The notes beneath the pieces are model-generated. The model was not told the DNA's origin and did not search any database. It saw nothing but the letters and a program-made list of their open reading frames with translations. The translations under genes were made by a program, and so were the position numbers. A stretch of DNA of 64,000 nucleotides from a virus: the IMG/VR virus record IMGVR_UViG_3300017987_000006, positions 64,001 through 128,000 of that record, one strand, 5' to 3'. Positions 1 through 64,000 of the stretch are shown here, piece by piece; within the stretch, counting starts at the first letter, position 1, and the number at the start of each line of letters is the position of its first letter.

Positions 1-1971
1 GACCCCGAACTCGACGTACAAGGTCGAGACACTATCAACAACGCCAGGGACCTGGCGGACGAGGCCGCCGAGCGCGGTCTTCAGGATGGGAGTCAGGCAA
101 CAGGTAACGGTACCACGGATGGTATTACCGCCCCAGTCAGCAACGTTCAGACGGCGACTGTTGCGGGCGCGTCGTTCGCCGCAAGCATGATCGGAAAGTT
201 CGTGACTGTGGCCAGTGCGACCAATCCGGCCAACAACGGCACCTTCCTGGTCACCGCTGTCCCAGGCGCGACGCAGATCTCCTACGTCAACTCCAGCGGC
301 GTTGTGGAGGCCAACACCTCGGCGACCTTTGATGTCTTCGCACCATATTCGGCGGCGGACAACGTGGATTTCACCGCCACCGATCGAAAGAACATCAAGG
401 GCACGGCCAGCCACACCACGGACGTTCCGACCTATGTCCGGCCAAGCGCGATCGGGACCAACGTCCCGGCCAACCTGACCAACATCGCCGGCAACACCCT
501 GGACGCGAAGGCGAAGGTCATCGACGTCAAGCAGGCCGGCATCAAGCTGCGCCCCTCGATCACTGACGGCGATCTGACGCTGGCGATTGGGGATGAGACG
601 GCCGAGTTCACCGGCTACCATTTCACCTCGGACGACCTGAACTCGTTCATCACGATCTCCGGGTCGACCGACGCCGATGGCACCTACCGCATCAAGGCGG
701 TCACCGACGGTAACACGCTGGAGTTGGATGGTCTGAACTCGGCCACGGCCGAGGGTACCATCACATGGGTGCTCGAGGGTGATCTCAAGGGGTATCTCAG
801 CTCCCGCAGCTATGCTGACGCGGTGGACCGTCGGGGCATTCCCATCGCGGATAGTGGAGCGGAGGACGAGACCGTATACGAAGCTACCTTTTGTGACATC
901 GTGGACCCGACGTCCGGTGGTCGTCCATCCGAGGAGGATGGAGACGCAATCTACGGCCGGAGCTTCGGTGATGAGAAGGATCCGAACAACACGGCCACCA
1001 ACGAGGGCACCCGCGCCTTCGTGCAGCTGATTACCGGGACCAACAACGGCTCGGCTGTGGACAGCAGCCTGGAGCCCATCTCCGGCCGTAGCGGCTCGGC
1101 AGCGTCCATCACGGGTGGCAACACGAACATCACCGGCTTGACCGGTATGAGCGACGAGGACATTGGTCGCTGGCTCACCATCTGGAACCTGGCTGCCGAT
1201 GAGGCGGGTCACTACCAGATCGCCACCATCGTGTCCGCCACTGAGGTCACGGTCACCCGCGGCTCGAACTTCACTGCCGACGCCTCCGGAGCTGTCAACT
1301 GGCAGGTTAGCCGACACCCGGGCACCTGGGATTTCTACACCCCCGACCGCTACCGCAAGGACGAGCTTTCAGAGACGGCGGACCGCACCACGCTCATCGG
1401 CGGGATCGTATCGGACGCCGAGCTGACGCTCGACATCGCGCAGATCCGCGAGTATATCGGCGCGGCGGATGGAGACACAACCCCAGACCTGGACAACACC
1501 GGGAACTACTTTCCTTTCTCAGATCTGTCGAACCCGGCCGACACCAGCCTGGAGGAGACGGTCAACATCCTCAACCAGGAGGTCGGCAACCGGGACTACT
1601 CTGCTGGCGCTTTGGCGGCCGTCAGCGGCCTGGCGGATGGACAGACCATTACGGCCAGCATCGAGGCCCTGGCGCTTGCGATCAGCAGCTCCAGTGTTAC
1701 CAGGACCATCGAGCGGCTCTCGGCGGCAATCCCCAAAAATACCGTGCACGATCTGCCGGCTGGCGTTTCTTACACGGTGGACGCGACAAACAACGGGCTG
1801 TATATGGACGTCTACTGGCGCAAGCAGCTTCGTGATCCTGGTCCCAACACTGTGTCCAGCAACGACTATGAGGAGACAAGCGGCAACGGTGGCGCTGGTG
1901 GTGTTGGACAGATCACTCCATATGAGCTGATCAAGTCCGGCGATTCGGTCAACTACTTCGTCCGGGCATAG
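1..1971 (+). CDS. Virion structural protein (5' partial; frame open from base 1), tail-associated, T/G/A/D-rich
   Basis: Frame 1 has no stop from base 1 to the TAG at 1969-1971, so the ORF extends upstream of the track's ATG at 187. Beta-rich composition and structural-gene context. Confidence 0.7.
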   Translation, partial: DPELDVQGRDTINNARDLADEAAERGLQDGSQATGNGTTDGITAPVSNVQTATVAGASFAASMIGKFVTVASATNPANNGTFLVTAVPGATQISYVNSSGVVEANTSATFDVFAPYSAADNVDFTATDRKNIKGTASHTTDVPTYVRPSAIGTNVPANLTNIAGNTLDAKAKVIDVKQAGIKLRPSITDGDLTLAIGDETAEFTGYHFTSDDLNSFITISGSTDADGTYRIKAVTDGNTLELDGLNSATAEGTITWVLEGDLKGYLSSRSYADAVDRRGIPIADSGAEDETVYEATFCDIVDPTSGGRPSEEDGDAIYGRSFGDEKDPNNTATNEGTRAFVQLITGTNNGSAVDSSLEPISGRSGSAASITGGNTNITGLTGMSDEDIGRWLTIWNLAADEAGHYQIATIVSATEVTVTRGSNFTADASGAVNWQVSRHPGTWDFYTPDRYRKDELSETADRTTLIGGIVSDAELTLDIAQIREYIGAADGDTTPDLDNTGNYFPFSDLSNPADTSLEETVNILNQEVGNRDYSAGALAAVSGLADGQTITASIEALALAISSSSVTRTIERLSAAIPKNTVHDLPAGVSYTVDATNNGLYMDVYWRKQLRDPGPNTVSSNDYEETSGNGGAGGVGQITPYELIKSGDSVNYFVRA

Positions 1972-1981
1972 GGTGTCGTGA

Positions 1982-2353
1982 GTGCTAAAACCCACGTTGT
2001 CGATCGGGGAGATTCCTAGATTCTCTTGCGGGTGCCGCAGGGATAAGCAGGGGAATATCGTCCGACGTCCAGGATGTGGGTGCTTGTGCCACGAGACGGA
2101 CGGCCCCTGCGACGTTCCCAACCCCCAGTTTCCGCACGATGGTAAATGCTCCTCCGGGCATTATGCACCGGAGGGCACTCGATTTTTTGCTGTAAGTGGG
2201 GAGACATTAGAAGCGTCTAGGACGGGCATCTACTGTGAGCCTTGCTTGATCGTAGCCAACAAGCTAGCAGCCTTGAAAAAGGAGGGCCTCGGACATACGA
2301 TAGACCCCGAAGTAGAGCTGAACAAACTTCTCGCGGAGGGAAACAATGAGTGA
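1982..2353 (+). CDS. Cys/His-rich hypothetical protein (putative metal-binding)
   Basis: CGC...CGCLCH...C and CEPC motifs; overlaps the start of the next gene. Confidence 0.6.
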   Translation: MLKPTLSIGEIPRFSCGCRRDKQGNIVRRPGCGCLCHETDGPCDVPNPQFPHDGKCSSGHYAPEGTRFFAVSGETLEASRTGIYCEPCLIVANKLAALKKEGLGHTIDPEVELNKLLAEGNNE

Positions 2354-2918
2354 TGGCAGCACCGGAACCGATCAAAAGAGGCATGGGTCTCATAAGGAGC
2401 ACTACGCTAAGCTGATCGACTCTTTTAAGGAGTTGGAGGCGCTGGCTGCGGCAGACGGAGCTCGGTTCAAGACGCTGGTCTTTACGCTGCTCAAGGCGTA
2501 CGAGACCATGAGGATTGAGCAGGAAGCTACAATCGCTCGCCTGGAGCGCCAGATCGAGTATTGCCGCGCCAAGCAGAAGAGCTGCTCTGAGTTCTCAGAC
2601 CTTTTGGTGGGGATGGTCGCGGTCCAGGTCCAGGAGGCCAAGACAGCGATTCCACCCGCTCCGGCTCCATCGATTGATCGTGCGCCATCTGATAAGGAAG
2701 TCCTAAAGACAATCTGCATATGCGGCTGTCAGGACGATGAAGATGCGGCAAATTGCGATTGTAGGTGTCACACAGAGGGGTACTGCGATGACGAGCGGTG
2801 TGCTGTCTGCGCAGCCAAGAAGTTGGCGCTGGAGCAGGAAACCTCCAAACGTCGAAAGCCACCAGCTCCGACGAAGAAGAAATCCAAGAAGAAGGCTAAG
2901 AAGAAGGCTAAGAAGTGA
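2346..2918 (+). CDS. Coiled-coil + Cys-cluster protein with Lys-rich histone-H1-like C-terminal tail
   Basis: Heptad-like region, CICGC...CDCRCH...C...CAVC, ends KKKSKKKAKKKAKK. RBS-like GGAGGG upstream. Confidence 0.75.
   Translation: MSDGSTGTDQKRHGSHKEHYAKLIDSFKELEALAAADGARFKTLVFTLLKAYETMRIEQEATIARLERQIEYCRAKQKSCSEFSDLLVGMVAVQVQEAKTAIPPAPAPSIDRAPSDKEVLKTICICGCQDDEDAANCDCRCHTEGYCDDERCAVCAAKKLALEQETSKRRKPPAPTKKKSKKKAKKKAKK
2886..2915 (+). repeat. 12-bp tandem repeat (AAGAAGAAGGCT x2.5) encoding KKKA units
   Basis: Read directly from the sequence. Confidence 0.8.
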
Positions 2919-3640
2919 GCCTGAACGATGAAGAATGGATCGGAGCCGAGGAGCTTGCCGCTGACGGCTCCGATGCCATCTTCGCGGGTGCCACAGTAGT
3001 CAGCACTACGTCTGGCACCAAGACGATCGTTCTGTCAGGAGTAGACCTATTTCGCCCACCGGAAGAGCTGGAGGAGAACGACAAGGTTATCCTCACAGGC
3101 ACATCGGGTGGCCTGGCTGATGGCACCTATACGGTCGATTCGATTACGGCTATCGCTACCCTGGTGGTCAAGGAGGCCATCGCTGACTCCACCGGCGGGA
3201 GTTGCGATGCCAGGCATCCGTCTGGTGCGGCCAAGGTCGGGCTTGATCCAACTGGCATGGGAAACGTCACGGCCACCGATGTCCAGGGGGCGATGGAGGA
3301 ACTTGACGGAGCCATTTCTACAAGCGGTCTCACGGAGCCTCAACACGAGGCCCTCGATGAGACGCTCGTCCATGAAATGGTTAGAGATGTTTGGGGCACC
3401 ATCTTGTACGGTTTGGGCGACGCTCGGCCTACCTCCCATACGATGTATCGCAATTTGGGGAAGACCACAAAGGACAGGGAGGTCACGATCACTTACAACG
3501 GTCCAGGTGGACGACCAGATACAGTAGTTATCGAGCAATTTGATACATCAGGCAATTCTATTACAGGTCAAACACTGACAGTAAGTTTATCGTATAATGC
3601 AGACTTGCTGCCCGATGACTACACAGTGGTGAAGAGCTAA
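2915..3640 (+). CDS. Virion structural protein
   Basis: Contains TATDVQGAMEELD, a segment typical of trimeric fibre/structural proteins; GTGA overlap with the upstream stop. Confidence 0.65.
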   Translation: MSLNDEEWIGAEELAADGSDAIFAGATVVSTTSGTKTIVLSGVDLFRPPEELEENDKVILTGTSGGLADGTYTVDSITAIATLVVKEAIADSTGGSCDARHPSGAAKVGLDPTGMGNVTATDVQGAMEELDGAISTSGLTEPQHEALDETLVHEMVRDVWGTILYGLGDARPTSHTMYRNLGKTTKDREVTITYNGPGGRPDTVVIEQFDTSGNSITGQTLTVSLSYNADLLPDDYTVVKS

Positions 3641-4467
3641 TGGGACTGATCAACTTCATATCGGCTGTCATTGACCGAACGACGCCGTTCAGTATCACAG
3701 GACGGTACGATTGGGTCCGATCTGCGACCGACCAATCTGGGGCTATGCTCCCTCCGAGAGGCACCTCGTTTCCAACAACCCCCGTGACAAACGAAGTGTT
3801 TTATCGGACAGACCTGGAGCGTTGGTATCGATGGGATGGGTCTGCGTGGCAAGTGGCATCGGCTAGTGGTGACGTAGTAGGCCCTGCAAGCTCGCTGGAC
3901 AACGCTTTAGTGCGATTCGACGGTACGACAGGTAAACTCATCCAGCAGGCTACGAACAACCCGCCGACGATGGATGACAATGGGCGCGTTCAGGGTACGT
4001 ACACCTACGCTCCCGCCGCGACGAACCCCACAGCAAATCCGACACCGGCTGATGGAGACAGGTACTACAACACTTCCCTACGGCAATGGATGCAATACGA
4101 CGGTGGGCGGTCCAAGTGGCTCAGCGTGGACACGTTCACGGTGCAGATGGGGAGGAATGGTTCTGTAGCATCTCCAGGGGCGCTGCGAGCAATCAACGGC
4201 ATGGCTCTGTCATCTGGAAGAGGCATCCCCACACCGAAGTCGACCATCGTTTACGTCGGTATCGCCAGGACAGACACCGACGCGAGCCAGATAGTGATCG
4301 GGCTGAATGACTCCTCGATTCACACAGTGAACACGAGCGCCACCTTCACTGAGGAGACGACCACGAATGTAGATGTCTCTGGAGGCAGGTTGCAGGGAGG
4401 CGTGCCCAGCGGGCAGAACGCCATCGATAACTGCCAAGTTCTGCTCCTCTTGAAAAGGAGAGCGTGA
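3640..4467 (+). CDS. Tail fibre-like protein
   Basis: WYRWDGSAW hairpin; GDVVGPASSLDNALVRFDGTTGKLIQ module shared with the next gene. Confidence 0.65.
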   Translation: MGLINFISAVIDRTTPFSITGRYDWVRSATDQSGAMLPPRGTSFPTTPVTNEVFYRTDLERWYRWDGSAWQVASASGDVVGPASSLDNALVRFDGTTGKLIQQATNNPPTMDDNGRVQGTYTYAPAATNPTANPTPADGDRYYNTSLRQWMQYDGGRSKWLSVDTFTVQMGRNGSVASPGALRAINGMALSSGRGIPTPKSTIVYVGIARTDTDASQIVIGLNDSSIHTVNTSATFTEETTTNVDVSGGRLQGGVPSGQNAIDNCQVLLLLKRRA

Positions 4468-6809
4468 TGGCGAACCAGACGATCATAGCCAACAACCAGA
4501 CTGGCGCGGCTATTGAGTTGCTGGCGCTCGGTGTGACCATTCCTGCGTCTGGTGATCTTGAGCTGACGTTGTACGCATCGACGTTCGACATCCTGGACGA
4601 TGCCCAACTGTTCGGTCTCGTAGACACCGATGAGATGCTGCTGACGTTGAACGGTACGCCATTGAGCAAAGCCGATTCGCTGGCATTGATGACGCCTCCG
4701 GTGACAGGAGATTTGGCACACAGTGATCTGACAGGAATCGCAGCAACAGATCACCACAGCAACGCCAACGATCCCACATCGGACCAGAAGGATGCGCTGA
4801 CGGGTGCGGGAGCGATCACCTCGTTGAATCCGTTGGTGTCCCAGGGGACACTTGATACACATACTGGAGACACATCGAATCCGCATAGTGTCACAGCCGC
4901 GCAGGCCGGTGCGCCCACGACTGGCGATTTGACGAGTCATACTGGGAACACGTCAAACCCGCACAGTGTCACGGCGGCACAAGCCAGCGCCATCCCGACG
5001 TCAGAGAAGGGTGCGGCCAATGGAGTGTGCGAGCTGGATTCCGGCGGCAAGGTGCCGGCCACGAAGATTCCAGCGGTAGCTTTACCGGAGGTGCATGTTG
5101 TTGCAGATGAAACCGCTCGCCTGGCACTTACTGTTCAAGAAGGCGACGAAGCGATCCAGACGGACGATGGTTCGCACTGGATCTATGACGGGTCAACTTG
5201 GCACCAGCGCACAGGTGGTACAGGGGATGTGGCTGGACCTTCGTCTGCTACTGATAACGCGGTTGCTCGCTTTGATGAATCGACTGGAAAGGTCATCCAG
5301 AACAGCGCCGTCACCGTTGACGATTCTGGTAACATCGCAACATCCGGCACTGTGGATGGACGCGATGTATCAGCAGACGGTTCCACGCTCGACTCGCATG
5401 TTGCTTCGACGGCGAATCCGCACTCTGTTACGAAGACACAGGTAGGTCTTGGCAACGTTGAGAACTTGAAGGTCAATCTGACTGCCACAGTAGACCCGAC
5501 AGCTGGTGACGATTCAGGCGACGGTTACGCGGTGGGTTCACGTTGGGTCAACGTCACGGATGATAGAGAGTGGACCTGTCTCGACGCAGCGTTGACGGCT
5601 GCGGTGTGGCAGCAAGTCACGGCTAACGACACAGTGCCCGCCCAGTTCTTTGACGGCTACGACGCAACCGGTGGGGTAGACATTTCTTTTGGTTGGACCG
5701 ACGTACCACTGGATACGGAGCGCAAGAAGGATGCACCGTTCCTGCACATAGGTTCTTCGGCCGAGGTAGAGATCGACGAGACTGATACCTATCTGGTGTT
5801 GGGTCGTATGGGTTGGGAACAGACTGGCAACAACAGTCGATCTGCAGTCAAGGTGAGACTCGTATTGGATACTGGTGGTGGCTATGTTGAGGTGCCGGGT
5901 ACTTTGAGTGTTGGCTACTCGCGTCAGATATCTCAGGGTGAGGATTCAGTCAGTTTCAGCGCGGTCATGGCACTATCCGATGGGAATAAGATCAAGCTGC
6001 AAGGCTCCAGGCACAGCGGGAATGGCATAATTGAGACTCTTGCAGATGGGTCTTCGCTTGTCATCGTGCGTATCAAGGGAGAGAAGGGCGACCAAGGTCC
6101 GCCTGGGTCTGGCACCACGTTGACGATGAAGGACGCCTCGGGCGACCTGGCGAACACGCCACATTCAGCGCTGAAGGTTACCGGTGCTGGTGCGACGTTC
6201 GTAGATGAGGGAAGCGGTGTTGCAGCGCTGAACATTCCCGGTGCGCCAGAGATCGATGAGCCGGAGAACTTCGAGGACTGGATCGCAGCTGTCGGCCCTC
6301 GTTGGTATCATAACGGTGCGATTCTCGAAGAACCGGGCGGCGTCGTTCGCCTCACGACGAGTGGAGCGAGTGGCGACAACAAGGACTTCGGGGAGTCTGC
6401 TCGTAGCTGGAAGGCAGCCAACAAGTTTCATTTCAGGTGCAAAACGAAGTTGGGACAGACTGCCAATTGCTATGTAGAAATTGGATTCGCTAATTTCTCT
6501 ACAGGGCACTACGCATTTTTCAGCAACGATGGTACAGCGGGTGCTTGGCGTTCTAGAACGCGAGACGGTTCGACTTACGAGAACACAGACAGCGTAGGTA
6601 CGCCTGACACGAGTTATCATCTGTTCGAGATCATCGCGGATGGGTCGGAGATTGTGTTCAAGATCGACAATGTGACAGTGGCCACGCACACGACTAACCT
6701 GCCGTCTGATGCGATGCTGGGATACAACTACATCGAGGCAACTGCCGCAGTGGTGGTGACCTTGGACAACGACTATATGCGGATCACATGTGAAGATAGG
6801 GTGAGCTGA
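4464..6809 (+). CDS. Long tail fibre / receptor-binding protein (NPH repeats, C1q/TNF-like domain, short collagen-like stretch, ConA-like C-terminal domain)
   Basis: HTG[DN]TSNPHSVTAAQ repeats, NPHSVTKTQVGLGNVEN, GEKGDQGPPG triplets, beta-sandwich-like C-terminus. Start is GTG 4464 or ATG 4467. Confidence 0.75.
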   Translation: MMANQTIIANNQTGAAIELLALGVTIPASGDLELTLYASTFDILDDAQLFGLVDTDEMLLTLNGTPLSKADSLALMTPPVTGDLAHSDLTGIAATDHHSNANDPTSDQKDALTGAGAITSLNPLVSQGTLDTHTGDTSNPHSVTAAQAGAPTTGDLTSHTGNTSNPHSVTAAQASAIPTSEKGAANGVCELDSGGKVPATKIPAVALPEVHVVADETARLALTVQEGDEAIQTDDGSHWIYDGSTWHQRTGGTGDVAGPSSATDNAVARFDESTGKVIQNSAVTVDDSGNIATSGTVDGRDVSADGSTLDSHVASTANPHSVTKTQVGLGNVENLKVNLTATVDPTAGDDSGDGYAVGSRWVNVTDDREWTCLDAALTAAVWQQVTANDTVPAQFFDGYDATGGVDISFGWTDVPLDTERKKDAPFLHIGSSAEVEIDETDTYLVLGRMGWEQTGNNSRSAVKVRLVLDTGGGYVEVPGTLSVGYSRQISQGEDSVSFSAVMALSDGNKIKLQGSRHSGNGIIETLADGSSLVIVRIKGEKGDQGPPGSGTTLTMKDASGDLANTPHSALKVTGAGATFVDEGSGVAALNIPGAPEIDEPENFEDWIAAVGPRWYHNGAILEEPGGVVRLTTSGASGDNKDFGESARSWKAANKFHFRCKTKLGQTANCYVEIGFANFSTGHYAFFSNDGTAGAWRSRTRDGSTYENTDSVGTPDTSYHLFEIIADGSEIVFKIDNVTVATHTTNLPSDAMLGYNYIEATAAVVVTLDNDYMRITCEDRVS

Positions 6810-6810
6810 T

Positions 6811-7989
6811 ATGGCCATCATCATCAAGAACAACGGCGACAATCAGTGGAAGTTGCTGGACACCAATCCGAGGGTGACCATCAACGCAGACAATCAGAAG
6901 GACCTGGAACTGATCGTCCCACGGATGCAGATCACCTACTCCCAACAACTGTTGAACGATTTGAAGAACGACGATCTGGCGTTGGTGGTCAACGACGGCT
7001 CAAAGGACCTTACCTTCGCCCAAGCCATCTGGCATATCTTCGGCTACGGCCAGCAGCTGCCGGTCAACGCCAGCGGGCGCATCCCCATCGACTCCTACAA
7101 GCCGGACGGCATCGGGATGATCGTCTGCTCCCACGACTTCGCTCGGCCAGAGTCGTGGTATGGAAACTCGGTTGAGGTAGTCGAAGAAGAGCTGACCAAT
7201 CCCTCACAGGATGGCATCACCTGGCGCAGCGAGTACAAATGGTGGATCGACCTGATGCACGGCTACGTGCCTCGGGAGGGAAACATCAACACCGACTATG
7301 CCATCAAGGTCGAGGTCAACATCAACGATGCAGGATGGGTGAAGAAGCTCGAGGGGCATGACTTTCTTGCCGACTACAAGCATGGAGAAATCCTCACTGC
7401 ATTCCTGAACCCTTACCTGTCCGACAGCGCCTACCGTGACCCGCAGAATCAGCCGCCCAAGTTGGGCATGGGGGCCTTGAATCCGGTGCAGGACAAACTG
7501 CGAGCCACCTATCATCACGCTAACGGTGCAGGGGCCTCGACGTGGATCATGGCCCCGACGCCTGGGAAGATTCGGCGCATCATCAAGACCGAGGTCAACC
7601 ACACCAACGACGTCATGATCCACTCGGCTGTGATCTTCTGCCCATTCCTGACCAATCCCGCTGACCCTGATGGTCCAAAGGTGCCGTACATGCCAGAGAT
7701 GGCAGTGTACAAAGGCGGTCAGTGCTTCGTGTCCGAGGGCAACCTTGGCACCGGGGTCATCCCGCCATTCGGTGGCGGCGCGGAGCGTGTGGGCTTCACC
7801 AAGCGTGGGCTTCGGCATGACACCTCGGTCAAGCCCTTCGACTACGTCTACGCCAAGGGGCTAGCCAGCAGCGTCGGCATGGAGCTGAGGGTGTGGATCT
7901 TGAACGACGTTCCTGTTGACGGGGAGTACGCCAACGTGACGTGCTACTGCTCCGAAGAAGACGATCCCAACTGGGTGGATCCGGAGTAG
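6811..7989 (+). CDS. Hypothetical protein (probably virion-associated)
   Basis: 392-aa ORF with genome-typical codon usage, tightly packed in the operon. Confidence 0.7.
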   Translation: MAIIIKNNGDNQWKLLDTNPRVTINADNQKDLELIVPRMQITYSQQLLNDLKNDDLALVVNDGSKDLTFAQAIWHIFGYGQQLPVNASGRIPIDSYKPDGIGMIVCSHDFARPESWYGNSVEVVEEELTNPSQDGITWRSEYKWWIDLMHGYVPREGNINTDYAIKVEVNINDAGWVKKLEGHDFLADYKHGEILTAFLNPYLSDSAYRDPQNQPPKLGMGALNPVQDKLRATYHHANGAGASTWIMAPTPGKIRRIIKTEVNHTNDVMIHSAVIFCPFLTNPADPDGPKVPYMPEMAVYKGGQCFVSEGNLGTGVIPPFGGGAERVGFTKRGLRHDTSVKPFDYVYAKGLASSVGMELRVWILNDVPVDGEYANVTCYCSEEDDPNWVDPE

Positions 7990-7992
7990 CGC

Positions 7993-8571
7993 GTGGCGCT
8001 CAAGAAGGTCATAGTCGGTGGCAGCGTCGGAGACAGTTGGTTGTCCCGAGCCATACAGTACTTCCAGCGCCTGATGCCACGGCGCAGAAAGGACTTGGGC
8101 GATGTTCCCTCTCACGCTTGGGCGGCTGGGTATTCGGAAGAGTTCGGCTGTGTGCTTGTGCTTGAGAGCACTCGGCATGGCTATCGTCCAACGGAGTGGT
8201 CGCGCTGGCTTGCGCACAGCCGCGTGGTTCGGGCGTACCATCTGCGGGACATCGACATGTCCCCCGCAATCAAGTGGGCGGGCAAGCAGACGGGGGTAAA
8301 GTACGAGTTTTCGTCCATCGCCCGGTACGTCTGGACAGTGCTGGTCTACTGGTTCACGTTGCGCTGGACTCATCGCCCGGAGAACACCCCCAACGCCATG
8401 ATCTGTAGCGAGGCAGCGACACGCTTCGTGCAGCAGGTGGGCGTGCTGGAGATCAGCAGGCCGGAGCAGATGACACCGCTGGAGTTCATCCAGGCCATCG
8501 AGCATGTGCCCGCTGCCGCAGACGTGACCAAGCAGGTCCAGGATGGATCTTGGTGGTCGGAGTTTGAGTGA
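7993..8571 (+). CDS. Permuted papain-like (NlpC/P60, YaeF/YiiX-type) amidase
   Basis: His (PSHA) precedes Cys (MICSEA), with the intervening A...G..Y pattern (WAGKQTGVKYEF) typical of permuted NlpC/P60 enzymes. Confidence 0.65.
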   Translation: MALKKVIVGGSVGDSWLSRAIQYFQRLMPRRRKDLGDVPSHAWAAGYSEEFGCVLVLESTRHGYRPTEWSRWLAHSRVVRAYHLRDIDMSPAIKWAGKQTGVKYEFSSIARYVWTVLVYWFTLRWTHRPENTPNAMICSEAATRFVQQVGVLEISRPEQMTPLEFIQAIEHVPAAADVTKQVQDGSWWSEFE

Positions 8572-8777
8572 TGACGCCGATCAAATGTGAAAAGCATCAG
8601 GAGTGGCATGTGCCAGATGTGGGGTGTCCGAAATGCCTAGCTGAAAAGCAGGGCTTCGTGCGTTGCGTGTGGTGTCGGCGAAAGATGCCGGCGGACAAGA
8701 TCGTCTGGCAGGATGGTAAGGGGCGGTGTCGCAACTTTGTCGAGTGCGACACGGCGAAGATGGAAGGTGAGAAATGA
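8568..8777 (+). CDS. Small Cys/His zinc-finger protein
   Basis: CEKH..CPKC and CVWC...C....C motifs; overlaps both neighbours. Confidence 0.55.
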   Translation: MMTPIKCEKHQEWHVPDVGCPKCLAEKQGFVRCVWCRRKMPADKIVWQDGKGRCRNFVECDTAKMEGEK

Positions 8778-9070
8778 GTCCGATATTCGATTGGTGGATC
8801 TTGCCGCACATGGCCTTCTTCTTGTGGCTCGCCTCGGCCATCCACAGCAAGTGGGAGCCTCGTTGGCGAGCCCACGTGCTGTTGTGGTTGGCGTGCTCCT
8901 TTGCCTGGGAGATCCCAGAACATTTCCTGCAAAGAATGTACCCCGAGACCTGGGTTGTGGTAGAACAGCCCATTAACGCATGGGTCGTTGACCCGTTGTC
9001 CAATGGGGCGGGGTGGTTAGTAGGTGCTCTAGTGGGACGTTGGTCGAAGAAAAGGAAGGCCAGGGCGTGA
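8774..9070 (+). CDS. Small membrane protein, VanZ/DUF2238-like
   Basis: About three hydrophobic segments with an H...WE..E...D...N..G pattern. Confidence 0.55.
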   Translation: MSPIFDWWILPHMAFFLWLASAIHSKWEPRWRAHVLLWLACSFAWEIPEHFLQRMYPETWVVVEQPINAWVVDPLSNGAGWLVGALVGRWSKKRKARA

Positions 9071-9378
9071 GCTACGAAAACTGCGCATTGAGTCTCGTTC
9101 CGGGTTTTGCTCCAGAAGTTAGACCGGAGGCACCACATGAACCTACTTTGGAAGACACCATCTGCTATCTCCGTTGGGCGTACCCGGAAATGATTGAGAC
9201 TCTCGACCAGAGGATGGAGCGCCAAAAAGCCATGGTAGATCGGCTCCTTAGAGACCGTGGCATCGATCCGGACGAGCTCGTCGAAAGGACGCCCAGTGAA
9301 GTACCGGACGACGAAATTGTCCGTTTCTGTTATCATGTTCTGAGGGACATCGAGTACATAGATGGGCTGCGCTGTTGA
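9067..9378 (+). CDS. Hypothetical protein
   Basis: Start moved to GTG 9067 (GTGA overlap with the upstream stop). Confidence 0.6.
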   Translation: MSYENCALSLVPGFAPEVRPEAPHEPTLEDTICYLRWAYPEMIETLDQRMERQKAMVDRLLRDRGIDPDELVERTPSEVPDDEIVRFCYHVLRDIEYIDGLRC

Positions 9379-9638
9379 TGGAAACACTCGCGATCAAGTC
9401 ATTGCTCCAACTTGGTGGTGGCTATGTTTTGGCCGCCATCGGTTTTGTCCTGTTCTTTTTGGAACGTAGGCGTAACAACCAGCTTCAAGAATCGAAAGAC
9501 CAGCTCTACGATCGACTGTTCGACTCGTCTGAAAGCGTGACCACGGCAATCACAGAGATTGGGGGAGTTTTAAGGGAGCATGATAGGATGCTTGACAACG
9601 TGGTAGAGACTACAAAGATGTTATCGGGGAGGCGCTGA
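9375..9638 (+). CDS. Holin-like small membrane protein (N-terminal TM + coiled coil)
   Basis: Single hydrophobic helix followed by ERRR and a heptad-like tail (BhlA-like layout); function inferred. Confidence 0.45.
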   Translation: MMETLAIKSLLQLGGGYVLAAIGFVLFFLERRRNNQLQESKDQLYDRLFDSSESVTTAITEIGGVLREHDRMLDNVVETTKMLSGRR

Positions 9639-10015
9639 TGTCACCACCGACATTGCCGGAGCTCCTGGTTCGTCTGGGGTATATCACCAAAGATCAGATG
9701 AACAACGTCATTGATAAGATCACGATGTCCACCGAGGAAGATCGGATCGCCATGATGTTTGTTGCTCTCGATCTTGTGACGAACAAGCAGCTCGAGGAGG
9801 CGCGTGAGCTGCTGAAGAAGATGAACAGCACGAACCGCGTGGAGCGTGCGGAGGCGGCCCACGACTTTTCACAGAAGCGCGTTGCCACTATCACCTCCTT
9901 AGCCTGCAGGCTAAGGGCGAGGGCTGGAACGGTGAGGGGAATGACGGATGAGGCTCGTAAGGTTACGGGCGAGCAAGCCGCCATACCAATGTTGGCAAAG
10001 CCTACTGATTCTTAG
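9638..10015 (+). CDS. Stand-alone degenerate MshEN (GSPII N-terminal)-like domain protein
   Basis: Tandem LPELLVRLGYITKDQM / RIAMMFVALDLVTNKQLEEA resemble the two MshEN half-motifs. Confidence 0.5.
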   Translation: MSPPTLPELLVRLGYITKDQMNNVIDKITMSTEEDRIAMMFVALDLVTNKQLEEARELLKKMNSTNRVERAEAAHDFSQKRVATITSLACRLRARAGTVRGMTDEARKVTGEQAAIPMLAKPTDS

Positions 10016-10021
10016 TAGTAT
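9992..10021 (+). promoter_or_regulatory. Possible sigma70-like promoter
   Basis: TTGGCA-18 nt-TAGTAT upstream of the ATG at 10031. Confidence 0.3.
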
Positions 10022-10030
10022 GGCTGGGCG

Positions 10031-10588
10031 ATGACGCTCCCAGCCAAAGTAGGCGAGCCGGTCCCCATAGTTGTTGTCCTAGAAGACGGCAACGAGACGC
10101 AGTACCCGCAGACCAAGATCTATGCCGCAGGATCTGGAACTCCCGCCGCCACGATCGATGTTGCCCACATTGTGGCCGGGCGTTATGAGGATTCCTGGAC
10201 TCCCACCTCAGTTGGAGTTTACACGGCTCACACCATCATCTACTCGGACGCGGCAAGGACGGTAGAGAATATCGTCTACACGCGTGAGGCGGAGCAGATC
10301 GTAGCAACGGAAACGAACGTTGATGATCTGGCATCGGGCATCGTGCGGCTGCTGGGGCTGACACACGAGAACGTCTTCATAGATAACACCACGTTCGACG
10401 TTGCTGGGCAGCTCATCACATCCAGGATCAGACTTTACGACTCGAAGGCCAACGTGGAGAACGCCACGGACGGTGGTGATGAGACCATCCTTCCGGAGTC
10501 CGCCGGTTTGGTCGCGGTATACGAGATGGAGGCGGTGCATGAGGCGACGGGTCGGTTGCAGACGTACCGAATGAAGAGGACGGCATGA
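10031..10588 (+). CDS. Virion structural protein (Ig-like N-terminus)
   Basis: GRYEDSWTPTSVGVYT is a beta-sandwich-like pattern; structural context. Confidence 0.6.
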   Translation: MTLPAKVGEPVPIVVVLEDGNETQYPQTKIYAAGSGTPAATIDVAHIVAGRYEDSWTPTSVGVYTAHTIIYSDAARTVENIVYTREAEQIVATETNVDDLASGIVRLLGLTHENVFIDNTTFDVAGQLITSRIRLYDSKANVENATDGGDETILPESAGLVAVYEMEAVHEATGRLQTYRMKRTA

Positions 10589-10884
10589 GCTCCACCAGCC
10601 TCGTCACGCGTGGGATGATTTGTTACAGCCAGATCTTGGGGGACAAGCTGATGAGCTGCGCACACCCGGATACGACCAGTGTCCTGGAGGTTCGGCCCAA
10701 GATCAGACGTGCTGCGGCAGAGGACCCAGTATCTGTTGGACCTCCGTCCATTTTATCTGCACGGGAAGTGAAGCCGCGGACCAGTGCCCAGGCGGAGCAA
10801 GTTCCGTCTGCTCCGGAGCCGCCTACGATCTTGTCAGGTCAAGAGATGAAGCCTAAGATCGTCAAGATCGAAGAGGAGGACTAA
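10585..10884 (+). CDS. Hypothetical protein with internal PP.ILS..E.KP repeat
   Basis: PPSILSAREVKP / PPTILSGQEMKP; ATGA overlap. Confidence 0.55.
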   Translation: MSSTSLVTRGMICYSQILGDKLMSCAHPDTTSVLEVRPKIRRAAAEDPVSVGPPSILSAREVKPRTSAQAEQVPSAPEPPTILSGQEMKPKIVKIEEED

Positions 10885-11835
10885 GTGGCGACCATCAAAT
10901 TGAAGCTCTTCGTGTCCGAGCTGGCCAACGTCATGTCATTGTTCGATGTGATCCAGGTCCAGCGTTCGGCCACTGCTCCTCCTACCGTCACCGCTGTCGA
11001 TCTCACGGAGGACACAGCTCAGCCGGCCGAGCTGACGGGAACTATCGAGGGGCCATACGCGCTCAACGGTAAGATCTTCACGTTCAAGGTCAACGGCACC
11101 GAGCTCTCCGTCACCTTCACCTCGCCAGATCCAATCGCCATCCCAGATGTGGTGGATGAGATCAACACGGCGCTGACTGGGGCTGGGTTGGATGCCACGG
11201 CATCAGACTCGAGCGGTTTGTTGAAACTCGAGACAGATGATTCTGGGACGCAGTTCACGTTGGAGATCATCAGTGGGACGGCGCTGGCGGTTCTGGGCTT
11301 TACGGCCGGCGACAAGGACAACGGCGAGGCCGTCCACACACTCCTGATTGCGGATGTGACCGAGTACGTTTTTGATGATGGGAGTGGGGAGGCTTCTTAC
11401 TACTACCGGACGCGCTTTTACAACACGGCCAACGGGACCTACAGCGCCTGGTCGGACTGGGAACAGGGGACGACGAGCGCCGCGGTGGACTCGGCCGAGC
11501 TCATCGTGGGGAAGGTCCAGCTCGCCAAGCTCGATGGCACGGCCTGGTCGGGGGCGAAGGTGGTCATCGCCAACGTGTTCGAACCCTCCAAGGCGGATGG
11601 GTACGGTATCTTCGGGAAATCAATAGAGATTGAGACAGACGGTACGGGAATGGCTGAGACAACCCTTGTGAAGGGCTCGCTGGTAGATGTAATATTCGCG
11701 GGCACTTCCATCATCCGGCGGATCCAGGTCCCGGATACTGGAACGGAGTTTGACCTGCTGGACGACAGCTTGGTAGTGAACGACAGGTTCGAGATTCAGA
11801 CGCCGGATATTCCGTATGCCCCACGTCGCACATAG
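10885..11835 (+). CDS. Virion structural protein (FN3/transthyretin-like beta domains)
   Basis: YYYRTRFYN...YSAWS is FN3-like; the C-terminal module resembles part of 12760-13692. Confidence 0.65.
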   Translation: MATIKLKLFVSELANVMSLFDVIQVQRSATAPPTVTAVDLTEDTAQPAELTGTIEGPYALNGKIFTFKVNGTELSVTFTSPDPIAIPDVVDEINTALTGAGLDATASDSSGLLKLETDDSGTQFTLEIISGTALAVLGFTAGDKDNGEAVHTLLIADVTEYVFDDGSGEASYYYRTRFYNTANGTYSAWSDWEQGTTSAAVDSAELIVGKVQLAKLDGTAWSGAKVVIANVFEPSKADGYGIFGKSIEIETDGTGMAETTLVKGSLVDVIFAGTSIIRRIQVPDTGTEFDLLDDSLVVNDRFEIQTPDIPYAPRRT

Positions 11836-12036
11836 AGCCTCTGAGAGGCCCGTGGCGGGCCCGGCATTTCGGGCGGTGCTGCGGGGCGACCCGGGTAGCT
11901 CAGGCCCAAATTTGAGCTGCTCAGGCCCGTTCTCGAGCACGTTAGCTTGTTGGCCGCGGGCCTGTTGGACAGCGGCACGCTGGACGTGGAGTGGGGCATG
12001 TGTTTTGGTAACCCAACTTACAAAAAAAGGTGCGTC

Positions 12037-12759
12037 GTGAACACAGAGTCATTCTTCGACGAGTTGGAGAAGATAGCGTTCGACTGGGCGGATATGAATC
12101 GGGTGCTGCGTTTGAGTAGAGCTCGGACGCTTCGACTTCCACAACGTCTACTTCCGGTAGGGCCGATGTCTGTCCCCGCGGCCTCCAAACCTTACCAACT
12201 AGCTGCCGCTAGGGAAGCCGTTGAAACTGGACAGATTCCTGCGGCACTAGGCGACGCATCGATGCGGTTTGTCGGGCAGACGAGCGGCAAGGCCCTAATG
12301 CCGAAGGGAGGCGTGGTCCGGCAACTGGAGCAGCGTGGGATGCCGTCTGGAGTGGTCAAAGGCAGGGAGCGCAAGGCCATGGAGTCTCTGTTACGGGGAC
12401 ATGAACTCGATGAGGTCACCTTGGGTGCGAAGAAGTTCGACCCGGAGTACACCATAAAGACGACGCACGTTAGTCCCGACGTGGTTCTGAGGGAGAGAAA
12501 CAGGCTTCTGACGATGCCGCCTGAGGTGCGTCCGGCTGTCACAGAGGCTATGTCACCTATCCGCTCGGTGCTTGATACACCTGCTCTGGAGCGGGCGACC
12601 AGAACCGTTTCTGGGAAGGGGCTAGATTATGGCAGTGGCCCGCGGTTGAGCCGTCACGCGCGCAAACGGATCTCCAAAAGGATGAAGGAGATCACGAAGA
12701 GCCCAGATACTCCGTCAGCCACAGAGATGATCAGAGAGGCAATGGAAGGGGCAGCGTAG
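12037..12759 (+). CDS. Basic protein with N-terminal 'FFDELEKIA' motif; putative internal virion protein
   Basis: Start moved to GTG 12037 (VNTESFFDELEKIA); Arg/Lys-rich; contains GHELDE. Confidence 0.7.
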   Translation: MNTESFFDELEKIAFDWADMNRVLRLSRARTLRLPQRLLPVGPMSVPAASKPYQLAAAREAVETGQIPAALGDASMRFVGQTSGKALMPKGGVVRQLEQRGMPSGVVKGRERKAMESLLRGHELDEVTLGAKKFDPEYTIKTTHVSPDVVLRERNRLLTMPPEVRPAVTEAMSPIRSVLDTPALERATRTVSGKGLDYGSGPRLSRHARKRISKRMKEITKSPDTPSATEMIREAMEGAA

Positions 12760-13692
12760 ATGGCTAGCGAGACAGTACGAGTCTTCGTAGTAGACGAGCA
12801 GACGCCCACGCCAGATCCGATCGAGAGTGTGCTGGTACGGGTCTTCGATGCGACTGGGACCACCTTTATCACGGAGGACTACACTGATGCGCTCGGTATT
12901 GCAGATTTCACGCTCGATGGGGACGACCCACCCAACGAATACCAGATCCGGCTGTCAAAGACGGGTGTCGCGTTCGATGGCAGTTTGGGCGACGACTCGA
13001 AGTCACCTCAGCTCATCGAGGTCTGGACTCCGGCCGCCTCCTCGCCCAGCGGCACCAACGACTTTGAGGTTCAGGGACAGACCTTCAGTCGTCCTGTCGC
13101 GACAGATCCTCGGCTGTGTCGTGCGAGCGGTTTCTTCCGTCGGGCTGATGGTTCTGCGTATCCGCACCTAGATCTGATCTTCAAGCCCCTCTTCAGACCG
13201 GCCATCGTAGACGGGGACAGCGTGATGTGGACATCTATCAACACGCGAACCGATGAAGACGGATACCTCGAGATCGATCTGTATCGTGGCGGCGAGTACA
13301 GCGTGGTGGTGGAGTCCCTCGAAGATGATCCACGCAGCGTGGTCGTCCCGGATGCGTCATCCGTCAGCTTGATCGATCTGCTGTTTCCGGTCGTCGCCCA
13401 GGTCGTCTTCGATCCTACTTCGCTGGCCATGTCCGAGGGGGATTCCGAGGAAGTCACTCCGACCGTCACGGCCAGCGATCTCCAGGAGCTTACAGGTACC
13501 GCTCCCGATGACGTGGAGTACACCTCGTCGGACGAGGACGTCGCGACTGTTAGCGTTCGTGACGATGTCATTATTGTCACTGCTGTCGGGGCCGGGTCGG
13601 CGCAGATTGACGTGGCGCGCAAGGACGAGTCGATCGTCATCGTCCCTGATTCTGGAATCACCTACACTGCTCTGTCTATCACGGTGACGTAG
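12760..13692 (+). CDS. Virion protein with carboxypeptidase-regulatory-like and C-terminal Ig-like (Big_2-type) domains
   Basis: PIESVLVRVFD...YTDALGIADF; YTSSDEDVATVS...TAVGAGSAQI. Confidence 0.7.
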   Translation: MASETVRVFVVDEQTPTPDPIESVLVRVFDATGTTFITEDYTDALGIADFTLDGDDPPNEYQIRLSKTGVAFDGSLGDDSKSPQLIEVWTPAASSPSGTNDFEVQGQTFSRPVATDPRLCRASGFFRRADGSAYPHLDLIFKPLFRPAIVDGDSVMWTSINTRTDEDGYLEIDLYRGGEYSVVVESLEDDPRSVVVPDASSVSLIDLLFPVVAQVVFDPTSLAMSEGDSEEVTPTVTASDLQELTGTAPDDVEYTSSDEDVATVSVRDDVIIVTAVGAGSAQIDVARKDESIVIVPDSGITYTALSITVT

Positions 13693-13693
13693 C

Positions 13694-14014
13694 GTGTGGC
13701 CGTCATTCCTCGTTGTGCGTCGGATTTATCCAGAAGATGGAGGGGTTAAGCTCCTCCTCGCAGCGATCATTCGCCGTGCCGCCTTCGACATCGCGTTGTA
13801 CTCAAACGATCGACGTTTGGCCAACAGGAAGATTGCTGTGGGCGCATACAATTGGATGTTCTCTGACACAGACCCTGAGCATCAAGAAGATCGGTTTACA
13901 TCGTTCCTCAACATCTGTGAGGTCCTGGATATAGATCCGGGATGGATCAGAGATAGAACGATGAAGCTGAAGAGGGTCGATGTGAAGAAGTTCAACCTTG
14001 TGGGTCCGGCATGA
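13694..14014 (+). CDS. Hypothetical helical protein
   Basis: LLAAIIRRAAFD...AYNWMF...FLNICEVLDIDP...IR; ATGA overlap with the next gene. Confidence 0.6.
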   Translation: MWPSFLVVRRIYPEDGGVKLLLAAIIRRAAFDIALYSNDRRLANRKIAVGAYNWMFSDTDPEHQEDRFTSFLNICEVLDIDPGWIRDRTMKLKRVDVKKFNLVGPA

Positions 14015-16884
14015 GCAACTTCACCGAGCAAGAGGTACAGAACGCCGTTTCACAGTTCGTTCGTGAGGGGGTGAAGCTCCAAAGGAGTCAGCTGGGGCCA
14101 CTGGATACAAACAACACGTTCTCGGAAGTATTGGAGTATGCGGCGGGGACACTTGTCTTCAATCCGAGCTCCATCTTCTATTTGATCTCCCTAGCGGCCA
14201 ATCGTGTGAATCAAGACGTGGAGCTCGCGCTGGAGTACCTGGACGATATCCTGATTGGTATCAACGAGGTGGGGCGCGACACGGTGAAGGTCACCAGAAC
14301 ATCCCTGCTTGAGGACGCTGCCGCGGCTCTGCTCGAAGCAGAGCGGATCTTGACCGAATCATCCGCCATCACCGAGCGACAGTTTTCCAGGTATGAGGCT
14401 TCTCTGAACAAGTTCACAGAGGCCTCCCTGACGCCCAACATCCGCGAGTCCACAGGGCAGCCGTTTCCCAACACGTACCAGATCTCCAGGCCGCCGCAAA
14501 AAGCACAATCGGCGATCAAAACATCTGTCGCATCCCTCAGCACGCTGCACACCACGTTGCTGAGTGAGGTTTCCCAGCTGCGGAGCACCTTCAGCGAGTT
14601 CCTGGCATTGAATCTCCCGCTGCTATCCATCCAGGGAACGGTAGAGAAGGCCAGGACGGACCTGAGAACACTGAAGCGTGAGTTTGACGCCGCCACGACG
14701 GATGATGCGATCGGTATGACGCGGGACGCATTTTTACGCATCGAAGCCGGTAAGGCCGTCGTCCTGAATCTGACAAGTATCTCAGACCCGACAGAGGCGC
14801 GGATGGAGGGGACAACCTCCAACACGATACGAGCTCGCGTGTCTTCGTCTCCGGCGTCTGGAACGGCGGCCAGCATTGCCTTGACCAGGTCAGCGCCCTA
14901 CGAGGTAATCCCCGGAACGCAGGATTCTATCCAGCTCGCCGTGGATGGTGGAGGAACGCAAACAGCCACCATCATCCCGGCAGATCCCGCCTTCCTGGTG
15001 GGAACTCAGGGAGAGACGTTCGATATTCATGCGTCATCGGCCGCGAATTTAACAAGTGTGGGGGTTGGGCCGTATACTGTTCCAGCGTCTCCGAACAACG
15101 TCTTCGATGTGTTTGTGGACGGGATAGGGTATCGGGCGACTCTGACCTCGGGTTCCAGGACGGCGGCGCAGGTAGCTGCCAAGATCGATGCGGCAACACG
15201 CATCGATGGATCTCCAGGGACGTTCTCGGCCGTGGCCACGGCCTCAGATAGTGGCGGAAGTCTCCGGCTGCAGCACGACATCGCAGGTGAGAATACCATT
15301 ACGATCGGAGACCAAACGACGCTCAACACGGCACTTGGATTCACCTCCGGTCAATCTTCCACCGGACAGGCCGATAACAGAGAGATCAGATTCTTGGTGG
15401 ATGATGTGGTGGTTGTGGCCGCAACGCTAACCACAGGAACCAGGACAGCCGCACAGGTGGCGGCTGACATAGCTGGGGCTTCTGCCTCGATCGACGCTTC
15501 TGCGATCACTGTTGAAGCTCTGCCATCGAACCTGGAGGCGGTGAAGGTTCGATCTACAAGCTACGGGGACGGCTCCTCGATCGCGATTAAGCCGATAACA
15601 GACGTTCACCGAGAGGCGATGGAGACGTTAGGGTTCCTGGAAGATCAAACCGCTCGCAGCGAATCTACCAGCCTCGATACCCTGCACGAGGCAATCAATG
15701 CATTATCGGGTATCACTGCGGAGCAGAGCCGGGAGACGCTCCAGGAGGGAGACGGAGGGGAAACTATTCTGGATGGAGCTGACTACAAGTTACGCCTCGC
15801 CTCTGGTACAATCAACGCAACACCTGCCAGCGGCGATGTAATCAGGATCGTCGGCGGATCGAATGTTGGACACTACCGCATCACAGCTGTTTCATTGGGC
15901 GGAACGTTCGACGACGTCACGGTAGATCGCCCATTCCCAATTGTCACAGGCACAGAATCCCAGAACCAGTCCTGGGAGCTGCTGCGCGACGTGCTGATCA
16001 TTTCGTCAGACACGATCTCCTCGTCCTCTAGCCTGGAGGTAGTCGGTGGGACGCTGATCGCCGAGGTCGGTCTGACGGCGGGCACTGTCCGGGGCACCGT
16101 CTCCGGTGTTCGTGTCTCGTCCTCTGGGGTCGATCAGAGCTTCTCCGGCAACGATGTGCGGATCGGAGACCTGTTGACGTTAGCCGGGCCGACGTACTCC
16201 ACGACGCACACGGTGACGGATGTCACGGACGGAGGGTATCAAATCGAGGTGACGCCTGAAATCTCAAACGATATGTCGGCGCATCTATTCTCCATTCAGG
16301 GGTCAGCTTACGTCGAGTATCGGGAATTTGAAGATCAGATCTCCTATTGGGACTCAAACGTCCTCGGCCCATCATCTTTCAGCGAAAATATCTTGGAGCT
16401 CGAGCGGTTGCTGAACCCACTCCTCGTGAACAAGAATCCATCCGCAGCGCTGGTTAGCGGAGCGAGAACGGCGGCACAGAACCTCCAATCGATATACGAA
16501 GACCTGAGCACGATATTGGAGGATTTCAGCGTATCGGCCGTGACGCGGATCGACGCCCTGCTGGATATGCTGCTCGAGCGCGGATTAGACCGAGCGCATG
16601 AGCTTCTCCTTCTCGGCCAGGTATCGGAGTTTTTTAGCATGACCCGAGACAGCGCATCGTACAGCGGGAATCTTCTGGAGAAAATGCGAGAGATGGCTCA
16701 GAATGATGTACCACTGGGACGGGGCGCGGAGATGGGTCACACGGAGGAGAGGCTTCTCGGTAGTTATGAGGATACTGATTTCAACTGGGACTTCTCTGAT
16801 GCTGACGCAGAGTTGGACATTCCGGAGATCGACGATACGGTCTTGGAAGAGGAAGAGGATGACTTCTTGACAAAGGTTTACTAG
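14011..16884 (+). CDS. Large tail/baseplate-associated structural protein
   Basis: 957 aa; helical N- and C-termini around beta-rich repeats (SGSRTAAQVAAKID / TGTRTAAQVAADIA). Confidence 0.7.
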   Translation: MSNFTEQEVQNAVSQFVREGVKLQRSQLGPLDTNNTFSEVLEYAAGTLVFNPSSIFYLISLAANRVNQDVELALEYLDDILIGINEVGRDTVKVTRTSLLEDAAAALLEAERILTESSAITERQFSRYEASLNKFTEASLTPNIRESTGQPFPNTYQISRPPQKAQSAIKTSVASLSTLHTTLLSEVSQLRSTFSEFLALNLPLLSIQGTVEKARTDLRTLKREFDAATTDDAIGMTRDAFLRIEAGKAVVLNLTSISDPTEARMEGTTSNTIRARVSSSPASGTAASIALTRSAPYEVIPGTQDSIQLAVDGGGTQTATIIPADPAFLVGTQGETFDIHASSAANLTSVGVGPYTVPASPNNVFDVFVDGIGYRATLTSGSRTAAQVAAKIDAATRIDGSPGTFSAVATASDSGGSLRLQHDIAGENTITIGDQTTLNTALGFTSGQSSTGQADNREIRFLVDDVVVVAATLTTGTRTAAQVAADIAGASASIDASAITVEALPSNLEAVKVRSTSYGDGSSIAIKPITDVHREAMETLGFLEDQTARSESTSLDTLHEAINALSGITAEQSRETLQEGDGGETILDGADYKLRLASGTINATPASGDVIRIVGGSNVGHYRITAVSLGGTFDDVTVDRPFPIVTGTESQNQSWELLRDVLIISSDTISSSSSLEVVGGTLIAEVGLTAGTVRGTVSGVRVSSSGVDQSFSGNDVRIGDLLTLAGPTYSTTHTVTDVTDGGYQIEVTPEISNDMSAHLFSIQGSAYVEYREFEDQISYWDSNVLGPSSFSENILELERLLNPLLVNKNPSAALVSGARTAAQNLQSIYEDLSTILEDFSVSAVTRIDALLDMLLERGLDRAHELLLLGQVSEFFSMTRDSASYSGNLLEKMREMAQNDVPLGRGAEMGHTEERLLGSYEDTDFNWDFSDADAELDIPEIDDTVLEEEEDDFLTKVY

Positions 16885-16887
16885 CCA

Positions 16888-17241
16888 GTGCCGCCGAGAA
16901 ACGAGAGAGCGGTCTCACCAGAGGCCCAGCAGACTCAGTTGAATCTCCAGATCAGAACTGTTCTGGGGGAAGCATACGCATTTCTGGTAGGGGAGCAGTA
17001 TGCTGAGAGCATCGCTGCAGTCTCGCTTGAAACATTGATGCGGGAACAGATAGATCAGATCCAGGGGACGTCGGGCCGTACCTCCATCCGCCTGAATCAG
17101 ATCGATCGTATTGATAGGATGTTGGCGCAGCTGAGTCAGGTTGTGGATGCCGTGACAGCCCTGCCTCCAGAGGCGTTCCAAATCGAGGCCAGTGAAGAAA
17201 CCCAGAACGTTAATTCTCCATTAGACGGGATACCGGAGTAA
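16888..17241 (+). CDS. Small coiled-coil protein
   Basis: Q/E/L-rich helical ORF; TAATG overlap with the next gene. Confidence 0.6.
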   Translation: MPPRNERAVSPEAQQTQLNLQIRTVLGEAYAFLVGEQYAESIAAVSLETLMREQIDQIQGTSGRTSIRLNQIDRIDRMLAQLSQVVDAVTALPPEAFQIEASEETQNVNSPLDGIPE

Positions 17242-17891
17242 TGGACATCCAGGTTGTATATCTGCGCGACGTTCTCAATGTCACTTCCGTGACCAACGTT
17301 CCCGACATGGTTCCACGGACATTAGACGTGCGGGGTCCTGATTTTCGGAGCGTGGATCGCGTGGAGGTGAACGAGGAGGATTCTCCGAGCTTCATCGTGA
17401 TGAGCAGTAAGCGGATTTTAGCCCAGGTTCCGCCATCGCAAGAACAGCAGGCTATTCGATCCATCTCCGTTCTCAGCAGCAGGTTCACCAAGACCGATCG
17501 CAGCCAGGTAAAGTTCGAGTTTACGAACCACCCGAAGAGGGCGACCGGGCTCATCAAATTGATCCAGACTTTCCTCCTCTACTTGATGCGGACCCCAGGA
17601 ACAGATGCCTGGTATCCAAACTCCGGCGGGGGCGTCATGCGTTTGATCGGATCAACATTTTCCAGGAACCAGACAGGTGGTGTGGCGGCCGATTTCACCA
17701 CCGCGGTCAGCCGTACCAGGACCCAGATCATGGCCTTGCAGGCATCACGCCCGCGTTTGGCATCATCGGAAAAGCTGGCCGGTGCCCAGGTCCTGCAAGC
17801 CATCTTCAGCCCGGAGCAAACAGCGTTGCTCGCGCGGGTGGAGCTGTCGAACCAGTCTGGTGAGCGGGCCATCGTAGGCTTGGAGCTCTAA
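17241..17891 (+). CDS. Baseplate wedge protein, gp25/GpW-like with N-terminal IPT/TIG-like domain
   Basis: GLIKLIQTFLLYLMRTPGTDAWYPNSGGG resembles the gp25-family L.T.PG...P.FG motif; lies directly before the baseplate J-like gene. Confidence 0.65.
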   Translation: MDIQVVYLRDVLNVTSVTNVPDMVPRTLDVRGPDFRSVDRVEVNEEDSPSFIVMSSKRILAQVPPSQEQQAIRSISVLSSRFTKTDRSQVKFEFTNHPKRATGLIKLIQTFLLYLMRTPGTDAWYPNSGGGVMRLIGSTFSRNQTGGVAADFTTAVSRTRTQIMALQASRPRLASSEKLAGAQVLQAIFSPEQTALLARVELSNQSGERAIVGLEL

Positions 17892-17893
17892 AA

Positions 17894-20800
17894 ATGGCAG
17901 GAACAGAAGACCTTCGCGAGTTCATTGAAGAGCGTCTACTCATTTACGATCCGGACATGGACATCTCAGATGGATCTCCAGCGGATGTGGAGATTATCGA
18001 TCCGATCGTGCGGCGCTACACCCCAGACCCGTTCGAGACAGACATTCGCTCGTTTATCCAGACCAGGCTGGAGCAGGAATACCCCGATCTGGACAAGGAA
18101 GAGGGCGATGTTTTGATGGACCTCCTGGTAAAGCCGGGAGAGGTCCTTCTTGATCCGATCATCCGTGAGGTGGAGTTCCTTCGCAAGAATAAGTCCCTCA
18201 ACGATCCAGATCTACTGTCTCCGTCAGAGGCGGACTCGTTGATGGGGAACATCTTTGTTTCGCGCTCGCGGGGGACGTTGTCTGTTGGACAAGTCCGGGT
18301 GTACTTCAACGCCCCCATCGCCGTTTCGTTGTCTATCAGCAATGTGGCGTCTACTGCAACCGGCCTAAACTTCATCCCGTCCTCGACGCAGGAGATTTCC
18401 GCTGAGGCGATGTTGTTCAACCAGGACGGCAGCCTGTTCTACTTCGATGCGTTTTACCAGGCCGAGCAGGAGGGGACGGAGTACAACATTGAGGCTGGAG
18501 AGATCATTTCGATCTCTAACGTGCAAGCATCGGTGAAGATTACGAACCTTTCTAGGTTCCGTGATGGATCTCCAGAAGAGAGCACGTTGAACTTCATCGG
18601 CCGCGGAGAGGACAGCGTGACTGAGCGATCTCTCGTCATCCCGCGTGGGACGATCGCTCGTCTGTTTGATCAGTTTCAGGACCTTCAGCACCTTCAAATC
18701 GTCGGGTTCAAAGATCCGGAAATGGAGCGGGACGTCGTCACTGGCGGAGGCCTTGGTCCCATCGTTCTCTACGGGACGGACGGTCAGACCTCGGACGATG
18801 GGGACGGAGATGGGTACGCCACGTTGGTAGAAAGTCCGGCCGGGGGCTTCGTCGCCAATGTCGGAGCGATAGGACCTGTCGAGGGTTACTCCATAACCAT
18901 CGCTGGAGAAGACTATCCAATCGTGGAGGTGGTGAGTGACGAGATCATCAGGATAACGGCGTCGGGCGGCGGGATCCCAGATCTAGCGGACACACTTTCT
19001 GGAGAGCAGTTTTATGTCCGGAAGAACGTCATCACCTTATCTGGAATCCCAGGCGGTATTATTGGGGAGTCTATCAATGGCGAAGTGGAGATTAACGATA
19101 ATGAGATCCACATCGGAGGCTGCACGGACTTCCACATTCGAGGTACATCTCTGGAGGACTCGACACAGACCATCGAGGCGGTAACAGACGAAGATCCGAT
19201 CACGGAGGGGACGGGGCTCCGAACTAAGCAAGCCACGCTCCCCGATGACGTCGTCGAAGATCCCACGCTTTTGGCTGCAAACGATTTCGTCGCCATGGAA
19301 GTCCAGGTGGGTCAGACACTGGTAATCGAGACTGACGCTGGAAACGCCGGGCCGTACCAGATCATTAAAGTGGCTCCTGGAGGAAACGGGCAGCGGCTAC
19401 AGGTAGATCCGGCCCCAGGATCTACCGTAAGCGATCAAAAATACAAGATCGTAGATACGATCGATGTGAATTTGAACGAGCCAAAGACTGTGCGCGGGTC
19501 CGGAACCGATCTGAAGACTATCTTAGGCAGCACGCAGGTCAGCACTGTCGCCGAAGTCGACTTTGATCAGCTTGGCGTGGAGGAGGGAGACGTCCTTCGT
19601 ATTGGCGGTAACACGTTGAACGCGGGGGACTACACGGTGGTATCCATCAGCGGCACCGGGAACAAGTTGCTGACAGTTGATTCACAGATGCGGAAGACAA
19701 GCAGCTCCGAGACGTGGCAGGTCTACAAAGCGCAGGAGGGGATGAGCCCCCCTGTCCTTCGCATCACCAGCATCGACATTCTAGACTCGTCGAAGCAGCC
19801 AACGGGGAACACTATTCCCTACGCAGATCCCATCGATATCCGTTCTACGGCATTCTCCAACATCGGTATCGGGGAGAAGCTGGAAGTGACGGATGCCCGG
19901 ATTGGGATCTTGGGGTTGACTGACCTGTCTGGTGCAATCGCGACCATCAACACCAAACAGTTGAAGGTCCGCATCAACAACGGTGCAGTCAATACCATTA
20001 CCTTCTCCGGTGTGGTCGCCGTTCAGGATATTATCGATCAGATCAATGCCGGGATATCAGGATTCAATGTCGCCGATATCGTAGAGGTGAATGGGGTCTC
20101 CAGACTTTCGATGCGTTCGCGCAACAACTGGATTTGGATTGATCGTACGGGAACAGCGAATACGGACCTTGGTTTATCCACGTCGTTCGACGAGGACAAC
20201 CGTCAGGTAATCAGCTCGTCGATCTCCGATTGGACATCATCCCTTTACGGGTTGGTCTCGGAGCGTGATTCAGTTTACGTACTGACGGGCGATAACATCG
20301 AGTTCTGGTTCTTGCAGGAAGTCGTAGCCGATCGACTACTGATTGTGCGAGTGCAGGATGGGAAGGCCGTGTTTCCGCTGACCGATGAGAGCGCAACAGT
20401 GCGTCTAGGGTCTCGTTCCTTCGGCAAGGTACGCTGCTACTTCCTCGAACCCACCTCGTTCGAGGTCCGGGGGGCTTACCGTCGGGCGGCATTGAGTGAG
20501 ACGAACCACGACCCGAACGTCGTGTTGGGCGTTCAGAGTGATGAGCCTCCGCGGGCGGAGTTTTCCTTCGATGTCTTCGGTGATGAGTCAGCGTTCTACA
20601 GGTACTTCCCAGATCCGGCCCTGGAACACCAGCTCCTCCCTGTGACAGACGAAGACGTCCCGGACAACCTTTACATCGCTAACATCGGCGACGTCTATGT
20701 GGAGAGCGAGAAGGACCCACCCTTAGGTCCCGGTCAATTTTCCAGGGATGCGGAAATAGATTTTCTGCTGCGAGAGGCGCAGCCGGGAGATATTTTGGAA

Positions 20801-21994
20801 GTAACGTACCATCCGGTCCAGGGGACGGCCGATATCCGTGCTGTTGGATCGGGCGGCACTGTGGACTATGCTTTAGTCCCCTCTAAGACGTTGATCTTCT
20901 CGCTCGAGAACGGCCCAGATAGAACCGTCACCTTTTCTGCTCAGGTGAGCAGCCCAGAGCGGGTCGTGAGCGAAATCAACAACCAGCTGGGAGAGACGGT
21001 AGCTTATATTGAAGAGGATACGGGCACGAACGCCAAGTATCTCCGCCTTGAGGCTGACTTTTCATTCATCCTGCGCTCGCCCGGGACGGCAATGGCGCTC
21101 CTGGGAATGACGAGCGTGGCCGGGAACAACGACGCTCCGGCCAAGGGCAAGTACATCATCTCAGATGTGGGGTACATCTCCGGGACGACATCGAACCATA
21201 TGCGAATGACGATTGGGAGCAAGGTTGGTGATGCTGGGTGGACGTCGTTCACTGCTGGGGAAATCGGACCATCGCAGCACTTCACCATCGTTCGTCCGGG
21301 ATTGCAGCGTGTGAGCGCGACGGATATGCAGGACAACGTTGAGGGCTCACTCTATTACGCCGACATCGAGCTGGTCTCGTTCGGTCCAGGAGACGAGTTC
21401 AACGTGGGTGCGGATGAGCGATTCTTGGTGCAAGATCACTACTCGGAGGGATACCGTATCGCGAACGACGATGAGAACCTGGCCTTCTCGACAGAGGAGG
21501 AGTTGTCGATGACCATCAGCCGTCGTGTGCTGCTTCCGGGCGGGACAGACTCTCCCGAGAACATGACGCAGATCTCTCAGCAAAACCTGCAGATCAATTA
21601 TGAGAGATCTCCGCTGGTCGAGCAGATTCAAAACTTCGCGTCCAGCGAGTTGGACCGAGTGCTCGTGGCCAGCATTTTGGTCCGCCATCTTATCCCACAC
21701 TTTGTTCGATTTGAGCTGGATTATGTGGGCGGCTCAAAGGTCTCTGTGGTTCGGGCAGACATCGAAGATCTGTTGGACAGCCTCCTGCCAGACGACGAAC
21801 TCGAGGCTACCGCCGTCACGGAGCTCCCACGCAAGCGTGGGGCCACGAGCGTAGAGGCTCCACTCACATTGATCGGAGTGGTTCACAATGTGGACAGGAC
21901 CATCGAGGCGGACCGATCACAGAACGCCATCAGCACCGGCAGGCTGGCGACGTTTATCGAGGATATTATCACAATCACTCGGGTTCAGAGTTGA
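17894..21994 (+). CDS. Baseplate J-like (gp6-type) wedge protein with large beta-domain insertions
   Basis: N-terminal LLVKP...IFVSRSRGTLSVGQVRVYF; IVGFKDPEMERD; C-terminal ILVRHLIP domain. Confidence 0.75.
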   Translation: MAGTEDLREFIEERLLIYDPDMDISDGSPADVEIIDPIVRRYTPDPFETDIRSFIQTRLEQEYPDLDKEEGDVLMDLLVKPGEVLLDPIIREVEFLRKNKSLNDPDLLSPSEADSLMGNIFVSRSRGTLSVGQVRVYFNAPIAVSLSISNVASTATGLNFIPSSTQEISAEAMLFNQDGSLFYFDAFYQAEQEGTEYNIEAGEIISISNVQASVKITNLSRFRDGSPEESTLNFIGRGEDSVTERSLVIPRGTIARLFDQFQDLQHLQIVGFKDPEMERDVVTGGGLGPIVLYGTDGQTSDDGDGDGYATLVESPAGGFVANVGAIGPVEGYSITIAGEDYPIVEVVSDEIIRITASGGGIPDLADTLSGEQFYVRKNVITLSGIPGGIIGESINGEVEINDNEIHIGGCTDFHIRGTSLEDSTQTIEAVTDEDPITEGTGLRTKQATLPDDVVEDPTLLAANDFVAMEVQVGQTLVIETDAGNAGPYQIIKVAPGGNGQRLQVDPAPGSTVSDQKYKIVDTIDVNLNEPKTVRGSGTDLKTILGSTQVSTVAEVDFDQLGVEEGDVLRIGGNTLNAGDYTVVSISGTGNKLLTVDSQMRKTSSSETWQVYKAQEGMSPPVLRITSIDILDSSKQPTGNTIPYADPIDIRSTAFSNIGIGEKLEVTDARIGILGLTDLSGAIATINTKQLKVRINNGAVNTITFSGVVAVQDIIDQINAGISGFNVADIVEVNGVSRLSMRSRNNWIWIDRTGTANTDLGLSTSFDEDNRQVISSSISDWTSSLYGLVSERDSVYVLTGDNIEFWFLQEVVADRLLIVRVQDGKAVFPLTDESATVRLGSRSFGKVRCYFLEPTSFEVRGAYRRAALSETNHDPNVVLGVQSDEPPRAEFSFDVFGDESAFYRYFPDPALEHQLLPVTDEDVPDNLYIANIGDVYVESEKDPPLGPGQFSRDAEIDFLLREAQPGDILEVTYHPVQGTADIRAVGSGGTVDYALVPSKTLIFSLENGPDRTVTFSAQVSSPERVVSEINNQLGETVAYIEEDTGTNAKYLRLEADFSFILRSPGTAMALLGMTSVAGNNDAPAKGKYIISDVGYISGTTSNHMRMTIGSKVGDAGWTSFTAGEIGPSQHFTIVRPGLQRVSATDMQDNVEGSLYYADIELVSFGPGDEFNVGADERFLVQDHYSEGYRIANDDENLAFSTEEELSMTISRRVLLPGGTDSPENMTQISQQNLQINYERSPLVEQIQNFASSELDRVLVASILVRHLIPHFVRFELDYVGGSKVSVVRADIEDLLDSLLPDDELEATAVTELPRKRGATSVEAPLTLIGVVHNVDRTIEADRSQNAISTGRLATFIEDIITITRVQS

Positions 21995-22289
21995 TGATAG
22001 GTGTGGTTGGCTCGACGGCTTTGGCGACGTTCCCGATCCGAATAATCATACCAGTGTGAGGATCGAACTGTTCTCCGCAGGCCAGACACTCCAGGTAAAA
22101 CTTCGGCAGGGGAGCGTCGCCGTTGAACATGGTCCTATGGTCTGCCAGCTTTTTGCAACTTCCGCCGCAGCGAGGACAAGCCTGGGACGCGTAGTACTTT
22201 TCGTTTTCTCTTGCCAGAGGCGACAGTACGTCCTCGTGACCTTCGATCAATTTTTGTATAATTTCGGGGTCCAGAAATTTCAGAGACAT
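21975..22289 (-). CDS. C4 zinc-ribbon protein (antisense to the structural operon)
   Basis: Start moved to ATG 22289 (MSLKFLDPEII); CPRCG...CLACG. Confidence 0.7.
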   Translation of the reverse strand: MSLKFLDPEIIQKLIEGHEDVLSPLARENEKYYASQACPRCGGSCKKLADHRTMFNGDAPLPKFYLECLACGEQFDPHTGMIIRIGNVAKAVEPTTPIINSEPE

Positions 22290-22292
22290 GGG

Positions 22293-22319
22293 ATTATATT
22301 GCCTCACGTGAGGTGTCAA
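22293..22319 (-). promoter_or_regulatory. Consensus -35/-10 elements with a palindromic spacer
   Basis: TTGACA (22319-22314), 15 nt, TATAAT (22298-22293); the spacer holds the perfect palindrome CCTCACGTGAGG (22302-22313). The spacing is unusually short. Confidence 0.5.
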
Positions 22320-22327
22320 TACAAGAT

Positions 22328-22357
22328 TTGACCTAAGACTACCGAAAGCTGTAGAAT
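22328..22357 (+). promoter_or_regulatory. Sigma70-like promoter
   Basis: TTGACC-18 nt-TAGAAT, followed by an AAGGAG RBS and the ATG at 22387. Confidence 0.55.
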
Positions 22358-22386
22358 TTTCCATCCATCGGAAGGAGATCCACACA

Positions 22387-22554
22387 ATGTCATTTCAGGT
22401 GAAATGTGATACTTGTGAAACAACGGTTGACTGCCCAACAGTGCAGCCAAGACCGCCCCACATTCCACGCGAGCCGGACGGTTGGCAAGTGAAGATCTAC
22501 GCTAACGGTACCATAGAAACCCTCTGCCCCGATTGCAAAGACGAGCCGGAGTAA
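22387..22554 (+). CDS. 55-aa zinc-finger protein (absent from the ORF track)
   Basis: MSFQVKCDTC...LCPDCKDEPE; strong AAGGAG RBS; fills the gap before 22558. Confidence 0.65.
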   Translation: MSFQVKCDTCETTVDCPTVQPRPPHIPREPDGWQVKIYANGTIETLCPDCKDEPE

Positions 22555-22557
22555 GAC

Positions 22558-23925
22558 ATGACTCTCAGATATTTAAACGGGGTAGTTGTTGGTGGCCCAC
22601 GCAGTGTGATTGGAAGCGGCTATGGCCATGCGCACCAGCAATTTTTGCGTTTGATGTACAACTGGTTGATCGACGAGTGCGGGTGGACCAAGATCGAGGA
22701 CAATGAGAATGCTCGTTGGACACACACAGTCGCCGAGGATACAGCCGACGGCGCGACCGACACGACAGGTGGCGGAGATGTGGAAAAGTTCACGTCCACG
22801 TCTACCGACTTCTCTACACTGGGTATAGATCCGTCAACCACTCGCTACTACCTGTACGTTACTGGTTTTTCCACTGACGGCGAATACCGAAACGGATTCT
22901 ATCTGGTAGACAGGATTGACAGGACGAACGGGAAGATCTTGTACATCAGGAAGCGCTACTCTCATCGAACGGATGGCTTTCTTCTTGACGAGACTGGCCT
23001 CGATTGGAAGCTGTTTGATTTTTATTCTACAGACCGCGATCTCTGCGTTAGTCAAACATCTGTTTATGCAGTGCTGCAAGGAACTGGAACCGGTGGGGAT
23101 TTCCATCTGTTCATGGAGGCATTCAAGGGCCAGAACTTTATGAAGGATAGATTTGCCATCTCTCCATACGCCGACTGGGACGATCCGGGCAGTGATCCGT
23201 ATTCTGGTGGAGATGGATCATGGACACCCACCTCAGGTTGGGCTGCGCCACTCAGAGCAACAGATCTACAGGGCTACAACCAGGGCCATGGTTCCGCCGA
23301 TGCGTACAGAGATAGCGCAGTCGTGTTCGGTTTCGCTGACGCGGATGTGGCTTTTTTCTGGGTACGGCATTACCAGTACGACATGTTGTGGAGTTCCACG
23401 GCCAGTGCTCTCGTACATACAGCATACTATTTCGGGGACCTCGACATTCCTGCCGTACGGCAAGCCGTCGATCCAAATCCGGTTGTGTGCATGCCTTTGA
23501 AATTGGACCTGACAACCATGCGCCTGCATTATGTGGCTAGTTCCGGAATAGCACGCAATAATCCTGGGCATGTGGGGATGTTGGACGGAAGCGACGTGTC
23601 TACTCAAGGACGTTGCGCATGGTGGTCTGAAAACGGAGCTGGTAACAGTGCTACGTCCTCCGTCTTAGAAAACGGAAACCAGCTTAGAGACAGATCTTTC
23701 CATTCCGGGAACAAGTTCAGACTCCCAATTCCAGTATTGAATGATGCTTCCGGAAAGGTCGAGTTGAGGGGATTCTTAAAATATCTCAACTTTACTCACC
23801 TGTTTGGGTCTAATATGACGCTTACTCCATTCGGAAATGCCCCCGGAGACCCCAGAGACAGATTCGTTCTAGCAGGTGTAGAAATGCCCTGGAACCGCTC
23901 GGGCATGTACATCAACGTTTTCTAA
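22558..23925 (+). CDS. Tail-tip/fibre-associated virion protein (paralog A)
   Basis: N-terminal F...YNWLIDECGWTKIED and C-terminal GVEMPWN mirror the next gene. Confidence 0.7.
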   Translation: MTLRYLNGVVVGGPRSVIGSGYGHAHQQFLRLMYNWLIDECGWTKIEDNENARWTHTVAEDTADGATDTTGGGDVEKFTSTSTDFSTLGIDPSTTRYYLYVTGFSTDGEYRNGFYLVDRIDRTNGKILYIRKRYSHRTDGFLLDETGLDWKLFDFYSTDRDLCVSQTSVYAVLQGTGTGGDFHLFMEAFKGQNFMKDRFAISPYADWDDPGSDPYSGGDGSWTPTSGWAAPLRATDLQGYNQGHGSADAYRDSAVVFGFADADVAFFWVRHYQYDMLWSSTASALVHTAYYFGDLDIPAVRQAVDPNPVVCMPLKLDLTTMRLHYVASSGIARNNPGHVGMLDGSDVSTQGRCAWWSENGAGNSATSSVLENGNQLRDRSFHSGNKFRLPIPVLNDASGKVELRGFLKYLNFTHLFGSNMTLTPFGNAPGDPRDRFVLAGVEMPWNRSGMYINVF

Positions 23926-23937
23926 GGAGCCTAGCAG

Positions 23938-25188
23938 ATGGCTAATTATTGGTTGAGAGGTTGCATTCCGCCGAGCGCTGGAGGCAGTAACCATATGCAG
24001 TACACCCGTGCTGCGTTTTGTGTGTACTACTACTTTTTCAAAAAAATTCTCGGTTGGAGTGTGTTGGATGAATCGGCCGATATAGAATCGGTTGTCGGGA
24101 TCGGATCTGGAAGCGACGGGGCCCTATCCAGCTCCAACCAGATCTTTTCATCGTCCGGATATTCTTTCAGTGGTGCAGATCAAGACAGAATGATCGCCAT
24201 TCTGGACTCAGGGAATCCGGAAAATTCAGGTGTCTATAGACTGGGCTCAAATGTGGACTCGGATAATCAAAACTTTGATTTTCTATCCTCCGACAATCCC
24301 ACCTCTGCCACGGGTCTTGCTTTTTGGATCTTCGATGTGACTAATGCCTCGGGGCTGGGAGAAAACTATGCAGTGTTCAACGTAGCGCACCCGACTTCAC
24401 CATATCAGATCAAGCTCTCGATGACCGGTTTGGCGACTGGAAATCAAGTAGTCACATTTGAGATCTGTCCGGACAATGGTACAGATGGGTGGGACGCTAC
24501 CGGTCACGACTGGTATTCTGGGTCTCCGCACCACGATAGATTGTTGCGAATCTATTGTGGGTATCCTGCTCTCGTGTGGCCGAATGGTCCTCCCAGATGT
24601 TTGGCTTACGGATCTACAGACGGAGAAACAGTCATCGTCTGTAGTTGGGGAGATGCCGGGAACCAAGCAAAAAATATGGTCTGTTGGGGATTTATTGATC
24701 CTATTGAAACCTCTCCAGCGCACGATGCAACAGAGAAAATAGTCTCGTTTGGTGGGACCAACCAGGGAACGGGTGCCCAGTCTGATTTCCGTGACGGAAA
24801 CGCCATAAACGGAATTGATGTTGGTGTTTGGTACAGTGCGCTCAGAGCTCCTGGTCTCAAAACTGCCTATATGGTATCGCTAAATTACATACGTACTTTG
24901 AGCAACGCCGTTTATGACGTTTTCAAAAACAACGACGCCAATGAGCCAGATCATAGGGATGGGACAAATCACGGTGCTATGCCGATTCCGGTTCAGGTAG
25001 ACGTGAATTCTGCTTCTGGGGCCAATCCGGCTTGGAGTATTCTAGGCTTTTTAAATTCAGATTACATATACTATGGTCATCAGGTGATAGGTTATGGTGC
25101 ATACGAGACCTTCGGGGCTAGTAATGAGGAATTTCATGCTATAGATGGCGTTTGTTTTCCATGGCCCGAGTTGGACACAGACTGGTAA
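23938..25188 (+). CDS. Tail-tip/fibre-associated virion protein (paralog B)
   Basis: FCVYYYFFKKILGWSVLDE ... GVCFPWP. Confidence 0.7.
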   Translation: MANYWLRGCIPPSAGGSNHMQYTRAAFCVYYYFFKKILGWSVLDESADIESVVGIGSGSDGALSSSNQIFSSSGYSFSGADQDRMIAILDSGNPENSGVYRLGSNVDSDNQNFDFLSSDNPTSATGLAFWIFDVTNASGLGENYAVFNVAHPTSPYQIKLSMTGLATGNQVVTFEICPDNGTDGWDATGHDWYSGSPHHDRLLRIYCGYPALVWPNGPPRCLAYGSTDGETVIVCSWGDAGNQAKNMVCWGFIDPIETSPAHDATEKIVSFGGTNQGTGAQSDFRDGNAINGIDVGVWYSALRAPGLKTAYMVSLNYIRTLSNAVYDVFKNNDANEPDHRDGTNHGAMPIPVQVDVNSASGANPAWSILGFLNSDYIYYGHQVIGYGAYETFGASNEEFHAIDGVCFPWPELDTDW

Positions 25189-25192
25189 GTAG

Positions 25193-25300
25193 ATGTTGTT
25201 ACTGCCGGTAACATTTGAGACAAGTGCTAACGCACCATCGCAAAACGAAGATGGTGTTACTAAAATACCATTGACCTCTGAGCAACAGGACCCTGATTAG
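25193..25300 (+). CDS. 35-aa mini-protein resembling the N-terminus of the next gene
   Basis: MLLLPVTFETSANAPSQNEDG vs MSLLLPLDFNLTGNAPSYYYDG; its TAG shares a G with the next GTG. Confidence 0.5.
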   Translation: MLLLPVTFETSANAPSQNEDGVTKIPLTSEQQDPD

Positions 25301-26130
25301 TGTCGTTATTGCTCCCTCTGGATTTTAATCTGACGGGCAATGCGCCGAGTTATTACTATGACGGTGCGTTATCAACGTTTGATGTGGATGCTGATGTAGA
25401 TCTTGAGCCCACTATTCAGGATTATCCTCGGCCATGGACTTTGATCAAGTCCGATTTCAACATCCCGATAATAGATTCTCAATTTCCTACCGGTATTGAT
25501 GTTCCGCTAGACACACTCATCTCTTTTTCTACTAAAGACACCGGGGGGATGGGAATAGATCTTAGCACACTGGATGTGACGGTTGGTGGGGTGCAGGCAA
25601 TCGCTGGTGGTGTATTTCAATCTGGATGGGATGGTCCTTCTAGCGCGGCGGTTGGGAACGGCTACGATGGTTACGATGTAGTAGTCGATCCAACATCAGA
25701 CCTGGATGCCTTTGATAGTTTGGAGGTGGTGGTATCAGTAAAGGATAATGGGGGAGCGCGTGTTATTCTCAACTGGTCCTTTACCACAGAGGACGTATTG
25801 GGAGTTCTTGTTACTCCCATAGATCCAACCAACGGCGAAATTGATGTTCCGTTCGGATCAAATATTGAAGTCCAGCTCAGTGATGAAGATGTGGTCTTGG
25901 AAGACTGGATCAAAGTTGAGGTGGATACCGGATCTGGGTTTCAAGATGCTTTCGTCTTTTCTGACACCCCGAAGTTCAAGTCTGGGTGGGATGGACCTGG
26001 ATCTACGTGGGATAATACAGGAGGTGTCTACACTATTACGATCGATCGTACTTCGAATTTCCCTTCCGGGGCGACCGTCCAGGTGCGGGTAACGGCATCA
26101 GATCCAACAGGCAATTCGACGAGATTGTAG
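25300..26130 (+). CDS. Tandem Ig-like (Big_5/SbsA-like) domain virion protein
   Basis: P..G...VP....I...L.D repeats; duplicates the C-terminal half of 26132-27520. Confidence 0.7.
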   Translation: MSLLLPLDFNLTGNAPSYYYDGALSTFDVDADVDLEPTIQDYPRPWTLIKSDFNIPIIDSQFPTGIDVPLDTLISFSTKDTGGMGIDLSTLDVTVGGVQAIAGGVFQSGWDGPSSAAVGNGYDGYDVVVDPTSDLDAFDSLEVVVSVKDNGGARVILNWSFTTEDVLGVLVTPIDPTNGEIDVPFGSNIEVQLSDEDVVLEDWIKVEVDTGSGFQDAFVFSDTPKFKSGWDGPGSTWDNTGGVYTITIDRTSNFPSGATVQVRVTASDPTGNSTRL

Positions 26131-26131
26131 G

Positions 26132-27520
26132 ATGGCTCCTTTCTTAGACAACCTCGACCCAGCATCTGGATCTCCAGGAAATCTGGCAACTACAAACGTG
26201 TATCTGGAGATTAAGGATACTGGTAGTGGGGTCGATCTGGATTCTGTTGTCCTGAAGATTGACTCTGTGATCTGTTGGAGCGGTGACTCTCAGCAAGGCG
26301 CGTTCGTAGTAACAAAGACCTCCGTGACCAATGGTTATGGTTATGAGATCAATCCAAACGCAAGGTTTGATATTGCTGCCACGGTGACGGTCGAAGTCTA
26401 CGCGGAAGATCAGACGACTCCCACTCCTGGGGTATTAGACACATCATACACGTTCGATATCGCCGAGGCTTCATCTGTAACCTACTCATTCGATGTGGAA
26501 ACAGATCTCTCCGGCCCGTTGATCACCAACAAAGACCCAGCTCCATTTACTACCGGGGTCGATAGAGATAAGGCGGTGTCGTTCCATATTGAAGACACCC
26601 CGGCTGGAGTCGATCTAAATAGTACATATATCTACGTCGATGCGGTCTTGGTGTATGATGGGTCTACATCTTCGTGGCATGCGGACTTCGATCCTGGATC
26701 TAGCATAACAGGAGATTCATCAGACTACACCGTTGAGCTCGTAAAAGACGTGGATTGGGACTCAAATGCGACAGTTCAGATCCATGTAGTGACAGAAGAT
26801 GCGGTGGGGAATCCCACCGATGAATCATGGTCCTTTGAGATCGAGGACTATGAAGGGCCGACCATCTCCGCAAATTCTCCTACGGGGACCGGGGTGGCTC
26901 ACGACACGAACATTTCTTTTGTCACAGAAGATGATGGATCGGGAGTAGATTTGGCGACACTGGAGGTGGTGGTTGGTGGGTCCTCCGCAATTTCTGGTGG
27001 TGTTCCGCAGGCAGGGTGGGATGGTCCGGGGACCAGTATCACCCCCAATGCAGGCAATGGGTATGACGTCGTAATAGATCCAACGTCAGATCTCCCGTCC
27101 TACTCATTGATCAGCGTGACGGTGGATGTGGATGATAATGACGGCAACTCCGCCAACTTTGGGTGGTCGTTTGAGACGGAGGACTACGAGGGAGTTCACG
27201 TACAGCCGCAGAGTCCGACGAACGGAGAAATGAACGTCGACGTTGATACAAATATTGTCATCCTCTTGGAGGATGACGACGAGGTAGTCGCCACCTCGAT
27301 TTTGGTGGAGGTGGATCGAGGCTCTGGATTTGAGACGGCTTTTGATTATAATCAGACCCCAAAGTTCAGACTCGGGTACAATGGAGCGGCGTCGCTGCTG
27401 GAGGTGGTAGGAGGGGCCTATACAATAACGATAGATCCAGAAACAGCATTCTCGCTAGGCACAACGATCCAGGTTAGAGTGACAGCGGAAGATCCAGAAG
27501 GCAACCCAGAGAGACTTTGA
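26132..27520 (+). CDS. Four-Ig-like-domain virion protein
   Basis: Repeated D.GSGVDL.S/T motif; ends VRVTAEDPEGNPERL. Confidence 0.75.
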   Translation: MAPFLDNLDPASGSPGNLATTNVYLEIKDTGSGVDLDSVVLKIDSVICWSGDSQQGAFVVTKTSVTNGYGYEINPNARFDIAATVTVEVYAEDQTTPTPGVLDTSYTFDIAEASSVTYSFDVETDLSGPLITNKDPAPFTTGVDRDKAVSFHIEDTPAGVDLNSTYIYVDAVLVYDGSTSSWHADFDPGSSITGDSSDYTVELVKDVDWDSNATVQIHVVTEDAVGNPTDESWSFEIEDYEGPTISANSPTGTGVAHDTNISFVTEDDGSGVDLATLEVVVGGSSAISGGVPQAGWDGPGTSITPNAGNGYDVVIDPTSDLPSYSLISVTVDVDDNDGNSANFGWSFETEDYEGVHVQPQSPTNGEMNVDVDTNIVILLEDDDEVVATSILVEVDRGSGFETAFDYNQTPKFRLGYNGAASLLEVVGGAYTITIDPETAFSLGTTIQVRVTAEDPEGNPERL

Positions 27521-27524
27521 TCCC

Positions 27525-30500
27525 ATGCCAATTACCTACAGCTTTACAACCACGCTGCAGCTGCCTACGTCTAGTTCGTGGCCCTGCATGGACGTGGGCG
27601 AGCTGTCGATGCCGAACATCCTCCTCTTTCCGGCGGTGTCGGCAAGCAGGGGAACTCCATGGATCTACACGGACGGAAATAACGATCTGGTCCTGTTAAG
27701 CAATGACGGAATACCCTCCGTCGTTACGATCTCTCTTCCCATCGGACAGAAGTTCACCTTTGAGACCGATTTCATCCCGTCTCAGCTCCCGCAGAACCTG
27801 GACGATCTGGCAAATTCACACCTTTTCATCTCCGTGTTCAACGCCCAGGACGACGCTGGCGGGGTGCTGCTGTCCAAGTCCGGCCTGGCCATCGTCTCCT
27901 CTTATGGCAACACGGTCATGCCGGTGGGCGGAAGTCAGGATATCTTGCCCGAGAGCAACGACTACTACACCCTGCGGATGGTCGTCGACGGCGAGAACAA
28001 CGTGATGGACTTGTACATCACCAAAACATCGGATCTCGCGAGTATTGGCCACCAGCTCCGGTACACCACCGCTGCACCGATTACTCCCTCCGGGACACCG
28101 GACAGTGTGCGCCTCGAGGTCCTGGGAAATGGAACTGTTCAGGTCGAAGGTAAGTTCTCTACTCTCCGCTGTAACTGTAACGGTTTGAACATCCCGAACA
28201 AGCGGCCCATCGCCGAGGCCGGCCGGGACCAAACAGCTGTCATCGGCTCTATTCTCCGCTTCGATGGTTCCGACAGTTACGATCCGGAAGGGGCAACACT
28301 GACTTACAAGTGGACGCTGGCCCTGGCCCCGGAGAACTCGGGCTTCCGACTCTCGGGTACCAACGGGTTCACACAGGACGATGGAGACGGGGACGGATGG
28401 ACAGACGTGTTTGAGAGCACGGTTGATGCGTGGAATGTGGCGAATGCGCCCGGATTACAACCAGGTGATCTCCTGGTCGTGGGGGATGGGGAGTATGAAG
28501 TAGCGACTACCGATTGGACTTACAACTCGACCACCGGTGAGTGGGAACGTGGAGGAACGTTCGATCCGAAGAAGCTGCGCGTCACCACGGAATCAATCTC
28601 AGATAACCTTTCCTCAGCTTCGTGGGAAGTCTTCCACCAGTCGTCATTTTGGGATGATCGGACATCCCCGCAGCCGACATGTGTGCCGGATGTGCACGGT
28701 GTCTACGTGCAACGGTTGGTGGTGAATGATGGCTCGTTGGACAGCCTGCCCGATGAGGTTTTGTCCAACATCTCTGAGTCCAATGTTGCAATGGGGGTGA
28801 TCCCAGATGTCAACTTCATCTGGGACTATCTCTCGGACGCGTGGGGATTCTACGACGACCGCGGTCCCGTGACGACGATCTGGTCCGGCTTCGCTCAGGT
28901 TGCGGCTAATATCTTGTTGACGGCCTGGCAGCTGGACTACGCCAAGAGCCTTGTGGATATCCAGCGGACTTTTCAACGCAGATGGTTGGACTATCGACCG
29001 CTGTTCAGCGAACCAGCAGACGATCGAGACGATGCGGAGATCAAGATCGTACGGGGAACGATTTACAGTGATGAGATTCCGGGAGGCGGTCTGGTCTTCG
29101 GCACTAGCGATACCCTTCTCATCTCCAGGGATGACGAGAGCCAGGTAACGGTGACGCTGAGCGGGACAATGACCGCGCAAGAAACTGTTGATGCGATCAA
29201 CGAGGCGCTGGGTGAGAAGAACGCCACCAACAAGACTGCCAGCGTTGTAACTGTCGCTACCAAGGACTACTTGGCCCTGGACTACGCCACGTTGCTAGTC
29301 CTCGATAAGGACGGTACTGCGAACGCCGTGTTGGGTTTCAGCACAACGGAGGACACGGAGAATATCTACGGTGGGTCTGACGGGTCCATCGGCAGTGTGG
29401 CCACCGCGTTTCAAGTCGGCGCGGCAGACCTGGAAGTCAATTTCCTGACAAAGGGCATCTTGCGGGAGGACCTGTTTGTGTTTACGGGAGTCGGGTATGA
29501 GGTCCAGAAGGTGGCCGACCAGACGCAGCTCACGTCTATTCAGGACATGGCTGCTGTTGGGACCAGGACGGATTGGCAGTTGAGCTCCTACATAAAGGCG
29601 GCGAACACGAATTTCACGGATGAGCTGGTAGGAGAGGGGGACATCCTCATTATGGAGGTGCGGGAGCTCGGGGCCGTTACAGTTCGGGAGGTGTTGTGTG
29701 AGGTGACGGGGGCCCGGAATCAGCATGTCGGATTCAACCCGCGTCCGTTGTTCGAGCTGGTGGGGGCGGACCTTGATAACTATGAGATCTCATTGATTGG
29801 GGTACGAAGAACAAGCGCAATCCCTGTAGACGAGCTCGTGCAGCGCATACCGCGTTTGCAAGAGGTCATCGTGGACCCGACCACCATCTATACCGAGAAC
29901 CGAGATTTCATCATTGAGGAGGACGAGAACGAGATTAACGGAGTGCGGTTTTCGGACGGGCTATTCAGTTTCGAGAATCCACCGCCGGATATCTTATGGG
30001 CTGAAGTCACGTTCTTAGATAATCGGCCGATGATCGAGGACAACTTCGGTAAGGCTGTAGACTTCACAGTTGAGGACCTCGAGGCCCGCACCGACGATCT
30101 GGACTACCTCTCCGCCGTGCGGGGGTTATGGTATGCGTTCTTCAACGGCCCATCTCTTTGGAGCGTGCGAATCGGTACGCAGATCTTGCTGGGGCTGCCG
30201 TTCGCCGAGGTGGACGGCACCATTGAGGACATCAATCTGACCTTCAACGCGAACAGCATTCGGATCTTGGTACGAGATAAGATCGACACGGCCGTCATCA
30301 GGACGTACTTCATACCTCGGAGCACGTACTTCGAGGAGAACGGCCTCTCGATGGTGGCGGTCAACCCGGACACGGACACGGAGTACGTTATCGGAGATGA
30401 GGTCTCACAGTTCTATCCGTTGTCTAAGGGTGTGGACATTTTGGACTGGGTGAAAGATCCTGACTGGTGGCGGGGATACCAGGGGCAGGGTGTATTCATC

Positions 30501-31085
30501 GAGATTGAGAAGTACTTTCGCTACATGCTGCAAGCTGACATTGACGTTTTCAATATCACGAACTTGGTATTTGCGATCGACTTCGCCAAGAAGATCGATC
30601 CGCACTTCACCTATCCATGGTGGGTCGTACTCAAGCGTGTGCCTGCGGCGGAGATCAGCGTCACGGACGAGTTCATGATGAGTGGCACACTATACCTTTA
30701 CGACCACCCGGCCTGTGCCAAGCAGATAACGGACGCGGGGACTGGAGGAGCGTACCGGTTCGATGATACGGATGAGTCAGGCAACTACAATTGGGCCTTC
30801 GATGGAGCGCCCCACAGTGGGAGTCCGAAGCCCGAGTTCTTGTACGACCGGAAGTTCCTGTGTCCCAGTCAGCAACTTCTCCTGCTGATGAGAGGGGTCC
30901 ACGGTGGCAGCTATTTCCCGTTCGATTGGTTTTGGGCGTTTGATGATGGGGGAGGGACTGACAACCCAGCACTTAGCGGCCCGGACTCTTCGCCTCCGGC
31001 TCCGTACGGACCCCTTGTCGGTACAGTTAAGTTCGACACGACGTACCCAGCGGGAACTTATACACGCGGCAAGGTGATAACTTGA
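27525..31085 (+). CDS. Baseplate wedge/tail protein with PKD domain
   Basis: PIAEAGRDQ...LRFDGSDSYDPEGATLTYKW (PKD-like); YLSAVRGLWYAFFNGPS...ILLGLPF. Confidence 0.7.
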   Translation: MPITYSFTTTLQLPTSSSWPCMDVGELSMPNILLFPAVSASRGTPWIYTDGNNDLVLLSNDGIPSVVTISLPIGQKFTFETDFIPSQLPQNLDDLANSHLFISVFNAQDDAGGVLLSKSGLAIVSSYGNTVMPVGGSQDILPESNDYYTLRMVVDGENNVMDLYITKTSDLASIGHQLRYTTAAPITPSGTPDSVRLEVLGNGTVQVEGKFSTLRCNCNGLNIPNKRPIAEAGRDQTAVIGSILRFDGSDSYDPEGATLTYKWTLALAPENSGFRLSGTNGFTQDDGDGDGWTDVFESTVDAWNVANAPGLQPGDLLVVGDGEYEVATTDWTYNSTTGEWERGGTFDPKKLRVTTESISDNLSSASWEVFHQSSFWDDRTSPQPTCVPDVHGVYVQRLVVNDGSLDSLPDEVLSNISESNVAMGVIPDVNFIWDYLSDAWGFYDDRGPVTTIWSGFAQVAANILLTAWQLDYAKSLVDIQRTFQRRWLDYRPLFSEPADDRDDAEIKIVRGTIYSDEIPGGGLVFGTSDTLLISRDDESQVTVTLSGTMTAQETVDAINEALGEKNATNKTASVVTVATKDYLALDYATLLVLDKDGTANAVLGFSTTEDTENIYGGSDGSIGSVATAFQVGAADLEVNFLTKGILREDLFVFTGVGYEVQKVADQTQLTSIQDMAAVGTRTDWQLSSYIKAANTNFTDELVGEGDILIMEVRELGAVTVREVLCEVTGARNQHVGFNPRPLFELVGADLDNYEISLIGVRRTSAIPVDELVQRIPRLQEVIVDPTTIYTENRDFIIEEDENEINGVRFSDGLFSFENPPPDILWAEVTFLDNRPMIEDNFGKAVDFTVEDLEARTDDLDYLSAVRGLWYAFFNGPSLWSVRIGTQILLGLPFAEVDGTIEDINLTFNANSIRILVRDKIDTAVIRTYFIPRSTYFEENGLSMVAVNPDTDTEYVIGDEVSQFYPLSKGVDILDWVKDPDWWRGYQGQGVFIEIEKYFRYMLQADIDVFNITNLVFAIDFAKKIDPHFTYPWWVVLKRVPAAEISVTDEFMMSGTLYLYDHPACAKQITDAGTGGAYRFDDTDESGNYNWAFDGAPHSGSPKPEFLYDRKFLCPSQQLLLLMRGVHGGSYFPFDWFWAFDDGGGTDNPALSGPDSSPPAPYGPLVGTVKFDTTYPAGTYTRGKVIT

Positions 31086-31110
31086 TTTGCTAGGCAAGCC
31101 CTCGTAGAAT
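31082..31110 (+). promoter_or_regulatory. Sigma70-like promoter
   Basis: TTGATT-17 nt-TAGAAT, then a GGAGG RBS before the ATG at 31126. Confidence 0.5.
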
Positions 31111-31125
31111 CGGACCGGAGGATTT

Positions 31126-31833
31126 ATGCAGCTACGTGATTATCCACTGAAACCGAAGGGGATCTTGATCCCTGCAAACGTCAAGATCACAGTTCGGGAG
31201 CGCGGGAAGAGGGTCCCGCAGCACTGCCGCGAGGACCACAACATCTGGGTCAACCTGGGGCGCGAGTATCTGCCGCGGGTCATCGCGCCGAACGCCGCCT
31301 TCACCGACCACTACGCGGAGAATCCTCCCACGAACCCGCGGGAGTTCATTCGCTATATGGGTGTTGGTATCGGAGGGGGCAGCCAGGTTCATCCGGCTGC
31401 GTACACGACACCGCTGTCCACTGACTATCCCCCTGCGGCGTCGAGCGGCCTCCCAGGCTCGGTGGGGAATCAGCAGTCTGACGAGGACCTGACGGTCACC
31501 CAGCTCGAGAGGCCGGTGAAGATCGACGCGACGGACTGGCTCAAGGACATCGTCACGCCCGTCGTTTTCCCCAACACCACCACGTTGCGGTGTGACCACC
31601 TCTTCGACGTCACCGATATCAACTCGGTTGGACCGTACACGACTGTGCCTTTATCGGAGATCGCTCTGTTCTTATCGACACAAGATCCGGACGCGGCAAA
31701 TGTGTACGACACCGGCAATCCCCCGACCATGGTCGGTGCGGGTCGTCAGACAGTCGTTGCTTACAACACGTTTGATCCGATCCCGAAAACCATCTCGTTC
31801 TCGCTGGAAGCACAGTGGGAGCTTCGCTTCTGA
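31126..31833 (+). CDS. Baseplate/tail-collar (fibre attachment) protein
   Basis: VNLGREYL...YMGVGIGG...LSEIALF...AYNTFDPIPKT...WELRF pattern; sits between wedge and spike genes. Confidence 0.65.
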   Translation: MQLRDYPLKPKGILIPANVKITVRERGKRVPQHCREDHNIWVNLGREYLPRVIAPNAAFTDHYAENPPTNPREFIRYMGVGIGGGSQVHPAAYTTPLSTDYPPAASSGLPGSVGNQQSDEDLTVTQLERPVKIDATDWLKDIVTPVVFPNTTTLRCDHLFDVTDINSVGPYTTVPLSEIALFLSTQDPDAANVYDTGNPPTMVGAGRQTVVAYNTFDPIPKTISFSLEAQWELRF

Positions 31834-31846
31834 TTAGGAGACCCCC

Positions 31847-34800
31847 ATGTCGAACCTGCCACATCCCCTCGGTGATTCCTCCGCTGGAGATATGTTTTAC
31901 CCGGGCTCGCCGTCTGTCATCGCGACTGACACGCCCGGAGCGGCCGGTAGTCGAGCGGTCGAGTTTGGCGAGGATGGGTTGTCATCGGCGGTTAATCGTA
32001 TGGGATACGCCTTGGCCAAAAACGACGAGTACATGCAGGCCAGGATGGAGGCGAAGATCGCAAAGCCCGAGTTTGCGACATTTGTTCCTTCTGGCGGAAA
32101 TGGCGATACCTACACCTTCAGCGGGGTAGATCTGTTCGTGGGCGCGGCGGACTATCTACCGGAAACGCAAGCCGTTCGCGACTCGTTGATCTCCGTTCTG
32201 GACACAAGCTACAACGAGCTGCTTGACGCCAGCGGAGACCGTGTGGTCGTCAAGGAGATCAGAAACGTCGGCGATTTGTCCTCCATTGTGGGCGATACGG
32301 CTGGAGCTGGCGGAGACGATGATGGGTTCTACGATAGTGGAGCGCTCATTCGTTTTGGAACAGTCGATCCCGTCACGGGCGCGGCAAACCCCGGGTACTA
32401 CACGTTGCCAGACGCGGTGGGAGTTGTCTTTGTGCATGGCTTGGCCAGGACGATCGATAGCTTGGCCACGGGTGGGTCAGAGCACTTGCTGCGGGATGGA
32501 TGGTTCAAGGGTGCGACGAGAGGAATCTCGGAGATTCATGCGGGGACGTTTCTGAAGGACGGCAGCCGACTAGCCACCGGCAATTTCGACATGAACAGCA
32601 AGAAGCTGTTGAATGTGGATGAAGCTAGAGGTGCCTCCGGCGCGGACATGCTTCTACATTCGCAGCAAGATCTCAACTTGCAAGATCAATATCTCACCGT
32701 CCCTCTTTCCGAGGCCGGTGATACCTCGGTGGTCGGCGGTAAGAGCTCGGTGGTCGGCGCGGTCAACAACAACACATATTTGACGAATGCGTTATCCGGA
32801 AACAGGTGCGTTGCTGGTGGGGCACTCACATTTGATCCAGGCGGCGCGTCGATAACAGTCCCGGCCGGGACTGTCGTGTCGCTTAACGGAACTGCGACTC
32901 CCAAGAGCGGAGTTCACACCGTGGTAGGGTTGGGGTCAAACCTTGTTTTGGTAGTGGATGCGAGTGGGGCGTTCCAGGAGCGAGTAGTTGGCGGTGTCCT
33001 ATCAACGGATGCACCGATAGCTATATTTAATAGCACCGGGGCGGCCTTCGATCTGGAAATCGATGCGCGGTGGTTGGCCTCCCGAAACTCCTCTACTGAT
33101 GAGATCACTGTTGGCGATCGTCAGGGATGTGATTTTGTAGACCTGCAGGGTGCGCTGGACTTGGCCTACGCCGCATCTCTCATCACTGCAACTGGTACGG
33201 TAATGTCCGGGATTCCTACTATCCGTGTGCGTGGGACCGTCCCCGTGGCGAGCACGCTGTCTGTCCGTTGCGACGTCCGTATCATTGGAGATCCTGGTGC
33301 GTTGTTGGAGTCCGACGCCGCGTTTGACGTCGACACGAATTTCATCGAGTGCCCTACGACTGCTCATAAGATCATCATGGAGAACTTGTTAATCAAGTGG
33401 AGCGGATCATCTGCGCAGAACGCGGCCAACTCCATGATCGTCAACTGCGCTACAGGCAGCGTCTTTCTCGACCTCGACATCTATGGTGTGAACAGCACAA
33501 ACGGATTCGGCAGAGGATTCTTTTGGTCTTTGGCCGGTCAGGAACACATCGCTCTTCGGCGTTGTCGTTTTCGCCACCTGCAGAACAGCGTACTCAACAC
33601 CAACTCCAATGTGGACTACATGTCCATGCACAACATCCGCATCAGCGACTGCGATGGATCTAGCGATATCGGCCTGGCGTTGCTGGGAGAGGGGCACACG
33701 CTGGACCGCATACGGTTCGAGGATGATTCGTACGGAAGCGCAGTGAAGATCGGCCCAGGAAGTGAAATTAGGGAATCACATCTTCAGGGGGTTGGTCCGG
33801 TTGTGGAGTTTGATGACTCTAGCTCGACTCGCAAGGACTTCTTGATCGATGGGTGTACAATCTCTGCTACCACTCAATACGGTGTCTACACCGCGTTGGC
33901 GGCCAGCTATGAGATCCGGTGTACGATCAGGAACAGCGATATTTCTGGTAGTAGAGCACTTCAGATCGACAACGCCTCTAGTCCAGACAGAAGCACTCGC
34001 TACCATGTCGAAAACTGCAAGCTGTATGGCGACTCGACCTATATTGCGTACTTCTCGAACGCCAGGGACGTGCTCCTGACCAGCACCTACATCAAAGACG
34101 ACACAGGACTCAGCTCGGTTTACGCAACGGGTGATACTTCCCTGCGGGTCAAGTCCAGCACGTTCGAGGGAAACGCCGCGACAGAGCATATCGAGATGGA
34201 CAGCCCGACGGATGCACTGCTCGAGGGAAACCACTTCCTTAGCGGCAAGTATCAGATAAGCGGTACCGCGAGTCATATCCGTATTATAGGGAACTATCAC
34301 TATTACGGGGAGGAGGCTGCGATATATCTGTCCGGGGCGTCGGATGGGATCAAGATCATTGGCAACCACTTCGTCGGCAACAACTACTACTCGATCAGAA
34401 TTGATCATACATCAGCACTGCGTCCGATCATTTCAGAAAACGAGTTTTATCAGTGTGAGGCCCAGCCGGTTAGTGGAGACAACGGATTCGTAGTCCGGAT
34501 CCATGGAGCGACGGACTCGCACGCCAAGATCATCAACAATTCGTTCTACGAGTGCGGTGATTCAAGCGCCACGGACAACCGAGTGACATACATAGTGGAA
34601 ACAGGTGGGAGGAGTGAGGTTCGCGGGAATACGTTTGTCCAGGCATTGGGTCAGAATACACCCAGCATCTCTGACGAAGTGCGGTTTGTGGTGGTAGGGA
34701 ATTACTCCACTGTGGCAGACAACGAATTTCACCACGACTTTACGGTTGCGGATAGCGCACAACCGGAGAATATGATCGGGATCATTCCGGGAACATACAA

Positions 34801-35434
34801 CCGTGTTTCTGGAAACAGGTTCTATTGGCTCGGAACACACCCGGAGACCGCATCGCAGATGGTGGTTGTACGCGGGGTAGATCTGGCCAACGACCACTGT
34901 ACGCTGGAGAGCAACTTCATGGGGGCACACACTATGTCCCCGGTCACCTACCTCATTTACGCAGGAACGAACAACAGCATCGTCGCGCGGAACCAGTCCA
35001 TCGACGGTAGTATACTATCTACTGGTAATTACAACATGTTCCTCAGCAACGTAGTGGAGAACGACGATCTCAATGCTGGGGGGGATACTGATGACAACAA
35101 CGTTCTCATCGGAAACATCTCTGTTGGTAATGGGGATATAATGTGTGAGGGCGATAACTGCGTATTCGTCGGAAACGCGGCCTACGGAAACGGGGACATA
35201 TCTGCCGGCGTGACGCAAGAGACAGACGGAAACGAGAACGTTGTCATTGGGCAGCTGATGGGAGGGACGGGGACGTTGTATGCGCGGGGGCAGGATGTGA
35301 TCACTTTGGGTAACCAGAACACTGGAGCAGCAACGCTGTCATTCAACGTGAGCGCCGCCAGCGCAGCCAAGCCGCACAACGACACCATTACCAACCTCGG
35401 GGCACAGAACCTCAGAGATCAAATGAACGGATAG
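31847..35434 (+). CDS. Tail spike with right-handed parallel beta-helix (pectate-lyase-like fold, possible depolymerase)
   Basis: DFVDLQGALD cap, then many I.GN.F / I..N.F beta-helix turns; GNFDMNSKKL fibre motif. Confidence 0.8.
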   Translation: MSNLPHPLGDSSAGDMFYPGSPSVIATDTPGAAGSRAVEFGEDGLSSAVNRMGYALAKNDEYMQARMEAKIAKPEFATFVPSGGNGDTYTFSGVDLFVGAADYLPETQAVRDSLISVLDTSYNELLDASGDRVVVKEIRNVGDLSSIVGDTAGAGGDDDGFYDSGALIRFGTVDPVTGAANPGYYTLPDAVGVVFVHGLARTIDSLATGGSEHLLRDGWFKGATRGISEIHAGTFLKDGSRLATGNFDMNSKKLLNVDEARGASGADMLLHSQQDLNLQDQYLTVPLSEAGDTSVVGGKSSVVGAVNNNTYLTNALSGNRCVAGGALTFDPGGASITVPAGTVVSLNGTATPKSGVHTVVGLGSNLVLVVDASGAFQERVVGGVLSTDAPIAIFNSTGAAFDLEIDARWLASRNSSTDEITVGDRQGCDFVDLQGALDLAYAASLITATGTVMSGIPTIRVRGTVPVASTLSVRCDVRIIGDPGALLESDAAFDVDTNFIECPTTAHKIIMENLLIKWSGSSAQNAANSMIVNCATGSVFLDLDIYGVNSTNGFGRGFFWSLAGQEHIALRRCRFRHLQNSVLNTNSNVDYMSMHNIRISDCDGSSDIGLALLGEGHTLDRIRFEDDSYGSAVKIGPGSEIRESHLQGVGPVVEFDDSSSTRKDFLIDGCTISATTQYGVYTALAASYEIRCTIRNSDISGSRALQIDNASSPDRSTRYHVENCKLYGDSTYIAYFSNARDVLLTSTYIKDDTGLSSVYATGDTSLRVKSSTFEGNAATEHIEMDSPTDALLEGNHFLSGKYQISGTASHIRIIGNYHYYGEEAAIYLSGASDGIKIIGNHFVGNNYYSIRIDHTSALRPIISENEFYQCEAQPVSGDNGFVVRIHGATDSHAKIINNSFYECGDSSATDNRVTYIVETGGRSEVRGNTFVQALGQNTPSISDEVRFVVVGNYSTVADNEFHHDFTVADSAQPENMIGIIPGTYNRVSGNRFYWLGTHPETASQMVVVRGVDLANDHCTLESNFMGAHTMSPVTYLIYAGTNNSIVARNQSIDGSILSTGNYNMFLSNVVENDDLNAGGDTDDNNVLIGNISVGNGDIMCEGDNCVFVGNAAYGNGDISAGVTQETDGNENVVIGQLMGGTGTLYARGQDVITLGNQNTGAATLSFNVSAASAAKPHNDTITNLGAQNLRDQMNG

Positions 35435-35443
35435 GAGAGGGAC

Positions 35444-35812
35444 ATGGAAAAGATCACTGCGGTCATGGCGAGCTGGGAGGCCTTCCTTTTGGCGTTCGCC
35501 GCCTTCGCGATCATTGGAGTCATCAGGCGAGCCGGCACGAAGAAGGACAAGGACGGAAATGTGGTCGGGGGTTGGGCGCAGAGCAAGCCGTTCAGCATGT
35601 TCATGGACTTCTACCCTTACATCTTCTGCGGCGGGATGGTGTTCGTACCAGGGATCCCATTACCAGAGAAGCTGGAAGCGACAATCGGGGCCAAGGTCTT
35701 GTACGCTATCTACTGTGGGTGGCTCTCTGACAAGTCCTTTGCCATCGTCAAACGCGTGCTGGAGAAGGGGCTCGGCATGAAGTTCGGGGCGGACAAGAAC
35801 GGCAAGAAGTGA
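35444..35812 (+). CDS. Membrane protein (about 3 TM; holin-like candidate)
   Basis: Hydrophobic segments and a basic C-terminus. Confidence 0.5.
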   Translation: MEKITAVMASWEAFLLAFAAFAIIGVIRRAGTKKDKDGNVVGGWAQSKPFSMFMDFYPYIFCGGMVFVPGIPLPEKLEATIGAKVLYAIYCGWLSDKSFAIVKRVLEKGLGMKFGADKNGKK

Positions 35813-36135
35813 TGTCCAAGACCTGGTCCTGGCTGAAGAAGAACTGGATGTGGTTGATCGCCCCCGTGACGATCGCCGTCCTCGTCATCCTCTACCTCAT
35901 GGGGTGGAGACCAGAGAAGAAGGACGACGTGGACTCCGTCACCCCGGACGATGCCGCCGACCAGGCCGTGGAGGACACCAACACGGCGCACGATGAGCGG
36001 GAGAAGGCCATCAAGGAGCTGGAGGCGGAGCATCGCGAGAAGCTCAGCGAGATGACGGAGGAGCAGCTCGAGGAGTTCGAGGAAGTCAAGAAGAAGCCCA
36101 TAGACGAGGTAGCTGCATGGATAGACAGTCTGTAG
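35809..36135 (+). CDS. N-terminal TM + acidic coiled-coil protein (i-spanin-like layout)
   Basis: WMWLIAPVTIAVLVILYLMGW followed by an E/K-rich helix. Confidence 0.5.
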   Translation: MMSKTWSWLKKNWMWLIAPVTIAVLVILYLMGWRPEKKDDVDSVTPDDAADQAVEDTNTAHDEREKAIKELEAEHREKLSEMTEEQLEEFEEVKKKPIDEVAAWIDSL

Positions 36136-36596
36136 CATCTTTCCTGGATGAGCTAGAAAAGATCGGTGCCACCGTCTTGATGAAGAGCTTGTCCCCTGCG
36201 GCCAAGCGCCTCATGCGCAAGGCAACGGGATTTACCGGATTGGCGGAAAAGGCGCAACCGGCGGCGGCCGCACAGATGCGGAGGGCCTTGGCGGGCCAGG
36301 GTCTTCACACTGAGGCCAGCATTCGTGCCGGTGGAGCTGGTCGGATAGCCAAGCGTCAAAGCCGTCGAGCGTACGATGAGGTCTTGAAGAGGCAGGGCCG
36401 GGTGTATCAAGGTACGCCGGGGTTGCAACAGCAGCTCGCGGCGATTCCTGGGCATCCGGGAACCATCACCAGAACACCGGCACGTATCGTTCCGCGCAGC
36501 GGTGTTTCGACCGTTAAACCTTCAGACGCGACTAGATCTGTAGCAGTTCCAAGACCTCAGCTGGCAGATCCATACGCTGCCACCGTTCTGGCGTAG
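36117..36596 (+). CDS. Basic protein with N-terminal 'FLDELEKIG' motif
   Basis: MDRQSVASFLDELEKIGA; Arg/Ala-rich. Confidence 0.65.
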   Translation: MDRQSVASFLDELEKIGATVLMKSLSPAAKRLMRKATGFTGLAEKAQPAAAAQMRRALAGQGLHTEASIRAGGAGRIAKRQSRRAYDEVLKRQGRVYQGTPGLQQQLAAIPGHPGTITRTPARIVPRSGVSTVKPSDATRSVAVPRPQLADPYAATVLA

Positions 36597-36599
36597 ATC

Positions 36600-38012
36600 A
36601 TGAATCGGAGAACTTTAAGATCGCTGTGGGAGGAGCTGGAGAAGTGCGCGGCTAAGCTAAAGACGGAACTTCTGCCGCACCAAGAGCGTGTGGTGCAGAA
36701 GATCAAGGGTCAGCGCGGACTTGTCGTCGCCCACGGTCTCGGTTCCGGAAAGACTCTTTCCTCCGTCGCCGCCGCGGTACAGCTCAAGCCCGATAGTACC
36801 AAGGTGCTCGTCCCCGCATCCCTGCAGGAGAACTACAAGAAGGAGATGCGGAAGCACGTCAAGGGCAGGCTGCCAGGCAAGCTGAAGGTGGAGAGCCTGC
36901 AGAACTACGCTTCCAAGGGCCTGATACCAAACAGCGATCTCCTCGTTGTAGATGAGGCGCACCGCGCACGCAACCCCGCGTCGAAGACCTATCAGATCTT
37001 GCATGACGCGGACAACAAGAAGCGACTGCTGCTGACGGCCTCCCCAACCTACAACCGGCCGGCGGACGTGGCGACGTTGGTGAACCTGGCGGCGGGGGAC
37101 AAGGTCCTGCCGGCGGGGGCTGAGTTCGACAAGAGGTACATCGCCAAGCCGGCCAAGGGTGTCTGGTCTCTGCTCCCATTCACTCGCAAACGTCCGGGGC
37201 TGGTCCGCAAACACGAGCTGAAGAAGCCGTTGCAGAAGTGGGTCGACTACCACAAGGCGGAGGGGGCGGACTTCCCGGACACCAGTGAGGAGCGGGTGGT
37301 CACCAGGATGTCCAAGCGGCAGACGCAGCTGCACGATCATGCTTGGGGCAAGCTGCCGCTGATGACTAGGATCAGATTGAGGCGCGGTCTCCCTCCTGGT
37401 AAGGAAGACCTGCCCAAGATGAACTTCTTCATGGGGCAGTCGCGCCAGATCGCGAGCACGGAATCACCCTTCACCAAGGGACAGGCCGAGACATCGCCCA
37501 AGCTCGTCCGCGCGGTGGACGATCTATCAGCGAGGACCGCCGAGAACCCACGGCATCGGGGTTTGGTGTACTCCAACTACCTGGGCACGCTACGTGACTA
37601 CTCGCGAGAGCTGGAGAAGCGGAAGATCCCGCATGCAGCGTTCACGGGAGCACAGTCCCAGAAAACACGCAAGCAGCTGGTCCGGGACTACAACAAGGGC
37701 AAGCTGAAGGCGTTGCTGGTATCCTCCGCCGGAGGCGAGGGGCTCGATCTGAAGGGTACTCGGCAGGTGCAGGTGCTCGAGCCGCACTGGAATGAGGAGA
37801 AGCTGAAGCAGGTCATCGGTCGAGCAGTGCGGCATGGATCTCACAGCCACTTGCCCGCAGAGGAGAGACATGTCAACATCCAGAGGTTCGAGGCAAAACC
37901 ACGTCACGGTGGGCGAGGAGTCGAGCAGGTGCTGTATGATACGGCAGAGGACAAGGAACGCTTGAACCAGGAGCTGCGTGGGTTGATCACCAAGGGACAA
38001 CGTCATGGGTAG
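36600..38012 (+). CDS. SF2 SNF2-like helicase/ATPase with N-terminal 'LWEELEKCA' motif
   Basis: Walker A HGLGSGKT, Walker B VVDEAH, motif III LLTASP, SSAGGEGLDLK, QVIGRAVR. Confidence 0.9.
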   Translation: MNRRTLRSLWEELEKCAAKLKTELLPHQERVVQKIKGQRGLVVAHGLGSGKTLSSVAAAVQLKPDSTKVLVPASLQENYKKEMRKHVKGRLPGKLKVESLQNYASKGLIPNSDLLVVDEAHRARNPASKTYQILHDADNKKRLLLTASPTYNRPADVATLVNLAAGDKVLPAGAEFDKRYIAKPAKGVWSLLPFTRKRPGLVRKHELKKPLQKWVDYHKAEGADFPDTSEERVVTRMSKRQTQLHDHAWGKLPLMTRIRLRRGLPPGKEDLPKMNFFMGQSRQIASTESPFTKGQAETSPKLVRAVDDLSARTAENPRHRGLVYSNYLGTLRDYSRELEKRKIPHAAFTGAQSQKTRKQLVRDYNKGKLKALLVSSAGGEGLDLKGTRQVQVLEPHWNEEKLKQVIGRAVRHGSHSHLPAEERHVNIQRFEAKPRHGGRGVEQVLYDTAEDKERLNQELRGLITKGQRHG

Positions 38013-38250
38013 ACGATCTATGAGAGCGTTCTGGGGGGAGCTGGAGAGCCTGGAGAAGCAAGCGGAGACCCACAAGCTAGGTGCTATGTACCACGGCTCT
38101 CCGCGCAAGTTGGGCATACTGAAGCCTCGAGACGAGCATGGAGACCCACGCGTTGTAAAGCAGCGGCGGTGGTCAGAGAAGGATGATCGGGGGGACCTGG
38201 AACTGGAGCGAGGCGCGTGTGCCTCTGGCTATGGCGCAGCAAGCTCGTAA
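38005..38250 (+). pseudogene. Short ORF with 'FWGELESLEKQA' motif and YHGS; possibly a truncated ADP-ribosyltransferase-like gene
   Basis: MYHGSPRKLGILKP resembles the first ART strand, but the ORF stops at 81 aa with no further ART motifs. Confidence 0.4.
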
Positions 38251-39058
38251 GCGGAGCCTCAACATCGATGAGGCTCTGTGGGAGCTGGAGAAGAAGGCGC
38301 GGTGCATCGTGAAGTCGGAATACCTTGCCTGGAAGAAAAAGCGTGAGAAGCAGCTTGGTAGACCAATGACCTTCAAAGAGCTGGACACGGAGTTGTACAC
38401 CAGCCGTACGCCTCCTTGGGAGAAGAGGGCCTACAAGCTCCAAGGCAAGACCGAAGTCCAGGGCATCCCAATCTCCATTGAGAACCGCAAGGGCTCTGTC
38501 CGAAAGGGCACGGACTCGGACGGTAACGAGTGGAAGACTAAGATGCTCCTACCGTACGGATACGTCCGCGGCACGCGCGGAGCGGATGGCGAGCCGGTAG
38601 ACGCCTACGTCGGCCCGGACAAGGAAGCTCCGGACGCCTACGTTGTACACCAGAGGGATAAAGAGACCGGGAAGTACGACGAGGACAAGATCTTTTTTGG
38701 CATGAAATCCAAGAAGGATGTCAAGGAGGCGTTCTTGAAACACTACGACAGTCCAAAGTTCCTTGGGCCGATATCCCGTGTTCCTGTCGAGCGGCTAAAG
38801 GAGCTCATCACCTCCAAGCGCCGCCTCGTGAAAATCTCCGCGGCCAAAGATCAAAAGAACAAGGCCCTCCACTTCGCCCGCAAGGCAGGCCCTGGCCTCG
38901 GCGGCCTGGCCGGCCTGGGCATCGGCGCGGTCCTGGGAGCCCGCCGCGGAAAGCTCCTTAAGGGAGCCATCGCGGGTCTGGGAACCGGGGCAACACTGGG
39001 GTGGGTGCCGGACATGGCCGCCAACGCCCGCGAGGCCATCAGGAAGGTGAGTAAATGA
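38231..39058 (+). CDS. InPase (inorganic-pyrophosphatase-like) domain protein with 'LWELEKKA' motif and C-terminal glycine zipper
   Basis: ISIENRKGSVRKG...W...YGYVRGTRGADGEPVDAYVGP...VVHQ...YDEDKIFFG; start taken at ATG 38231. Confidence 0.75.
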   Translation: MAQQARKRSLNIDEALWELEKKARCIVKSEYLAWKKKREKQLGRPMTFKELDTELYTSRTPPWEKRAYKLQGKTEVQGIPISIENRKGSVRKGTDSDGNEWKTKMLLPYGYVRGTRGADGEPVDAYVGPDKEAPDAYVVHQRDKETGKYDEDKIFFGMKSKKDVKEAFLKHYDSPKFLGPISRVPVERLKELITSKRRLVKISAAKDQKNKALHFARKAGPGLGGLAGLGIGAVLGARRGKLLKGAIAGLGTGATLGWVPDMAANAREAIRKVSK

Positions 39059-39585
39059 TCGCCTCGTTCTTCGATGAGCTGGAGAAGATAGCGCTGAGCC
39101 AGGGCTTACTCACCAGGGCGTACACCAAGGCCACACATCTGGCGGAGCGGTACGGTCGGCAGGGTGATAAATGGCGGCAGCGTAAAGGGTTCCCGAAGAA
39201 GAAGCTCAAAGACCCCCAGCGCTCGGAGAAGGCGTATAAGAAGGCGCGTAGGTACAGCGGCATAGGTCAGGCGATCAAGAAGAAGCTCGAGGAGGAGCCG
39301 CGTTCTCTGAAGCTGCGGAACGTCAGCCGCGGAGAGCACAAACACTTCCGCCAGATCTTCGAGACGCGCCAAGCGGTGAAGCAGAAGGCTGAACAAGAGG
39401 CGAAGAGGAAGATGAGAGCAGAAGTCGAGCGCCAGGTTCAGAAGAGACTCCTCCGCGAAACAAATCCTCGGGAGTACGCGTACCAGTTGTGGCGCGGCCC
39501 ACATACTCCAGACGATGCGATCTCCAAGAAGATGTTTGCGAAAAGGATGAAGCACCACGACGCTTCGATAAAGGCTACTAAATGA
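39055..39585 (+). CDS. Highly basic protein with N-terminal 'FFDELEKIA' motif
   Basis: MIASFFDELEKIALS; K/R-rich. Confidence 0.65.
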   Translation: MIASFFDELEKIALSQGLLTRAYTKATHLAERYGRQGDKWRQRKGFPKKKLKDPQRSEKAYKKARRYSGIGQAIKKKLEEEPRSLKLRNVSRGEHKHFRQIFETRQAVKQKAEQEAKRKMRAEVERQVQKRLLRETNPREYAYQLWRGPHTPDDAISKKMFAKRMKHHDASIKATK

Positions 39586-40130
39586 GGGTCCTAATTATCT
39601 GCGCGCTAAGCCTCCTCAGCGCCCCTGTGAGCGCCCGGACCCCCTGCACCATCCAGGACTACTCCGACCCCTCCAAAGCGCCCGATTTCGGCTGCCCAGG
39701 CCCCCAGGAGCCCGCCCTGGTGCCCGAGCTGAGGCCCAAACCCTCAATGGGGATTGAAAACGGCGCGACGGTCCTAATTAAGAAGAAAAAGATTCCGGTA
39801 CTTTATGACGCCGTTCTGATGGACAAGCTGAAGGTCATCGAGCTGGGCTTGAAAATCAAGGGGTTACGAAGGCTGCGCTGGCTCGAGCGCCACAAGGGGG
39901 AGAAGCTCCTCGCGGTGGAGCGGAAGTACGTGGGCCAGCGCTACCAAGCCCAGCTGAAGCTCGAGCAGGAGCGGGTCAAGACCGCCAGGGGTCAGCGGGA
40001 TGACGCCAGGCAGGAGAGGGACGATTCGCGGAAGTGGTATAGGTCCTTTTCCTTCGGCTTCACCGTGGGGGCTGGGACCGTGGTCGTTGTCACGGCCGGC
40101 ATCGTCATCGCTGTCCTCGCCGCGCGATAG
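39582..40130 (+). CDS. Exported coiled-coil protein with C-terminal TM anchor
   Basis: Signal-peptide-like N-terminus (…PVSA), coiled coil, hydrophobic C-terminus. Confidence 0.6.
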   Translation: MRVLIICALSLLSAPVSARTPCTIQDYSDPSKAPDFGCPGPQEPALVPELRPKPSMGIENGATVLIKKKKIPVLYDAVLMDKLKVIELGLKIKGLRRLRWLERHKGEKLLAVERKYVGQRYQAQLKLEQERVKTARGQRDDARQERDDSRKWYRSFSFGFTVGAGTVVVVTAGIVIAVLAAR

Positions 40131-40520
40131 CTAAGAAAAGATCCCGTGTGGTGGATCTGATCTGCAAGGGCCTTTTCGCTTCCGTTTCCGAAAGCCCGTA
40201 GCGACACGGATGATGCGGGACGTTAGCGCCCGACCCCTTGCCCGGACTCCAATTTCCTTCCTCACTACTTCGCTTTGACATCGCCCTCTGCTTCCACACA
40301 AGCAGGAGATCTGCCACCGACTGGTTAGGCCGGAGTCCGGCGTGCGGACCCCTACGAAAATGGAGAGATTGACCACTACCTCGGTTTCCCAACACGTGGC
40401 CAATGTTGGGGCCGGCAGGGAATGAAGGACACCTCCAGAGAAGAAGTTACGTTCCTCCCTGCACTTTTCTTATGACGCTTTTTGATCGTCGTTTGTAGAC
40501 TAAAGACGGTATAGGGATTG

Positions 40521-40550
40521 AAAAGGACCGCCCCGGAGAAGGGGCGGCCC
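40521..40550 (-). terminator. Rho-independent terminator ending the replication operon
   Basis: On the - strand GGGCCGCCCC-TTCTCC-GGGGCGGTCC-TTTT, directly after a TAA TAA. Confidence 0.75.
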
Positions 40551-40554
40551 CTTA

Positions 40555-40743
40555 TTAGGTGATGAACTCTGCGTCGTTCAGTAGGCGGGTTCTGGCCTGC
40601 TCCATCGTCGTACAACCCTGGAGGCTGACGCCGATGCGATCGGCCAGCTTCTGTAGCTCGTCTGGACCGAGCTGGTAGAATGGGTCTTTGAGAACTTCAA
40701 CGAACTCCTCATCCGTGGGCGAGACAGTGGCTCGGCGACTTAC
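40555..40743 (-). CDS. 62-aa HeH/Rho-N-like protein lacking a canonical start codon (GTA in a GTAA overlap)
   Basis: VSRRATVSPTDEEFVEVLKDPFYQLGPDELQKLADRIGVSLQGCTTMEQARTRLLNDAEFIT, then a double stop and the terminator. Confidence 0.5.
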   Translation of the reverse strand, partial: VSRRATVSPTDEEFVEVLKDPFYQLGPDELQKLADRIGVSLQGCTTMEQARTRLLNDAEFIT

Positions 40744-41327
40744 TCGTCGCCCTCGTCTTCCCCCGAGTCACCCTCGTTGATCTCCGTCTCAATCTTCTCC
40801 TGCAGCTCCTCGAAGCCCAAGCCCTCCGGGGCGACCTTGGCACGCATCACGTTGTCCTCCTCGAGCCAGGTGCCGAGGTGGATGAGGTTACGCAAGATCT
40901 TGTAGTTCTCACTCAGGACGTTGTTGATGGCGTCCTCGATCGAAGACCGAAGCTCGGCGAGCTCCTCCTTGAGATCTGCGAACCCATCGTCCACGGTCTT
41001 CCCCAACGTATCAACTCGATCTTCTATATCTCCTCCAGACCGACTGGACTTGGGAGGCTTCTTTTCCTCCTCCTTCCTGGATTTGGCCTTGGTCTCGGTC
41101 TTGTCCTTGCCCTTAGTGCTAGATCTGCTCTTGCCCTTTTTCGAGCTGCCCCCATCTTCCCCGGCCCCCTCCTGCTTCGCGTAGAGCCACTCGACAACAT
41201 CATCGAAGTCCATCTCCGCACACTCTTGAACGTCCAGGTCGAGTTCCTTCGCGATGCGGCGGACCTCCAACCTGTTCATGTCGTGCAACTCTTCCTTCGT
41301 GTAGAATTTGTGTTCGTCCCTTGCCAT
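40740..41327 (-). CDS. Protein with HeH/Rho-N-like N-terminus, charged linker and coiled coil
   Basis: KEELHDMNRLEVRRIAKELDL; K/S-rich linker. Confidence 0.65.
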   Translation of the reverse strand: MARDEHKFYTKEELHDMNRLEVRRIAKELDLDVQECAEMDFDDVVEWLYAKQEGAGEDGGSSKKGKSRSSTKGKDKTETKAKSRKEEEKKPPKSSRSGGDIEDRVDTLGKTVDDGFADLKEELAELRSSIEDAINNVLSENYKILRNLIHLGTWLEEDNVMRAKVAPEGLGFEELQEKIETEINEGDSGEDEGDE

Positions 41328-41331
41328 CTGG

Positions 41332-41544
41332 TTACCTCCTGGTTGTTGGTGGCGGTTTTATTAGCATCGCTTTGAGCGCACGTGAACCCGCCAACCCACG
41401 TGCTCGAATTCTCGCTGTTTTATCCGAAAGTGTGGCTTCTTCCCACGCACCACACCCACAATCATTCTCCAGCATTTTGAGTGTCGCATCCGGGCATTTT
41501 CCCAGAAGTGAGCACGTCAAACACATTTTTCGTTCCCCGCTCAT
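41332..41544 (-). CDS. Small Cys-containing protein
   Basis: CLTC....KC...CGC; ATGA overlap. Confidence 0.55.
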   Translation of the reverse strand: MSGERKMCLTCSLLGKCPDATLKMLENDCGCGAWEEATLSDKTARIRARGLAGSRALKAMLIKPPPTTRR

Positions 41545-42065
41545 GACCTCTCCTCTGCTGTCAAGAGGGCGTGGTTTTCCAGCTCACATTCCAGCGCCTT
41601 CACATCCGAACACTCCCAGCAGTACGTACTGCATTGGATCTGAGAATTGATGTACTTCCACTCGTTGTAGAACATGTTCTGCAGTCTGCATCTAGCCCGG
41701 TGCGTTGGATTGTTGTCCAGGTCCTTCGCTGCTTCGATTCCTTCTATGATCAACGCTATCAGCGTTGTTCTAGGAAGATGCCTGCCGACCACGCGCCACA
41801 TCGTCGTGCCCTTCCTCGATGCCGGATGATGTCCGTAGCGGCGCTTGTCTGACAGCAAGAACGTGTAGGCGCACAGCTCGACCAGTTCAGTGTTGTTCAG
41901 ATCGTCCCACGGAATGAAGGTCGACTTGAACTTGATCGGGTCTGCTTTCTTCCGCCTCCCCTTGTGCTTGATCCACTCGATGTGGTTATAGAACCTGTCA
42001 TCATGTGCGGGCTGCGGAATGTCGTCTTCTGGATCGATTACGATGGTTTCAGATCGATATTCCAT
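41541..42065 (-). CDS. Hypothetical protein with C-terminal Cys cluster
   Basis: QCSTYCWECSD.KALEC. Confidence 0.65.
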   Translation of the reverse strand: MEYRSETIVIDPEDDIPQPAHDDRFYNHIEWIKHKGRRKKADPIKFKSTFIPWDDLNNTELVELCAYTFLLSDKRRYGHHPASRKGTTMWRVVGRHLPRTTLIALIIEGIEAAKDLDNNPTHRARCRLQNMFYNEWKYINSQIQCSTYCWECSDVKALECELENHALLTAEERS

Positions 42066-42517
42066 TGAGCCCTCCCGGCCACCTCAGCCAGAGTAATTTC
42101 CAGCCGAGGGTTTTCTGGGTCGCAGTCTTTGATCAACACGTGGAAGAATGTCGCGCAATCGTCCACACCGGTTACGATCTTCACCGTGTCCTCCGCCAGC
42201 TTCACCCTGTTGGACGTGTCAATCTTCTTCCACTTCGTCTCAGCCTTGCGCTGGCCTTTCTTGATCCCACGCGTGTAAAACTCATTCCACCCCTTGTTGA
42301 TCACACGCTCAAAATAGAAATGCAGGACCAAGAAGTACATCTGGTTTGGATCAAGAGCCTTTAGGAAGCCGAGATTTGCTTGCCGCGTCAACTCTTTGAC
42401 AGATCGCGTCCTCCACGTTCTGGCTTCGGACGACAACATCCGACCTCCACCGGGACGCTTGATGTAGATGTTGTTGCTTGTTGGAGGCATCGTCAGTGTA
42501 CCCTCGACCTTCCTCAC
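42038..42517 (-). CDS. rusA: RusA-like Holliday junction resolvase
   Basis: MPPTSNNIY...IDTSNRVKLAED...GVDDC...NPRLEITL match the RusA PS.N / D.DN..K...D / DD pattern. Confidence 0.7.
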   Translation of the reverse strand: MRKVEGTLTMPPTSNNIYIKRPGGGRMLSSEARTWRTRSVKELTRQANLGFLKALDPNQMYFLVLHFYFERVINKGWNEFYTRGIKKGQRKAETKWKKIDTSNRVKLAEDTVKIVTGVDDCATFFHVLIKDCDPENPRLEITLAEVAGRAQWNIDLKPS

Positions 42518-43266
42518 AGCTTCCTCCTGCGCGGAGGCTTGATGGACGGCCGTCTTGTTCCCCTACGTTCCTCTGGCATCTCCGCCTCTTGGTCCAGCGT
42601 CTCCTCGTCCTCGAGCTCCAGGAAGTACCCGGATGGAATCTTACGAGAATCGATGGACCCGGAGCGCATCGCTGTCTTGATTTTCTGATCGCGTAGGCTG
42701 ATGTGCCTGGACAGCATCTTGAGGTCCGTTTCCAGGCCCTTTGCGACTTTCGTCATCAGCCTACTGAGGCAACGGAGTTCCAGCTCTTTGGCATCGGCCA
42801 GCACGAACCGTCGGTCCGTGGTCATCAGGTTGGTCTTGTCTGTCTGCTTGCCGTCTTTACCCAGCCGCACCTTTGCTGCGATGAATTCCTTCTGCTTTTT
42901 GGCCTCATCATACTGGTTTTCGATGAGGCCGAGCTGCTCGTTGACGTATGTGGCGTAGCTGCCAACGATGTGAAAAAGATCTCCCAAATCGTCATTTTCG
43001 AGGTCGACAACTCTCCCTGGTATTCTGGGGACGCCGTCATCGTCCAAGTACTGAGACTCGAACGGTGGGGGCCATTCCCTGGGATGGATACCAAGGTTGA
43101 TCAACCCGTCGTAGGCCGACTCCGCCACCCTGTATGCGTCCTCCCCCTCCTGCGTCTCCATTTGCAGCGAGCCGATGGCACGCGGCGGGACATATGTCTT
43201 CGGCATCTCTGGGTCTTGCCGTTTCTTCTTTCGTATCCTCGGCATCTTGGGAGGTTTCTTTGCCAT
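42514..43266 (-). CDS. Coiled-coil protein, possible UvsY-like recombination mediator
   Basis: Long helical core (SYATYVNEQL...MLSRHISLR) with basic termini, in recombination-gene context. The UvsY assignment is tentative. Confidence 0.45.
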   Translation of the reverse strand: MAKKPPKMPRIRKKKRQDPEMPKTYVPPRAIGSLQMETQEGEDAYRVAESAYDGLINLGIHPREWPPPFESQYLDDDGVPRIPGRVVDLENDDLGDLFHIVGSYATYVNEQLGLIENQYDEAKKQKEFIAAKVRLGKDGKQTDKTNLMTTDRRFVLADAKELELRCLSRLMTKVAKGLETDLKMLSRHISLRDQKIKTAMRSGSIDSRKIPSGYFLELEDEETLDQEAEMPEERRGTRRPSIKPPRRRKL

Positions 43267-43267
43267 C

Positions 43268-44110
43268 CTATCTTCCTCCGTTCATTGTTAGAGATCCATG
43301 TCGGCTGCCACGCCGCCCGCGCCTGGGAGGCTTGCAGACATGGGCGTACCGGCACGTACGGCAGTGAAAGCCGTCCTCCCTGGGAGGTTCTTCTCCATCG
43401 ACGGCGTGGCGGCGCACAAAGTAGATCTTCTGCTTGATCGCTTCCCAGTGATCTTTATCGAACGTGATGAAGTACTCCGCCATGATCGAATCGTTCTTGT
43501 TGTAGTATAGGATGCACATCATCGGCAGGTCCAGACAACCCATGTAGACCTGTGCCTGGGTGATAACTTCCGGGCCGGGGCCGTTGAGCTTGTCGAACAG
43601 CTCCTTCTTCATCGATTTGATCTCCAGTCCCACACGGATCTCGTCGCCTTCTGCTCTGACTGCCCAAATACCGTCTGTAGTGGAGTCAATGTCCAGATCC
43701 ATCGCCGGGCCTGGGGTCCTCTCGTCAAAGTGGACCTCATCGACGAACACCTCTGTGTCCTCTGAGGCGCGGGCGACCTTGTGTAGATAGCCTTGGAGCT
43801 GTTCGTGAATCTTGGTCCCGGTGTTGAAGATCATCCGCAGTCGAGGATCGATGTTCTGTTTCGGCTCGACCCCGCAATATCGGTAGTACATCACCCGTGC
43901 ACATCCCATCACGTACTTCCCGCACAGCGACTTCCCTCCCTTGCTCCCGATATCGGACGCGCTGAACACCCCCATGCGCTTCGAGTGCGGCTTCAGGTTC
44001 AGATCGTCGAGGTGGGAAAAGATGCGAGGTATGACCTGTGCCTTGGTGATTGCCCGCCTGATGGTCTCTTCATCTGCGTCTTCTAGGTCTTTGATCGTCT
44101 GTATCTTCAT
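43268..44110 (-). CDS. Cas4-like PD-(D/E)xK exonuclease with Cys cluster
   Basis: SASDIG...CAR...YY, TDG...LEIKS, QAQVYM, CRTCRYAHVC. Confidence 0.8.
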   Translation of the reverse strand: MKIQTIKDLEDADEETIRRAITKAQVIPRIFSHLDDLNLKPHSKRMGVFSASDIGSKGGKSLCGKYVMGCARVMYYRYCGVEPKQNIDPRLRMIFNTGTKIHEQLQGYLHKVARASEDTEVFVDEVHFDERTPGPAMDLDIDSTTDGIWAVRAEGDEIRVGLEIKSMKKELFDKLNGPGPEVITQAQVYMGCLDLPMMCILYYNKNDSIMAEYFITFDKDHWEAIKQKIYFVRRHAVDGEEPPREDGFHCRTCRYAHVCKPPRRGRRGSRHGSLTMNGGR

Positions 44111-44639
44111 TAATCATCTCCAGGAAAAGTGAGAGAGGGAGGATTGCAAAACGTTCCCCGATCTTGCGGAATTCCAGCACCAGCGCCGGCATCTCGTTGG
44201 CCTCCATCGCGATGGAGGTGATGCGGGCTAGATCGACCAGCTTCAGGGAGTAGTTGGCCAGTGAGTCAGTAAACTTGTGCTCAACGCGCCAGCTACCTAG
44301 CTTACGTATGTCTCCCTTATACCCACTAAGGCGCGTATTTCCGGAGCCGGGCTGACGGCGTCCACCCATCTTCTTGGCCAGCTCCCTCTCGAGCTTCTGG
44401 GACTGTTTGATACGCCGCTTGGAGTTCCTGCTCTTCTCTGGGTCCGGCCCGGCATCCACATGAACGTCAGCCTCGACGATCTCCTCCAGCAGGCACTTTT
44501 CGCAGAGACGTATCTCGCGGATTGGATCTCCGTCACGAATCAGACTGAACGAGAATGTCTTTCTGACTCTTTTGCAGCTGTTGCAGGTTTTCCCGTGAGG
44601 CAGGGCCTCGGTTCGTAGCACCAGCGGAACATAGCTCAA
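44070..44639 (-). CDS. Zn-ribbon + PD-(D/E)xK nuclease (Hjc-type resolvase-like)
   Basis: Start moved to TTG 44639 (TTGA overlap); CNSC...CEKC; ERELA...PGSG...GD...VEHK. Confidence 0.65.
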   Translation of the reverse strand: MSYVPLVLRTEALPHGKTCNSCKRVRKTFSFSLIRDGDPIREIRLCEKCLLEEIVEADVHVDAGPDPEKSRNSKRRIKQSQKLERELAKKMGGRRQPGSGNTRLSGYKGDIRKLGSWRVEHKFTDSLANYSLKLVDLARITSIAMEANEMPALVLEFRKIGERFAILPLSLFLEMINEDTDDQRPRRRR

Positions 44640-46015
44640 CGGAACCTCACGTGAGAAAGACCTGCCTTGATGTAGACCAGCTCGCTGATCGACTGTTGTA
44701 GATCTGGCTCCCGTTCGATCAGATCGATCATGCTGTTCTTTCCGTGGACATCTTCCATGTCGATGTCGGGTATCGAGTACCAACCGCCGTCACGCTTCTT
44801 GATGACTCCGAAGATTTCCGCCTGGGCGAATAGGTCCCCGATGGTATCCACCTCGAGCGGGTCGAAGTAGAGAACGAACTGACCAGTCTGGCCCTCACGA
44901 GCTCCAGCCTTCGCCTTGGTGACCTCCCAGTTGACCTCTTTGCCGATCTTCTTGCCGCTCTTGTTTGTCAGGAAGGCACCCGGGTTAGCAGAGACGCGGG
45001 CGTGATTGAGGTGCTTGAGTGAGTGCGCGCCCTTCGCTTCGTATGGCCGCCCGAACTGACGCTTTCCGGTTGTTTGGATCTTAGCCCGAACCTGGCGGAT
45101 ACAGTAGACCGAAGTCTCGTTGACCTCGACTGCTGGATCGTCACCGCTCCACCCACACCCGCCGGCTCCCTTCTCAGTGGGGCAGACGTACTTGAAGTTC
45201 ATCTTCGCTTCGCTCGTGACCCTCTTGGTCAAGGGAGCGAACCCACACTCCGGGCACCGGAATACTGGGTTGAATGCATCCAGCACCTTCTTGCTGAAGC
45301 GAGTCTGTACCGTGGCGGGAGACGCAACCTGTGGAATTTCCTCAATGGACTTCTCGTCTTCTTGGATCGTGATCATTGCATCCCATGAGTCCACCCCGAT
45401 GAGCTGGTAGGCGTTGGCCTCCACGGCGTAGACAATGCCGTCCAGCACCTTTTCAGATGGGCCCTCAAAGATGTGGAACGCTCCCACGTCCTTGCAGGAT
45501 AGGGCTTCGTCGATCTCCTCCTCCGTCAGCAGCTCCTCTCCGCGGTTGAGCCGTGCTCGCTGAGAGACCTCGATGTCGTAAGGGGACATGGCGATCTTGC
45601 AGCCACAGAGCTGCGCGAAGTGCTTGTCCACGAACGACTCGAAGCAGGCCATGGCCAAACACGTGTCCTCGCCGTAGTGCTTCTGCACGTTGGCGAAGAA
45701 CCGGTAGAGCAGATAGTTCTTGCCTATGCCCTCGGGGCCGTCGAACTGGTGCACCTTCCCGGCGATGAGGCCGCCGCCCAGGGCGACGTCCAGGCTGGTG
45801 ATACCACACGGCCGGCGTAGATCTGATGCGTCCCACGCCTCGTTGGCCGGGCGAATGATCGGACCCGTATTGCCGAACTTCATGTTGATGTCTCGTACGA
45901 TCATCTCCGGCGGACGCTTGGGAAAGCTCCGCCAGAGAAGGGACTTGTCCGACTTGTTGAGCTTCTTCGTGGCCTTCTTTTTGGCCGTCTTCTTCGTGGC
46001 CTTCTTCTTAGCCAT
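44636..46015 (-). CDS. recA: RecA/UvsX-like recombinase with insertions
   Basis: PCGITSLDVALGGGL..GKVHQFDGPEGIGKN, IGVDS, RQVR, GAHSLKH; start taken at ATG 46015. Confidence 0.85.
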   Translation of the reverse strand: MAKKKATKKTAKKKATKKLNKSDKSLLWRSFPKRPPEMIVRDINMKFGNTGPIIRPANEAWDASDLRRPCGITSLDVALGGGLIAGKVHQFDGPEGIGKNYLLYRFFANVQKHYGEDTCLAMACFESFVDKHFAQLCGCKIAMSPYDIEVSQRARLNRGEELLTEEEIDEALSCKDVGAFHIFEGPSEKVLDGIVYAVEANAYQLIGVDSWDAMITIQEDEKSIEEIPQVASPATVQTRFSKKVLDAFNPVFRCPECGFAPLTKRVTSEAKMNFKYVCPTEKGAGGCGWSGDDPAVEVNETSVYCIRQVRAKIQTTGKRQFGRPYEAKGAHSLKHLNHARVSANPGAFLTNKSGKKIGKEVNWEVTKAKAGAREGQTGQFVLYFDPLEVDTIGDLFAQAEIFGVIKKRDGGWYSIPDIDMEDVHGKNSMIDLIEREPDLQQSISELVYIKAGLSHVRFR

Positions 46016-46529
46016 CCTCAGGGTTCTCCTCGTAGGGCTCGGTGCCCAGATCGGGGTCCTTGGGGACGTTGACGTTTGGATCGTCAATGCCTTTAGGCTT
46101 CTCCCCGGACGCGCCCCGCTTTTCCTTCTCCGTCTTCTTCGGATCGATCTTTACTCCGTACTTTTCCATGAATGCCTCTCTTTCATCCATTGTGAATAGA
46201 TGCTCGTGACGATAAAAGAAGTACTGCGCACGCGCCGCCTTCAACATGTCCAGATAGATTAAGTCCTTGATGATCGCACGCAAGGGAGACTCACTATATC
46301 CTTTGGCGCTCCCGCTCACGTACCCCTCTGCGGGAGGCGGAGGAAGCTCGAAGCAGCGCTTGAGCGTCTTCTCCATGTGCTGCTGGTCCAAATCGATGTG
46401 GGTGATCTTCCCAACGATCTGTCCACCAGCGACAACTCGCACGCCGTTGAAGTCATCCTTGTTCTCGTTCAGCTTGGGGTTCCTGATGGGAGGCCCCTTC
46501 GTTCCGCGTGGTTTCCAGTTTCTACTCAT
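46008..46529 (-). CDS. Hypothetical protein
   Basis: Start moved to ATG 46529, just after the polymerase stop. Confidence 0.6.
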   Translation of the reverse strand: MSRNWKPRGTKGPPIRNPKLNENKDDFNGVRVVAGGQIVGKITHIDLDQQHMEKTLKRCFELPPPPAEGYVSGSAKGYSESPLRAIIKDLIYLDMLKAARAQYFFYRHEHLFTMDEREAFMEKYGVKIDPKKTEKEKRGASGEKPKGIDDPNVNVPKDPDLGTEPYEENPEDG

Positions 46530-46530
46530 A

Positions 46531-48534
46531 TTAGTGCGCCTCCATCCAGGATGTACCCGTGCCGAGGTCCACGTCCAGCGGGACAGACAACTCACGTATC
46601 GGAACCCCCAGCATCTCTGGAATCTCTTCCAGCGGATGCTCCATTAGGTCCTTGATCCTGCTACAGCATTCCTTGAGGTTCTCGTCCGGGATCTCGAACA
46701 AGATCTCATCGTGGATCTGCAGCAGCTGCTCTGCACCGAGATCGCGCAGGACGGGGTCGTTCTCACAGCGGAGCTGGGCTAGTTTGGCGATGACGGCAGC
46801 GCCGCCCTGAATCCTGGAGTTGACGTCCTGGCGGAGAGCCCGCGCAGCCAGCTTACCAGGTCGCTCTGGGACGTAGCGCCGCTGCTTGGGACTCCAGTAT
46901 CCCGGCTGCCAGTCGTGATTCGCGTCTGGTAGTCGGCGCTTGTGTCCGAGGAAGCCCTGAACGTATTTGTTCTTGCGAACGAAGTCGTGTGTATCGGCGA
47001 TGAAATCCCTGACTCTGGGGTAGGGTTTGAAGTACTTTTCCTTCCTGGCTCGTGCTTCATCCACGGTGATCCCTAACTTCGCGGCCAACGCCCAATCACC
47101 TTCTCCGTAGTTGATACCGAAGCCGATGGACTTTGCGGTCTGCCTCAAGCCCATCAGCTCAGTGATCCATCCTGGCCACTCTTCGAAACGAACCTTCTCT
47201 GCTTCAAGCCACCCGGCCATGAACTTGGCTTCCTGTATGCGATCGTACTCAACACCGTACATCACAGAGGCGGTGCCCATGTGGATGTCCCAGCCGCGCC
47301 GGATGACGTTCCGCATGTTCTCGTCGCCGGACTCGTGTGCTAGGATTCTCATCTCCAGTTGAGCGTAGTCGGCAGCCGCCATCGTGTATCCGTAACGCGG
47401 CATGAACATCCCCCGCAGATTCCAAACGTCATCGTCGGGTCGCGGGATATTGTGCAGGTTCGGGTCCGTCGATGAAAGTCTGCCGGTTACGACCTTGTGC
47501 TGTGTCAACTTGGGGTGGATCCTGCCGTCCGAGCTGGTACGCTTGATCATACCTTCGACGTACGTGCCGCGAACCTTGTCCAACGACCTGTAGTCGACGA
47601 TCAGCTTGGCGACCTCGTGACCCTGTTTGGCCCAGGCTTGTAGCGTTGTTACGTCCACTGACGGCTGCTTGTTTCCGCTAGATCCGCCTGATGTCCATCG
47701 AAGTGGTACGAGCTTTTGGTCATGCACGAAGTAGTCGATCAGCTGTTTCGGCGAGCGGATGTTGATCTCCTTGCCGACCTTCTTGTTGATCTTGAACTGG
47801 ATGCGCTTCAACGCCTCGCCGATGGGTTTAGCGATGTCGTGCAGGTATCCCACGTCTACTGCTACTCCGCGGCGGATGTTGTGGTAAAGAACGCGCCCGT
47901 AAGGGGCCTCGAACTTCTCGAACAGGTCCCACATCGTCAGGCCGTGAGCAGCTTCCTCGCGTTCGAGCTTTCGCTTTAGATCTTGGTAGACAGCCAGCGA
48001 GGCGAAGGCGTCGAGTGAGGCATAGTCGATGGCGTCGTCTGGGTTCTGCTCCATCATTCGGAACAGAACATCCTGGTAGGTTTCTCCCTTCTGTTTCTTG
48101 AAGACCTTCTTGAACTCCCGCATGTTCAGCCCAAGGTGCTCGAGAGCAGTCTCCTTGAGGCCGTGCTTGCGACGGTTTTCATCGTGTAACCAGTCCATGA
48201 CGAGCGTGCAGTGGATGGGGCCAGGCATCAACGGAATGCCGGAGTTGGCCAGCATGCAGTTGTCGAAGTTCATGTTGGTCATGACCCAGGTGATGTCCGG
48301 GTTCTTGGAGATCTCCTTCTTGAAGACCGGGAGCATCAGCCTGTCCAGGCAGTATCGGACCCCGAGGTGTGGACAGAGCGACCAGATGATGATGTGTTCT
48401 TTCGTCCAATCATCCTTTCCGGTGGTCTCTGTATCAAGCGCACAGATGCCTGTGTCCTTGATCTCTCGGCAAACCTCGATGGTCCTTTCCGGCGTATCTA
48501 TCCACTCTGGCGTGGGCACTTTGATGTACGCCAA
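46531..48534 (-). CDS. polA: Family A DNA polymerase with 3'-5' exonuclease domain
   Basis: Exo motifs LDTETTG, NMNFD, YASLDA; motif A ADYAQLEMRILAH, motif B RQTAKSIGFGINYG, motif C QIHDE. Start TTG 48534 follows AGGAGG. Confidence 0.95.
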   Translation of the reverse strand: MAYIKVPTPEWIDTPERTIEVCREIKDTGICALDTETTGKDDWTKEHIIIWSLCPHLGVRYCLDRLMLPVFKKEISKNPDITWVMTNMNFDNCMLANSGIPLMPGPIHCTLVMDWLHDENRRKHGLKETALEHLGLNMREFKKVFKKQKGETYQDVLFRMMEQNPDDAIDYASLDAFASLAVYQDLKRKLEREEAAHGLTMWDLFEKFEAPYGRVLYHNIRRGVAVDVGYLHDIAKPIGEALKRIQFKINKKVGKEINIRSPKQLIDYFVHDQKLVPLRWTSGGSSGNKQPSVDVTTLQAWAKQGHEVAKLIVDYRSLDKVRGTYVEGMIKRTSSDGRIHPKLTQHKVVTGRLSSTDPNLHNIPRPDDDVWNLRGMFMPRYGYTMAAADYAQLEMRILAHESGDENMRNVIRRGWDIHMGTASVMYGVEYDRIQEAKFMAGWLEAEKVRFEEWPGWITELMGLRQTAKSIGFGINYGEGDWALAAKLGITVDEARARKEKYFKPYPRVRDFIADTHDFVRKNKYVQGFLGHKRRLPDANHDWQPGYWSPKQRRYVPERPGKLAARALRQDVNSRIQGGAAVIAKLAQLRCENDPVLRDLGAEQLLQIHDEILFEIPDENLKECCSRIKDLMEHPLEEIPEMLGVPIRELSVPLDVDLGTGTSWMEAH

Positions 48535-48595
48535 CAAAGACCTCCTATTGAAGGCCGTCCAGGAGCACACGCTCCCGGACGGCGGTTAGGTGTTG

Positions 48596-49729
48596 CTAGA
48601 ACGGAATGTCCTCGTCGTCGGCGGGGTCATCCTTGGTGTCGTCGCGGTCCTGGAGGTGACGACGGCTATCGTCGTCCGACCACGGGTTGCGCACCTTCAT
48701 GACCTTGGCCTGATTCTCGATCGGGTCAGGGGCGAAGATGCGGTGCAGTGTCGGTCTCTCAGGTACGAGCTTCTCGCACCGCTCGTCCAGGTCGCACACG
48801 CGGTGCTTGTGGAACGAGAGGGTGGTGCGGCGTTCGTCCTGGCCTCCCTGGCGGGAGACCTGCAGATCGACGTCCCAGATGCGGACGGGTTTGGGGCTCT
48901 TGCAGCTGTCGCAGTCGCGAACAGGGAGCAGAGGGGCCGCCGTGTCGCACTTCTTGCAGTGGTAGGGGCGGCTAGTGATGGACTTGAGCTGTTTCTTGCT
49001 CAAGTCGAAGTCGCTGGCCTCCGTATCGATGACCTCGCGGCCACACCCACGACACTCCCAGATGGGGGTGCTGATGGCTCCTCCGCAGTGGCACTCGCCT
49101 TGCAGCTCGTTGACCTTGCCGATGAGTTGGCGGAAGTGATCGGAGCCCAGGCTCCAGTGCAGGCGGTGGCCGAAGACGCGCTCCCAGCCCTCGCGCTCCA
49201 TCTGGCGCTTGCTGAACTTGTCCATCAGCTCTTCCTCCAGCACCTTCTCGAGTATCGGGTCTCCACGATTGGCCCACTTGGTGTCGCGCTCGTGGAATTG
49301 CGGACGACCGTCCCTGTCCGTTGCCTGAACCAGGCGGTACCACGCGAGATGGATGATCGAGAAAGCCGATAGACGGCGGAAGCTGATGTGGTTCGCACCG
49401 TCATCGATGAGGTAGCACGAGATGCACTTGCCACTGCCGTGCAGCTCTCCGTCGTTATCCTCCTTCCAGATCTTCGAGCACACGTGCGACCGCTTGACGG
49501 TGGAGTTGTAGTGCTCGATGCGCTCGTGGTGCGGAGCGTTCCGTCCTCGGAAGTCCTTGTGCACCTCAAGTAGGATGCGGATCCAGTCAGGATCGTTGAG
49601 GGGTGGTTTGAAGCGGCGGCGGAAGCGCTGACTTAGCCAGGGCTTGATCTTGCCTTTCCTCTTATCGAGTTCGGGTCCGTAATTCTGCAGGTAATCTAGT
49701 CCTGCGTCGAAGTCGAAGTCTTCGCTCAT
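48596..49729 (-). CDS. Single-stranded DNA-binding protein-like (gp32-type) with Zn ribbons
   Basis: Acidic C-terminus DDEDIPF; several CxxC pairs; lies between primase and polymerase. Confidence 0.6.
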   Translation of the reverse strand: MSEDFDFDAGLDYLQNYGPELDKRKGKIKPWLSQRFRRRFKPPLNDPDWIRILLEVHKDFRGRNAPHHERIEHYNSTVKRSHVCSKIWKEDNDGELHGSGKCISCYLIDDGANHISFRRLSAFSIIHLAWYRLVQATDRDGRPQFHERDTKWANRGDPILEKVLEEELMDKFSKRQMEREGWERVFGHRLHWSLGSDHFRQLIGKVNELQGECHCGGAISTPIWECRGCGREVIDTEASDFDLSKKQLKSITSRPYHCKKCDTAAPLLPVRDCDSCKSPKPVRIWDVDLQVSRQGGQDERRTTLSFHKHRVCDLDERCEKLVPERPTLHRIFAPDPIENQAKVMKVRNPWSDDDSRRHLQDRDDTKDDPADDEDIPF

Positions 49730-50720
49730 AGCTTACTCTCCAGTTGCTGAAAGTTTCTGCTGTTCTTGCTGTTGTCTCAAGTTCATCTGCTGTCATGTCG
49801 TCTGGTTGAGCGTTGTCTGGTAGATGCCTTGGGTACTCACACACACGTACGCGGTGGCTTCGTGAGAGAACCTTTCCTGCTGCACACACTCCATCTCTGG
49901 CCTGCTCCGTGTTATCGAGGAAGATGTAGATCGTTGCGGCAAGCCGTTGCAACAATCTCCTCTGCATGAACGACAGGTATGTCCCCATCAGGGCCACGGT
50001 GTACTCATAGCCGTGTTGGATCAGCCACAGAGCTGCCTTGAAACCCTCCACGATGAAAACGTCAATCTTCCCGCAACTCTCATCCCGCATCAAGGGGTAA
50101 ACACGATGCATGTTCCACAGGTAGTTTTTCTTCTGAAAATCGTACCCTTTGTAGTCCTCGGAGTACTTGATCAGGTCCGGTTCCTTGTAGAACTTGTACC
50201 GCGGCACCTCATCGATCACCGTCCTTCCGGATATCCCCACCAGCGCACCGAGATGATTCCTGATCGGAAACGTGATACGCATCTCTTCCTTATCGAACCC
50301 CACCTCGTATTCTTGCAGCACCTTCTTATCGAAGCCGGCATCCACCAAATCTACCGGGTGATAGTCGAAGATTCCCAGGAGCCCCTCGTTCAGCACCATC
50401 TGCTCACGAATCGGATCGGACCTGCCAATCTTCTCGTCTTTTCTGGTGCGCTTGGTAAGCTCTGGGCCGGCGCGATCCATGATGACGGCTCTCAGCTTTC
50501 TGGGCGCTCCAATTTCCTTCAGGAAGGTGTACAGAGATCCCTTGATCTGACAGCCGTGACAGATGAACATTCCAGTCTCGGTGGACATGTAGAACGCACC
50601 CTCCGTCTTCTCGACGTGGAACGGGCACGCGCCATAAATGTTCCGCCCATCGCTAGTGGTCTTCCACCACTTCAAGTACCGTGTGCCTACATCCTCAATC
50701 AGCTTCTTCAGATCGCTCAT
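49662..50720 (-). CDS. dnaG: DnaG-type primase (CHC2 Zn finger + TOPRIM)
   Basis: CPFH...CHGC, RITFPIRN..G..VG..GR, IVEG...D; start taken at ATG 50720. Confidence 0.9.
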   Translation of the reverse strand: MSDLKKLIEDVGTRYLKWWKTTSDGRNIYGACPFHVEKTEGAFYMSTETGMFICHGCQIKGSLYTFLKEIGAPRKLRAVIMDRAGPELTKRTRKDEKIGRSDPIREQMVLNEGLLGIFDYHPVDLVDAGFDKKVLQEYEVGFDKEEMRITFPIRNHLGALVGISGRTVIDEVPRYKFYKEPDLIKYSEDYKGYDFQKKNYLWNMHRVYPLMRDESCGKIDVFIVEGFKAALWLIQHGYEYTVALMGTYLSFMQRRLLQRLAATIYIFLDNTEQARDGVCAAGKVLSRSHRVRVCEYPRHLPDNAQPDDMTADELETTARTAETFSNWRVSYERRLRLRRRTRLPAELRTRTR

Positions 50721-52173
50721 CTTCCTTCTCTTTCTCAAGGCTGAGTTGGCGGCCTCTTTGCTTGAAGGCGCGCTCTTCTTCCTTGGCTTGAGCAATTTCT
50801 TCAGCTCGGAAACGTGCGAGTACTTGCCGATGTGACTCGAAGATCTGAGTCATCTGAAATTTGACGGCAGGGACGGCCACAAGCTCGAACCCAGCCATTT
50901 TGATCTCTCTCGCTCCAGAAATGATTACCGATAGGAGTGTGTCTCCGTCATCGCTCTCAGTTTTGATCACACGTAGGGCCAGATCACACGCCTGAGCGAA
51001 GGCGTCACTGTATGCGATCTCCGCCATCGTAGACCCTTTGGTTTCCTCCCCAAGCCGGTTGGCCTGGGAAGTCGCCAGCAAAGGGATCTTGTACTCGCGG
51101 GCTATCTCTTTCAGTCCGTAGGCGATCTCGCCCTTGTCCTGGTACATCACGCCCGATCCCTTCTTGACAGCCTGGATCAAGTAAACGGAATCGGCGCATA
51201 CGATGTCCGGCTCGAACTCCTCGATCTTGGCCCGCAGCTCCATCAATCCGCTCGCGGAGCTATTGCCCCACCCGCTGGTGAACAGCACAGACCGATTACG
51301 GTTCTTCTGCTTGAAGATCCGTGTCTCCTCCTCCTTCAGGTGCTGCACCGTGTCGACCAGCGTGGCCTCGTCCTCAGCAGACAGCTTTCCATTGCGAAAG
51401 GCCTGGTAGTCTACTCCGATCATGCGTGCCACGAAACGTGTCCGTAGCTGCTGCGGTGCCATCTCCTTGGTGAAGACAAGGACGCGACAATTGTGGTGAA
51501 GGTAACACTCCACGGCCACGTCCATGAGCAACCACGTCTTTAGGCTCTTCGGCCTGCCGTACAGCAGGATGAACTCCGTGTTCAGCATGCCCCTGGTCTG
51601 TTCGTTCAACGGGTGAAACTGCTGACCCGTCTTCTTTGAGACCTTTGGCTTGCCGCTCTTCGTGTGGTACCCCCACCCCATCGGGTATGGAATACCCAGA
51701 TACCCAAGTTGATCTTTCGCCTGGTAGTACTCTCGCAGGATGTCACCGCTGGAGTCCGCGAGGATTTCATCGTCTCCGACCTCGCTGCCGGCGGCTATGG
51801 ACTTCGCATCCTGGTACATGCACTGGACGGCCCCTCGCGGGTCATCCTCGTACATGTCCTTGATCTTATCGTTGATCTCTTCCACCCTCCCCCGGACCCA
51901 TTCGTCCCGAACCTCCTGACACAGGGCCTCGATGGTCATGTGCTCTGGAGGGTCCGGGAGGTCGAGTGTGGGGTACTGGTTCAATACCATGTCCAGGGTC
52001 GGAACTGAGTTCCTGGTCTTCTTACCCTGAAAGTAGTCGATCAAGTAGTTGTAGAGAAGCCGCCCGTCATCGGTGCGGAACATCTCATACCTGATCCCCT
52101 CGTGCATCATGGTCTTCATGCCGCCGGTCTCGATGACCTTCGACAGAAGGAGAAGCTCGTAGTGACTTGCCAA
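50695..52173 (-). CDS. dnaB: DnaB-like replicative helicase
   Basis: YGRPKSLKT, FTKEM, CADSVYL, ATSQANR, IAYSDA. Confidence 0.9.
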   Translation of the reverse strand: MASHYELLLLSKVIETGGMKTMMHEGIRYEMFRTDDGRLLYNYLIDYFQGKKTRNSVPTLDMVLNQYPTLDLPDPPEHMTIEALCQEVRDEWVRGRVEEINDKIKDMYEDDPRGAVQCMYQDAKSIAAGSEVGDDEILADSSGDILREYYQAKDQLGYLGIPYPMGWGYHTKSGKPKVSKKTGQQFHPLNEQTRGMLNTEFILLYGRPKSLKTWLLMDVAVECYLHHNCRVLVFTKEMAPQQLRTRFVARMIGVDYQAFRNGKLSAEDEATLVDTVQHLKEEETRIFKQKNRNRSVLFTSGWGNSSASGLMELRAKIEEFEPDIVCADSVYLIQAVKKGSGVMYQDKGEIAYGLKEIAREYKIPLLATSQANRLGEETKGSTMAEIAYSDAFAQACDLALRVIKTESDDGDTLLSVIISGAREIKMAGFELVAVPAVKFQMTQIFESHRQVLARFRAEEIAQAKEEERAFKQRGRQLSLEKEKEDERSEEAD

Positions 52174-52182
52174 CGGCTCCTC

Positions 52183-52506
52183 CTATGCGGGGCTCAGGTA
52201 TTCGATTTTCCCTTTGTTGTAGACCCGGGGAGTTCCGTCCACCTCTACACCGAGGGTGTAGCGATCGGTGTAGAGCAGCTTCCCGACGATCGGCTCTGAC
52301 AGAGAGTCCGGTAGGAATTCTACCTCCCTGCCGATCCAGCCCTTCACCCGGCTGTGCCAGTTGTCGTCCACCTGGAGGATGTCCCGCAGCTTGTGGACCA
52401 CGACCTTCAACTGCGAGACCGACTCCCTCAGATTTTTGAACTCGTTGTAGAAGTGCCCGATGTTGATCTTGGGCGGCCTTCTCTTCTGACCATTATTCTC
52501 GGTCAT
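52183..52506 (-). CDS. Coiled coil + Sm/Hfq-like domain protein
   Basis: GKLLYTDRYTLGV...VYNKGKIEYLSP aligns by eye to Hfq GQIESFDQFVILL...VYKHAISTVVP. Confidence 0.5.
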   Translation of the reverse strand: MTENNGQKRRPPKINIGHFYNEFKNLRESVSQLKVVVHKLRDILQVDDNWHSRVKGWIGREVEFLPDSLSEPIVGKLLYTDRYTLGVEVDGTPRVYNKGKIEYLSPA

Positions 52507-52517
52507 GCTGCACCTCC

Positions 52518-53648
52518 TTACGCGGCGCGAGCCATGTACTCTCCAGCCAGCTGCTCCAGCTCGAACCGCTTGTCCATGTCCTTTTCCTCTTGCGAAGCTC
52601 GGGAGATGGCTTGGAAGATGCCGTAGCGGTTGTGCAGGGGCTCGATGGCGAAGACCTCCTTGGCTCGGTCCTGGAATGTCTGCGTTGTCTTCTTCCGGTT
52701 CAGGAACTTCAGCATCTCAGCTTCGGGATCTTCCACGGGTTGGTCCTGCAGCGCAACCATCATCTTCTGGTTCTTGGAGATGACGGTCGGGAGCTTGCTG
52801 AGAGAATCGTCCAGCAGCGTGTCGATGGCGTCATCGCTGATGCCGCGGTGCATCCGGTAGAGGATGCGACCATCTGACACCGTCACGATGGCACCGTTCA
52901 AGCAGACCAACCTGAACGTTGAGGCGTCGATCGTGACGGCCGTGTACCCCACCTCAGAGTTACGCAGGTGGAATCCTTGGTGGACGATGTCGTTCTCCGG
53001 CAGCAGGCCCTCAGCTTCGGCCGCGTTGTAGAAGCGGCGCACCTGCTCGTTGGGATGGTTCCTGTCGATAGGTCCCAGGTTGGTCTCTTTCGTCACTACC
53101 GTGTAGTGGCTGGACTTGTCGCAGTGAAAGCCCGTGCCGAATCGGTTCTTCATGAACCGCATCTCGTTGGTGTTGATCCGCTTGTTGCGGCTCATCCGGT
53201 CGAAGATTCGAACATCGTCGATGGCCGAGTACGTTGGGCTCAGGATGGCCCTGACGAACCCGTTCGCGTCGCCGTTGCCGGGGTCGTCCTTGTCGTACCG
53301 ACGCGCTCTGATCTTTCTCGTATCGTGGGTGCGGGAAAACCGTCGGTGCAGCTCCTGCTGGATCTCCTCTGCCTTGATGTGCTCCGGGTCGAACCACTTG
53401 CCCCAGTTCACGCCCAGAATCGATCCGAGCTGGCGTTGCGCCCAGTCGGTCATCGAGAGGCGGCCCAGCTTTGGGACTTCCATGTGAACGCTCGGGAAAA
53501 CCGTGTTTCCATCGGGGACGATGCGAACGTCCTCCAGGTCGACAACCTTGTCCTCGTAGTTGCGCTCGTGCAAGCGGGTGATCATGTTGAACACCGCGCT
53601 AAACTTGAGCATCTTCTTCCGCTTCATCAGCAAGTCCTGTGGGTTCAT
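52518..53648 (-). CDS. DUF932-like protein
   Basis: LRNSEVG...RLVCLNG...H motif; exact start uncertain (53648, 53627 or 53612). Confidence 0.7.
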   Translation of the reverse strand: MNPQDLLMKRKKMLKFSAVFNMITRLHERNYEDKVVDLEDVRIVPDGNTVFPSVHMEVPKLGRLSMTDWAQRQLGSILGVNWGKWFDPEHIKAEEIQQELHRRFSRTHDTRKIRARRYDKDDPGNGDANGFVRAILSPTYSAIDDVRIFDRMSRNKRINTNEMRFMKNRFGTGFHCDKSSHYTVVTKETNLGPIDRNHPNEQVRRFYNAAEAEGLLPENDIVHQGFHLRNSEVGYTAVTIDASTFRLVCLNGAIVTVSDGRILYRMHRGISDDAIDTLLDDSLSKLPTVISKNQKMMVALQDQPVEDPEAEMLKFLNRKKTTQTFQDRAKEVFAIEPLHNRYGIFQAISRASQEEKDMDKRFELEQLAGEYMARAA

Positions 53649-53928
53649 GAAGGCCCTCTTTTTTTCCTTCGGCCGTGGCCGGTTGTTGGTTGAAAATTGT
53701 TGCTGCCACATCACTCTCAAGCAGATCGATGAACTTGGTCATCGCCTCCTGCGTCTCCTTGCTTGCTACTTCGTGCGCCGACATCTTGATCGCCCCGTAT
53801 GGGGTGGACGTCTTCGTGTCCAGGTACTGTGCTGTCAGCTTGATCGTCACACCGATGCCCGTCCTGTTCAGCTCTGCGCTGACGATGGAGACAGCATCAA
53901 ACCGAGGACTCCCTTCGATCTTCTTCAC
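53599..53928 (-). CDS. Hypothetical protein
   Basis: GTGA-type overlap with the upstream gene in the operon. Confidence 0.6.
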   Translation of the reverse strand: MKKIEGSPRFDAVSIVSAELNRTGIGVTIKLTAQYLDTKTSTPYGAIKMSAHEVASKETQEAMTKFIDLLESDVAATIFNQQPATAEGKKEGLHEPTGLADEAEEDAQV

Positions 53929-54266
53929 TTCTTCTTTCCTTCCAGGTATTCACGCAGATACTTGTTCAGGTTTCGTGCGAGGAACTTGTGCGCTAGGTGC
54001 GCAGCACTCTCGTTGGCCACTTCAATCTCCGCTACGGACTGTCCACACGACAGCTTGATGAAGCATGTCGATTCGATGGACATCCCCTTGTCTTCTCCGA
54101 GCCTCCAAGGTTTGACGCCCAGCGTGACACCGACTTCGGCCGGGCCGGGGGAGATGTCGAAGTGCTCCCAGTCCGTCTTCCGATCATCTAGGACAACCTC
54201 TCCGTTCTTCTTGACCGTTGTGTGCTGCTGCGCTGGTCCAAGTTGCCGCCGCTTGAACTTTCTCAT
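53925..54266 (-). CDS. Hypothetical protein
   Basis: Start moved to ATG 54266 (ATGA overlap). Confidence 0.6.
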   Translation of the reverse strand: MRKFKRRQLGPAQQHTTVKKNGEVVLDDRKTDWEHFDISPGPAEVGVTLGVKPWRLGEDKGMSIESTCFIKLSCGQSVAEIEVANESAAHLAHKFLARNLNKYLREYLEGKKK

Positions 54267-54727
54267 AGCACCAGCGCCTTCGGGCATCCTGCGATGAGCG
54301 AGAGCGTCGGCGGCTTCTCGCTGTAGGCTTTGAAGGCCTTGTCACGGTCCAGCTCGCCCTGCCGGATCATTTGATCGAGCCTCTCCTCATCCACAAGGTA
54401 CGTGACCTTCTCCGTCAAGAAGTGCTGAGAGATCCTAGCCGGAAACAGCCGTGCCAGCTCGGTCCCATCCCAGACCTGGGTACGCTTCTTGAGTGCCCCC
54501 AGCGGCCCGATGATGAGCTTCTTCTTGTCCGAGTTCTTCAGCTCCGCCTTGATGGAGGTCGTTGCCTCCTTGAGCGAGACGTTGTAGTCGTCCACGAGAG
54601 AGCGCAGCTCGTCCATGAAGTCGTCGTTGTCATCCATGAACTCGTGCAGCGCGTCTCGTGCTTTCTCGAAACGCTTGACCGCCCCTTTGGCGGTCTCGGC
54701 TCTACGCCGATTCGGTCGTTTTCTCAT
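54263..54727 (-). CDS. Hypothetical coiled-coil protein
   Basis: Start moved to ATG 54727 (ATGA overlap with the UDG stop). Confidence 0.65.
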   Translation of the reverse strand: MRKRPNRRRAETAKGAVKRFEKARDALHEFMDDNDDFMDELRSLVDDYNVSLKEATTSIKAELKNSDKKKLIIGPLGALKKRTQVWDGTELARLFPARISQHFLTEKVTYLVDEERLDQMIRQGELDRDKAFKAYSEKPPTLSLIAGCPKALVL

Positions 54728-55491
54728 GTGAGCAGTCCTCCTTGCACTAGAAACATATCGCGCATTTTGTATCCTCGATCGGGCATGGGAGTGTCCCAGT
54801 ATACCTGCCGAAGTTTGTCTAGCAGGTAGGCCGCGCGCCTCCACGCAACCAGGGCCTGGCCCCATACTCCTATCTTTCTCTTGTCCCCGCTCCGCGCGAG
54901 AAAAGCGGGGTGATACATCGACATCACCGGGTAGGTGACGTCGGTCGCCTTGCCGCGGATAACGCAGTGCTGCACCTGTCCTTGGACGTTCCGCATCGTG
55001 ACTGAGCGCTGACCCGTCACCTCGAGCACGGCGGGCTTACCCATCGCCACTACCAACAGTGGATCAATCTCGTACAGGACCTCCTCCCAGAACGGCCGAC
55101 AAGCAGCCCGCTCCTTACTGGACGGGTCCCTGTTCTCTTCTCGCTTACGACCAGATCTCTCATCGGTGGAGATGGAGAACGGACGACACTGGACAATGTT
55201 CATCACGAACACGCTTCTGCGATCTATCTTCACGGCCTCCAGGTACTCATTGAGGATGTCTCCCGAAGGTCCTATGAAGGGAGCGCCTTCGAGATCTTCT
55301 TCCTCCCCCGGGCCGATGCCGATGATGACCATGTCCGCATCGACGTTTCCATCCGGCATTACGATTCTTCCAGCAGTGCCGTCCGTTTTGAGTTTCTTTT
55401 GCTCTCGCAGCTCTCCAAGTCCGCACTTTGTACACCCGCGCCATTTCCTAAAAATGGAGAGCACCCTCTGCTCTCTTTCGGTTGGGCTCAT
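54724..55491 (-). CDS. Uracil-DNA glycosylase superfamily protein, family 4/5 (Fe-S)
   Basis: CTKC, GIGPGEEED..G.PFIGPSG, MNIVQCRP, AC, YHPAFLAR. Confidence 0.9.
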   Translation of the reverse strand: MSPTEREQRVLSIFRKWRGCTKCGLGELREQKKLKTDGTAGRIVMPDGNVDADMVIIGIGPGEEEDLEGAPFIGPSGDILNEYLEAVKIDRRSVFVMNIVQCRPFSISTDERSGRKREENRDPSSKERAACRPFWEEVLYEIDPLLVVAMGKPAVLEVTGQRSVTMRNVQGQVQHCVIRGKATDVTYPVMSMYHPAFLARSGDKRKIGVWGQALVAWRRAAYLLDKLRQVYWDTPMPDRGYKMRDMFLVQGGLLT

Positions 55492-57422
55492 TCTTGGTCT
55501 CTCCGAGGCTTGAGCGTTTTGAATTCATACGGGCCGCCTTCATCCGACGGCCAGCGCCTCAGCTGCAGCTTCAGTTTGTTGCACATCCTGTGGAAGAGAT
55601 AGATATAGACATCGTCGTAGATCACCACGAGCGGATTCTTCATCCCTTCGTGGTGGCGATACCCCTGGATCCGCCCCATCCCCTGCTGCAGCGCGTTCTT
55701 TCCTCCTTCCGGGTGTTGTGAGCCGAATGGCGTCATCCAGAACAACGTGTCCAGGCTGTCTTCGTCGATGGCCTCCATCACCAGCTGGTGTGTTCCAAAG
55801 ATCAGCTGCTTCGTTCGGAGCGCTTCCCACCTCTCTTTCACCTTCACTGAGCCTGTGCAGATACCTGTTGAATATCCCTCCTCCAAGAACTTGGCGTGCA
55901 TCAGACGAAGGTGGTCTACGCTGTGACTCAGCGCCAGCACCTTTCGTCCTGCCGCGATAGCATCTCGCAGGTCTTTGGCGATGTACTCGTTGCGTTCTTC
56001 CATCCTGCCGACGTATGATCGCAGCAGTCCTATGTTGGGCTTTCCGGCCTTGTCGATGACGTACTCGTTGTAGTCTGCTGGGGATATCTGAAATAGCGTT
56101 TGACGGAAACGGATGTCTGTGGGGACGTCCTGTGACAGGTCTTTGTGGAATGGTTCGCCGAGGTGGTAGTTGTAGACCACCTCGGTGCCGTCTTCGCGGT
56201 TCACCGTAGCGCTGAGCCCGAACCTCCGACCGCAGAACATTGTCGCGGTGATACAGAAGTACGGGGCCGCTAAATGATGACAGTTGTGGACTACTACATT
56301 GGACGAGCTTACTTGGTAGGTAGGGGTTCCGCCGATTTGGAGATTGTATACAAGACCGTTTGGACAACGTCCTCCAAATGTTCCATCGGGCGTAGAGTCT
56401 ACCCGCCGGACAGCCTTCACCTTTTGCTTCTGCGCAGAGCACAGCACCGTGTCATCGCTGCTTAAAGCCAAAGCAGGGACCCACCCTCTGGCGGTCCAGA
56501 ACGGGTGCTTTGGCGTACAAACGATCTCTACTCCGTCTATGAGGACAGAGACCAGTGCGTGTGGACGCGATACGAAGATCCTTTCAATAGGCCGCTTCGA
56601 GAACAATCCCATGTGTTCATCAAACGACCAAACTAGATCTCCCACTCTTCGCCTCTCTATTGGCACACCATCAACCAGAGTCCCGGCTACAAAGCACTCA
56701 TCCCATATGATAGTCCCAAACCATCTACGCATCTCTGGAGTTACCTGATCGGCATACTTTGCCAGTGTGTGCAGCGTGGCGACAACGATTGGCCGTTTCC
56801 AAGTCCACCTGCTGGGACTCCCACGGATCAATCCGATTCCGCCATCGAACTCCAAAAATTCCCTGATCTTCTCTTCCCACTGATCAAGTATCGTCGTCTG
56901 GTTTACGATGACTAGGGCGTTGTGCCCGAAGTGGGCGATGGCGTGCAACGCGATTGTTGTTTTTCCTTTCCCACAATTTAGGTTCAGCAGCCCGTTGTCC
57001 GCCTTGATGAATGCGGCGAACGCTTTGCGCTGCGTGTCCTTGTCCGGCTGCAGCTTGTCCAGGACGACGTTGCTCTTGAACACCGCCCGCGGGAAATTCC
57101 CTGGCGTGATGTCTACGATGGGGAATGTCAGCTGGCCGTACGTGTCGGGAGGAACATACTCTCGCGGCACAGCGATGTGGTGTGGGCTGTCCTCCCAGAG
57201 CTGAAGGAACTCCATCCCCTCTTCTCCGCTGACCTCGAACTCCAAACTGGCCTTGATCGATATCGTGTTGACGTGCTTCTTAGGAAGCCACATCCGTGTC
57301 CCCAGGTACGCCCTTTCGGGGTCCCTGACGATGAATTTGAAACCTTCCATCCGGCCTCCAGGTGCTCTCCCCAGGTCTGGAGAATACTCCCCAGGTCTGG
57401 GGAGAGCTATCCGTTCTTCCAA
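55488..57422 (-). CDS. SF2 DExH helicase (UvsW/ResIII-like) containing a mini-intein
   Basis: NCGKGKT, DE|CHH after splicing, GLSAT, QQGMGRIQ; alternative start ATG 57350. Confidence 0.9.
   Translation of the reverse strand: MEERIALPRPGEYSPDLGRAPGGRMEGFKFIVRDPERAYLGTRMWLPKKHVNTISIKASLEFEVSGEEGMEFLQLWEDSPHHIAVPREYVPPDTYGQLTFPIVDITPGNFPRAVFKSNVVLDKLQPDKDTQRKAFAAFIKADNGLLNLNCGKGKTTIALHAIAHFGHNALVIVNQTTILDQWEEKIREFLEFDGGIGLIRGSPSRWTWKRPIVVATLHTLAKYADQVTPEMRRWFGTIIWDECFVAGTLVDGVPIERRRVGDLVWSFDEHMGLFSKRPIERIFVSRPHALVSVLIDGVEIVCTPKHPFWTARGWVPALALSSDDTVLCSAQKQKVKAVRRVDSTPDGTFGGRCPNGLVYNLQIGGTPTYQVSSSNVVVHNCHHLAAPYFCITATMFCGRRFGLSATVNREDGTEVVYNYHLGEPFHKDLSQDVPTDIRFRQTLFQISPADYNEYVIDKAGKPNIGLLRSYVGRMEERNEYIAKDLRDAIAAGRKVLALSHSVDHLRLMHAKFLEEGYSTGICTGSVKVKERWEALRTKQLIFGTHQLVMEAIDEDSLDTLFWMTPFGSQHPEGGKNALQQGMGRIQGYRHHEGMKNPLVVIYDDVYIYLFHRMCNKLKLQLRRWPSDEGGPYEFKTLKPRRDQE
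56283..56696 (-). mobile_element. Mini-intein (138 aa, no endonuclease) inserted in Walker B
   Basis: Starts CFVAGTLV, block B CTPKHPF, ends VYNLQIGGTPTY...VVVHN followed by Cys(+1). Confidence 0.9.
57364..57407. repeat. Direct repeat (CTCCCCAGGTCTGG x2, period 20) nested in an 11-bp inverted repeat
   Basis: Copies at 57367-57380 and 57387-57400; GCTCTCCCCAG/CTGGGGAGAGC. Confidence 0.75.
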
Positions 57423-57432
57423 GTCCCTGAAA

Positions 57433-57774
57433 TTAGAAGCGCCACCAGCTGAAGAAGTCCTCGATCTCTCTACCGGCCTCCCTACATGCTCCTGTAGCGA
57501 TCATGCAGAACAGGTGCTTCGCCGGGCTCCTTCCTTCTGGGATCTCCCGCGGTCGCTCGATATTATCGTATCTGCGTCTGGAATGCTCCATCCTGGGTTC
57601 ACTCCGCTGTACCGGAATGCTTGTTCCTCGTCTCTTCTCTCGGACCTTTTCGCCGCACGACCTGAAATAGTCACACCGCTGACAGTCGTAGGACCCGGGA
57701 TCAAAATACTGGTCCCTACCGTAGCAGTCCAGCTCCCTCTCGGCCGGGTATCGATCGCTGTATCTCAGTCCCAT
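57433..57774 (-). CDS. Small Cys-cluster protein, first gene of the replication operon
   Basis: CYG...CQRC...SC; AGGAGG RBS. Confidence 0.65.
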   Translation of the reverse strand: MGLRYSDRYPAERELDCYGRDQYFDPGSYDCQRCDYFRSCGEKVREKRRGTSIPVQRSEPRMEHSRRRYDNIERPREIPEGRSPAKHLFCMIATGACREAGREIEDFFSWWRF

Positions 57775-57845
57775 TCTTCCTCCTAGAAGTAGTTGATTCA
57801 GTGTCGGAAGCCTTATACCGACATTTTCTAGTTTCTTTTGGCTTC

Positions 57846-57875
57846 TTGACGTTTTAGATCTAGGGCGGTTAGGAT
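57846..57875 (+). promoter_or_regulatory. Sigma70-like promoter for the head module
   Basis: TTGACG-18 nt-TAGGAT in the divergent intergenic region; CAGGAG RBS before 57908. Confidence 0.45.
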
Positions 57876-57907
57876 GTAGGGCATCGCCTCAGACCAGGAG
57901 CTTTAGA

Positions 57908-59140
57908 ATGATCAACGCCCTGCTGGATATGTACGACGACCCCTCCGGCATCGTTCTCAAAGAGAAGGTCGCTTCGCTGGAGGATGTACCGGAGTTTATC
58001 AAGCAGGCTGAGCGCCTGGACCGAGAGACGCTGGACAAGCTACCTGATGACGTCTTCGCCCTGGTCATGCTGGACAGCGGAGACAAGATGCGTAAGTACG
58101 CCTGCACCGACAAGGGAAACACCGCCCTCTCAGTGCTCTACTTCATGGAGACCAAGAACAACCTTCCGGCGGAGGCTCAGAAGACAGCGGCGAAGAATCT
58201 GATGGAGGCCTGTCGATGGTACAGCATGGAGCCCCCCGCCGAACTTGAGAAGACCGCCCTTCTCGGCCCGGCGATGGGAGCAGTAACCCTTGGCATGGGG
58301 GCAATGGAAGGCAACCGCCGATACAAGCAGCGCAAGGCGGCGCTTCAGCAGGGTGCAACGGGGTCGCAGATCATGAAGATGAGCGAGATGGGAGCCAACA
58401 TCATGCCCAAGACCAAGGTACCTGAGAAGACGGCCTCCCTGAAGCCCCACGTCGACATCACGGGCAAGCACCCACCGCAGCAAGTAACCCAGGAGACCGG
58501 AAGGTTCTACGCGCTCACCAAGGAGGGTGGGGCCCGATACCCAATCGACACCATGGGTCAAGTCCAGAAGGCGATCACGTATTTCGAGAAGTACGCCGAG
58601 CGCTTCACACCTCCTGATCGCCACCTCTTCTGTGCGAACGTGTCTCGGAGGGCGGACGAGCTCGGCGTACCCGTGACTGAGAAGATCGCCAAGTACGGAG
58701 CGTCCACCATGGCCCAGGATGCCCCCGTAGCGATTTATCAGCGCCAGAGGATGTTCCGTGAGGGGACCAGCGAGCACGGCCTACTGCAAGAGATGCGCGA
58801 GAAGTGTGCCTCGATCAAGCCCGAGTTCCTGGCGGTCACGCTGGAGAACTTTGATAAGCAGGCGGGGCTGGACAGGCTGTGGGACAACGGTCTGCCAGAT
58901 CCGTACTACTCGATCTTCGGTGTGGAGAAGCGAGCTGAGTACAGCTTCACCACCGCGAACGACACGATCAACGAAACACGCTTGAAACGCTGCGCCAAGG
59001 AGTGTAAGAAGCAGGTCCAAGATCTGTTCAACGAGGATGTGGCGGAGGAATTTTCCAAGGACCCGGTGCAGATTTTCGATTCCCTTCCCCTGGACCAAAA
59101 GCGTATTATCATGCGACTGGCATCCCAGGTCGAAGAATAA
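57908..59140 (+). CDS. Head-associated protein with many (E/D/Q)K-x-A sites
   Basis: EKVA, QKTA, ELEKTA, EKTA, EKIA, DKQA, EKRA; a short hydrophobic Gly-rich segment follows ELEKTA. Confidence 0.7.
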   Translation: MINALLDMYDDPSGIVLKEKVASLEDVPEFIKQAERLDRETLDKLPDDVFALVMLDSGDKMRKYACTDKGNTALSVLYFMETKNNLPAEAQKTAAKNLMEACRWYSMEPPAELEKTALLGPAMGAVTLGMGAMEGNRRYKQRKAALQQGATGSQIMKMSEMGANIMPKTKVPEKTASLKPHVDITGKHPPQQVTQETGRFYALTKEGGARYPIDTMGQVQKAITYFEKYAERFTPPDRHLFCANVSRRADELGVPVTEKIAKYGASTMAQDAPVAIYQRQRMFREGTSEHGLLQEMREKCASIKPEFLAVTLENFDKQAGLDRLWDNGLPDPYYSIFGVEKRAEYSFTTANDTINETRLKRCAKECKKQVQDLFNEDVAEEFSKDPVQIFDSLPLDQKRIIMRLASQVEE

Positions 59141-59153
59141 AGGAGAGATCACG

Positions 59154-59900
59154 ATGACAAAAGAGAGCAAGGCATTCGGTACGCAGCGCGCCAACAAGCA
59201 GCACCTCGTGCTGGGTAAGGGCGGCGTGGCTGGTGAGGTCGCAGATCTCCGCCGCGACGTGGAAGAGGGCTTTCAGAACAACGAGGAGCGCGCGGGCTTC
59301 CCCGAGGTCGACTGGGTCGATGGCGGCGCGATGTCCGTGGACGGCGGAGACGACTTCGTCATCAAGGGATCGAACCTGCTGCAAGATCAGGAGTTCGACT
59401 CGGTGACGCTGGGCACCGGCAACGCGGCCGTCACCTTCTCGGCGTTGAAGCCGGGCGAGGGCAGCGGGCTCTCCGTAGTCATCGAGCAGGGTGTTGGGGC
59501 TCTGGCGGTCGATCTGACAGACGGGCTTCTGACCGTCACGCTCGCCGCGGCGAACAGTACGGCCACCGAGGTAGCTGCGGCCGTCAACGCCGACTCCGAT
59601 TGTATCGGGGTGATCCTGGCCGTCGCCGGTGGAACCGGTGCGGATGACGTCGTGGTAGCGACCGAGACCGAGTTGACCGGCGGCGTCGGCACCTACGCCG
59701 AGAACAAGGTCCTCATCTCTGGCGTGGAGGCGCTGCCGAAGCAGGAGGCCGACTCGTGGGGCGACGACTCGATCACCGTGAAGACGCCAGATCTGACGGC
59801 TGAGACCGATGCTCGAGCGGAGGGCGACCTGGCCACCATCCGTGTTATGGTGGACGGTAAGCTGTCGCTTCAGGCGACCATGGCGCTGGGCGCGGCATAA
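59154..59900 (+). CDS. Virion structural/decoration protein
   Basis: Start moved to ATG 59154 (AAGGAG RBS); STATEVAAAVNA segment and IPT-like C-terminus (WGDDSITVKTP). Confidence 0.65.
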   Translation: MTKESKAFGTQRANKQHLVLGKGGVAGEVADLRRDVEEGFQNNEERAGFPEVDWVDGGAMSVDGGDDFVIKGSNLLQDQEFDSVTLGTGNAAVTFSALKPGEGSGLSVVIEQGVGALAVDLTDGLLTVTLAAANSTATEVAAAVNADSDCIGVILAVAGGTGADDVVVATETELTGGVGTYAENKVLISGVEALPKQEADSWGDDSITVKTPDLTAETDARAEGDLATIRVMVDGKLSLQATMALGAA

Positions 59901-59912
59901 CAGCGAGATCTG

Positions 59913-60719
59913 GTGTCCCGGGACTACGAAGCTGAGCTCCGGGAGGTCCTGGAAAAGACGGGTCAGTCAGCCGGCATCACCAACACGACGGACGAGTCGG
60001 CCGAACACGTCGAAACCACGTCTCCGGAGACAGAGCACACGGAGGCGGAGAAGGTTGTTGTTACGCCCTTCTCCGCCGCCAAGCTCTTTGTGCACCACGA
60101 CACACATCCTCTGGTCTTGGACATCAAGCTGATGGATCAGTATGGGCTCTCGTGGTTCGAGTGGGAGCCCACGACGTTGTGGCGAGAGATCATGGACGAT
60201 TTTCGGACGCCCTCGATCTCGGACCACGTCAAGAGCAAGATCCAAGCCCTACGTACGACGCACATCACAGATAAGGCGTTCGCGAAGTGGGAGACGTTCT
60301 CCGTCATCACGCAGGCACTGAACAACAACATTCCAGACTTCGAGATCATGCGGAGGCCCACCATCTCCCAGCTGTTTGCGGCAGTGGACATGATGACTAT
60401 GGTTCGCAACGATGTCCCGTTCAGCGAGGAGATCGAGTACTGGTGCGGGGCCGCACTGCTGGATGCGGGGGTGGTGTGTGCCCCCCAGCCCATCGCTTTC
60501 TGCCAAGACGCAATCCTGGAGATTCAGGAAGAATTGGGAGTAGAGGTTGACCCAGCTCCCGTAAAGGAGAAATATAGACTATTGCTGTCTGTCCCCGCGG
60601 AGGAGGTGGAGCTCAGGGAGAACCCGGTGGACATCCAGGTGATGAAGCTGATCATTGCCAGGGACTACCTTTCTTTGCGTCGCGGCCAGATGAAAGAACA
60701 GCTGAGGGCCCTACGATGA
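59913..60719 (+). CDS. Hypothetical head-module protein
   Basis: 268-aa ORF with typical codon usage; ATGA overlap with the next gene. Confidence 0.7.
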   Translation: MSRDYEAELREVLEKTGQSAGITNTTDESAEHVETTSPETEHTEAEKVVVTPFSAAKLFVHHDTHPLVLDIKLMDQYGLSWFEWEPTTLWREIMDDFRTPSISDHVKSKIQALRTTHITDKAFAKWETFSVITQALNNNIPDFEIMRRPTISQLFAAVDMMTMVRNDVPFSEEIEYWCGAALLDAGVVCAPQPIAFCQDAILEIQEELGVEVDPAPVKEKYRLLLSVPAEEVELRENPVDIQVMKLIIARDYLSLRRGQMKEQLRALR

Positions 60720-61597
60720 ATGCATACAAGACCCTGGCCTTTGTAGACGAGCTGGAGAAGCTGGCCCTCGCACCTTCGTTGGTCCAGCGGGCCCTACGGT
60801 CTGGTGTCGGCCGTGCTGTCGTCAGCAACGTCCCGAAGGTCTGGGGCTCTGGTTTCGGGCGCGCGGCAGCGGGAGCCCTGCCTGGGGCGGCCATAGGTGC
60901 TGTGGCAGACCCGCAGGACAGTGTTCGGGGGGCAGTCCTGGGCGGTCTTGCTGGAGCTGGAGCTGGCTATGCATCACCCCTGCTCACGGCTGGGGGTCGC
61001 GCTCGTGCTAGAGAGGCCCTGAAGCAGTGGGGCAGGGAACAGAAGCACTCCTTCGTTGGTGGTGAACTCCCCATCAAAAAAAGCATGAAGCCGGAAGAAA
61101 TCGCGAAACTTCGATCTGCGGAGAAGGCCGGGCTGACTAGTCTGCCGGGCGTAGTCAAGGGGATGGCAAAGAGGCCGCTACAGACGATGAAGGCTGGTTG
61201 GCAACACGCTGGAGGTCTGGGCAAGGCTATGATCGTGGGGGATGTGGCGCTGCAGGCTCCGGGCCTTGTAGACCCAACCACCCCAGAAGGAACGGGGGAG
61301 AAGGCCCTGCGGATGCTCGGAGGGACAGCAGGATTTCTTGCCGGAGGAAAGCTGCCGATGTTGGCTAGCCTGGCCCCCATGGCCGGGCTGGCGTACCTCG
61401 GCGGGAAGGCTGGTCGCGGGATCGATGTGTTGACAGGCGAGAGAGCAAAGAAAAAGAAGATGATGACTGCGGCGCAGCAGGCCGAAGCCGACAAGTTTTT
61501 GCGGGTCAGGCCTACTACTGCTCTCGCTCAGCGGGAGGCGCGGAAACTCGTCCCGGCCGGGTACATCCCGGCTGGGTACGGACCGGGGGTTGTCTGA
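60716..61597 (+). CDS. Glycine-zipper protein with N-terminal 'FVDELEKLA' motif
   Basis: GALPGAAIGA..GAVLGGLAGAGAG and LGGTAGFLAGG..AGLAYLGG. Confidence 0.7.
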   Translation: MNAYKTLAFVDELEKLALAPSLVQRALRSGVGRAVVSNVPKVWGSGFGRAAAGALPGAAIGAVADPQDSVRGAVLGGLAGAGAGYASPLLTAGGRARAREALKQWGREQKHSFVGGELPIKKSMKPEEIAKLRSAEKAGLTSLPGVVKGMAKRPLQTMKAGWQHAGGLGKAMIVGDVALQAPGLVDPTTPEGTGEKALRMLGGTAGFLAGGKLPMLASLAPMAGLAYLGGKAGRGIDVLTGERAKKKKMMTAAQQAEADKFLRVRPTTALAQREARKLVPAGYIPAGYGPGVV

Positions 61598-64000
61598 TGG
61601 ACCTCGGAACAGTTGGCGCTACACGCTTCTCCAGATCTCGCGGCAGGATAACTGGATCTGGAACCAGCGGCATCAGCTATCCGAGCCCGTTCTTCGATAT
61701 CGGGCATACGTACCTGCCCACCACCGTCAAGCAGATGTTCAGGTGGTGTCGGTACTACTTTTTAGTTCACCCGCTGATCAACTCGATCATCTTCAAGATG
61801 GCCCAGTATCCGATCACGGACCTGGTCTATCACACCGACGATCCGCACTTGAAGGACCGGTGGAGGGAGATCTTCGAGGACGTTCTCAAGTACCGCTGCT
61901 TCCAGATGGAGATCGGTCTCGACTTCAACACGTACGGCAACGGGTTTGTCTCAATGTTCTTTCCGTTCCGGAAGATCATTGAGTGCACGAACTGTCATAA
62001 CAGCGAGGCCGCAAAGGACGCCAGGTACTACTTCCGCAACTTCCAGTTCTATTGGAAGTGCCCACGCTGTGGGCACCACGGGCCGACCAAGGTCTATGAT
62101 CGGTACATCAAGTCGACGCGGGGAATCCGCCTCTTGAGGTGGAACCCGGAGGACATCGACGTTCGATACAACGATCTGAACGGCCAGTACACCTACTTCT
62201 ACGACATTCCCGTGAAGTTGAAGAACGACATCATCATGGGGCGGAGACATATCGTGGAGGAGGTGCCGCAGGTCTTCATCGAAGCGCTTCGACGGAAGAA
62301 GGCTATCGTCTTCAACAACGACAACATCTACCACTTCCGACGCCCGACACTGGCTGGCAAAGATCGAGGGTGGGGAATCCCATTGATCTTGCCGGTGCTG
62401 AAGGACGCCTTCTACCTGCAAATACTGAAAAAATCTCAAGAATGTGTGTCTTTAACCAGCGAGCTGGAGACATCGGGCGGGCTGGTGCAGGCGGACGATG
62501 TTAGGGTTGGGGACCTCGTGAGAACTCATACGGGCGCGTGGAAATCCGTGGAGAAGAAGTGGTATCGGGACGCCCGAGAAGAAGAGGTCGGCAGGAAGAT
62601 CACTCTCACGAGTCTTCGTGGGTATCCGACAACGTATTCTCCACAACATCCAATCTTTACGATCCGCAGAAACGGGATTAATAGACGGACGGACACGAGA
62701 GAAGCTCCACGCTCCTCAATAATTTTGAGCAGGCCGCATCTTTATGAGGAGGTCCTTTGTCCGGCAGAGTAGTTGGGTATCGGGGAGTACGTCCTCTATC
62801 CGCGGTATCTCCCCGTGCAGGAGACAACCTACGTTGACGTTGCTTTAAGGACCGGGTTGGTGAGTACTGACGGGTTCGTCTATAGTGGGTGCTGTGAGGA
62901 CACCGCTGTCGCTTTCGAATCTTTGGAGCGGGGAGAAAGGGTACCACACGACAACCCGGGGCGAGTAGCGAAGAGGGCGATTCGTGATGGGCGCACTCCG
63001 AAGAGAATGCCCAGGATCATTCCCATGACGGACGACCTGGCTTACATCCTCGGTTGGTATGCTGGTGATGGGAGCTGCAATGCCAGAAGTGTATTTTTCA
63101 GCCTTGGGAAAGGGGATGATTCCCTTTCTCTCATCGGGGCTATTCAGCGAGAGTTCGGGGTTACACCCACCGTGGAGGAGGGAAAATCTGTGAACACGGT
63201 GGTACTGTCCGACGTCATCGTACGTCATTTGATCAAGGGCCTAGTACCCGGGACAGCTCGACATAAAAAAGCCCCAGAAGAGGTGCTCAACGCCCCAAAC
63301 AGCATGAAACTTTCATACCTGCGTGGGTTGTGGGAGGCAGACGGGTCAGCAGGCGAAAAGAGTATATGCATCACCTCCACCAGTCGAAACCAAGCATATG
63401 ACGTATATAGGATCGCGATCCATGTTGGCTGTATCGCTTCCATCGGAAAATCGAAGCCGAGCGTTAGCGTAATTGATGGAAGAGAGGTACGAAGCAAAGG
63501 ATCGTACAATGTGACCGTATGCAATGCGTCGGCCGATCGTCTGCGTTCTTTGTGGGAGTGCGGGGAGGGCCCTGATATTACATCAGGGAAAAGCGGGTTC
63601 TTTTGGGGTGACTACTTTGCCACCAGGATCTGCGCAATTGAAGAGGTTGAGGAGGCACAGTATATAGACTTCAAGGTAGCCGATGACACCACGTTCTGTG
63701 TCCCGGGTACGGCCACAAAGAATAGCATTGCGCTCGATCATATCGTCCCACTTCGCGTGATGTTCCCGCAGACCGGCTCGGCAACCGCCGACCCATTCTC
63801 GATGGTCAACCTCTCGGAATGGAAAGATCAAATCGCTGAGGAGATTCAGCGTTGGAGGCTCGATAATAACTACATTCCGATCCTCCCGCTCCCCATCGGT
63901 AATCAGACCATCGGAGGCGATGGTCGGGCGTTGTTGCTCGGGCAAGAGATCAGAGTGTGGTCGGAGCAGATCGTCACCGGGCTGGGGATCCCAATCGAGC
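61597..64000 (+). CDS. Probable portal protein (3' partial) with Zn ribbon and an intein; one in-frame TAG at 62770-62772
   Basis: YHFRRP...RGWGIPLILP is portal-like. The frame stays open from 62773 to the window end and resumes extein sequence SIALDHIVPLR after the intein. Confidence 0.65.
62443..63723 (+). mobile_element. Intein with LAGLIDADG homing endonuclease (427 codons, including one TAG)
   Basis: C1 CVSLTSEL, block B YSPQHPIF, LAYILGWYAGDGS and YLRGLWEADGS, block F YIDFKVADDTTF, ends TATKN|S. Confidence 0.9.

Follow-up and report, generated by a model that had tools for sequence, protein, structure and literature searches.

Why do five small adjacent genes of an uncultured phage carry nearly the same short peptide near their N-termini, and where do their products go? 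The genes lie at positions 36117-39585 (plus strand) of the window, by which we mean the whole stretch of 64,000 nucleotides analysed here, taken from a 178-kb genome. They lie at the end of the tail-fibre/lysis region, outside the head module, and are tightly coupled, with neighbours that overlap or are separated by 3 to 20 nt. Inside the row no sigma70-like promoter was found, and terminators are not in excess. The five open reading frames (ORFs) are:

36117-36596, plus strand: g1, 159 aa
36600-38012, plus strand: g2, 470 aa
38005-38250, plus strand: g3, 81 aa
38183/38219-39058, plus strand: g4, 291/279 aa
39055-39585, plus strand: g5, 176 aa

A leader peptide common to unrelated genes

The pattern [FLW]x[DEG]ELEK-x-A, or a close form of it, occurs near the N-terminus of all five ORFs. 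The sites in the row and those in three further genes of the window, all on the plus strand, are:

g1: motif SFLDELEKIG, within the leader MDRQSVASFLDELEKIG (36117-36167)
g2: leader SLWEELEKCA (36621-36650)
g3: leader AFWGELESLEKQA, near the N-terminus
g4: internal, second ELEK site ALWELEKKA (38273-38299)
g5: leader SFFDELEKIA
12037-12759: orphan gene of the tail module with the leader SFFDELEKIA
57908-59140: K-x-A-rich protein (12 sites vs 3.3 expected) with an internal PAELEKTA
60716-61597: gene with the leader AFVDELEKLA and a glycine-zipper segment; its match to PF13441 is weak

The strict motif is matched nine times in the ORFs of the genome, seven of them within the first 35 aa, compared with means of 0.16 and 0.018, respectively, in a shuffle control (n=500). 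The leader motif is thus far above chance. In total about 12 mutually unrelated ORFs carry a leader peptide, the five adjacent ones and about seven others. Moreover, the codons of the motif vary synonymously among the genes of the row (CTA/CTG/TTG, GAA/GAG, GAT/GAC), and it is therefore conserved as a peptide and not as DNA. The 18-aa leader of g1 also heads InPase polyproteins of relatives. The leader sequence varies between lineages, yet it is common to the tagged proteins within each genome (aFxDELxKIA in L012, ELAFKLGF in L019 and SY..LSrFGL in L016). No leader is present on the phage RNA polymerase.

Two of the five proteins are basic and lack homologues. Searches of Pfam and PHROGs gave no recognisable domain for g1 or g5, and no relatives of either were found in the ESM Atlas. 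g1 has a pI of 11.4 and is predicted to be mostly disordered (ESM Atlas model pLDDT 0.50), and g5 is a very basic helical orphan (27% K+R, pI 10.5). Any role for the two is a guess from composition.

An SNF2 ATPase linked to RNA polymerase in relatives

g2 matches the Pfam families PF00176 (56.5 bits vs a cut-off of 24.9, E 3e-15) and PF00271 (63.7 bits vs 23.5, E 2e-17) as well as phrog_62 (5.7e-44), and its catalytic motifs are intact (Walker A GLGSGKT, DEAH box VVDEAHRARN, motif VI QVIGRAVRHGS). Its best matches in the PDB are Rad54-like 1z3i and vaccinia NPH-I (6rfl_Y, second-best by sequence, 5.6e-12); further matches are ISWI, Chd1 and Sso1653. Judged by its sequence, g2 is a minimal SNF2-family ATPase, the two-lobe core only, behind a leader. 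It reaches just 17.9 bits, over 36 residues only, against the polyvalent SWI2/SNF2 family PF18766 (cut-off 26.7), and Pfam finds no methylase domain either within the row or in the flanking sequence. By these matches g2 is not of the PF18766 type, the DarB-like methylase-helicase dyad, and has no methylase partner. The initial annotation had set this ATPase apart from the SF2 helicase of the replication operon, and rightly so, since the latter is a separate ResIII/DEAD protein with a HINT intein (55488-57422, minus strand).

We found 20 orthologues of g2 in IMG/VR, in addition to gp217 of phage Arash. A K-x-[AS] site lies within 28 aa upstream of the Q motif in 15 of the 18 distinct orthologues; the K-x-A before the SNF2 core is N-terminal where the ATPase is a separate gene, whereas in fusions of 753, 1259 and 1560 aa it is internal. 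Comparing fused and tagged layouts across relatives, as had been proposed, thus places the same domain behind the same site in both. The small proteins of the row have no tblastn match at the 20 SNF2 loci, and the composition of the row is therefore not conserved around the ATPase. What does recur is the neighbourhood: in Arash, L008, L012, L013, L016 and L019 the orthologues are found among head genes or adjoining RNA polymerase. Their position beside the polymerase points to a role in transcription, not to a DarB-like one.

Published mass spectrometry of Arash virions bears on this point, since Gp217 is the closest cultured SNF2 orthologue of g2. It was detected with 38 unique peptides and 1148 spectra, compared with 40 and 1210 for the RNA polymerase subunit beta' and 30 and 1333 for the capsid protein (PMC10585845). 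The 'structural proteome' in question is not clean, as it comprises 116 of the 272 Arash proteins, ribonucleotide reductases among them (PMC10585845). The paper on PA-SR01 contains no mass spectrometry. Gp217 has no leader; because it is nevertheless found in virions, the leader is not the sole route into the particle.

A pyrophosphatase, an ART stump and a split gene

The InPase assignment of g4, for which a Pfam search had been suggested as a check, is borne out. The protein matches PF18823 with 142 bits (E 1.4e-41) over profile positions 7-134 of 135, and residues E84, D119, D124, D150, D152 and K153 are invariant in 22 homologues, E121 nearly so. DGEPVD of g4 aligns with DGDPVD of the H. 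pylori PPase, and the PDB match is the C-terminal domain of a portal protein, gp19 (9b41_L, 2.5e-17). InPase PHROGs are annotated as minor head or virion proteins, and matches in cultured phages lie under features annotated as portal, minor head protein, DarB-like, Snf2 helicase or methylase. The domain is patchy, and Arash, PA-SR01 and two near-complete relatives lack it; a single-sequence scan returns only one InPase locus, and an alignment is required to find more.

The InPase gene is still multi-module: leader, ART stump, second ELEK site, InPase, K-I-S site (LVK-I-S) and glycine-zipper tail follow one another. Its parts, all on the plus strand, are:

38189-38194: run of six G (G6), frame break of the ancestral g3-g4 gene (+1 relative to relatives)
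38219 (GTG, with GGAG 8 nt upstream) or 38231 (ATG): restart of g4
about 38426-38809: InPase domain of g4 (PF18823)
about 38886-39055: glycine-zipper tail of g4

An ART enzyme had also been assigned to the row, and this does not hold. Residues 24-52 of g3 (MYHGSPRKLGILKPRDEHGDPRV) match only the first 29 columns of an ART-fold domain of about 190 aa, termed 'YHGS' (hhalign probability 97.6 over the 29 columns). g3 has no Pfam or PHROGs match, and PF18760 (ART-PolyVal) was not found anywhere in the genome. In relatives, where the 'YHGS' domain is complete (family model pLDDT 94.4), it does resemble the ART fold, with a probability of 0.96 for Arr (2hw2) and VIA Z values of 4.8-5.0 for KptA, TreX and Arr. 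In g3, as far as its sequence tells, there is no intact ART but a vestigial stump of 29 residues.

The last approximately 20 codons of g3 are out of frame relative to relatives. One continuous protein of a relative, P0004, aligns in the frame of g3 up to 38193 (aa 110-127) and in that of g4 from 38189 (aa 127-401). By this alignment g3 and g4 descend from a single ancestral gene that a +1 frameshift at the G6 run has cut in two. The picture of separate small genes in a row, each carrying ELEK, thus stands for the five coupled ORFs with their motifs, but g3 and g4 are not independent by descent. A one-off assembly error was considered as the cause of the split and rejected: the G6 region is identical and ungapped in Logan contigs of four runs, which may include the source sample and two of which seem to be a single data set. 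Programmed +1 frameshifting at GGGG is conceivable but lacks support, because the next codon, GAC, is a common one.

Fusions abound in relatives. They join SNF2 to NUDIX (the 1560-aa ORF), ART-like domains to InPase and GNAT to InPase, and SNF2 is joined to NUDIX, to DUF5661 or to unknown partners. Tags are also found there on domains of the GNAT, NUDIX, P-loop kinase and ART-like types. The FxDEL tag of InPase relatives is N-terminal in six cases and C-terminal in six, always with a K-x-[AGS] site between tag and enzyme, and in the relative G002 the InPase sits inside a homologue of the putative head protease, between K-x-A sites. Upstream of InPase, K-x-[AS] is only mildly enriched (18 of 55 distinct ORFs vs a background of 16%). 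Distant polyvalent InPase proteins lack the FxDEL tag and mostly have L-E-K-A/S; as this spacing differs from that of K-x-A, we keep the rule to the clade. Within the clade, the sequences indicate that tagging and fusion coexist and have one cleavage-type motif in common, with g3/g4 a supported example of a tagged two-module gene caught split by a frameshift. The proposal that tagging had replaced fusion fails, since both layouts occur among relatives with the same K-x-A junction.

SNF2, InPase and ART domains are recurrent parts of polyvalent proteins (PMC5512222); the initial annotation had said as much, and for SNF2 and InPase annotated matches agree, whereas the ART of this row is the stump. 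The row could accordingly be read as an 'unbundled' DarB-type anti-defence kit, its enzymes injected to block restriction or immunity. The overlap in domain repertoire (PMC5512222), the InPase matches under DarB-like antirestriction, Snf2 helicase and methylase features, and the domains that relatives tag would all fit. We nevertheless regard this reading as improbable: besides the state of the ART and the coexistence of the two layouts, the ATPase falls below the PF18766 cut-off in a row that has no methylase, and it belongs to the core of the clade and goes with RNA polymerase, whereas the InPase is patchy.

Proposed loading, clipping and delivery

The end of the leader, h-E-K-x-A, is a motif enriched 2-3.6-fold in head proteins. 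Seven proteins of the head module have 9-16 K-x-A sites each (3.3-6.4 expected), and the leader end matches the extended consensus of these 82 sites, with E at -1 in 24, a hydrophobic residue at -2 in 46 and A/S at +3 in 34 of them. GREKIAEYG stands near the N-terminus of the capsid protein (phrog_2522), at residues 21-29, and is kept in the L012 homologue; most head proteins have no match in PHROGs. A weak candidate for a head protease like T4 gp21 or herpes assemblin is gene 148304. Its N-terminal domain, in a predicted fold, best matches T4 gp21 (5jbl, probability 0.85, E 0.13) and herpes proteases, the matches being weak ones (E 0.1-0.9); H118, H119 and S176 are invariant, and a disordered K-x-A-rich linker follows. 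PF03420 (S77) was not found in the genome by Pfam, and phmmer gave no PDB match for this protein.

Could the motif have nothing to do with virions? It might be the scar of a recombination or mark the edge of a cassette, act as a signal for localisation or for degradation, or serve in translational coupling. The tagged genes are indeed scattered, variable between relatives and tightly overlapping. We consider this very improbable, however, given that the peptide is conserved and the DNA is not, that the tag may stand at either terminus with K-x-[AGS] between it and the enzyme, that head proteins contain the site in excess and the capsid protein has it too, and that a relative has its InPase inside the putative head-protease gene.

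From these sequence comparisons we think it probable that injected cargo proteins are loaded and clipped in a manner similar to that of the T4 capsid-targeting sequence (CTS), and that tagging and fusion coexist and interconvert. The genes at 36117-39585 would encode capsid-internal cargo that exits the virion with the DNA. Their leader of about 18 residues would comprise a basic start (M-D/N/G-R-Q/R-S/T), an amphipathic helix ([AS]-[FL]-[FLW]-[DEG]-E-L) and the end E-K-x-A. We infer that the FxDEL part docks the cargo in the assembling prohead, as the CTS does for T4 internal proteins, and that h-E-K-x-A-(A/S) is where the phage's own head protease, of the gp21/assemblin type, cuts. This enzyme would trim the leader and separate modules, probably cutting after Ala as herpes assemblins do. 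The predicted cargo is a minimal SNF2 translocase, a type-I-like pyrophosphatase released from its glycine-zipper tail, two very basic, DNA-binding-type proteins and the vestigial ART fragment. Gene boundaries would be free, because every module has its own tag or site: relatives carry the same modules as polyproteins of 2-4 domains, and here one such gene has been split by the frameshift, with both halves still tagged. SNF2 would be a core virion protein of the RNA-polymerase-packaging clade.

The likeness to the T4 CTS (on IPI-III and Alt, removed by gp21) lies in a short N-terminal peptide on unrelated, mostly basic proteins that ends at a head protease site, here a putative one, in cargo that includes enzymes (T4 Alt is an ART), and in a predicted protease of the gp21/assemblin fold. 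Unlike the CTS, which ends in ...(L/I)-x-E, the leader here is FxDELEK-x-A, the tag of relatives may stand at the C-terminus or inside the protein, the modules are also found joined in polyproteins, and the tagged genes lie outside the head module. Herpesvirus assemblin sites have the form V/L-x-A↓S. The sites described here likewise place Ser/Ala after a small residue (Ala), and the predicted protease has the same fold, but Lys takes the place of the hydrophobic residue two positions before Ala, and the cut position is deduced. In the giant phages SPN3US and phiKZ a gp21-like protease also processes many head-internal proteins, including a virion RNA polymerase, at a short motif, and their ejection proteins have propeptides that the prohead protease removes, although this motif is (S/A/G)-x-E and no single portable leader common to the proteins has been described (PMC7411985, PMC10052503). 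Polyvalent proteins, which occur in phages and conjugative elements and include P1 DarB and the N4-type vRNAP proteins (Iyer et al., 2017; PMC5512222) have SWI2/SNF2, InPase, ART, NUDIX and GNAT domains in common with the tagged proteins, and packaging and delivery with the DNA are predicted for them too. In contrast, each of the genes described here encodes 80-470 aa and has a leader, their SNF2 falls outside the PF18766 type and has no methylase, and there is no zincin peptidase, processing being assigned to the head protease.

Alternatively, the leader might be a mere propeptide or assembly handle of internal head or scaffold-like proteins that stay in the capsid or are degraded, so that no enzymes are delivered. 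This is an unlikely reading in our view, even though the motif is common to scaffold-like and portal-like proteins, g1 and g5 resemble basic DNA-packing proteins and glycine-zipper tails look structural. Conserved, intact ATPase and pyrophosphatase active sites would make little sense in a DNA-filled capsid, and the portal-fused InPase and the RNA polymerase in Arash virions point to delivery.

How the delivered enzymes would act is the weakest link of the proposed loading and clipping. By analogy with RapA or NPH-I, SNF2 might work with the co-injected polymerase while InPase removes pyrophosphate, a suggestion we make tentatively and with some doubt. Like vaccinia NPH-I (6rfl) and E. coli RapA, it is an SNF2-family ATPase found with RNA polymerase, the Arash orthologue being co-abundant with the polymerase in virions. 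It differs from them in lacking their accessory domains, and its link to the polymerase is one of co-occurrence. Broader still, and rather unlikely as a whole, is a model in which a clade of RNA-polymerase-packaging phages of about 140-195 kb uses a portable, position-independent loading peptide (FxDEL helix plus Lys-x-Ala cut site), so that injected enzymes are swapped, fused and split as cassettes. Polyvalent giants and small tagged genes would then be interconvertible states, and the polymerase would be injected together with SNF2, and with InPase in those phages that have it, as a kit for early transcription.

If the leader loads and K-x-A clips, the two would provide a readable rule that predicts injected proteins in a large group of uncultured phages. 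This would explain the build-up and break-up of polyvalent effector proteins, and the short tag could be used for loading foreign proteins into capsids. Finally, an SNF2 motor would join the proteins that are delivered with the virion RNA polymerase.

A row of coupled, leader-bearing genes

The phage record is complete (178,259 bp, with direct terminal repeats), and the window, bases 64001–128000, holds three gene blocks: virion genes up to approximately 40.1 kb (+ strand), a replication operon (− strand) with genes for PolA, primase and DnaB, for an SF2 helicase that contains an intein and for a RecA-like protein, and a third block (+ strand), which leads into the gene for an RNA polymerase, itself intein-bearing, and into the head module. 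Five coupled ORFs (g1–g5) fill 36117–39585, downstream of a 1195-aa beta-helix fibre gene and two small membrane-protein genes. The 3' end of this row lies shortly before the strand switch.

35444–35812, +, 122-aa multi-TM ORF upstream of the row
35809–36135, +, 108-aa ORF with TM and coiled coil, upstream of the row
36117–36596, +, g1, orphan, predicted to be disordered
36600–38012, +, g2, minimal SNF2 ATPase, motifs intact
38005–38250, +, g3, remnant of an ART-like domain
38183/38219–39058, +, g4, InPase
39055–39585, +, g5, orphan, helical, Lys+Arg 27%
39582–40130, +, 182-aa ORF with an N-terminal signal-like peptide, coiled coil and C-terminal TM helix
55488–57422, −, replication-operon SF2 helicase, interrupted by a HINT (intein-type) domain directly after the DEAD/ResIII lobe
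129765–137507 (genome coordinates, outside the window), 2580-aa intein-bearing RNA polymerase ORF

The initial annotation described this stretch as a row of tagged genes, which is borne out: all five ORFs carry near their start the motif of the leader, an approximately 18-residue N-terminal peptide of the pattern [FLW]x[DEG]ELEK-x-A. The whole genome has about twelve leaders, and the strict pattern is found nine times, compared to 0.16 expected from residue shuffles. The codons of the motif differ synonymously, which shows selection at the peptide level. All five products are basic (pI 9.3–11.4). The SNF2 assignment of g2 holds, as does the InPase assignment of g4, which matches PF18823 (1.4e-41) with conserved catalytic residues. 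Downstream of its InPase domain, g4 encodes an LVK-I-S site followed by a conserved glycine-zipper tail.

Small membrane proteins are found on both sides of the row. The 182-aa ORF looks, from its sequence features, like a unimolecular spanin; on the other side are the 122-aa ORF and the 108-aa ORF with weak Rz-like PHROG matches. The flanking ORFs may be a lysis cassette.

The g3 remnant and the split g3–g4 gene

In an exhaustive HMMER search, the MYHGSPRKL...HGDPRV segment of g3 turned up in three longer proteins. In these the segment is the start of an approximately 190-aa domain with a weak match to DUF6886, whose structural model (pLDDT 94.4) has ART-fold proteins as best matches, albeit with modest scores (the rifampin ART Arr, KptA, an Rhs ART toxin, pertussis S1 and PARPs). 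This YHGS domain is an undescribed family, confidently modelled as an ART-like fold. Its members (P0122–P0148) were found with g3 and P0124; in phage-like contigs the domain is present singly, in two copies, or in fusions with InPase, GNAT, SET or P-loop kinase. Only 29 columns of the approximately 190-aa domain are retained in g3, which is therefore a remnant and no enzyme, rather than the ART gene it had been taken for.

A 402-aa relative (P0004, 59% identical) aligns without break over both g3 and g4. The reading frame changes between the two at a G6 run (38189–38194), and Logan contigs from four public runs of three studies have the same letters at the split, with no gap; the source sample could be among these runs, two of which resemble duplicates. 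Over 36000–39700 the contigs are letter-identical, whether from the 2018 sediment or the 2021 seawater metagenomes, and the runs may be one sample filed repeatedly. A restart of g4 is plausible at GTG 38219, which has a GGAG 8 nt 5' of it. Another relative, P0073, has a complete ART-like domain fused to InPase. From the P0004 alignment, the g4 restart and the P0073 fusion it follows that an ancestral gene, made up of the leader, an ART-like domain, the internal ELEK site, InPase and the tail, first lost most of its ART domain and was then broken by a frameshift into two reading frames that both have an ELEK motif.

Tagged and fused layouts in relatives

Within 28 residues before the Q motif, 15 of 18 distinct SNF2 orthologues have a K-x-[AS] site. 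In separate genes this site is the end of the N-terminal leader, and it is internal in proteins of 1560 aa (L005/L006, with NUDIX), 753 aa (L013) and 1259 aa (L014). The LITDLEKEAAK of L005 corresponds to the LWEELEKCAAK of the window SNF2. The leader sequence varies among lineages and is common to neighbouring genes inside one genome. Close InPase relatives have either an N-terminal FFDELEKIG or a C-terminal SFFDELG... past LVK-I-S; thus, a putative cut site always lies between tag and enzyme. Six InPase genes of approximately 160 aa (L038, L039, L042, L043, L045 and L047) carry their FxDEL-type tag C-terminally after LVK-I-S, the mirror image of the window's N-terminal leader. The tag is absent from distant polyvalent InPase proteins of 700–2700 aa. 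Among the further domains that the clade tags or fuses are GNAT, P-loop kinase, SET and another ART-like copy. InPase itself is patchy: Arash, PA-SR01 and two relatives with near-complete genomes lack it.

The initial annotation had proposed that these genes are unbundled polyvalent proteins, with tagging replacing fusion. The comparison recovers the same modules and junction motif in both layouts, but not the replacement: both states coexist, and the window's InPase gene is itself a small polyprotein. Tagged and fused states would interconvert.

The SNF2 orthologue of Pseudanabaena phage PA-SR01 (L002, 5575–9105) adjoins the capsid gene and is extended at its N-terminus by approximately 140 aa in which the motifs RRNFLKN and HFANF recur. 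Because neighbouring glycine-zipper proteins have the same motifs, a different leader may serve the same purpose there.

Virion proteins, a candidate protease and a proposed loading system

The nearest cultured SNF2 orthologue is gp217 of Salmonella phage Arash (37.6% identity); its gene directly follows that of RNAP beta' and precedes structural genes. In the published Arash particle proteome, gp217 is represented by 38 unique peptides and 1148 spectra, on a level with RNAP beta' (40/1210), capsid protein (30/1333) and portal (32/877) (PMC10585845). This evidence is qualified by the breadth of the proteome, which includes 116 of 272 proteins, and by the lack of a leader on Arash gp217. In six relatives SNF2 lies among head genes or adjoins RNA polymerase, and InPase domains occur within a solved phage portal (9b41_L) and in PHROGs annotated as minor head proteins. 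The Arash counterpart of the RNA polymerase is the most abundant virion protein, yet the RNA polymerase ORF here lacks an ELEK leader and shows no K-x-A excess (23 versus 18.5 expected).

Seven head-module proteins have 9–16 K-x-A sites each, compared to 3.3–6.4 expected, and the consensus of their 82 sites, hydrophobic-E-K-x-A-(A/S), is identical to the leader end. The capsid protein (phrog_2522) has GREKIAEYG at residues 21–29, which is kept in a relative. The candidate head protease, gene 148304, is one of more than 1100 members of a family in which two His and one Ser are invariant and inteins are frequent. The best matches of its N-domain, T4 gp21 and herpes proteases, are weak, and a disordered linker rich in K-x-A follows. 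In one homologue, the 792-aa ORF

L109, G002:C1:32332–35718, −,

this linker holds an approximately 245-aa insertion with an InPase domain, with LEKTA- and EKKAS-type sites on either side.

The most economical reading is a loading system that resembles the T4 CTS. The FxDEL helix would dock the protein, clipping would occur at h-E-K-x-A (h, hydrophobic), and the protein would be ejected together with the DNA. InPase may remove pyrophosphate, as put forward in the 2017 polyvalent-protein paper (PMC5512222). For SNF2, we infer that a role in early transcription is favoured over a DarB-like role, because it is linked to the packaged RNA polymerase.
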